IMG/VR virus record: IMGVR_UViG_2529293240_000015
Coordinates: 1-10,110 of that record
Reading direction: 5' to 3' (one strand)
From: a virus
Taxonomy: Duplodnaviria; Heunggongvirae; Uroviricota; Caudoviricetes
Length of the DNA: 10,110 nt
The position numbers were made by a program, and so were the translations under genes. This document shows positions 1-10,110 of the stretch, in pieces. Every line of letters starts with the position of its first letter. Positions within the stretch are counted from its first letter, which is position 1. The notes under the pieces were generated by a model. That model worked only from the letters and a program-made list of their open reading frames with translations. It ran no database searches and was not told where the DNA came from.

Positions 1-39
1 ATGTTTACGCTGGCGGAAACGGGTTAGCGTTTGCCCCAG
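1..39 (-). pseudogene. dpiA: dpiA (citB) response regulator, distal part of the insertion-disrupted gene (partial, continues beyond window start)
   Basis: Reverse complement of 39..1 translates LGQTLTRFRQRKH, continuing in frame the receiver-domain ORF interrupted at 8305 (...YERLG). Matches my recollection of E. coli DpiA (...ERLGQTLTRFRQRK...). Not verified by search. Confidence 0.75.
35..39. repeat. Left copy of 5-bp target-site duplication CCCAG flanking the Mu-like element
   Basis: CCCAG lies immediately outside the left phage end (TG at 40..41) and is repeated identically at 8305..8309 immediately outside the right end (CA at 8303..8304). A 5-bp duplication is the known Mu transposition signature. 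Confidence 0.85.
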
Positions 40-250
40 TGTATTGATTCACTTGAAGTACGAAAAAACCGGGAGAACATTGGATTATTCGGGATCTGAT
101 GGGATTAGATTTGGTGGGGCTTGCAAGCCTGTAGTACAAATTTTAGGCGTTAACCAATGAAACGCGAAAGATAGTAAAAAATTGCTTTTGTTTCATTGAA
201 AAAACGAAAACAAAAACACTATAAATCATTTCAATCATAGCTTCAAAAAA
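40..250 (+). other. Mu-type left end (attL) with transposase-binding repeats (L1-L3 region)
   Basis: Terminal 5'-TG; repeated TGxTTCAYT...CGAAA(A) motifs, e.g. TTGATTCACTTGAAGTACGAAAAAA near 44..68 and TGTTTCATTGAAAAAACGAAAAC near 199..221; matches recalled Mu left-end sequence almost base for base. Extent is approximate. Confidence 0.7.
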
Positions 251-375
251 CGTTCAAAACCGATAACAACCAGGCTGTCACCAAATGACTCATATCACAA
301 ATCAGCTCATGCCGTTTAGGTATGTTACATGTGTGATTATGTGAGGTTAAGTATGTTTTAGCTGGCTCATGGTTG

Positions 376-885
376 TTATACGGCTTTTTTCGCATCTTGT
401 GGTTCCAACAAAGGAGCTACAGGCTCTTCCTGTTTATGAACACCATACATTGACAAAATCTCTTGGCGAGTTTCTGGAGGTAATTTATGCAGCGCCAAAG
501 CTGTTTGTAGTGTTTGGCGATCAATACCCAGCGTTGCCAATAGGGTGTCAACGGAGATGGAGGGGCGTTCTTGCATTAATCCGGAAAGCCCATATTTAGC
601 CATGTTTAGCTCTATCTCTCGGACTTCATTTTCTCCTAGTTTATTGATTAACAGGGAGAACATTTTCAATGTATCAGCATTCATTTCTTCGATAGCAATT
701 TTTTGCATAGCCGGTATTGCCGGGATATATTCAACCCCAGGCCCGCGACGCCCTTCTTGTGAACGCTTCGGCCATCCTTCTTTCTTTGCTCGTTTATGCA
801 CCCCCTGTATTGTCCCAGGCATTCCATCCAGTTCAGTAATTTGTTTGGGTGTCATCCACTGGTTTATCTCATTTGCGCTTTTCAT
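376..885 (-). CDS. c: Mu-like phage repressor c (immunity repressor), 169 aa
   Basis: Divergent from ner, as in Mu. N-terminal motif LDGMPGTIQGVHKRAKKEGWPKRSQEGRRGPGVEY is paralogous to the N-terminus of the transposase in this same window ([33 protein letters not shown]); the repressor and MuA share this DNA-binding domain in Mu. Confidence 0.8.
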   Translation of the reverse strand: MKSANEINQWMTPKQITELDGMPGTIQGVHKRAKKEGWPKRSQEGRRGPGVEYIPAIPAMQKIAIEEMNADTLKMFSLLINKLGENEVREIELNMAKYGLSGLMQERPSISVDTLLATLGIDRQTLQTALALHKLPPETRQEILSMYGVHKQEEPVAPLLEPQDAKKAV

Positions 886-1047
886 AAACTAAGTTTACCA
901 GATTTATCTATATAAAAATCAATGGATTACAAAATAAACCACATCAACTGATATAAATCGATTGGGTTTATTTGGTTTATATGGCAATGTATAAAACAGA
1001 TAATCAAGACGAATTATTTGTTTTGATAACCCTTTATCATACGCAAT
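886..1047. promoter_or_regulatory. c/ner divergent operator and early promoter region (Mu O1-O3, Pe/Pc equivalent) with an IHF consensus match
   Basis: AT-rich 160-bp intergenic region between divergent c and ner; AATCAATGGATTA at 917..929 fits the IHF consensus WATCAANNNNTTR; repeated GGTTTAT motifs at about 975..995. Individual operators not delimited. Confidence 0.5.
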
Positions 1048-1302
1048 ATGGTTGGTGTGCGAAAGATGAGTAACGATTGGCATCGGGCCGACGTGATTGC
1101 GGCCCTCAAAAAAACAGGAACCCCTCTGGCAAAATTGTCCAGACGTTCAGGTTATTCAACCGGGACGCTTGCAAATGCATTAGTCAGGCCATGGCCTAAA
1201 GGTGAACGCATTATTGCTGACGCCTTAAACATGAAACCTGAGGAAATTTGGCCTAGTAGATATCTAAGGGATCACAATGAGAGAGTGGATATCAGCAATT
1301 GA
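1048..1302 (+). CDS. ner: Ner-like DNA-binding transcriptional regulator (Mu Ner / E. coli Nlp family)
   Basis: DWHRADVIAALKK...TLANAL..PWPKGERIIADAL..KPEEIWPSRY matches the Ner/Nlp family signature. True start may be the second ATG at 1066 (MSNDWHR...). Confidence 0.85.
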   Translation: MVGVRKMSNDWHRADVIAALKKTGTPLAKLSRRSGYSTGTLANALVRPWPKGERIIADALNMKPEEIWPSRYLRDHNERVDISN

Positions 1303-2912
1303 ATGCATGGGTTTATCTGGTTTACCTGGTTCATTAATGGGGGGTTCACAAAAGAGCTCAGAGAGAAGGATGGCTCAAGAGAAGAAGAGAAGGAATTAGA
1401 GGGGTTGCTTACGAATACCATATATCTTCTCTTCCTAACATTGCTCGAGCTGAAGTTTTGCTCCAACAAGGAAAATTTAAAACCAGTCAGGGATGTTTTG
1501 AAATCGCCCGCCCCACGCTGGAAGCTCATGATTATGATCGTGAGGCACTATGGAGCAAATGGGATAAAGCCAGCGATTCCCAGCGCAGCCTGGCTGAAAA
1601 ATGGTTGCCCTCAATTCAGGCCACAGACGAAATGCTGAACCAGGGGATTTCAACGAAAACGGCTTTTGCGACCGTTGCAGGGCATTACCAGGTCAGCGCA
1701 TCCACTTTGCGGGACAAGTATTACCAGGTACAGAAGTTTGCGAAGCCTGACTGGGCGGCTGCACTTGTTGATGGACGTGGAGCATCCCGTCGCAATGTTC
1801 ACAAAAGTGAATTTGACAAGGATGCCTGGCAGTTTCTGATTGCAGATTATCTGCGACCGGAAAAACCCGCCTTCCGCAAATGTTATGAGCGTCTGGAACT
1901 GGCAGCCCGCGAGCATGGCTGGAGTATTCCCTCCCGTGCCACGGCCTTTCGCCGGATTCAGCAACTGGACGAGGCAATGGTTGTTGCCTGTCGTGAAGGT
2001 GAACATGCACTGATGCATCTGATACCGGCACAGCAGCGAACTGTGGAACACCTGGACGCCATGCAGTGGATCAACGGCGACGGTTATCTGCATAACGTCT
2101 TTGTACGCTGGTTTAACGGTGATGTGATCCGTCCGAAAACATGGTTCTGGCAGGATGTGAAAACCCGAAAAATTCTGGGCTGGCGCTGCGATGTGAGCGA
2201 GAACATTGATTCAATTCGCCTCTCGTTCATGGATGTTGTGACTCGCTACAGTATCCCGGAGGATTTTCACATCACCATTGATAACACCCGTGGTGCTGCG
2301 AATAAATGGCTGACGGGAGGCGCGCCCAATCGCTACCGCTTTAAGGTAAAAGAGGACGATCCAAAAGGACTGTTTTTACTGATGGGTGCGAAAATGCACT
2401 GGACAAGCGTTGTTGCCGGTAAAGGCTGGGGCCAGGCAAAACCTGTTGAACGTGCTTTCGGTGTTGGTGGGCTTGAGGAATACGTTGATAAGCATCCGGC
2501 ACTGGCTGGCGCATATACGGGGCCAAATCCGCAGGCAAAACCTGATAACTATGGCGACCGCGCTGTTGATGCAGAGCTGTTTCTGAAAACCCTTGCCGAA
2601 GGTGTGGCGATGTTCAATGCCAGAACAGGCCGTGAAACAGAAATGTGCGGGGGCAAACTCTCGTTTGATGATGTTTTCGAGCGTGAATACGCCAGAACGA
2701 TTGTGCGTAAGCCAACCGAAGAACAAAAACGGATGCTGTTACTGCCTGCCGAGGCAGTGAACGTTTCACGCAAAGGCGAGTTTACGCTTAAAGTTGGCGG
2801 CTCCCTTAAAGGCGCGAAAAACGTTTATTACAACATGGCATTAATGAATGCCGGAGTGAAAAAAGTTGTGGTCAGATTTGATCCACAGCAGTTACACAGC
2901 ACGGTTTATTGA
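1277..2912 (+). pseudogene. A: Mu-like transposase A, pseudogene: +1 frameshift in G6 run at 1339..1344 and C-terminal truncation by IS600 at 2910
   Basis: ATG at 1277 gives [23 protein letters not shown] (cf. Mu MELWVSPKECANLPGLPKTSAGV); after GGGGGG the homologous frame shifts by one base ([10 protein letters not shown]...[27 protein letters not shown]...), continuing through the DDE core ([19 protein letters not shown]) to ...QQLHSTVY, where the TGA stop is supplied by the IS600 terminus. Mu A has about 100 further C-terminal residues (CYTLDGRF...) that are absent. Confidence 0.9.
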
Positions 2913-2973
2913 GGTAGCCTGAGTTTAACGGACACTCCTTCCTGAAATAGAATGGCATCAGAAGGAGCTAATA

Positions 2974-3276
2974 ATGAGCAGAAAAACCCAACGTTACTCT
3001 AAAGAGTTCAAAGCCGAAGCTGTCAGAACGGTTCTTGAAAATCAACTTTCGATCAGTGAAGGCGCTTCCCGATTATCTCTTCCTGAAGGCACTTTAGGAC
3101 AATGGGTTACCGCCGCCAGAAAAGGGCTCGGTACTCCTGGTTCCCGCACGGTGGCTGAACTGGAATCTGAAATTCTGCAACTGCGTAAGGCGTTAAATGA
3201 AGCTCGCCTTGAGCGAGATATATTAAAAAAAGCAACAGCGTATTTTGCACAGGAGTCGCTGAAAAATACGCGTTAA
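2974..3276 (+). CDS. IS600 OrfA (IS3-family transposase N-terminal, HTH/leucine-zipper protein)
   Basis: MSRKTQRYSKEFKAEAVRTVLENQLSISEGASRLSLPEGTLGQWV...; AGGAG Shine-Dalgarno at 2963..2967. Confidence 0.9.
   Translation: MSRKTQRYSKEFKAEAVRTVLENQLSISEGASRLSLPEGTLGQWVTAARKGLGTPGSRTVAELESEILQLRKALNEARLERDILKKATAYFAQESLKNTR
3225..3231 (+). other. IS600 programmed -1 ribosomal frameshift slippery run (A7 followed by G) joining orfA to orfB
   Basis: tta aaa aaa g in the orfA frame; shifting -1 here continues in the orfB frame (orfB is in frame 0, orfA in frame 1), giving the OrfAB fusion typical of IS3-family elements. Confidence 0.7.
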
Positions 3277-3311
3277 TCGAACAATGGCGACAACAATTTC
3301 CCATTGAAGCG

Positions 3312-4130
3312 ATGTGTCAGGTATTTGGTGTATCCAGGAGCGGTTATTACAACTGGGTACAGCATGAACCCTCAGACAGAAAACAAAGTGATGAGCGGCT
3401 AAAACTGGAGATTAAGGTGGCACATATCCGCACTCGCGAAACATATGGAACCCGGCGGCTCCAGACGGAGCTGGCAGAGAATGGCATCATCGTTGGTCGT
3501 GACCGACTGGCACGTCTTCGTAAGGAGCTAAGGCTACGCTGTAAGCAGAAACGCAAGTTCAGAGCGACTACGAACCCGAACCACAATCTGCCAGTTGCGC
3601 CAAATCTGCTGAACCAGACGTTCGCTCCTACAGCACCAAATCAGGTCTGGGTGGCGGACCTGACGTATGTTGCCACACAGGAGGGATGGTTGTACCTCGC
3701 TGGCATCAAAGATGTTTATACGTGCGAAATTGTCGGCTACGCCATGGGAGAGCGCATGACAAAAGAGCTGACAGGTAAAGCCCTGTTTATGGCGCTCAGG
3801 AGCCAGCGCCCACCTGCCGGGCTAATCCACCACTCTGATCGAGGTTCACAGTACTGCGCATACGATTACCGGGTCATACAGGAGCAGTTTGGTCTGAAAA
3901 CATCAATGTCGCGTAAAGGTAACTGTTACGACAACGCTCCGATGGAAAGCTTCTGGGGAACGCTGAAAAATGAGAGCCTGAGCCACTATCGTTTTAATAA
4001 CCGGGATGAAGCCATCTCAGTAATACGGGAATACATTGAGATTTTCTACAATCGTCAGCGTCGTCACTCTCGTCTGGGGAATATCTCCCCGGCAGCCTTC
4101 AGGGAAAAATATCATCAGATGGCTGCTTAA
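3312..4130 (+). CDS. IS600 OrfB (IS3-family DDE transposase catalytic domain; expressed as OrfAB fusion)
   Basis: ...QVWVADLTYV...IHHSDRGSQY...NAPMESFWGTLKNE... is the IS3-family integrase-like DDE core; the reading frame is open upstream of the 3312 ATG back to the slippery site. Confidence 0.9.
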   Translation: MCQVFGVSRSGYYNWVQHEPSDRKQSDERLKLEIKVAHIRTRETYGTRRLQTELAENGIIVGRDRLARLRKELRLRCKQKRKFRATTNPNHNLPVAPNLLNQTFAPTAPNQVWVADLTYVATQEGWLYLAGIKDVYTCEIVGYAMGERMTKELTGKALFMALRSQRPPAGLIHHSDRGSQYCAYDYRVIQEQFGLKTSMSRKGNCYDNAPMESFWGTLKNESLSHYRFNNRDEAISVIREYIEIFYNRQRRHSRLGNISPAAFREKYHQMAA

Positions 4131-4173
4131 AAAAAGAACAAATGGTAGTGTCCGCTATTGCCAGTACACCTCA

Positions 4174-4890
4174 AACAATAAGGTCATTACAGATACAGGT
4201 TGCGGAAATATTTGTCTTGCAGGTGCTGTGGTGGAAGTTACTGGCACTCGCGGCGCAATGACCATACGCGTTACTACGCCAAGTACGTCCAGCGGCGGCG
4301 GAATCACTAACGCTCAATTCACTTATATTAATCATGGTGATGCTTATGCTCCTGGCTGGCGAAGAGACTACAATACGAAAAACCAGCAGCCTGCATTTGC
4401 TTTAGGGCAAACAGGAAGCAGGGTTGCAAATGATAAAGCTGTTGGCTGGAACTGGAATAGCGGTGTTTATGATGCAAATATCAGCGGTGCATCAACATTA
4501 ATCCTCCACTTCAATAAGAATACGGGGAGCTGCCCTGCTGTACAGTTCCGTGTGAATTATAAGAACGGCGGTATTTTTTATCGTTCAGCGCGTGATGGTT
4601 ATGGATTTGAGGCTGGCTGGTCAGAGTTTTACACCACAACACGCAAGCCATCAGCGAGAGATGTTGGCGCATATACGCAGGCAGAATGTAACTCAAGGTT
4701 TATTACAGGTATTCGCCTTGGTGGTCTGTCATCTGTTCGGACATGGAATGGTCCCGGCTGGTCTGACAGGTCAGGTTATGTTGTTACCGGTTCCGTTAAC
4801 TCAAACAGAGATGAACTAATTGATACAACTCAGGCAAGGCCAATTCAGTATTGCATTAATGGGACGTGGTATAACGCGGGGAGTATTTAA
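4174..4890 (+). pseudogene. S: Tail-fibre variable C-terminal region (Mu S variable part equivalent), 5'-truncated at the IS600 boundary
   Basis: Frame is open from inside IS600 (the track ORF at 4036 is a chimera); C-terminus ...RPIQYCINGTWYNAGSI parallels the end of the minus-strand cassette (...[17 protein letters not shown]); immediately followed by a tail-fibre assembly gene. No phage-derived start or constant region is present. Confidence 0.7.
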
Positions 4891-4892
4891 CG

Positions 4893-5426
4893 ATGATGCA
4901 CTTAAAAAACATTTCTGCTGGTAATCCTGAAACAAAAGAGCAATACCAGCTAACGAAACAATTTAACATCAAATGGCTTTATACAGAGGATGGGAAAAAC
5001 TGGTATGAGGAACAAAAGAACTTTCAGCCTGATACGTTGAAAATGGTCTATGACCACAACGGCGTTATTATTTGTATTGAAAAGGATGTTTCAGCAATTA
5101 ATCCGGAAGGCGCAAGCGTCGTTGAGGTTCCTGATATTACAGCAAATCACCGGGCTGATATTTCAGGTAAATGGATGTTCAAAGATGGCATAGTGATAAA
5201 GCGAACTTATACCGGGGAAGAGCAGAGGCAACAAGTGGAAAATGAAAAGCAAAGCCTGTTGCAACTTGTCAGGGATAAAACCCAGCTATGGGACTCACAG
5301 CTACGGCTGGGCATCATTTCCGCCGGGAATAAGCAGAAATTAACCGAGTGGATGCTCTACGCGCAGAAGGTCGAATCCACAGACACCTCCAGTCTGCCAG
5401 TAACGTTTCCCGAACAACCAGAATGA
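4893..5426 (+). CDS. U: Tail-fibre assembly protein (Mu U-like chaperone), 177 aa
   Basis: MMHLKNISAGN...DGKNWYEEQKNFQPDT...[28 protein letters not shown] is the Tfa/U family signature; starts 2 nt after the tail-fibre stop. Confidence 0.8.
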   Translation: MMHLKNISAGNPETKEQYQLTKQFNIKWLYTEDGKNWYEEQKNFQPDTLKMVYDHNGVIICIEKDVSAINPEGASVVEVPDITANHRADISGKWMFKDGIVIKRTYTGEEQRQQVENEKQSLLQLVRDKTQLWDSQLRLGIISAGNKQKLTEWMLYAQKVESTDTSSLPVTFPEQPE

Positions 5427-5431
5427 GAGAA

Positions 5432-5457
5432 GGCCCGCTATCGGGCCTTAATTTTTA
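5432..5457 (+). terminator. Rho-independent terminator hairpin between the convergent U and U' genes
   Basis: GGCCCG-ctat-CGGGCC stem-loop (5432..5447) followed by TTAATTTTTA on the plus strand, directly after the U stop codon. Confidence 0.6.
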
Positions 5458-5982
5458 CTCTGGTTTTTGTGGCCATTCTGGCTTTGCCGTATCCACACGG
5501 CTGACCAGAACACTGTAGCGTTCCCATGACTCCAGTCGTGCGCGTTCCTCATCTGTTGCCATATTCAGCCTGACAGAGCGCTCCAGCGGCTGGATGACTG
5601 ATTCAGCTTCGGAAAGCAATGCGGCTTTTTGTGATTCGGCCTGTTGCTGCTGTTCGTCTGCCGTATAAATCCGCTTAACCACAGCTCCGTCCTTAAACAT
5701 CCACTTCCCGGAATCATCGGCACGACGATTTGCTGTTATATCGGGGACCTCAACGACGCTAAAGCCTTCAGGATTAAGCGTGGAGGCATCTTTAGTGATG
5801 GCGACAATAATATTATTTTCATCGTAAACAATCTTTATTGTATCTGGCTGAAAGTTCTTCACTTCCCCATACCAGTTTTTTCCGTCTTCTGTCCACAACC
5901 AGATTACGTCAAAATTCTTTGTTAATTCGTACTGTTCCAGTGTTTTAGCGTTACCCGCTTTAATGTTCTTTAAGTGCATCAT
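5455..5982 (-). CDS. U': Tail-fibre assembly protein (Mu U'-like chaperone), 175 aa
   Basis: Paralogue of the plus-strand U ([11 protein letters not shown]...[16 protein letters not shown]...[19 protein letters not shown]), encoded convergently, as in the Mu invertible G segment. Confidence 0.8.
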
Positions 5983-5983
5983 A

Positions 5984-6970
5984 TTAAACGCTCGCTACAT
6001 TATACCAAGTGCCATTTATATACTTTTGAATCGGTCTGTAATAAACACCCGCAATATTATCGGCAGAGTTGGAACCTGTATCCTGAACATTAATACCAGA
6101 CAATACATGACCTGAAGGGCACTGAAAATTCCATGTTTGCCAGTTGTTCACTCCATAATATTGCTGTGAACCAAGTCGAACATCTTTCACATATCTGGAA
6201 TCAAAATTGCCATAGTTGCCGGGAATAACTTGCGAACCGCAAAGCCAGTTCCCGTTATTATCCATGTACGCCTGACCATCGGTGCCATTGGCTGTCCTTG
6301 AGTTATTAATCATGTAGATGCCAAATTGCCTATTCCCCAGCCCACCAATTACGAATTTACGGTCGGTATGGTCCTGGCGAAGCAATGCCTGCGCACCATC
6401 GTTGGATACCGCATTACGGCCCATAATAACGTTCTGGTCACGCATATGAATCCACATGCCTGTACTGCTGTTAATTAAAAAACGGTTTGTAAATATATCT
6501 CCTGTAACAACCAGACCATGCCCCATGCTTATCCGGCCAGTTCTGAGATTAAGCGTAAAGGGGCGTAGTGGCCCTATATTACCATTTTCCCCTTCATTCT
6601 CTCGTGTAGGGATGATATGCAGGCATTCTTCAGAACGACGAAAAATGGCACCAAAAGATGAATTAAATATTCTCAGTGCATTGACCGTCGATATTTTTAC
6701 TTCACTGCTGAAAAGGGCTTTAACAAGAACATACAGAGCATCCCATTTAAGATTCATCAGGTCTTTAACCCGGCCGCCAGTGAGGTGGTGTCTCCATTTG
6801 AAATACTCATTGCCGTTGTCGCCTGTTTCAAACCACATGTATGAATCAGTATCGCTGTCGGCATCATTTTTAAATCCAATCTTTGCCCAGTCAGTATTCC
6901 GAATCCAGGCAAGGATTGAGTCGTTTTCAAAAGTAAGTCCACCGGACAACGTATCGCCATTTTTTTGCAC
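5984..6970 (-). CDS. S': Alternative tail-fibre variable cassette (Mu S' variable part equivalent); not a self-standing gene in the intact phage
   Basis: C-terminus ...[19 protein letters not shown]; stop is 1 nt from the U' start; the reading frame stays open upstream through the gix-like site (to at least 7043). In Mu this cassette is only expressed after inversion fuses it to the constant part of S. The track start at 6970 is a GTG. Confidence 0.7.
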
Positions 6971-6995
6971 GGCGTTACCAGCCTTGTTTACCGTT

Positions 6996-7021
6996 TCCTG
7001 TAAACCGAGGGGCCGTTTCTG
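6996..7021. other. gix-like recombination site at the right border of the tail-fibre cassette region (only one half-site recognisable)
   Basis: TTCCTGTAAACCGAGG at 6996..7011 matches the Gin crossover site as I recall it (TTCCTGTAAACC-GA-GGTTTTGGATAA); the following half (GGCCGTTTCTGG) does not match. No partner site was found at the left border near 4174. Confidence 0.45.
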
Positions 7022-7063
7022 GCCTGCATGGCATGATTTCCGCTTTTAAACGGGGAATTCAGC

Positions 7064-7261
7064 GTGCTGATTGGCTATGTAAGGGTATCAACAAATGACC
7101 AGAATACAGACCTGCAACGAAACGCTCTTGTTTGTGCAGGATGTGAACAAATATTTGAAGATAAATTAAGCGGAACAAGGACAGACCGACCGGGATTAAA
7201 ACGTGCTTTAAAGCGCCTTCAAAAAGGAACGCATATAGAAAACGACGATCGAATCAATTAA
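7064..7261 (+). pseudogene. gin: gin DNA invertase remnant: in-frame internal deletion leaving 65 aa (N-terminal 55 aa plus C-terminal THIENDDRIN)
   Basis: MLIGYVRVSTNDQNTDLQRNALVCAGCEQIFEDKLSGTRTDRPGLKRALKRLQKG matches the Gin/Hin serine-recombinase N-terminus including the catalytic Ser (VRVST); it then joins directly to the recalled Gin C-terminal tail (..HIENDDRIN). About 128 codons of catalytic and HTH domains are missing, relative to a roughly 190-aa Gin. Confidence 0.85.
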
Positions 7262-7354
7262 ATCGATCTGTATTACCGATCGATTATGTCCCGATAACCA
7301 CACCCGACTGATGAGATTTTTTAAGATAACGGCGAATTGATGCAAGGAGGTGAA
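7247..7354 (+). promoter_or_regulatory. mom operon regulatory region: three GATC (Dam) sites including an 8-bp inverted repeat, upstream of com
   Basis: GATC at 7247..7250, 7265..7268 and 7278..7281; AATCGATC (7261..7268) and GATCGATT (7278..7285) form an inverted repeat. In Mu this cluster is the Dam-methylation-sensitive OxyR-binding region of Pmom. GGAGG Shine-Dalgarno at 7346..7350. Confidence 0.65.
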
Positions 7355-7543
7355 ATGAAATCAATTCGCTGTAAGAACTGCAACAAACTGTTATTTAAAG
7401 CGGATTCCTTTGATCACATTGAAATCAGGTGTCCGCGTTGCAAACGTCACATCATAATGCTGAATGCCTGCGAGCATCCCACGGAGAAACATTGTGGGAA
7501 AAGAGAAGAAATCACGCATTCTGACGAAACCGTGCGTTATTGA
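7355..7543 (+). CDS. com: Com, zinc-finger translational activator of mom (62 aa)
   Basis: [61 protein letters not shown]; a Cys4 protein essentially identical to my recollection of Mu Com. Start chosen at the ATG preceded by GGAGG rather than the track ORF start at 7337. Confidence 0.85.

Positions 7544-10110: not shown

Follow-up and report, generated by a model that had tools for sequence, protein, structure and literature searches.

Why does a Mu-like prophage that can no longer transpose by itself still carry a repressor, a ner gene and the control region between them, and against which phages could such a repressor act? These questions are raised by the left end of a 10,110-nt stretch of DNA (hereafter the window) that corresponds to a chromosomal segment of Shigella flexneri SFJ17B (AFOW01000008.1, GCA_000217895.2). 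A sequence-only reading of this region had described an intact immunity module in a non-transposable remnant, had suggested a D108/SfMu-like immunity type and had offered immunity against superinfecting phages as a selective reason for retention. We now favor, at a probability of roughly 70%, a different combination: a complete lysogeny and early-control module of a third immunity group, carried by a young, non-autonomous remnant in dpiA and retained because the remnant is young rather than through demonstrable selection.

A defective Mu-like prophage in dpiA

In S. flexneri SFJ17B, dpiA is interrupted by 8.3 kb of defective Mu-like prophage (Table 1). Fusing the flanks (1-39 and 8310-8420) via a single CCCAG gave the uninterrupted E. 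coli dpiA sequence, with 100% identity over 150 bp. The presence of CCCAG at both junctions, together with the reconstituted gene, therefore shows that the element inserted by simple transposition and left the 5-bp duplication that Mu typically makes. At the left end, where the transposase-binding repeats were located as RAARYRCGAAAR sites, window positions 40-484 are 91.3-91.5% identical at the DNA level to Mu 1-447; the Mu right end terminates at 8304.

Table 1. Coordinates of the prophage, its flanks and the elements of its control region (window positions; a period marks features for which no strand is assigned)
Feature	Position	Strand	Content or basis
C-terminal side of host dpiA	1-39		window left flank
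Left target-site duplication copy, CCCAG	35..39	.	junction sequence
Mu-type left end (attL)	40..375	+	three transposase-binding repeats: L1 55-66, L2 159-170, L3 199-210
c-type repressor gene, 169 aa, full length	376..885	-	ORF, Pfam, PDB, alignment
Candidate O1-like operator cluster	861..907	.	putative; RRTTTAT at 861-867 (+), 884-890 (-), 901-907 (+)
Family-invariant block CATAAACTAAGTTTACC	882-898		inside the O1-like cluster
Palindrome AAACTAAGTTT	886-896		part of the family-invariant block
IHF consensus site AATCAATGGATTA	917..929	+	between the two RRTTTAT clusters
Candidate O2-like operator cluster	934..980	.	putative; RRTTTAT at 934-940 (-), 953-959 (-), 965-971 (+), 974-980 (+)
Pe-like early promoter	976..1004	+	consensus match: TTTATA, 17-bp spacer, GATAAT
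Candidate Ner operator	993..1024	.	inverted repeat AAAACAGATAATC-N6-AATTATTTGTTTT
Pc-like repressor promoter	1036..1063	-	consensus match: TTCGCA, 16-bp spacer, TATGAT
ner, 78 aa, full length	1066..1302	+	3´ end overlaps start of A
Transposase A remnant	1277..2912	+	codons 1-545 of about 663
IS600, full length	2913..4176	+	terminates A, adjoins internal deletion
Right part of prophage	4177..8304	+	G segment, gin, com, mom, attR
G segment			G(-) orientation, frozen; truncated S'v, U', U, Sv
U'	4893-5426		
U	5455-5982	-	
Sv	5984-6970	-	
gin	7064-7261		379-bp internal deletion
mom	7464-8189		
R1-R3 repeats of attR	8238-8289		transposase-binding repeats
Right target-site duplication copy, CCCAG	8305..8309	.	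followed by N-terminal part of dpiA, then dpiB

The damage to the remnant consists of three large events, and small-scale decay was seen nowhere in the element. The DNA between the end of A and the interior of the G segment is absent; this deletion covers B through the constant part of S, and the G segment lacks its left boundary. The IS600 copy adjoining the deletion is 99.8% identical over 1264 bp to annotated copies, and the A gene beyond the variable block described below is 97-98% identical at the DNA level to that of Mu, D108 and SfMu. U', U, com and mom are all intact, with lengths that match those of Mu.

We also noted an extra G in a six-G run (1339-1344) that frameshifts A in the SFJ17B assembly. 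It was absent in 16 of the 16 other S. flexneri loci compared and may be a strain-specific change or a homopolymer sequencing error; being confined to one assembly and to a homopolymer run, it was rejected as evidence of decay. Only one public contig, AFOW01000008.1, carries the truncated transposase product of 1458-2912.

The description of the element as a non-transposable remnant can be kept in part. The prophage cannot transpose alone, A being truncated by IS600 and B through S lost, but both ends retain three transposase-binding repeats each and the 5-bp target duplication is intact. The element is thus non-autonomous rather than intrinsically immobile.

The c-ner module and its immunity type

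The c gene lies at the left end and is oriented divergently from ner-A. Its product matched the Pfam family HTH_Tnp_Mu_1 (PF02316 family, E 4.5e-12), PHROG 7148 (transcriptional repressor) and, among PDB structures, the DNA-binding domain of the Mu repressor (1G4D, E 2e-10) and the I-alpha domain of MuA (1TNS, E 6e-7). The N-terminus of the repressor resembles that of the transposase encoded by the same element (GxPGxxxGVHKRAxxEGWxKR), a likeness that is a hallmark of Mu-type control regions, in which the two proteins share the operator/enhancer. A truncated repressor was considered and excluded. The 27-aa shortfall relative to the 196-aa Mu c is made up of N-terminal and internal gaps, the alignment with Mu and D108 c runs end to end through the terminal KKAV, and 169 aa is the length of every close homologue from apparently complete prophages. 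All of the family-invariant repressor residues are present in the S. flexneri product.

The Ner product matched HTH_35 (PF13693, E 5e-29) and 1NEQ (E 3.5e-24), and is 99% identical to the Ner of a prophage in E. coli UMNF18, both proteins having 78 aa. We rejected an 84-aa ner ORF starting at 1048 (listed as 1048..1302). Codon 1060-1062 is CGA in the window, compared with an in-frame TGA in intact relatives, and the ner start is therefore the ATG at 1066. Together with a divergent control region of 180 bp (886..1065) that is about 90% identical to its counterpart in the complete UMNF18 prophage, these results bear out the earlier statements that both regulators are full length and that the region between them is present.

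Within the control region, sites of the form RRTTTAT lie in two clusters on either side of an IHF consensus site. Seven occur in 850-1065 compared with 0.65 expected, a count reached in 0 of 5000 dinucleotide shuffles of this AT-rich stretch, and the stricter GRTTTAT occurs 12 times across the window compared with 3.2 expected, with six of the 12 within 861-980; these enrichment figures are inflated, the motif having been defined post hoc from this control region. We detected no RRTTTAT cluster elsewhere in the window. Of nine relatives compared, 8-9 retain the sites at 861, 884, 953, 965 and 974, and the sites at 965-971 and 974-980 form a 9-bp tandem unit. The IHF site, also conserved in the relatives, is the only perfect match to WATCAANNNNTTR (IHF consensus) in the 10-kb window.

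The Pe-like promoter overlaps the right-hand cluster and faces the Pc-like promoter, which is located directly upstream of ner. Between the two, 42-73 bp upstream of ner, is the candidate Ner operator. In the intact relatives it forms a perfect 13-6-13 inverted repeat, the arms of which are conserved while the spacer varies; two right-arm positions (1012 and 1018) are altered in S. flexneri. The -35 hexamer of the Pc-like promoter is TTCACA in intact relatives versus TTCGCA here, owing to a change at 1060. We also considered, and rejected, the idea that the hypervariable segment discussed below encodes a conserved hairpin, of RNA or of DNA, in the leader of c. Minimum-free-energy folds differed among the relatives and shared only short head-to-head ATAAAY...RTTTAT arms, for which symmetry of protein binding is the simpler reading. 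The control region thus retains the Mu architecture, with a candidate O1-IHF-O2 arrangement, Pe- and Pc-like promoters and a candidate Ner repeat.

We asked how such a module would operate. The Mu repressor binds operator clusters across an IHF-induced bend, and Mu Ner acts on an inverted repeat. By analogy, the repressor made from the leftward promoter would bind the RRTTTAT repeats on both sides of the bend and would thereby shut the rightward early promoter driving ner and the truncated A. Ner, if ever expressed, would bind the 13-6-13 inverted repeat and damp both promoters. In trans, the repressor would silence the early promoter, and occupy the enhancer, of any same-group phage entering the cell, while Mu, D108 and SfMu would probably not be silenced. 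Which bases act as operators, that c is expressed and that immunity follows are inferences, whereas the identity and full length of the genes, the architecture, the distinct immunity group and the insertion history are read directly from sequence.

Comparison of the proteins did not favor the D108/SfMu-like type that had been suggested. Identity to D108/SfMu is no more than 28-30% for the repressor and 53% for Ner; by comparison, SfMu c and D108 c are 90% identical to each other in our alignment and 89% as reported in PMC4406740. We therefore rejected membership in the D108/SfMu group. The Mu group fared similarly, with 35-41% identity for c and 59% for Ner. Only the c DNA at 376-484, encoding the C-terminal ~36 aa, is Mu-like, while the remainder of c is of a new type, and no DNA similarity to Mu, D108 or SfMu was detectable from 485 to about 1457. 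This variable block is the same mosaic block that separates Mu from D108 and comprises most of c, the operators, ner and the N-terminus of A.

The candidate operator motifs differ as well. CTTTTYNR, which we take to be the Mu repressor consensus after checking it against the Mu and D108 sequences, occurs six times in the control region of Mu versus 0 times here. The counts of RRTTTAT in the respective control regions are seven here, seven in UMNF18, 0 in Mu and two in D108. This exchange of motifs fits a distinct operator specificity and, with the 35-41% c identity and the lack of DNA similarity across 485-1457, led us to reject the Mu immunity group.

Closer relatives were found in bacterial chromosomes. 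In E. coli UMNF18 and in Salmonella enterica, repressors that are 85-87% identical and have the same 169 aa are encoded by Mu-like prophages, which are apparently complete (full A, B, kil and gam) and occupy chromosomal sites other than dpiA; a further complete prophage holds a 60% identical relative. With the repressor, Ner and control-region identities given above, and with shared site positions, the module belongs to this unnamed UMNF18/Salmonella group. Among 50,697 phage genomes, no repressor was closer than those of Mu, D108 and SfMu, and no isolate of this group was present. By sequence, the module thus belongs to a third immunity group, apart from Mu and D108/SfMu. Mu-related remnants in S. 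flexneri are known from Southern blots, and SfMu is a known Mu-like phage of this species, of the D108 type (PMC4406740). A literature search yielded no paper that deals specifically with this remnant, with its expression or with a third type of Mu immunity.

Retention and variation of the module in S. flexneri

One explanation for the intact module is that natural selection keeps it, the resident repressor shielding S. flexneri against superinfection by phages of its own immunity type. Immunity in trans is mechanistically plausible, and laboratory mini-Mu c+ elements confer it. Immunity from defective, 'grounded' prophages is moreover an accepted general idea (PMC6379469), and a selective agent could exist, since E. 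coli and Salmonella harbor complete prophages of this group. One exact repressor sequence also dominates in S. flexneri, being present in thousands of assemblies, with 6687 assembly-index blocks and at least 1000 contigs, compared with at most 42 contigs for each of the variants, some of which are shortened. The twelve S. flexneri chromosomes sampled share attL-c-ner-A'-IS600, followed by a different phage remnant. Between SFJ17B and this main lineage we found 0 differences in c (510 bp) and ner (237 bp) while A' has four substitutions, a pattern compatible with purifying selection.

The lack of differences carries no statistical weight, however, because only about two would be expected in c and ner together at the remnant background rate of about 0.26%, the probability of finding none being about 0.15. 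In addition, an exact protein match was the criterion by which the S. flexneri loci were collected, and amino-acid changes therefore cannot appear among them; with a divergence of about 0.3%, within-Shigella variation was unusable as a test of selection. Relative to the alleles of intact prophages, dN/dS was 0.17-0.21 for c and 0.03 for ner, values that mostly reflect evolution of the phage and not of the remnant.

Other observations also argue against selection for immunity. In two complete S. flexneri chromosomes (L026 and L028), window positions 313-2909, containing c-ner-A', have been deleted next to IS600. Some lineages that descend from the insertion have therefore lost the block, which is dispensable. 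At low frequency, c alleles are truncated or frameshifted, sequenced phages include no isolate of this group, and SfMu, the Mu-like phage known from S. flexneri, is of the D108 type. Finally, the intactness of c and ner does not exceed chance expectation, U, U', com and mom being likewise intact. Given that all small genes are intact and that the damage is limited to three large events, intactness is what a young remnant shows. Of the selective explanation, the plausibility of trans-immunity thus stands, but as the reason for retention we consider it unlikely.

A second explanation is that the ORFs are intact but the immunity switch is dead, either because promoter or operator changes have silenced c or because the element rests in a stable Ner-on/c-off state. 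Changes specific to S. flexneri, which affect the candidate Ner site as well as the Pc-like -35 hexamer, are in line with this, as is the O2/Pe segment, with at least nine mutational events in 17 S. flexneri loci, including loss of a tandem unit. The resident circuit may accordingly be partly degraded or retuned through the changes at 1012, 1018 and 1060 and in the variable O2-like segment. In double-negative switches, of which lambda anti-immunity is an example, the antirepressor state can be maintained by a remnant that is unable to kill its host, and a stable Ner-on, repressor-off state is conceivable here, with ner intact and a remnant that cannot kill the cell. The promoter-like hexamers, the IHF site and most of the RRTTTAT sites have been kept, however, as have the family-invariant repressor residues, and the 9-bp deletion takes out precisely a single repeat unit, with a similar -35 hexamer formed anew. 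A switch that no longer gives immunity appears improbable to us.

The same segment accounts for most of the variation among the S. flexneri copies. It spans 82 bp (945-1026), covering the right-hand cluster and the -35 hexamer of the early promoter, with substitutions at 945, 958, 960, 961, 964, 965, 975 and 1026, and the main lineage, which has 964T and 1026G, has lost one of two tandem 9-bp GGTTTATNT units. The density of variation is ~20x that of other Mu DNA (8/82 versus 13/2791; Fisher p = 5e-8, for a segment chosen post hoc). Comparison with outgroups placed changes in both lineages, and these were absent as alleles from the relatives sampled. Several of the changes lie within the spacer of the head-to-head site pair, and some raise the symmetry of a quasi-palindrome centred at 952/953. 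Possible causes are a mutational hotspot (slippage or quasi-palindrome template switching) or selection on operator or promoter strength.

It is tempting to combine these findings into a functional third group, heteroimmune to Mu and D108/SfMu, whose 945-1026 segment has undergone recurrent adaptive change in S. flexneri. If this were so, recurrent independent mutation and the missing repeat unit would adjust how strongly the repressor, Ner or truncated A is expressed, perhaps in a conflict with superinfecting phages of the Mu kind that could otherwise mobilise this end-intact 'natural mini-Mu'. We regard this combined proposal as quite doubtful. Ner-family proteins with host roles exist, and the Ner-like EnrR repressor was the second PDB match of Ner, but recruitment of c and/or ner as host regulators with a function unrelated to phage immunity had no direct support and is very improbable, given that the block is deleted in some strains and that the window holds no RRTTTAT cluster outside the control region. 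As evidence for the domestication of a prophage repressor, the module is weak.

The reading we prefer, a third-group module on a young remnant, corrects the assignment of immunity. This widespread S. flexneri remnant is not expected to protect against SfMu or Mu; protection would be expected only against a Mu-like group that has not yet been isolated and is known from E. coli and Salmonella prophages. It also provides a third natural specificity set, consisting of a repressor DNA-binding domain, a transposase I-alpha domain, operators/enhancer, and Ner with its site, which could help in studying the co-evolution of paired repressor and transposase specificity in Mu-like phages.

Comparison with known systems

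The module resembles that of Mu in gene order and orientation at the left end, in the folds of its two regulators (1G4D for the repressor DNA-binding domain, 1NEQ for Ner) and in the similarity between the N-termini of repressor and transposase. In Mu, an IHF site, TATCAACGCGTTA, lies at the equivalent place between two CTTTTYNR clusters, and a 12-6-12 inverted repeat, with a 6-bp spacer like that of the candidate repeat here, lies at the corresponding place upstream of ner. The whole left end and the last ~36 codons of c are about 91% identical at the DNA level. It differs from Mu in its repressor, which is 27 aa shorter and of low identity, and in its Ner, which has a longer C-terminus overlapping A.

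With D108 and SfMu the module shares its architecture, a similar repressor length (174 aa in those phages) and similar mosaic boundaries, the variable block again spanning c, the operators, ner and the N-terminus of A. The D108 Ner site, CCGTGAGCTAC-N8-GTAGCTCACGG (11-8-11), differs from the candidate site here, as do the D108 c and Ner sequences. We take the 12-6-12 repeat of Mu and the 11-8-11 repeat of D108 to be the Ner sites of these phages, having checked both against the Mu and D108 sequences.

The closest likeness is to the UMNF18 and Salmonella prophages, whose repressors (WP_000842767-type, 'DNA-binding protein') have a near-identical DNA-binding domain and whose control regions have the same site positions; the Shigella copy differs in being defective and in having control-region changes of its own. 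As a non-autonomous element that keeps its ends and its repressor, it also resembles cryptic ('grounded') prophages and mini-Mu c+ elements, for which immunity in trans is the textbook behaviour (PMC6379469 for prophages), but it differs from those that confer immunity in that the block is dispensable in some S. flexneri strains. Overall, the module is a mostly ordinary member of the Mu-type c/ner control systems, with a new specificity in a well-known kind of circuit.

Remnant architecture and state of the right part

The remnant has inserted into dpiA (citB), a response-regulator gene that is thereby cut in two, and the frame of the adjoining sensor kinase gene, dpiB, is open up to the end of the window. 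Of S, the constant part has been lost, as has the left boundary of the G segment, which is fixed in the G(-) orientation; the reading frames of U', U and the Sv part remain open. A 379-bp internal deletion leaves gin with a 65-aa product, and 623 S. flexneri contigs carry this same shortened gene. It is also present on contig L033, which retains the tape-measure, baseplate and full S genes, indicating that the gin deletion is older than the large IS600-associated deletion. The DNA modification genes com and mom have kept their full length, with 96% identity to those of Mu, a degree of preservation equal to that of c and ner.

Coordinates of the features discussed
Feature	Window position	Other position
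Host flanks (dpiA, dpiB)	1-39 and 8305-10110	
L3 region	199-210	
One-A difference	206	
Deletion of c, ner and A' (L026, L028)	313-2909	
attL-IS600 junction, L026		L026 5333/5334
attL-IS600 junction, L028		L028 5338/5339
Invariant block	882-898	
Hypervariable segment	945-1026	
Centre of quasi-palindrome	952/953	
Run of six G	1339-1344	
Second segment absent (L026, L028)	4175-4435	
G segment	4177-7010	
Additional DNA (L026, L028)	near 6220	
gin	7064-7261	
com and mom	7337-8189	

Loss, disruption and rearrangement around c, ner and A'

In the complete S. flexneri chromosomes CP054892 and CP066809 (loci L026 and L028, respectively), c, ner and A' have been deleted and attL is joined straight to IS600. 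Both loci also lack a second, shorter segment and carry additional DNA farther to the right. Elsewhere it is the repressor itself that is altered: the rare allele P0005 has unrelated sequence in place of residues 25-52, as would be consistent with a double frameshift, and demonstrates the existence of disrupted c alleles. In 12 S. flexneri chromosomes (L016-L025, L005 and L006), representing the main lineage, the A'::IS600 junction leads not into the G segment but into inverted head genes from a different, non-Mu phage (portal_3, Mu_F-like and major capsid), which suggests an IS600-mediated rearrangement. The collinear arrangement, A'::IS600 and then the G segment, is kept in SFJ17B. That assembly differs from other strains by two indels, an extra G, seen in SFJ17B only, that frameshifts A and, in the L3 region, a difference of one A; as both lie in homopolymers, they may be sequencing errors of the 2011 assembly.

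Variable and invariant parts of the control region

Among the 17 otherwise near-identical S. flexneri loci, variation in the control region is concentrated in one segment, with at least eight substitution sites and one deletion of a 9-bp repeat unit, at a density ~20 times that of the remaining Mu DNA. Some of these changes raise the symmetry of a quasi-palindrome. The block CATAAACTAAGTTTACC shows no change across the nine members of the family, of which the 60% relative is one, and contains the palindrome AAACTAAGTTT immediately upstream of the c start codon. This block could be an operator element or could act in translational control of c; it has the motif CTAAGT in common with the Mu Ner half-site.

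Follow-up and report, generated by a model that had tools for sequence, protein, structure and literature searches.

Anatomy of the locus

The window, by which we mean the whole stretch of 10,110 nucleotides that was analysed, matches contig AFOW01000008.1 of the Shigella flexneri draft assembly GCA_000217895.2 exactly over 8912 nt. The strain table of PMC6397287 lists this assembly as S. flexneri J1713, with the sequencing platform absent from that table. The naming of the strain is in conflict, since the NCBI name of EGM63186.1, a protein from the same contig, gives it as SFJ17B.

Bases 40-8304 of the window are an 8.3-kb Mu-like prophage remnant, inserted in the dpiA gene of S. flexneri. 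The antisense of dpiA occupies bases 1-39 (...LGQTLTRFRQRKHM), and a target-site duplication, CCCAG, can be read off the sequence on both sides of the element. Its left copy lies within dpiA at 35-39, and its right copy, at 8305-8309, borders on the 5' part of dpiA, with dpiB beyond it, both on the minus strand. The Mu-type left end (40-210, plus strand) opens with TGTATTGATTC... and aligns by megablast to Mu and D108 from their base 1. It carries the transposase-binding sites L1 (50-66), L2 (154-170) and L3 (194-210), which share the consensus YMYNWRAARYRCGAAAR, and the right end (8233-8304), which closes with ...CGCCGCTTCA, carries R3 (8233-8249), R2 (8256-8272) and R1 (8278-8294). A scan of the window with the consensus YMYNWRAARYRCGAAAR returned nine matches against 1.7 expected, and six of the nine are located at the two phage ends. 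The element therefore shows the features of a Mu-like prophage, namely ends of the form TG...CA, three transposase-binding sites per end and a 5-bp duplication. The complete gene set of such a phage (A, B, lysis, head and tail) is absent from it. The genes left are c, ner, the truncated transposase gene A', part of S, U, U', S', a gin remnant, com and mom, and the phage DNA lost in comparison with SfMu amounts to about 29.7 kb, a stretch that starts within A, takes in B and ends in the middle of S.

At the left, the repressor gene c (376-885, minus strand) is an intact ORF of 169 codons whose product matches Pfam PF02316 (E = 4.5e-12), and the exact protein sequence is listed for 6687 blocks in the public collection. 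The ner gene (1066-1302, plus strand; 78 aa; PF13693, E = 4e-29) shares 26 nt with the start of A, a point in which the remnant differs from Mu and D108. Two smaller differences among the copies of the remnant were observed in this region. A 9-bp indel (TTATATGGC) at 977-985, in the operator region between c and ner, distinguishes the window and L013 from the other S. flexneri copies that were compared base by base, namely L003, L004, L005 and L007, and L013 also carries an IS1 in the stretch that separates c from the left phage end.

In immunity type the early region differs from Mu, D108 and SfMu, and its type is found intact in E. coli prophages. The prophage of UMNF18 (NZ_AGTD01000001; A protein WP_001209536.1), together with L024, L025 and L029, has the same combination of a 169-aa c, ner and an A protein that begins MREWISAIEC... 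In UMNF18 the annotated repressor is equal in length to the c of the remnant, and ner and A are arranged in the same way. SfMu is 94.7% identical to the right part of the window, and its megablast match begins only at window position 1446, so that c, ner and the 5' end of A are without a match to SfMu at that level.

Transposase gene A and its truncation by IS600

The order of the remnant, with A placed after c and ner, is that of Mu and D108, which also have end sequences and binding sites as in the remnant. In the window, A lies on the plus strand in two pieces. The 5' piece, in the original frame (1277-1399), opens at ATG 1277 with 22 authentic codons and is then read off-frame until a TAG at 1397-1399, which gives a 40-aa ORF. 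The rest of A', in the next frame (1338-2912), encodes residues 23-544 of the corrected protein and terminates at a TGA (2910-2912) that belongs to the start of IS600. Residues 1-22 agree with those of the intact A of UMNF18 at 21 of 22 positions, and in the uncorrected window they are off-frame relative to the remainder. The break coincides with a run of six G (1339-1344, hereafter G6; TTAATGGGGGGTTCAC, also ...CCTGGTTCATTAATGGGGGGTTCACAAAAG...), as had been proposed in the first-pass annotation, a model's reading of these bases made earlier. This proposal is borne out by the window sequence, by the 40-aa ORF and by the comparison with UMNF18, since a 520-nt DNA alignment with that prophage (96% column identity) contains one gap, of 1 nt, which falls inside the G run. 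At this point UMNF18 reads ATGGGGATTCAC and the window reads ATGGGGGGTTCAC.

Removal of one G yields a product of 544 aa that ends in ...QQLHSTVY. The N-terminus of this corrected A' is related to the repressor of the remnant itself (24/60 identical residues, E = 3e-16) and displays the spacing GxPGxxxGVHKRAxxEGW, so the repressor-like spacing that the same annotation had predicted for the restored frame is recovered. The annotation had also recommended an alignment with the transposases of Mu and D108. In that alignment the corrected A' runs residue for residue, without gaps, along MuA (NC_000929, Mup03; 91% identity) and D108 A (92% identity), as it does along UMNF18 A (96% protein identity), over its positions 1-544, which correspond to MuA 1-545.

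The domain order of A' is the same as in MuA and D108 A (PF02316, PF09039, PF02914, PF09299). In the one-G-corrected protein the N-terminal Mu DNA-binding domains are present (PF02316 at 9-141, E = 3e-43; PF09039 at 148-255, E = 9e-48), and the DDE core is matched over the full length of PF02914 (E = 9e-136). The catalytic triad is conserved, with D268, D335 and E391 invariant in the alignment with MuA (D269, D336 and E392), D108 A and UMNF18 A. The N-terminal region of about 70 residues, which corresponds to the enhancer/operator-binding domain I-alpha, differs from those of MuA and D108 A and represents a third specificity type, matching the 169-aa repressor encoded by the remnant.

A' thus contains domains I-alpha, I-beta and I-gamma, the DDE core and part of the II-beta barrel. 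This barrel is incomplete, since the match to PF09299 covers no more than positions 1-50 of 61. Of the 662 residues the final 118, equivalent to MuA 546-663, are missing, and with them all of III-alpha and III-beta, including the RRRQK segment. In MuA, III-alpha is needed for transpososome assembly and cleavage, and III-beta contacts MuB and ClpX. The loss of the C-terminal domain had been noticed before, and it proves to be larger than claimed, because it also takes in the end of II-beta and, beyond A, about 29.7 kb of phage DNA. The earlier statement that the element is unable to transpose on its own likewise holds, because the C-terminal domain is lost, and the conclusion is over-determined, gene B being gone as well. 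A' is a MuA-family transposase pseudogene cut by IS600; residues 545-662 of a normal A are replaced by the insertion sequence. UMNF18 A, unlike A', is full-length (662 residues) and is followed by B.

The insertion sequence that adjoins ...QQLHSTVY, in agreement with the first reading of this junction, is a copy of IS600 (IS3 family; 2910-4173, plus strand) with orfA at 2974-3276 and orfB at 3312-4130. It has the expected length (1264 bp, against about 1264 bp for the element), imperfect terminal inverted repeats of the form TG...CA and both ORFs, and along its entire 1264 bp it shows 99.9% identity to copies annotated as 'IS3-like element IS600 family transposase'. It also shares with annotated copies the A-run between the ORFs. 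This run, at 3229-3240, may be a programmed frameshift site; it lies 1.9 kb from the G6 run, and several other assemblies call a fused 385-aa OrfAB across it. This copy of IS600 differs from annotated ones in being without a 3-bp target duplication, since TAT (2907-2909) stands on one side and AAC (4174-4176) on the other. A simple insertion explains such unlike flanks less well than a deletion beside the element or a recombination between two copies of IS600. The borders of the element correspond to SfMu coordinate 2902 in A and to about 32618 in S.

The truncation of A by IS600 is real, old and common to the copies that reach the junction. Among the other Shigella copies that extend so far, 11 of 11 (L003-L013) are truncated at the identical base, with megablast alignments colinear across the A'/IS600 junction, and 544-residue products ending in ...HSTVY beside IS600 are called or readable in L003, L007, L008, L009, L013, L028 and L030. 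Beyond IS600 the copies diverge. The tail-fibre gene S follows in the window, L013 and L018. In most S. flexneri copies (L004-L012, positions of about 1-3922) we observed genes for a portal protein, Mu F, a protease/scaffold and a major capsid protein, on the strand opposite to A'. Because the sequence beyond IS600 differs among lineages, there seems to have been one ancestral insertion of IS600 in A, followed by separate, lineage-specific, IS-associated deletions and inversions.

To the right of IS600, bases 4174-7040 hold the 3' part of the tail-fibre gene S and the invertible segment with U, U' and S'. These labels rest on 94.7% identity to SfMu 32618-37146 and on Pfam matches of the called genes. 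The gin invertase gene (7064-7261, plus strand) is reduced to 65 codons, against about 197 in SfMu, by an internal deletion of about 390 bp that is apparent in the alignment with SfMu gin, and the invertible tail-fibre segment is consequently frozen. The 65-aa product is also called in L018, L019 and L021-L023. The region ends with com (7355-7543) and mom (7464-8189), both intact ORFs on the plus strand with matches to PF10122 and PF25680, respectively. The remnant has therefore kept c, com and mom intact, along with all six transposase-binding sites at the phage ends.

Origin of the sixth G

We surveyed the length of the G run in 12 loci of Shigella and E. coli, taken from complete or draft genomes, in one metagenome contig and in six contigs from viral collections. 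In the 15 other copies of the remnant (listed as L002-L013, L026-L028 and L030) the run has five G, one fewer than at 1339-1344 of the window (plus strand), and the 544-codon frame is open wherever the extent of the sequence suffices. Four intact relatives (L001, L024, L025 and L029) have GGGGA, which is one base shorter than the window, and encode an A of 662 residues. Six G occur in none of the 19 other sequences (0/19) and are confined to the window and to L014/L017, which represent one and the same contig. A pattern scan that allowed zero to three bases after GGGG, run on genome, metagenome and viral collections, added nine further loci, all with one base and none with six G. The protein level agrees with these counts. 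The 484-aa product of the window was found in one contig only, and the 40-aa frameshift peptide is not on record as a called gene. A five-G version bearing E181K, a substitution private to the A' of the window, was sought as well, and none was found in the collection, which leaves genomes of the L013 type as the closest kin of the left half. The frame is accordingly uninterrupted up to the IS600 cut in 15 of 15 other remnant copies and over the full length of A in the four intact relatives, and among all of these it is broken, by one added base at codon 22/23, in GCA_000217895.2 only.

The assembly was then compared with its closest relatives over about 24.6 kb in all, with L013 as the comparator on the left (99.85% identity) and L018 on the right (99.92%). 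It has six private indels, each a change of one base in a run of 4-7 identical bases, and at every one of these sites the 5-12 other assemblies agree with each other. Besides the G run at window position 1339, where the assembly has G6 and all others G5, the sites are in pagP (L014 position 2026; T5 against T6), at window position 206 (A4 against A5), and in L017 at 12966 (A5 against A6), at 13235 at the start of citC (A6 against A7) and at 17882 in citG (T5 against T6). As a result, PagP has 127 aa in the assembly and 186 in the relatives, CitC has 335 against 352, and the 292-aa CitG of the relatives is broken here into pieces of 90 + 164 aa.

The proportion of indels is also out of line. 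In the right half we counted three private indels against one private substitution, and the differences shared by lineages in the same alignment amount to about 2 indels per 18 substitutions (about 1 per 9). An excess of this size has a binomial probability of about 0.004 in the right half and about 0.003 overall, the latter being approximate because L013 is a less close comparator and some of the left 'private' substitutions may be lineage differences. Since the sixth G is unique to this assembly, and since this assembly alone departs from the rest at five other homopolymer runs nearby, G6 is most likely a run-length sequencing error in one draft assembly, which on the sequence comparisons we regard as a strong inference. 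The publicly annotated frameshifts and shortening of pagP, citC and citG deserve the same suspicion, since the assembly is the sole outlier at their runs as it is at G6. As a description of the bases in the window as given, the first-pass annotation is correct throughout; it had further described A as doubly inactivated and had mentioned a sequencing error as a caveat. The truncation stands, being found in every copy that reaches it (11/11), the frameshift lacks support as a biological lesion, being confined to one assembly, and the caveat has become the more probable reading, given the absence of G6 from the 19 other sequences and the five additional outlier runs.

The sixth G might instead be genuine, that is, a slipped-strand gain of one G, private to this strain, in the five-G run of a pseudogene free of selection, possibly in a strain whose homopolymers are unusually unstable, for instance through a defect in mismatch repair, and A' would then carry two lesions. 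We consider this unlikely, though it is the alternative that deserves most weight. The assembly does have private substitutions, among them E181K in A', which would mark it as a separate lineage, where a private indel might be genuine, and further decay of an already non-functional A' is not selected against. The run of five G, which arose from GGGGA by an A-to-G change (I23V), is also slightly more prone to slippage. Frameshifts by run length do occur nearby in other Shigella lineages. At window position 8799, in dpiB, the length of a C run differs between L019-L022 on the one hand and the window and L018 on the other, and dpiB is uncalled in those four assemblies; this has the look of a genuine homopolymer frameshift at the level of lineages, and it served us as the natural baseline.

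Against a genuine sixth G, the base is absent from all 19 other sequences, and three of the five further runs at which this assembly stands alone, all within about 25 kb, affect chromosomal genes that are intact in the closest relatives. Extrapolated to a genome, such a rate would predict about a thousand frameshifts private to this strain. In the best-controlled half, private indels exceed private substitutions by 3:1. A mutator strain is not indicated either: mismatch-repair mutators are expected to show a near-pure transition spectrum, and the private substitutions comprise about six transitions and three transversions. If the sixth G were nevertheless real, it would be a late and inconsequential lesion, and because the gene was already dead, the extra base has no consequence either way.

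A different significance would attach to G6 if A', together with the intact c, acted as a domesticated trans-dominant inhibitor of transposition by incoming Mu-like phages and the remnant were a natural, mobilisable mini-Mu. The idea of an inhibitor arises because A' is open in the other S. flexneri copies examined and keeps its DNA-binding and catalytic domains while the assembly/activation domain is lost, and that of a mini-Mu because the 8.3-kb remnant keeps both ends complete. We regard this combined proposal as speculative and quite improbable. If the inhibitor reading were true, a genuine G6 allele would mean a loss of protection in one strain.

Two further interpretations can be rejected with little hesitation. 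The G run might be a functional switch that sets the level of full-length A' by phase variation or programmed frameshifting, for which the sole support is the position of the lesion, in a homopolymer near the start of the gene. Homopolymer runs of six are short for phase variation. The intact and presumably functional relatives have GGGGA and so lack the run, the remnant copies with five G are in frame, no second allele with six or seven G was present among the 19 sequences, and the truncation of the gene downstream means that no frame would give an active transposase; it is exceedingly improbable that the run is a switch. Equally implausible, and in fact refuted, is a natural start of A at TTG 1458, an option raised by the first reading and adopted in the deposited annotation of this assembly as a 484-aa 'transposase', with the upstream frame lying outside A: a 484-aa product is also called in L005, but L005 has five G and a frame open from the upstream ATG, so that its call is a choice of the gene caller, the four intact relatives encode 662 residues from that ATG, and the upstream 60 residues resemble the cognate repressor and match PF02316 from profile position 2 (residue 9 of the protein).

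History of the remnant and comparison with related elements

Taken as a whole, the explanation that we favour, and consider probable, is that A' was cut by a shared IS600 in a Mu-like remnant and that G6 is a miscall of homopolymer length. Counted from its start, bases 1277-2912 make up 82% of the transposase gene A in a Mu-like prophage. A phage of the UMNF18-like immunity type, as its repressor and the N-terminus of A show, would have transposed into dpiA, making the 5-bp duplication, and IS600 would later have inserted after codon 544 of A. In the lineage of the window, everything from IS600 to the middle of S would subsequently have been lost. The outcome would be an 8.3-kb 'mini-Mu' that keeps both ends, c, ner, com and mom, and that should be immobile unless a related phage provides A and B. 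Judged from its gene content and ends, the remnant may be able to confer immunity, and its mobilisation in trans is conceivable in principle.

Published work has already described cryptic Mu-like remnants in S. flexneri, and neither the lesion nor the element is new in kind. Using PCR and Southern blot, Jakhetia and Verma (2015, PMC4406740) found cryptic SfMu-like remnants to be widespread in S. flexneri serotypes; the passages of that paper that were consulted contain no sequence-level account of the dpiA locus and no mention of IS600. The locus has no bearing on any open question. It is a clean example of how the IS elements of Shigella erode prophages, with a cut by IS600 followed by lineage-specific, IS-adjacent deletions and rearrangements. 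For the quality of annotation, it illustrates that a second inactivating mutation should not be scored from one draft with discordant homopolymer runs, and the same caution applies to the apparent frameshifts of pagP, citC and citG in this assembly. As for the intact relative of the same immunity type, the UMNF18 prophage lies next to yphB, a site unlike that of the remnant in dpiA.

Follow-up and report, generated by a model that had tools for sequence, protein, structure and literature searches.

The window, i.e. the whole stretch of 10,110 nucleotides analysed here, carries a remnant of a Mu-like prophage in the Shigella flexneri host gene dpiA, in which a complete copy of IS600 sits exactly at the joint of an internal deletion of almost 30 kb. 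The most likely mechanism, which we regard as probable, is a two-step route comprising the arrival of a second IS600 copy in the same orientation followed by homologous recombination between the two copies.

As outlined in Table 1, the internal part of the phage is missing and both of its ends are present. Window position 40 corresponds to base 1 of Mu and SfMu and position 8304 to their last base, and the remnant is enclosed by a 5-bp duplication which was made at phage insertion into dpiA. The empty site with an intact 226-aa dpiA was found in L029 and L033-L035. Apart from the deleted middle, the Muvirus gene order (c, ner, A ... the S-U-U'-S' invertible segment, gin, com, mom) is kept. For the c repressor, 6687 indexed blocks of public assemblies contain the identical protein, and its gene exhibits 92% DNA identity to the prophage of E. 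coli UMNF18. The internal deletion in gin joins SfMu 35684 to 36064 (Mu 35255 to 35635), and in relatives a 65-aa Resolvase fragment is called at the gin remnant. The gene set of a functional phage is incomplete: SfMu 2901..32619 is gone, B is lacking, and A is both shortened and frameshifted. The deletion took with it every gene for replication, lysis, head and tail; judged from this gene content, the prophage is fixed and would be unable to excise, transpose or form particles.

Table 1 Coordinates of the prophage remnant, the parts of IS600 and the host sequences in the window.
Feature	Position	Strand	Remarks
Target duplication CCCAG, left copy	35..39		host ...GCCCCAG, then Mu left end TGTATTGATTCAC
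Mu-like prophage remnant	40..8304	+	both phage ends present, internal ~29.7 kb absent
c repressor gene, intact	376..885	-	169 aa, Pfam HTH_Tnp_Mu_1
ner gene	1066..1302	+	78 aa, Pfam HTH_35; between c and A as in Mu
Truncated transposase gene A	1277..2912	+	544 codons; Pfam HTH_Tnp_Mu_1, HTH_Tnp_Mu_2, DDE_2, Mu-transpos_C
Left flanking triplet TAT	2907..2909	+	codon 544 of the remnant's A = Tyr545 of Mu A
IS600 orfA	2974..3276	+	100 aa, Pfam HTH_Tnp_1
A7 slippery run in IS600	3225..3231	+	read from sequence; -1 frameshift fuses orfA and orfB
IS600 orfB	3312..4130	+	272 aa, DDE/rve catalytic domain; Pfam HTH_21, rve, rve_3, rve_2
Right flanking triplet AAC	4174..4176	+	Mu: same AAC here; SfMu: AAT
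3' fragment of tail-fibre gene S variable part (Mu S' / SfMu orf49 type)	4174..4890	+	238 codons
Tail-fibre assembly gene U	4893..5426	+	177 aa, Pfam Caudo_TAP
Tail-fibre assembly gene U'	5455..5982	-	175 aa
Alternative tail-fibre variable part, opposite strand of G segment	5984..6970	-	328 aa, Pfam Gp34_trimer
Invertible G segment right end, recombination half-site TTCCTGTAAACCGAGG	6996..7011	+	read directly from sequence
gin invertase remnant	7064..7261	+	380-bp internal deletion, joint 7223..7227
com gene	7355..7543	+	Pfam Zn_ribbon_Com
mom gene, intact	7464..8189	+	Pfam Mom
Host response-regulator gene dpiA, N-terminal fragment, split by prophage	8265..8648	-	Pfam Response_reg
Target duplication CCCAG, right copy	8305..8309		directly after Mu right end

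The element at the joint occupies window 2910..4173 on the plus strand, in the same direction as gene A. It is 1264 bp long, and its full-length identity to records with the annotation 'IS3-like element IS600 family transposase' is 99.9%. The first bases at 2910 read TGAGGTAGCC and the last bases, up to 4173, CACCTCA; these ends were fixed independently by seven other full-length copies, each of which has different flanks. The termini are 5'-TG...CA-3' (TGAGGT... and ...ACCTCA), and the inverted repeats are imperfect, with a perfect match of the first six bases plus a conserved CGGACAC block further in. The frame shifted from 3231 is continuous with orfB at 3312, and the 385-aa orfA-orfB fusion product is annotated in CP100042.1. 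By its length, its termini and its two frames with slippery run and DDE domain the element is an IS600 of the IS3 family. All parts were located, so that the completeness ascribed to the copy by the sequence-only reading (both inverted repeats, orfA/orfB and slippery site) is confirmed.

On the left side of the joint, window 1446..2909 is 97.8% identical to A of SfMu (to SfMu 2900) and of Mu (to Mu 2962). The gene is interrupted by IS600 after TAT, and TGA, the first three bases of the element, provides the in-frame stop. An initial estimate had placed this breakpoint at about codon 560 of A; the actual codon is 544 (545 in Mu numbering), i.e. 15 codons off. Furthermore, A carries a +1 frameshift in a run of G (G6 at 1339..1344 versus G5 in relatives); an uninterrupted 544-aa A reading frame is present in the relatives L014, L047 and L058. 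In the same-immunity prophage of E. coli UMNF18 the A sequence is continuous across the insertion site.

On the right side, IS600 is followed at window 4174 by sequence equivalent to SfMu 32620 (codon 251 in the tail-fibre gene of 489 aa) and to minus-strand position 34783 of Mu. This point lies some 81 codons within the invertible G segment. The breakpoint does lie inside the variable part of S, as had been supposed, but in the first quarter of that part rather than in its middle; relative to the entire S gene this position is central. The left G inversion site is gone with the deletion. As the full 26-bp Mu inversion-site pattern gave no match, the right half-site was read directly instead; the alignment to L048 switches strand at window 7010/7011, and the G boundary is annotated at 35025 in Mu.

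The A and S flanks keep the order and the orientation of the phage map, and their collinearity at a distance of 29,719 bp in SfMu (SfMu 2901..32619) establishes a true internal deletion, which amounts to about 29.2 kb if measured on Mu with G in the flipped orientation. Since the 5-bp host duplication and the two Mu ends are preserved, the deletion is internal with IS600 exactly at its joint, in line with the joint of about 30 kb initially deduced from the Mu map. The comparison was made with three intact relatives (Mu, SfMu and the E. coli UMNF18 prophage), and in none of them are the A and S flank sequences contiguous; contiguity would have meant a simple insertion rather than a deletion. 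The deletion took away the C-terminal 119 codons of A, genes 4 to 48 in their entirety, the constant part of S and, at the start of the variable part, another ~81 codons. Thus, the span from B to the constant part of S, which had been named as the loss, is indeed gone, and the loss extends further into A and S at either side. The window matches the genome of S. flexneri 3a J17B, the chromosome of which is CP100042.1. The identical joint occurs in at least five independent assemblies, including the chromosome-scale CP100042.1, UGYT01000001.1 and UGYQ01000001.1, which excludes an assembly artefact. In E. coli complete genomes the same joint was not encountered (0 places covering at least 80% of the window).

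IS600 normally generates a 3-bp duplication, and such a duplication is present at two copies in related loci, namely CTC/CTC in ybeF (L011) and GTC/GTC (L021). At the window joint the two triplets TAT and AAC differ at all three positions, corroborating the proposed lack of a matching duplication, and a comparison of the flanks for repeats of 2 to 5 bp gave no match either. This absence points to a secondary rearrangement rather than to a different element. The flank alignments extend 2 bp into IS600 on both sides (TG left, CA right); these extensions are chance matches, and the breakpoints are unmoved.

The junction of A-TAT with IS600 is also found in many other S. flexneri genomes, where it has four other right-hand partners. 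Five joint types were observed in S. flexneri genomes, given here as left and right triplet: TAT/AAC (window), TAT/ATT, TAT/GTC, TAT/TCG and a variant X with TGC/AGC. Four of these share A-TAT as a constant left end, and their right partner is window 4174, window 6030 or one of two positions within another prophage; variant X has neither flank in common with them, both being moved inward, to window 312 and 4435. All variant joints precisely abut the IS600 ends, and nested subsets of the same DNA are retained. Most S. flexneri genomes show this IS600 copy linked, on the opposite strand, to head genes that belong to a different prophage. The several right partners of one A-TAT/IS600 junction identify this copy as a recurrent recombination substrate. 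A precise, IS-abutting and nested series of variants is equally what transposase-driven adjacent deletions classically leave behind, and as such it counts against the two-step route.

For one of these joints the parental state is available. L021 carries the A-TAT copy of IS600 together with a second direct copy 2.1 kb away, which exhibits the GTC duplication, and L020 carries a single IS600, preceded by A-TAT and followed by GTCATCATC. The flanks of L020 are the exact product expected from recombination between the two IS600 copies of L021, providing a natural example at the same IS copy. The surviving IS600 of L020 contains alleles of the A copy only, and consequently the crossover would have to fall in the last 284 bp. 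An ordering of the events by SNPs inside IS600 was rejected, since all four allele combinations at IS positions 169 and 307 occur among orthologous IS600 copies and gene conversion is likely.

The transposition of a Mu-like phage into dpiA in an S. flexneri ancestor is a step which we consider established. According to the two-step route, a first IS600 would have been present at one of the two sites, probably in A, and a second copy would then have landed at the other site in the same orientation, each insertion with its own 3-bp duplication. Homologous recombination by the host between the direct copies would have excised the intervening DNA and one IS copy, and the remaining IS600 carries the left flank of one site (TAT) and the right flank of the other (AAC). 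A single IS at the joint, collinear flanks and unmatched duplications are as required for recombination between direct copies; the two-copy parental state was seen for a sister joint of this IS copy (from L021 to L020), whereas the pattern scans and protein searches did not yield it for the window joint. Experimentally, recombination between two IS600 copies deleting about 48 kb was seen on the S. flexneri virulence plasmid pINV (PMC5629016), and genome decay in Shigella has been described as proceeding generally through deletions between homologous IS copies, among other routes (PMC7373316). The pINV deletions involve the same element in the same species and likewise two direct copies, a loss of tens of kb and one copy left. 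They differ in that they concern a plasmid in the laboratory, a length of ~48 kb and two known parental copies, whereas the joint described here is chromosomal, lies in a prophage, spans 29.7 kb and is of sufficient age to be common to several lineages, and its two-copy parent is one that we infer.

Precursors of the window joint were sought in several ways. A simple IS600 insertion in A would read CAGTACACCTCA-TAT-TGCTACACC and one in Sv GCTTATGCAAAC-TGAGRTAGCC. The junctions scanned were the IS600 right end followed by TAT and downstream A, and upstream Sv followed by AAC and the IS600 left end; four pattern scans of species-representative genomes and JGI metagenomes, both with few Shigella strains, gave 0 matches. 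The sequence-only reading had suggested looking in A or S for an IS600 copy between matching 3-bp duplications. This check was run by pattern scans and protein searches and yielded neither a two-copy precursor nor a simple insertion with a TAT or AAC duplication, few Shigella strains being contained in the pattern-scanned collections. An intermediate with an extra IS600 was sought by exact look-up of the U' protein, and all 10 of the 10 contexts returned had the window arrangement. A protein search with the C-terminal 118 aa of SfMu A, seeking short gene calls after an IS, unveiled the contigs L066-L068, which begin 1-3 nt past the A insertion site. They were rejected as precursors: they are without IS600 end sequence, exhibit only 86-95% identity to Mu/SfMu there and are not close relatives. 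Probably, these contigs are assembly-graph forks.

IS-adjacent deletion or recombination between two IS600 copies, the pair of mechanisms envisaged from the start, are the two left after testing. In the former, a one-step and transposase-driven process, a lone IS600 resident at one of the two sites would attack, with one of its ends, a target ~30 kb away on the same molecule, the DNA in between being lost and the element retained at the joint. This main rival is possible, if unlikely. Its sequence product is identical to that of the two-step route, and the single IS precisely at the joint with unmatched triplets, the nested family of joints (four with the left end fixed at A-TAT, variant X moved inward on both sides) and the failure to find a two-copy intermediate for the window joint are all consistent with it. 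Classical adjacent deletions by IS1, IS10 and IS903 resemble the present joint, as the IS is kept, flanking DNA disappears on one side and no matched target duplication remains; they differ in that they proceed by direct deletion through intramolecular transposition, which is not the established pathway for the IS3 family. IS3-family elements transpose by copy-out-paste-in via a circular intermediate, whereby a new copy is made and the donor site stays untouched. By itself this process does not delete neighbouring DNA, which argues against the one-step deletion, and the sole case with an available intermediate (L021 to L020) is a two-copy recombination. For IS150, likewise of the IS3 family, Cooper et al. 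(2001) reportedly found the element exactly at the joints of rbs deletions in E. coli B, with one end fixed and variable far endpoints. These deletions are said to have been attributed to the same two-step route, i.e. a new nearby insertion and then recombination with the resident copy. The IS150/rbs system differs in element, host and target, and its events are recurrent within a few thousand generations. A broader reading, in which one resident IS600 serves as a fixed anchor that generates nested one-sided deletions and rearrangements with at least five partners across S. flexneri lineages, appears rather doubtful. If true, an IS3-family element would make transposase-driven adjacent deletions in nature, which copy-out-paste-in does not predict.

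Two further origins of the joint have to be weighed against the two-step route. The joint could be one of two junctions created when IS600 copies recombined in an inversion or translocation, with the 30 kb located elsewhere in the genome and flanked by IS600-TAT-TGCTACACC. IS-mediated inversions are common in Shigella, and the opposite-strand junction of the same IS600 copy with the head genes of another prophage in most S. flexneri genomes would be in accordance with such an event. Both window flanks, however, are arranged and oriented as on the phage map, and the right flank is unbroken to the Mu right end with its matching host duplication, which an inversion cannot yield; we regard this origin as very improbable. 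A deletion by illegitimate recombination that directly joined A codon 544 to AACAATAAGG, followed by later insertion of IS600 into the finished joint, would likewise leave one IS between A and S, and nothing specific speaks for it. A simple insertion would give a 3-bp duplication of the kind present at the CTC and GTC copies, whereas the triplets here differ at every position. Moreover, A-TAT/IS600 is joined to unrelated DNA in other strains, so that the IS-A junction exists independently of the A-S joint, and this order of events is extremely improbable.

IS-driven genome decay of this kind is ordinary, well understood and already known, and existing knowledge of IS600, Mu and Shigella genome decay is left unchanged. 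The value of the locus lies in a clean, mapped example with the exact breakpoints of a Mu-like remnant fixed in dpiA across S. flexneri and with a single IS600 copy reused for several later rearrangements. It thereby offers a convenient structural marker for S. flexneri lineages and a natural test bed for recombination-driven versus transposase-driven IS deletions.

A literature search for an account of the present locus returned no more than general remarks about SfMu remnants and IS-mediated deletion. Many S. flexneri serotypes carry Mu-like prophage remnants according to PCR and Southern blot (PMC4406740). In A, the G segment and com-mom, the remnant of the window shares 94-98% identity with SfMu; its dpiA location, the IS600 joint and the breakpoints are all absent from that account. 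The immunity region (c, ner and the start of A) is of a type unlike those of SfMu and Mu, the nearest relative found being the E. coli UMNF18 prophage (92%).

A complete IS600 occupies positions 2910..4173 of the window (1264 bp; first bases TGAGGTAGCC, last bases CACCTCA) and is over its full length 99.9% identical to annotated IS3-like IS600 elements from Shigella and E. coli plasmids. The 385-aa orfA-orfB fusion, which carries the domains HTH_Tnp_1 and rve, is annotated in a related complete genome. All tests identify the element as IS600 apart from that for a target duplication, the lack of which is the crux of the observation: as the sequence-only reading had stated, the bordering triplets, TAT and AAC, do not match. 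Since 3-bp duplications do border a further two copies of IS600, found in related loci (CTC/CTC in L011, GTC/GTC in L021), the mismatch represents a real departure from simple insertion.

Features of the IS600 copy, of the prophage remnant and of its variants (window coordinates)
Feature	Position	Remark
Triplets bordering IS600	2907..2909; 4174..4176	TAT (left); AAC (right)
IS600 orfA	2974..3276	
IS600 A7 run	3225..3231	-1 shift here joins the orfA and orfB frames
IS600 orfB	3312..4130	
CCCAG target duplication	35..39; 8305..8309	
dpiA fragment	8265..8648	
Variant, strain 89-141 (named in PMC9455713)	6030	A-TAT, IS600, then TCG at this position
Variant, FDAARGOS_713 (named in PMC9455713) and others	312; 4435	IS600 between these positions, plus IS1 at 6219..6227
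Variant group	6665	IS1 joins this position to integrase beside ybhA; genomes distinct from the head-gene group, not shown to be the same strains

The left flank belongs to gene A, a transposase gene of Mu type: identity to SfMu and Mu amounts to 97.8% across window 1446..2909, up to SfMu 2900 and Mu 2962. The assignment to A thus held, whereas the codon number had been put at about 560 and is in fact 544 in this phage (Tyr545 in Mu). An in-frame stop for A is supplied by the first three bases of IS600, TGA. For comparison, A reads through uninterrupted at the IS600 site (GGTTTAT followed by TGTTACACC) in the E. coli UMNF18 prophage, which is of the same immunity type. For the right flank, alignment to SfMu starts at 32620 (codon 251 in the tail-fibre gene of 489 aa); in Mu the corresponding point is 34783 on the opposite strand, some 81 codons into the invertible G segment. 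In SfMu the flanks are not contiguous; the two breakpoints lie 29,719 bp apart, and both their order and their orientation agree with the window. The lost DNA comprises the last 119 codons of A, all SfMu genes 4 to 48, the constant part of the tail-fibre gene S and, from its variable part, about 81 codons. Apart from small corrections of detail, the earlier observation is confirmed, and its interpretation as a deletion of about 30 kb at IS600 is supported.

The ends, the duplication and the gene order mark the host element as a Mu-like prophage, of which a non-functional remnant is left. Window 40..8304 starts at base 1 of the Mu and SfMu maps and ends at their final base, with the 5-bp duplication CCCAG on both sides. 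The prophage disrupts dpiA (citB), a response-regulator gene of the host located between dcuC and dpiB-citCDEFXG and uninterrupted in E. coli contigs. With both ends kept and the middle missing, the topology agrees with a deletion and rules out an inversion.

The joint was probably produced by homologous recombination between two IS600 copies, the second of which would have been present in the same orientation. We favour this route on account of a pair of related loci, the transposition pathway of the IS3 family and precedent from the virulence plasmid. L021 carries the A-TAT/IS600 junction and, at a distance of 2.1 kb, another direct copy that has the GTC/GTC duplication, and L020 carries a single IS600 with A-TAT on its left and GTCATCATC on its right; as judged from their sequences, the two loci are a natural before-and-after pair at this same IS600 copy. 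IS3-family elements transpose by copy-out-paste-in, which yields new copies and not adjacent deletions. [quoted passage not shown]

Alternatively, one IS600 end could have attacked intramolecularly in a single step. A nested series of IS-abutting joints is also the expected product of such transposase-driven adjacent deletion, and the two-copy parent which recombination calls for was not found for the A-TAT/AAC joint by pattern scans (in collections with few Shigella), a protein search with the C-terminus of A or a U' look-up. However, both the L021/L020 pair and the copy-out-paste-in pathway speak against the one-step attack, which we consider rather unlikely. The two routes would give the same product, and sequence cannot distinguish between them.

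The window is 100% identical to AFOW01000008.1; CP100042.1, which is the chromosome of strain J17B of S. flexneri serotype 3a (PMC10732043), differs from the window by a single indel. Because the TAT/IS600/AAC joint also occurs in UGYT01000001.1, UGYQ01000001.1, AKMV01000005.1, QWTC01000024.1 and several draft and Logan contigs, it is not an assembly artefact. Window 1..4173, including the A-TAT/IS600 junction, is 99.3% identical in many more genomes, among them CP000266.1, which we take to be S. flexneri serotype 5b strain 8401. S. flexneri 2a ATCC 29903 (strain named in PMC9455713) likewise shares this left part. On the right side of IS600 these genomes continue with ATTCTTTGGC..., a stretch of head genes that belongs to another prophage, runs on the opposite strand and is 95-99% identical to E. 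coli prophages and phage vB_EcoM-689R2. This junction at the same IS600 copy is the arrangement in most S. flexneri genomes (loci L014 1..6765, L020 and L021).

Further variants are outlined in the table. The IS1 inside the second tail-fibre variable gene (L039, L041, L043-L045; window-equivalent 6219..6227) is bordered by a 9-bp duplication and is, unlike the IS600 joints, a simple insertion. If present in one genome, the head-gene and IS1-ybhA junctions would suggest an inversion of about 145 kb and later trimming. Each variant retains a subset of the Mu DNA found in the window; furthermore, the SNP pattern of the shared 3.4 kb is star-like, with J17B carrying the outgroup allele at all sites. 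These sequence patterns are consistent with the window arrangement being the oldest one observed, but they do not prove it.

Deletion joints that carry an IS but no matching duplication are a textbook phenomenon and frequent in Shigella. SfMu-like prophage remnants in S. flexneri were reported from PCR and Southern data (PMC4406740); the literature searched for the dpiA locus or the IS600 joint yielded no description. Three short contigs from unrelated assemblies (L066, L067, L068) start at Mu 2964..2966, 1-3 nt after the IS600 site in A, and continue into B and kil. IS600 sequence was not found at their ends, and their starts likely reflect an assembly fork at a TGC/TGT polymorphism or a mosaic boundary.

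The gin gene (remnant 7064..7261) has its own 380-bp internal deletion, common to every variant of the dpiA remnant, whose joint (7223..7227) connects SfMu 35684 to 36064 with about 5 bp of overlap. The left inversion site was removed by the same deletion as the A-S interval, and with gin internally deleted the G segment is consequently frozen. The gin joint was also observed at another site, in the Mu-like prophage of L048 (6426..11963, near flgJKL/rne), which is 100% identical over window 7011..8304. Its G segment lies in the opposite orientation (94.9% identical to that of the window), and in the 10 kb examined upstream of mom its tail, baseplate and full-length S genes are kept. The right end of this prophage adjoins an IS600 copy of which no more than positions 1..1152 can be aligned within the locus, the pattern that transposition of the phage into IS600 would leave.

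The immunity region (c, operators, ner and the start of A; window about 485..1445) is 92% identical to the prophage in yphC of E. coli UMNF18; a close match to it was not found in Mu, SfMu or D108. The repressor (169 aa) is intact, and public assemblies include 6687 indexed blocks with the identical protein, which may mean that it is retained for superinfection immunity. The neighbouring sensor gene dpiB is called with 497 aa here versus 552 aa in some relatives (L042, L047, L063), and L006 shows a 38-aa fragment upstream of dpiB; given the shorter call and this fragment, dpiB is probably also a pseudogene in this lineage, with the lesion past the window end. In the J17B lineage only (window and L005), six G instead of the five of relatives at window 1339..1344 shift the frame of A, truncated as it is, by +1 near codon 21; this 544-codon frame is open in L014, L047 and L058.

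Follow-up and report, generated by a model that had tools for sequence, protein, structure and literature searches.

The closest described relatives of the locus analysed here are the invertible tail-fibre segments of Mu-like phages. Inversion of the Din type requires two 26-bp sites, four invertase subunits and an enhancer bound by Fis (PMC3798978). In an intact phage, two 26-bp gix sites lie in inverted orientation and are each bound by a Gin dimer. Gin together with the Fis-bound enhancer flips a 3-kb segment, which joins the constant fibre part (Sc) to one of two variable parts: Sv, paired with chaperone U, or S'v, paired with U'. The gene order in Mu (Muvirus mu, AF083977) is fibre variable part, chaperone, chaperone, fibre variable part, gin, com, mom and right end. 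The C segment of P1 and P7 (Cin) and the P segment of e14 (Pin) are switches of the same type with homologous fibre and chaperone cassettes. The closest sequenced phage is SfMu (KP010268; PMC4406740), which comes from the same host species as our locus and has its G segment in the same orientation. SfMu-like remnants are known from many S. flexneri serotypes, and inversion in SfMu itself is possibly impaired by a point mutation in gix (PMC4406740). Decayed prophages have also left Mu-derived invertase loci in Shigella as defective Mu prophages with pin genes, e.g. pinD of S. dysenteriae, which appears by title in PMC8987985 (Tominaga 1997). No relevant work was found in our own literature searches on pinF, pinB and pinD and on a Mu prophage in citB of S. 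flexneri. A defective gin-like gene of S. flexneri, pinF, was reportedly described by Tominaga and colleagues in 1991.

The window, i.e. the whole stretch of DNA that was analysed, is 10,110 nt long and shares the Mu gene order given above. We consider it highly probable (roughly 93%) that the region is what remains of a Gin/G-segment host-range switch, no longer functional and belonging to a Mu-like, SfMu-related prophage that decayed after transposing into dpiA of Shigella flexneri. The G-segment remnant is ordinary prophage decay of a known kind and not a new system. Unlike the window, SfMu can be induced as a complete phage, encodes a Gin of 197 aa and has two full-length gix sites; relative to Mu, the window is without gixL, Sc, 81 S'v codons and the outer half of gixR, and its Gin is cut to 65 aa, an inactive stub in contrast to the active recombinase PinD.

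A deleted Mu-like prophage in dpiA

The window holds a whole, heavily deleted Mu-like prophage (40-8304) bounded by a 5-bp duplication, CCCAG, which was read directly from the sequence at 35-39, within host dpiA, and again at 8305-8309, immediately after the Mu right end and ahead of the N-terminal part of dpiA (minus strand) and dpiB. The Mu-type left end (attL, 40-375, plus strand) begins TGTATTGATTCACTTGAAGTACG... / TGTATTGATTCAC... at 40, and its bases 40-270 share 82% identity with SfMu 1-233. The right end (8190-8304, plus strand) terminates ...CGTGCGCCGCTTCA / ...GCCGCTTCA at 8304, and window 7223-8304 shares 96% identity with the right ends of SfMu and Mu. Mu-type ends with a 5-bp target duplication, together with c-ner-A on the left and gin-com-mom on the right as identified by Pfam and by identity to SfMu and Mu (A and gin both truncated), place the element among the Mu-like transposable prophages (Muvirus). 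The gene set of a functional phage (transposition, lysis, head, tail) is incomplete in the window, where about 7.0 kb of Mu-type DNA is left of about 37 kb.

The left-hand genes include an intact c repressor of 169 aa (376-885, minus strand; Pfam HTH_Tnp_Mu_1), and an identical protein, named as a Shigella flexneri repressor, was found in 6687 blocks of the collection. It is followed on the plus strand by ner (1048-1302; Pfam HTH_35, E = 5e-29) and by transposase A (1278-2909; Pfam DDE_2, HTH_Tnp_Mu_1/2, Mu-transpos_C), whose start at 1278 is approximate, the mechanical ORF beginning at 1458. The transposase is interrupted by IS600 after about residue 544 of 662, and is annotated as a 544-aa protein in three other sequences (L014, L019, L040). 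Its DNA is close to that of SfMu (97.8% identity of window 1446-2911 to SfMu 1437-2902). The immunity region of the window, comprising the N-terminus of c, the operators, ner and the start of A, does not resemble SfMu in its DNA sequence.

The IS600 (IS3 family; 2910-4173, plus strand) is a full-length element of 1264 bp with terminal inverted repeats and orfA/orfB, sharing 99.9% identity over its full length with annotated IS600 copies. Its flanks are TAT and AAC and no 3-bp target duplication was found at the element, which is more in line with a deletion or recombination event at the IS than with simple insertion. The G-segment DNA begins abruptly at 4174 against the right end of IS600, and the equivalent of SfMu 2901-32619 is missing, a gap of about 29.7 kb. 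Lost in this gap are gixL, Sc and the 81 codons with which the variable part of the plus-strand cassette would begin; all of the late-promoter DNA and the upstream late genes fall within the same missing stretch. No constant N-terminal fibre part and no late promoter reading into the segment were found, and the IS600 right end directly abuts fibre residue 251. The original prediction, that the left border carries no gix site and that neither cassette has a 5' constant region or promoter of phage origin, was therefore borne out.

Fibre cassettes, gix remnant and gin

Bases 4174-7008 are the remnant of the G segment, with a truncated fibre cassette and its chaperone on the plus strand followed by a chaperone and a complete fibre cassette on the minus strand. 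The truncated cassette (4174-4890, 238 aa; Pfam gp37_C) is of the Mu S' type and begins only at residue 251 of the SfMu fibre (488 aa in full), with 231 of its 238 residues identical to SfMu_49 residues 251-488. Chaperone U' (4893-5426, plus strand, 177 aa; Caudo_TAP) is intact and identical at 168 of 177 residues to Mu U' and at 172 of 177 to SfMu_50. A G+C-rich, terminator-like hairpin (5430-5449) separates it from the convergent gene for chaperone U (5455-5982, minus strand, 175 aa; Caudo_TAP), also intact and identical at 163 of 175 residues to Mu U. The complete variable cassette (5984-7006, minus strand) is of the Mu S type, and its reading frame stays open all the way from the gix half-site to the end, with 0 internal stops; it matches SfMu_52 at 298 of 321 residues and Mu S residues 171-503 at 225 of 331. 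None of the four fibre and chaperone ORFs contains an internal stop in the window lineage. The two halves of the segment form inverted repeats with about 70% identity over about 400 bases, and at that identity RecA would be unlikely to invert the segment by recombination between the U and U' copies.

Mirror-image cassettes, each with its own chaperone, thus lie within a few bases of where they had been predicted, as supported by the ORFs, the Caudo_TAP matches and the inverted repeats. The strands proposed for them, S and U on the plus strand and U' and S' on the minus strand, proved to be reversed, since homology to Mu gives S'v/U' as the plus-strand pair and U/Sv as the minus-strand pair. 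Likewise, the proposed two variable cassettes hold for the minus strand, where the cassette is complete, and fail for the plus strand, where 81 variable codons are missing. What we observed is the arrangement of a G switch, with two alternative fibre C-terminal cassettes and their own chaperones in opposite orientation, one of them truncated at its 5' end.

The suggested alignment to the segments of Mu, D108 and P1 showed them to be homologous to and colinear with the region, as are those of SfMu and P7. Across the G region the DNA identity was 94.1% to SfMu and 87-90% to Mu, D108, P1 and P7, values that indicate homology rather than chance. The chaperones were 93-95% identical to those of Mu, and the inner gix half-site and core were identical. 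The Sv-type cassette was only 68% identical to Mu S, and the segment is oriented opposite to the Mu reference record. The cassettes of P1, P7 and D6 shared 88-90% DNA identity with the window. An origin from a P1 C segment or an e14 P segment was ruled out by the Mu-specific flanks (gin-com-mom, Mu ends and the 5-bp duplication).

A single gix half-site had been predicted at the right border, and this is what remains there: the inner half-site TTCCTGTAAACC (6995-7006, plus strand) with the core GA (7007-7008). In SfMu, Mu and a contig from E. coli O124 (L010), the intact gixR at the matching position reads TTCCTGTAAACC GA GGTTTT(A/G)GATAA, and by alignment the outer half-site was removed by an 11-bp deletion (TTTTAGATAAT) between 7010 and 7011. 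These 11 bp are absent from the window and from L003-L009 and are kept in the three intact copies. The deletion junction had no match in species-representative genomes, a set in which Shigella is probably represented by a generic E. coli genome only. An exact search of the window for the full 26-bp site gave 0 occurrences at up to 3 mismatches, leaving no complete gix site, and the outer half-site likewise had no copy when up to 2 mismatches were allowed. Two weak half-site matches fell within chance expectation. The segment is accordingly not flanked by two inverted 26-bp sites (12-bp half-sites around a 2-bp core).

The predicted internal deletion of gin was found to be 384 bp long and in frame (junction 7227/7228; the missing stretch corresponds to L001 5568-5951). 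It leaves a 65-aa ORF (7064-7261, plus strand) composed of residues 1-55, all 55 identical to Gin, and the last 10 residues. The Pfam Resolvase match covers only positions 2-63 of 145 and HTH_7 is absent. With the domain boundaries and catalytic S9 described for Gin (PMC3575834), the deletion takes out residues 56-183, so that half of the catalytic domain is gone together with the E helix and almost the whole DNA-binding domain. No serine invertase complete with its catalytic domain (S9), E helix and C-terminal HTH DNA-binding domain lies beside the segment. The first 164 bp of gin are kept, and the residues that they encode are identical to Mu Gin. This retained part may hold the recombinational enhancer, the position of which in gin was reportedly described by Kahmann and colleagues in 1985. 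The genes beyond gin are intact: com (7355-7543, plus strand; Zn_ribbon_Com) is identical at 61 of 62 residues to Mu Com, and mom (7464-8189, plus strand; Pfam Mom, E = 7e-75) at 238 of 241 residues to SfMu Mom. The stretch from the 3' end of gin to the right end, with com and mom in between, shares 96.5% identity with SfMu.

The absence of a complete gix site, the reduction of Gin to a 65-aa stub and the loss of about 29.7 kb with Sc and the late-promoter DNA support the conclusion that the Mu-type G segment beside gin-com-mom would be unable to invert. Each of three lesions would probably be enough alone to block inversion: the IS600-bounded gap, the 11-bp loss at gixR and the 384-bp deletion in gin. 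The segment would thereby be fixed with its S'v/U' side toward the former position of Sc, the orientation of the SfMu record. Together with the single orientation of the assemblies (below), the missing gix site and the gin stub uphold the prediction of a locked host-range switch. Some read-through expression of the truncated plus-strand cassette may be possible, as judged from an ORF (4036-4890) that runs from inside IS600 into it. A scan for sigma-70-like promoters gave 2 sites compared to a mean of 7.5 in shuffled sequence, fewer than expected, and so lends no support to new promoters driving the cassettes.

Distribution among assemblies and alternative readings

A complete genome (CP100042.1) matched the window with 99.99% identity over all 10110 bases, and the same layout was found in AFOW01000008.1, UGYT01000001.1 and many draft contigs. 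At the assembly level, every independent assembly examined with the remnant had it in one orientation. The anatomy of the locus, its homologies, the deletions and this single orientation were observed directly. No complete E. coli genome covering at least 80% of the window was found, which fits a Shigella-specific arrangement. Other lineages kept an identical left IS600 junction and differed in the right flanks; the right-junction variants comprise the window type, an 8401 type with inverted head genes and the L003 type with IS1. Further decay was seen among lineages other than that of the window, in the form of loss of c-ner-A, IS1 in Sv or loss of the whole G remnant. Three sequences (L003, L005, L034) combined IS1 in Sv with further deletions beside IS600, and two (L004, L031) kept only the part from window 6665 onwards. 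From these lineages, and not from the window sequence, we infer neutral drift of the cassettes, which are presumably silent.

In the E. coli O124 contig (AAZDMU010000056.1, assembly GCA_017137715.1), the identical gin deletion occurs beside two intact gix sites, an entire Mu tail module and a fibre gene of full length (488 aa). Over gin, com, mom and the right end it differs from the window by 2 substitutions and one 1-base gap, besides the 11 bp kept at gixR, whereas the G region differs by about 5%. The deletion in gin would thus predate the other lesions and have been present already in a phage lineage, an order derived from this single outgroup contig. The contig is of an enteroinvasive type. 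The shared gin deletion hints at a gin-less Mu-like phage lineage, and we tentatively suggest, at somewhat less than even odds, that the lock was set in a still-viable phage of fixed host range circulating among Shigella and enteroinvasive E. coli and ancestral to the S. flexneri remnant.

Since IS600 is highly repeated in Shigella, and four draft contigs (L006-L009, beginning at window 4176-4178) break exactly at the junction of IS600 and the G segment, the junctions could in principle be an assembly artefact, with gixL and Sc really adjoining the segment in the genome. This is scarcely credible: CP100042.1 and two other assemblies cross both IS600 junctions identically, and all of these spanning assemblies share the 11-bp and 384-bp deletions, both of which fall in unique sequence. 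It is also very improbable, if slightly less so, that the segment is still switched in trans by a Din-family invertase from elsewhere (e.g. Pin-like or Cin-like) acting on the remaining site and a cryptic one. Din invertases do cross-complement (PMC8987985), and the surviving gixR half-site with its core dinucleotide and the possible enhancer location in the retained part of gin could serve such an enzyme. However, a Gin dimer requires both half-sites (PMC3798978), the window offers no complete 26-bp site, no second site at up to 3 mismatches and, beside the gixR remnant, no half-site match above chance level, and the assemblies show one orientation.

We also regard as unlikely, though less remote than either of these, that the remnant has been kept for its usefulness to the host, whether for immunity to Mu-like phages through the repressor, for DNA modification of the Mom type or as a reservoir of fibre and chaperone cassettes with which other prophages could recombine. 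The intact ORFs (c, ner, com, mom, both chaperones and one whole fibre cassette) and the identity of the c repressor protein across thousands of S. flexneri assemblies are in keeping with such a role, and the contrast with E. coli O124 of a G region differing by about 5% beside a near-identical gin-com-mom suggests cassette exchange. Clonal descent alone can explain the wide occurrence, however, and the loss of c-ner-A, of an intact Sv or of the whole G remnant in other lineages argues against retention. Expression of mom in Mu requires the phage C activator, which was encoded in the part deleted here.

Read as a decayed switch, the fibre and chaperone ORFs, the 65-aa 'recombinase family protein' and the truncated transposase belong to one dead Mu-like prophage in dpiA. 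The S. flexneri locus should accordingly not be annotated as an active phase-variation or host-range switch, and its importance beyond annotation is small. The lineage-specific IS600 and IS1 rearrangements around the common left junction could be useful as a marker in phylogenies of S. flexneri.

Prophage context and source

The window contains a Mu-like prophage, identified from an open reading frame (ORF) list, a Pfam scan and BLAST against phage records, with both of its ends present but gutted inside. The Mu-type left end (TGTATTGATTCACTTGAAGTACG) starts at 40 and the Mu-type right end (...GCCGCTTCA) finishes at 8304, and each is bordered directly by CCCAG (35-39 and 8305-8309), the 5-bp duplication of the target that Mu transposition should leave. 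The target was the response-regulator gene dpiA (citB), adjoined by dpiB and then the cit (citrate lyase) operon, and the prophage splits it with this clean duplication into minus-strand pieces at 1-39 and 8305-8648. The dpiA frame was also observed to extend into the Mu right end as an ORF at 8265-8648. Retained genes include the c repressor (376-885, minus strand), ner (1048-1302), transposase A, cut after about residue 544 and ending at 2909, and, beyond a full-length IS600 (2910-4173) and the fibre region, a gin stub (7064-7261), com (7355-7543) and mom (7464-8189).

The source organism is Shigella flexneri, since the gin stub, fibre cassette and repressor are named S. flexneri proteins by their sources. 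The complete genome CP100042.1 matched all 10110 bases at 99.99% identity, and 6687 blocks of the collection contain the identical c repressor protein, the records being labelled S. flexneri. A comparison with 50,697 phage records gave no close DNA match to the immunity region (270-1460; the c N-terminal part, operators, ner and the beginning of A), where only the c 3' end aligned, at 87-89% with Mu and PhiR68_1 over 18% of the query. SfMu (KP010268), a Shigella phage and the closest one sequenced, had no match whatever to this region. By sequence, the prophage appears to stem from a Mu-like phage with another type of immunity.

Textbook examples of invertible fibre switches are the Mu G segment with Gin, the P1 C segment with Cin and the e14 P segment with Pin. 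In 1991 a 'defective pinF' derived from gin was reportedly described in S. flexneri, and, going by its title, a 1997 report is said to describe a defective Mu prophage with pinD in S. dysenteriae. A 2015 paper reported SfMu and, in several S. flexneri serotypes, SfMu-like remnants (PMC4406740). The locus belongs to a kind already known and is in an expected state.

Mirror-image fibre and chaperone cassettes

The G-segment remnant (4174-7008) holds a fibre C-terminal ORF (4174-4890, 238 aa) and a chaperone (4893-5426, 177 aa, Caudo_TAP) on the plus strand, facing a second chaperone (5455-5982, 175 aa, Caudo_TAP) and fibre cassette (5984-7006, 340 codons) on the minus strand. None of the four ORFs has an internal stop, and a G+C-rich hairpin (5430-5449) lies between the convergent chaperone genes. 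Positions 4172-7227 aligned colinearly with SfMu G-region DNA (94.1% identity), and identity of the G-region DNA to Mu, D108, P1, P7, D6 and P88 was ~87-91%. On this colinearity and identity, the mirror-image layout of the original prediction is real and homologous to G and C segments.

The prediction had also labelled the plus strand as S and U and the minus strand as U' and S'. The cassette pairs stood, while Mu homology reversed their names, to S'/U' on the plus strand and U/S on the minus. The plus-strand chaperone is U' (168 of 177 residues identical to Mu U') and the minus-strand chaperone is U (163 of 175 identical to Mu U). The plus-strand fibre fragment corresponds to residues 251-488 of SfMu_49 (231 of 238 identical), a protein >95% identical to Mu S' (PMC4406740), and the minus-strand cassette showed 68% identity to Mu S residues 171-503 and 93% to SfMu_52. 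From these homologies the segment lies the same way round as in the SfMu entry and is inverted relative to the Mu reference record.

A 284-codon plus-strand ORF (4036-4890) starts in the IS600 3' end and runs on into the truncated fibre cassette without a change of frame; some annotations, as in CP100042.1, place a 255-aa protein there. This ORF is probably meaningless, and as an IS600-to-cassette frame it could allow read-through expression. Promoter-like sites were fewer in a consensus scan than shuffled sequence gave, and we infer that the cassettes are silent.

Loss of the left border, right border and invertase

At the left border, G DNA starts at the right terminal repeat of IS600 (1264 bp, 28-bp imperfect terminal inverted repeats, 99.9% identical to annotated copies). 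Position 2909 corresponds to SfMu 2900 and 4174 to SfMu 32620, so ~29.7 kb of phage DNA is missing at IS600. The SfMu left gix site (gixL) sits 241 bp upstream of the point equivalent to 4174, and so the gap took gixL, the 169-codon constant fibre part (Sc), 81 variable codons and all upstream late genes with their promoters. The predicted absence of a left gix site, and of a 5' constant part or phage promoter for the cassettes, is thereby accounted for. Simple insertion of IS600 was rejected, as its flanks (TAT and AAC) lack a 3-bp duplication; the junction arose from deletion or IS-by-IS recombination.

At the right site (gixR), Mu, SfMu and an E. coli O124 contig (AAZDMU010000056.1) read TTCCTGTAAACC GA GGTTTT(A/G)GATAA, while the window reads TTCCTGTAAACC GA GG/GGCCG (slash, deletion point). 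Deletion of 11 bases (TTTTAGATAAT) removed 10 of the 12 bases of the outer half-site, leaving the single recognisable half-site that had been predicted. Pattern searches of the window found no full gix site with up to 3 mismatches and no further half-sites beyond chance expectation. The deletion begins 2 bp past the crossover dinucleotide, with no endpoint homology of the kind seen at the gin deletion. The gix sites of SfMu itself (~2249-2274 and ~5324-5349 of its compared locus) differ from those of Mu, with C in place of G beside the core of gixL (GA C...) and GGTTTTAGATAA in gixR, matching the point mutation its authors proposed for an unchanged host range.

The internal gin deletion was confirmed. 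The window follows gin to 7227 and picks up 384 bp later (5568-5951 of the SfMu locus missing), joining residues 1-55 in frame to the last 10. Pfam matched Resolvase positions 2-63 of 145 only, and HTH_7 was not detected in the stub. Gin comprises a catalytic domain (1-100) with nucleophile S9, an E helix (101-137) and a DNA-binding domain (138-end) (PMC3575834); the stub retains S9 and lacks half of the catalytic domain, the entire E helix and nearly all of the DNA-binding domain. The endpoints (7227/7228) share an imperfect 5-bp match (AAAGG left, AAACG right), which fits slippage or illegitimate recombination, not a site-specific event.

Invertases of the Gin class require two 26-bp sites, with a dimer on each, and a Fis-bound enhancer to assemble an invertasome (PMC3798978). 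With no complete gix site and no enzyme, the switch is dead three times over, and the host-range switch is locked as predicted, in the same orientation in every genome examined with the exact layout. Sites, enzyme and constant part, which define a functional invertible switch, are all missing, and the locus unambiguously descended from one. Even if the segment could flip, it would find no Sc or late promoter to express either fibre.

Order of events and other genomes

The E. coli O124 contig (6350-11240) carries a complete Mu tail module, including tail tape-measure, baseplate and a 488-aa fibre gene, together with the two chaperones, the other cassette and a pair of gix sites, all intact, and ends at the Mu right end. 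Over window 6974-8304 its differences are confined to the 11 bp, two substitutions and a gap of one base, while the G segments diverge by ~5%. Because it carries the identical 384-bp gin deletion beside intact gix sites, this one contig points to the gin deletion as the oldest of the three lesions, which may have existed in a complete phage.

The exact layout across both IS600 junctions was observed in CP100042.1, AFOW01000008.1 and UGYT01000001.1, and many draft contigs begin exactly at the IS600 end. Segment orientation was identical in every genome or contig with this layout, and the 11-bp and 384-bp deletions were present wherever those contigs cover the positions.

Decay has gone further in other S. 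flexneri lineages. From three loci (L003, L005, L034) window 313-2909 and 4175-4435, which flank the same IS600, are absent, and their S-type variable cassette holds ~776 extra bases at 6219-6227, equal to IS1 (768 bp) plus its target duplication, with IS1 transposase called there. Another (CP049606.1; L004/L031) keeps only 6665 onwards, joined to unrelated DNA, which indicates that the chromosome was rearranged on a larger scale, one of the breaks falling within the S-type cassette; at ~8000-10000 of this locus the remnant adjoins a phage-integrase fragment near ybhA and modABC. Ten genomes (L012-L021; CP000266.1, S. flexneri 5 str. 8401, and nine others) matched window 1-4174 at 99.3%, A/IS600 junction included. 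Right of IS600, this type has inverted Mu-type head genes (capsid, protease/scaffold, Mu F, portal) and then another IS (locus ~1-7900), so that IS600 scrambled the prophage by inversion in some lineages and by deletion in others. On these comparisons the left junction is old and widespread, and the window's right junction belongs to a set of several IS600-mediated rearrangements that came later.

Intact Mu-like prophages of E. coli with the same Com protein encode full invertases of 197-205 aa. In some of these genomes the chaperone beside the constant fibre gene is of the 177-aa type, in others of the 175-aa type, the pattern that working switches caught in either state should give.

Follow-up and report, generated by a model that had tools for sequence, protein, structure and literature searches.

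The 65-codon open reading frame at positions 7064–7261 of the window (the whole stretch of 10,110 nucleotides that was analyzed) is the gene of the Mu-type G-segment invertase, gin, minus 384 bp of its middle. This allele, referred to below as gin-delta, is natural and previously undescribed, and it lies in a decayed Mu-like prophage inserted in dpiA of the Shigella flexneri chromosome. Overall, the evidence makes it very likely that gin-delta is a null allele, that it arose by a single illegitimate deletion, and that the SfMu-like prophage carrying it decayed after insertion into dpiA. A mildly interesting twist in what is otherwise ordinary prophage decay is that sister prophages elsewhere in the chromosome, themselves much more complete, carry the same deletion.

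The gin-delta Gene

The gene and its deletion joint are located in the window as follows.

7064–7261, plus strand: gin with an internal deletion (gin-delta); GTG start, 65 codons, corresponding to Gin residues 1–55 plus 184–193
7226–7228, plus strand: deletion joint, a hybrid Gly codon GGA, in which 7226 derives from gin nucleotide 163, 7227 is ambiguous, and 7228 derives from gin nucleotide 549

An earlier reading of this DNA, made from the sequence only, had proposed that an in-frame internal deletion joins the N-terminal 55 residues of Gin to its last 10 residues. Alignments of DNA and protein and phmmer searches all agree with this proposal. In alignments with the gin regions of Mu (NC_000929) and of the Shigella phage SfMu (KP010268), the gin-delta DNA was found to be collinear with gin at about 97–99% identity and to be interrupted by a single clean gap of 384 bp—that is, nucleotides 165–548 (or equally 164–547) of Mu gin, comprising codons 56–183. 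In the protein alignment, residues 1–55 of the product are 100% identical to Gin of both Mu and SfMu, and the last 10 residues, THIENDDRIN, are those of SfMu Gin residues 184–193, with the corresponding Mu tail being AHIENDDRIN. The Gin C-terminus HIENDDRIN, as given in the earlier reading, is therefore correct, being present in the tails of Mu Gin, SfMu Gin, and gin-delta. In phmmer searches against the PDB, residues 1–56 were matched to Gin (4m6f and 3uj3) with an E value of 7e-35, and a second stretch of the product was matched to residues 179–193 of the Gin chain. The chance that the frame is either an unrelated short open reading frame or a sequencing or assembly artefact is negligible, the former being rejected by this E value against Gin crystal-structure sequences, and the latter by the same joint having been found in 23 independently fetched loci, closed chromosomes included.

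The losses from the product were also as had been claimed, with most of the catalytic domain and the helix-turn-helix (HTH) domain gone and the N-terminus with the catalytic serine kept. In Pfam searches, the product matched the Resolvase profile at positions 2–63 of 145 (56 bits versus a cut-off of 23.3) and did not match HTH_7 (PF02796); Mu Gin in the Pfam search matched Resolvase at positions 2–144 and, in addition, HTH_7 at residues 138–181. [quoted passage not shown] Both the complete catalytic domain, with D64/R65/R68 and helix E, and the whole C-terminal HTH domain are missing, residues 56–183 being gone. The residues D64/R65/R68 of Gin are taken here to be the equivalents of D67/R68/R71 of gamma-delta resolvase, with the roles of these residues as in the established resolvase and invertase literature.

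The Deletion Joint and Its Origin

Alignment with Mu gin around positions 7225–7232, which had been suggested as a means of defining the end points, placed the joint at 7226–7228. The G at 7226 is found only in the left parent (GGT), the A at 7228 is found only in the right parent (CGA), and the G at 7227 is common to both. Each parent thus contributes part of codon 55, and the resulting hybrid, GG/A, still encodes Gly. The exact microhomology at the joint is 1 nt (G), within an imperfect AAA(G/C)G. The in-frame character of the deletion had been thought to suggest an origin between short repeats, a view which the single shared nucleotide does not bear out, and a short-repeat (slippage) origin was rejected as a positive inference. 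Indeed, an ambiguity of at least 1 nt is expected in about 44% of random joints, and one third of deletions are in frame by chance, so that neither the frame nor the joint is informative about mechanism. In the proposed scheme, one illegitimate deletion of 384 bp, with a joint essentially without homology, would have produced gin-delta.

It was also considered whether Gin or a related invertase had recombined two quasi-gix sites inside its own gene, in a site-specific self-deletion comparable with what Cin does at quasi-sites in phage P1. In joint-compatible registers, 11 of the 24 gix positions are matched at each breakpoint, compared with 7.0 ± 2.0 for the gin background, and the left site contains TCAAAAA, as found in invertase half-sites; the chance of both breakpoints reaching at least 11 matches was calculated, post hoc, to be about 0.007. 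However, this statistic was picked after the data had been seen, the similarity is weak, and the best matches are oppositely oriented. Furthermore, the central dinucleotides of the two sites are unlike (GT versus GA), whereas serine invertases require identical 2-bp cores. Wild-type Gin strongly disfavors deletion between direct sites, owing to the topological filter of Gin and Hin. Self-deletion by an invertase is accordingly regarded as very unlikely, and an illegitimate deletion is preferred.

A side observation concerns Fis. About 10 nt upstream of each breakpoint (window 7203–7245) is a Fis-type 15-mer—on the left a candidate site at gin nucleotides 140–154, and on the right the footprinted −123 site of mom at nucleotides 525–539—and the two 15-mers are 385 bp apart, as compared with a deletion of 384 bp. 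In the deleted gene, the upstream 15-mer lies at about −124 of the mom start, in the place of the lost −123 site. The correspondence was noticed post hoc. Fis-associated illegitimate recombination as the origin of gin-delta is suggestive only, given a single event, a post hoc observation, and a putative left site, and was not adopted.

The Prophage Remnant in dpiA

The remnant, its flanks, and the genes to the left of gin-delta are as follows.

35–39: left 5-bp target-site duplication CCCAG in dpiA (...GCCCCAG followed directly by TGTATTGATTCAC, the Mu left end)
40–8304, plus strand: remnant of an SfMu/Mu-like prophage that keeps both intact Mu termini and lacks about 29.7 kb of internal sequence
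376–885, minus strand: repressor c, 169 aa, HTH_Tnp_Mu_1 (Pfam PF02316 on the identical product)
1048–1302, plus strand: ner, SfsB/Ner-type HTH
1277–2909, plus strand: transposase A', C-terminus cut by IS600, with an extra +1 G frameshift relative to locus L026
2910–4173, plus strand: IS600, 1264 bp, IS3 family, annotated as "IS3-like element IS600 family transposase"
4174–4890, plus strand: 3' part of the variable tail-fiber segment Sv, gp37_C; the 5' part, gixL, and Sc are deleted
4893–5426, plus strand: U, tail-fiber assembly protein, Caudo_TAP
5455–5982, minus strand: U', Caudo_TAP
5984–6970, minus strand: S'v, variable part of the alternative tail fiber, Gp34_trimer
8305–8309: right 5-bp target duplication CCCAG (...CGCCGCTTCA followed directly by CCCAGCCGTT, at the Mu right end)
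8305–8648, minus strand: 5' part of dpiA (citB), split by the prophage; NF007467 DpiA, residues 1–118 of the 226-position profile
8617–10110, minus strand: dpiB (citA), sensor kinase, running off the window; sCache_3_2 and HATPase_c; citC-G adjoin

BLAST comparison with SfMu (KP010268) showed four matching segments, with window positions 40–270, 1446–2911, 4172–7227, and 7223–8304 corresponding to SfMu 1–233, 1437–2902, 32618–35684, and 36064–37146, respectively. In the alignment, the remnant starts at the first base of SfMu and ends at the last one, and the 5-bp sequence CCCAG is duplicated directly outside these termini; intact Mu termini together with this duplication demonstrate a genuine Mu transposition into dpiA (citB). 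Positions 1–39 of the window are the distal part of dpiA, and the reading frame of the 5' part continues into the Mu end up to position 8265. The insertion cuts the citrate two-component response regulator after about residue 115.

Between the termini, the Mu-like order c-ner-A ... S-U-U'-S'-gin-com-mom is present, and a complete inducible genome (B, C, lysis, head, and tail genes) is absent. IS600 stands in place of SfMu positions 2903–32617 (~29.7 kb), gixL included, and all of the head and tail genes as well as the late activator C were lost in the same IS600-associated deletion. The flanks of IS600 are unlike each other (TAT versus AAC), with no 3-bp duplication, which argues for an IS-associated deletion and not a simple insertion. 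In addition to being truncated by IS600, A' is frameshifted by an extra G in a G-run (about 1339–1345) relative to L026, in which an A' of 544 aa is called.

From 376 to 1445, the remnant has an immunity region (c, ner, the operators, and the 5' end of A) strongly divergent from its SfMu counterpart, with 79–82% identity in two short left-end stretches only, as compared with 97.8% identity from position 1446 on. On an otherwise SfMu-like backbone, the remnant thus appears to carry immunity of a different type. The protein collection has the exact c protein indexed in 6687 blocks. In CP000266 and many other S. flexneri genomes, the c-ner-A'-IS600 part abuts the head genes of another phage, which indicates IS600-mediated inversions.

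The Inversion Switch and the Neighboring cis-Acting Regions

The elements of the switch and the genes to the right of gin-delta are as follows.

6995–7010, plus strand: gixR remnant; the inner half-site TTCCTGTAAACC, GA core, and GG are kept
7085–7217: retained 5' gin segment, likely the recombinational enhancer (sis), containing all Fis-consensus-like 15-mers, gin nucleotides 22–154
7229–7334, plus strand: retained mom control region, with the Fis −98 site region, GATC at 7247, 7265, and 7278, and the −10 element TAAGAT
7355–7543, plus strand: com, Zn_ribbon_Com
7494–8189, plus strand: mom, 231 aa as called and 241 aa from the upstream ATG at 7464; PF25680 Mom

An 11-bp deletion between positions 7010 and 7011 has taken the outer half-site of gixR, TTTTAGATAAT, and no second gix copy (gixL) was found in the window, which therefore contains a single 16-bp partial gix. 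Two inverted gix sites, absent here, are present in the sister prophages L014 and L027. The inversion switch is thus broken in three ways in the window copy—gin deleted, gixL lost, and gixR half gone—and its G segment is frozen for three independent reasons, with gin-delta remaining as a fossil.

The statement of the sequence-only reading that the 5' coding region of gin is retained also stands. Nucleotides 1–164 of gin are kept with 1 change relative to Mu, and the Fis-consensus-like 15-mers, which are candidate sites, occur at nucleotides 22–154. The three Fis sites of the recombinational enhancer have been located in gin ~550 bp upstream of mom +1 (PMC3378877), a distance that puts them near gin nucleotide ~105. 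On the basis of this distance and of the candidate Fis sites, the recombinational enhancer is probably retained in gin-delta. With gixL gone and gixR half-deleted, the retained enhancer region would be without a target in the window copy.

On the other side of the joint, the mom start was placed at window position ~7334 from the primer position Mu 35746 (PMC3378877), so that the first retained base to the right of the joint corresponds to −106/−107 relative to this start. The footprinted Fis −123 site was lost with the deletion, and the −98 Fis region, three GATC (Dam) sites, the C-dependent promoter, com, and mom were all kept. The deletion therefore takes almost exactly the stretch of gin between two cis-acting regions, the 5' enhancer region and the mom control region. 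The sparing of both fits an allele that is tolerable in a working phage, an argument that is post hoc.

Separately, the com and mom reading frames are intact in the remnant although the late activator C, required for mom transcription, has been deleted. This suggests that com-mom persists there as a silent but undecayed toxic-modification module. The exact Mom protein was found to be indexed in 1484 blocks.

Distribution of the Joint

The exact 65-aa protein was found on 623 contigs, where it is called "recombinase family protein [Shigella flexneri]", and the identical joint was present in all 23 of the loci fetched through gin-delta, Mom, or the joint pattern. Searches with the joint pattern yielded 3 IMG/VR contigs and no match among GTDB species representatives or JGI metagenomes; the NCBI assemblies were reached through the exact-protein index. 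A contiguous match over the joint was found in 0 of 5426 complete E. coli genomes and 0 of 50,697 phage records, with full-coverage gin matches in these sets always consisting of two pieces 384 bp apart. The joint is a clean lineage-specific marker of Shigella flexneri-type genomes, absent from the complete E. coli genomes searched.

It had been asked whether a related phage encodes a naturally short protein of this form. In part this is so, since sister prophages carry the same deletion by inheritance, but no naturally short Gin family was found among the 120 best-scoring Gin relatives listed from a search of 5.8 billion proteins, these being 182–336 aa in length (nearly all 182–216 aa) and containing both domains.

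In the dpiA remnant of S. flexneri the allele is fixed. The joint and the 11-bp gixR deletion occur together in all 21 loci at the dpiA site, and the gixR deletion is absent from the three loci L005, L014, and L027. The dpiA-site loci vary in further IS1 and IS600 events, and one of them, L012, is 100% identical to window positions 4177–10110.

Sister Prophages at Other Sites

A different setting of gin-delta is provided by L027, a 20.7-kb locus from a 3.27-Mb contig (GCA_002968245.1), in which the joint is identical and both gix sites are intact. This locus carries tape-measure, baseplate, and tail-fiber genes, and the SfMu-like prophage is near-complete within the fetched DNA. Its Mu right end adjoins the interior of an IS600 beside flgJ-flgK-flgL-rne, and not dpiA (L027 9491–11963). 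A Mu terminus joined to the interior of an IS is a product of Mu transposition and not of IS recombination. The same Mu-end/IS600 junction, together with gin-delta-com-mom, was observed at positions 1–2086 of L005, an independent IMG/VR contig. Another sister prophage, L014, likewise near-complete within the fetched DNA, lies on a 31.4-kb contig (GCA_017137715.1) that stops exactly at the Mu right end; it contains the same joint and two intact gix sites. As a short-read contig, L014 could contain a chimeric join within a 177-bp stretch that is identical in all copies; L027 cannot reasonably be explained by such a join.

Between gixR and the Mu end, L027 is 100% identical to the window (L027 9518–10811, corresponding to window 7011–8304) and L014 is 99.7% identical to it, and the two sister prophages differ from each other at 4 positions in this right-end block. 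An identical joint within flanks of 99.7–100% identity points to a single deletion event. The deletion is thus old and happened once, and a mobile phage lineage either carried it or acquired it by transfer.

Relative to L014, SfMu, and the window, L027 has its G segment inverted. Between L014 and L027, the inner gix flanks (cttg and ctga) have changed places exactly, and the outer half-sites, TTTTAGATAAT by gin and TTTTGGATAA by Sc, are unmoved in both. Judged from this arrangement, the exchange of flanks would be the footprint of a precise gix-to-gix inversion. However, L014 and L027 share just 96.3% identity in the G segment, so that their opposite orientation is no proof of an inversion that took place after the loss of gin.

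Among the window, L014, L027, and SfMu, identity is 94–96% in the G segment (window 4174–6990) and 98–100% in the tail genes beside it and in the gin-mom block. This pattern indicates that G segments have been exchanged by recombination, with boundaries at gix.

Proposed Order of Events

The anatomy of the locus, the joint, its distribution, and the second insertion site are matters of observation, from which we distinguish the order of events that we infer. In the preferred order, the deletion most likely came first, in a phage still able to transpose. An SfMu-like prophage with gin-delta would then have transposed into dpiA of an S. flexneri ancestor, and this copy would subsequently have decayed through the ~29.7-kb IS600-associated deletion, the 11-bp deletion in gixR, and the truncation and frameshifting of transposase A. 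That the deletion preceded transposition into dpiA, into IS600 by flgJ, and elsewhere is considered probable, although by no means assured. This order is favored by the 11-bp gixR deletion, which lies 53 bp upstream of the gin start and is found in every dpiA copy and never in the other prophages.

The opposite order—with the deletion arising in the immobile dpiA remnant, and the gin-delta-com-mom-right-end block being later recombined or gene-converted into incoming SfMu-like phages that were intact in other respects and inserted at other sites afterwards—is less likely, but deserves consideration. A gixR-to-Mu-end block that is 100% identical beside a G segment that is ~95% identical shows that recombination has shuffled these phages, and the block could therefore have moved from the remnant into an incoming phage. 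Consistent with such a transfer, the near-identity of the block in L027 and L014 with the window extends neither to the adjoining G segment (only 95–96%) nor to the tail genes (about 98%), SfMu differs by about 3% in the same block, and the mosaic boundaries lie at gix. However, a transfer from the remnant would have had to leave behind, on each occasion, the closely linked gixR deletion that is present in 21 of the 21 dpiA copies, and it was never co-transferred. In addition, this order needs at least two separate transfers, or one transfer followed by divergence, to account for the 4 positions at which L014 and L027 differ. An origin of the deletion before transposition into dpiA is therefore preferred.

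Predicted Function of the 65-Residue Product

Serine recombinase biochemistry, including the structures of gamma-delta resolvase, Hin, and Gin, has established that helix E forms the dimer and tetramer interfaces and that the HTH domain binds DNA. A product with no D64/R65/R68, no helix E, and no HTH domain would be able neither to bind gix, nor to dimerize, nor to catalyze strand exchange. On these grounds of domain content and established biochemistry, gin-delta can be assigned as a null allele with high confidence. Scans of the window and of L027 for sigma-70 promoters and terminators near gin gave no hits.

The gin-delta frame is intact and invariant in hundreds of assemblies; without variation, selection on the frame is not separable from recent common descent. 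It could nonetheless be asked whether the frame is maintained as a micro-protein, for example a dominant-negative or regulatory one that blocks inversion by super-infecting Mu-like phages. The deletion is in frame, the start and stop are intact, Ser9 is kept, and the protein is identical on the 623 contigs. However, an in-frame outcome is expected by chance for one deletion in three, and a product without helix E and the DNA-binding domain has no obvious surface for poisoning Gin. Furthermore, the frame is not called as a gene in the annotations of L019, L020, and L023–L027, and the 120 best-scoring Gin relatives listed include no short ones. A maintained micro-protein is thus a decidedly improbable reading, and gin-delta is regarded as a pseudogene in a cryptic prophage, for which the annotation "recombinase family protein" should read as a remnant.

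Comparison with Known Systems

Like Gin of Mu (PDB 3uj3/4m6f) and of SfMu (AIY32352), gin-delta is located between S' and com-mom, and the inner half of gixR upstream and the 5' coding region of gin in the window are alike in these phages. Unlike in Mu and SfMu, codons 56–183 are missing, and the window contains no usable gix pair.

Cryptic SfMu-like prophages have been reported in many S. flexneri serotypes, with the SfMu host strain alone yielding a 1.5-kb gin-mom PCR product (Jakhetia and Verma, 2015; PMC4406740). The window is one such remnant, whereas that paper contains neither a remnant sequence nor a gin deletion. The gin-delta allele may explain why the 1.5-kb product was limited to the SfMu host strain (PMC4406740). 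In SfMu itself, gin is full-length and one gix repeat contains a 1-bp change, from which the authors proposed reduced or abolished inversion (PMC4406740); this is a different possible route to the loss of inversion than gin-delta. A link between gin-delta and the 3.7 versus 3.5 kb EcoRV band shift of the SfMu remnants was considered and rejected, the 3.7-kb EcoRV fragment of SfMu being located at 7323–11078, far from gin.

Two further comparisons can be drawn. Shigella dysenteriae reportedly contains a defective Mu prophage with pinD, whose product, PinD, is said to be active and to complement hin. That prophage is likewise decayed, resides in a Shigella chromosome, and has kept its G-segment/invertase end, but with an active PinD as opposed to the deleted gin-delta. 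Laboratory gin-minus or G-locked derivatives of Mu, such as Mu 445-5, which are classical tools, have a frozen G segment and are viable. L014 and L027 look like natural equivalents of these G-locked phages, one in each orientation. Unlike the laboratory gin-minus derivatives, gin-delta is natural, with a deletion within the gin coding sequence that spares the enhancer region and the mom control region.

Implications

The presence of gin-delta in near-complete prophages at other sites means that Mu-like phages without an invertase of their own have most likely persisted and moved in Shigella. A more far-reaching proposal is that gin-delta marks SfMu-like Shigella phages that remained mobile after invertase loss, with G being flipped in trans by a Din-family invertase of a co-resident Mu-like, P1-like, or e14-like element, or with the phages existing in two host-range-locked forms; this is rated as unlikely at present. 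In such a lineage, the cis elements that the deletion spares, namely both gix sites in L014 and L027, the 5' enhancer region, and the mom control region, would leave G a competent substrate for inversion. Inversion in trans, if true, would explain how two gin-delta prophages come to differ by a precise gix-to-gix inversion, and the opposite G orientations of L014 and L027 provide a testable case for either trans-inversion or host-range locking. A mobile gin-delta lineage, if true, would together with the gix change of SfMu point to repeated loss of tail-fiber switching in Shigella-adapted Mu phages.
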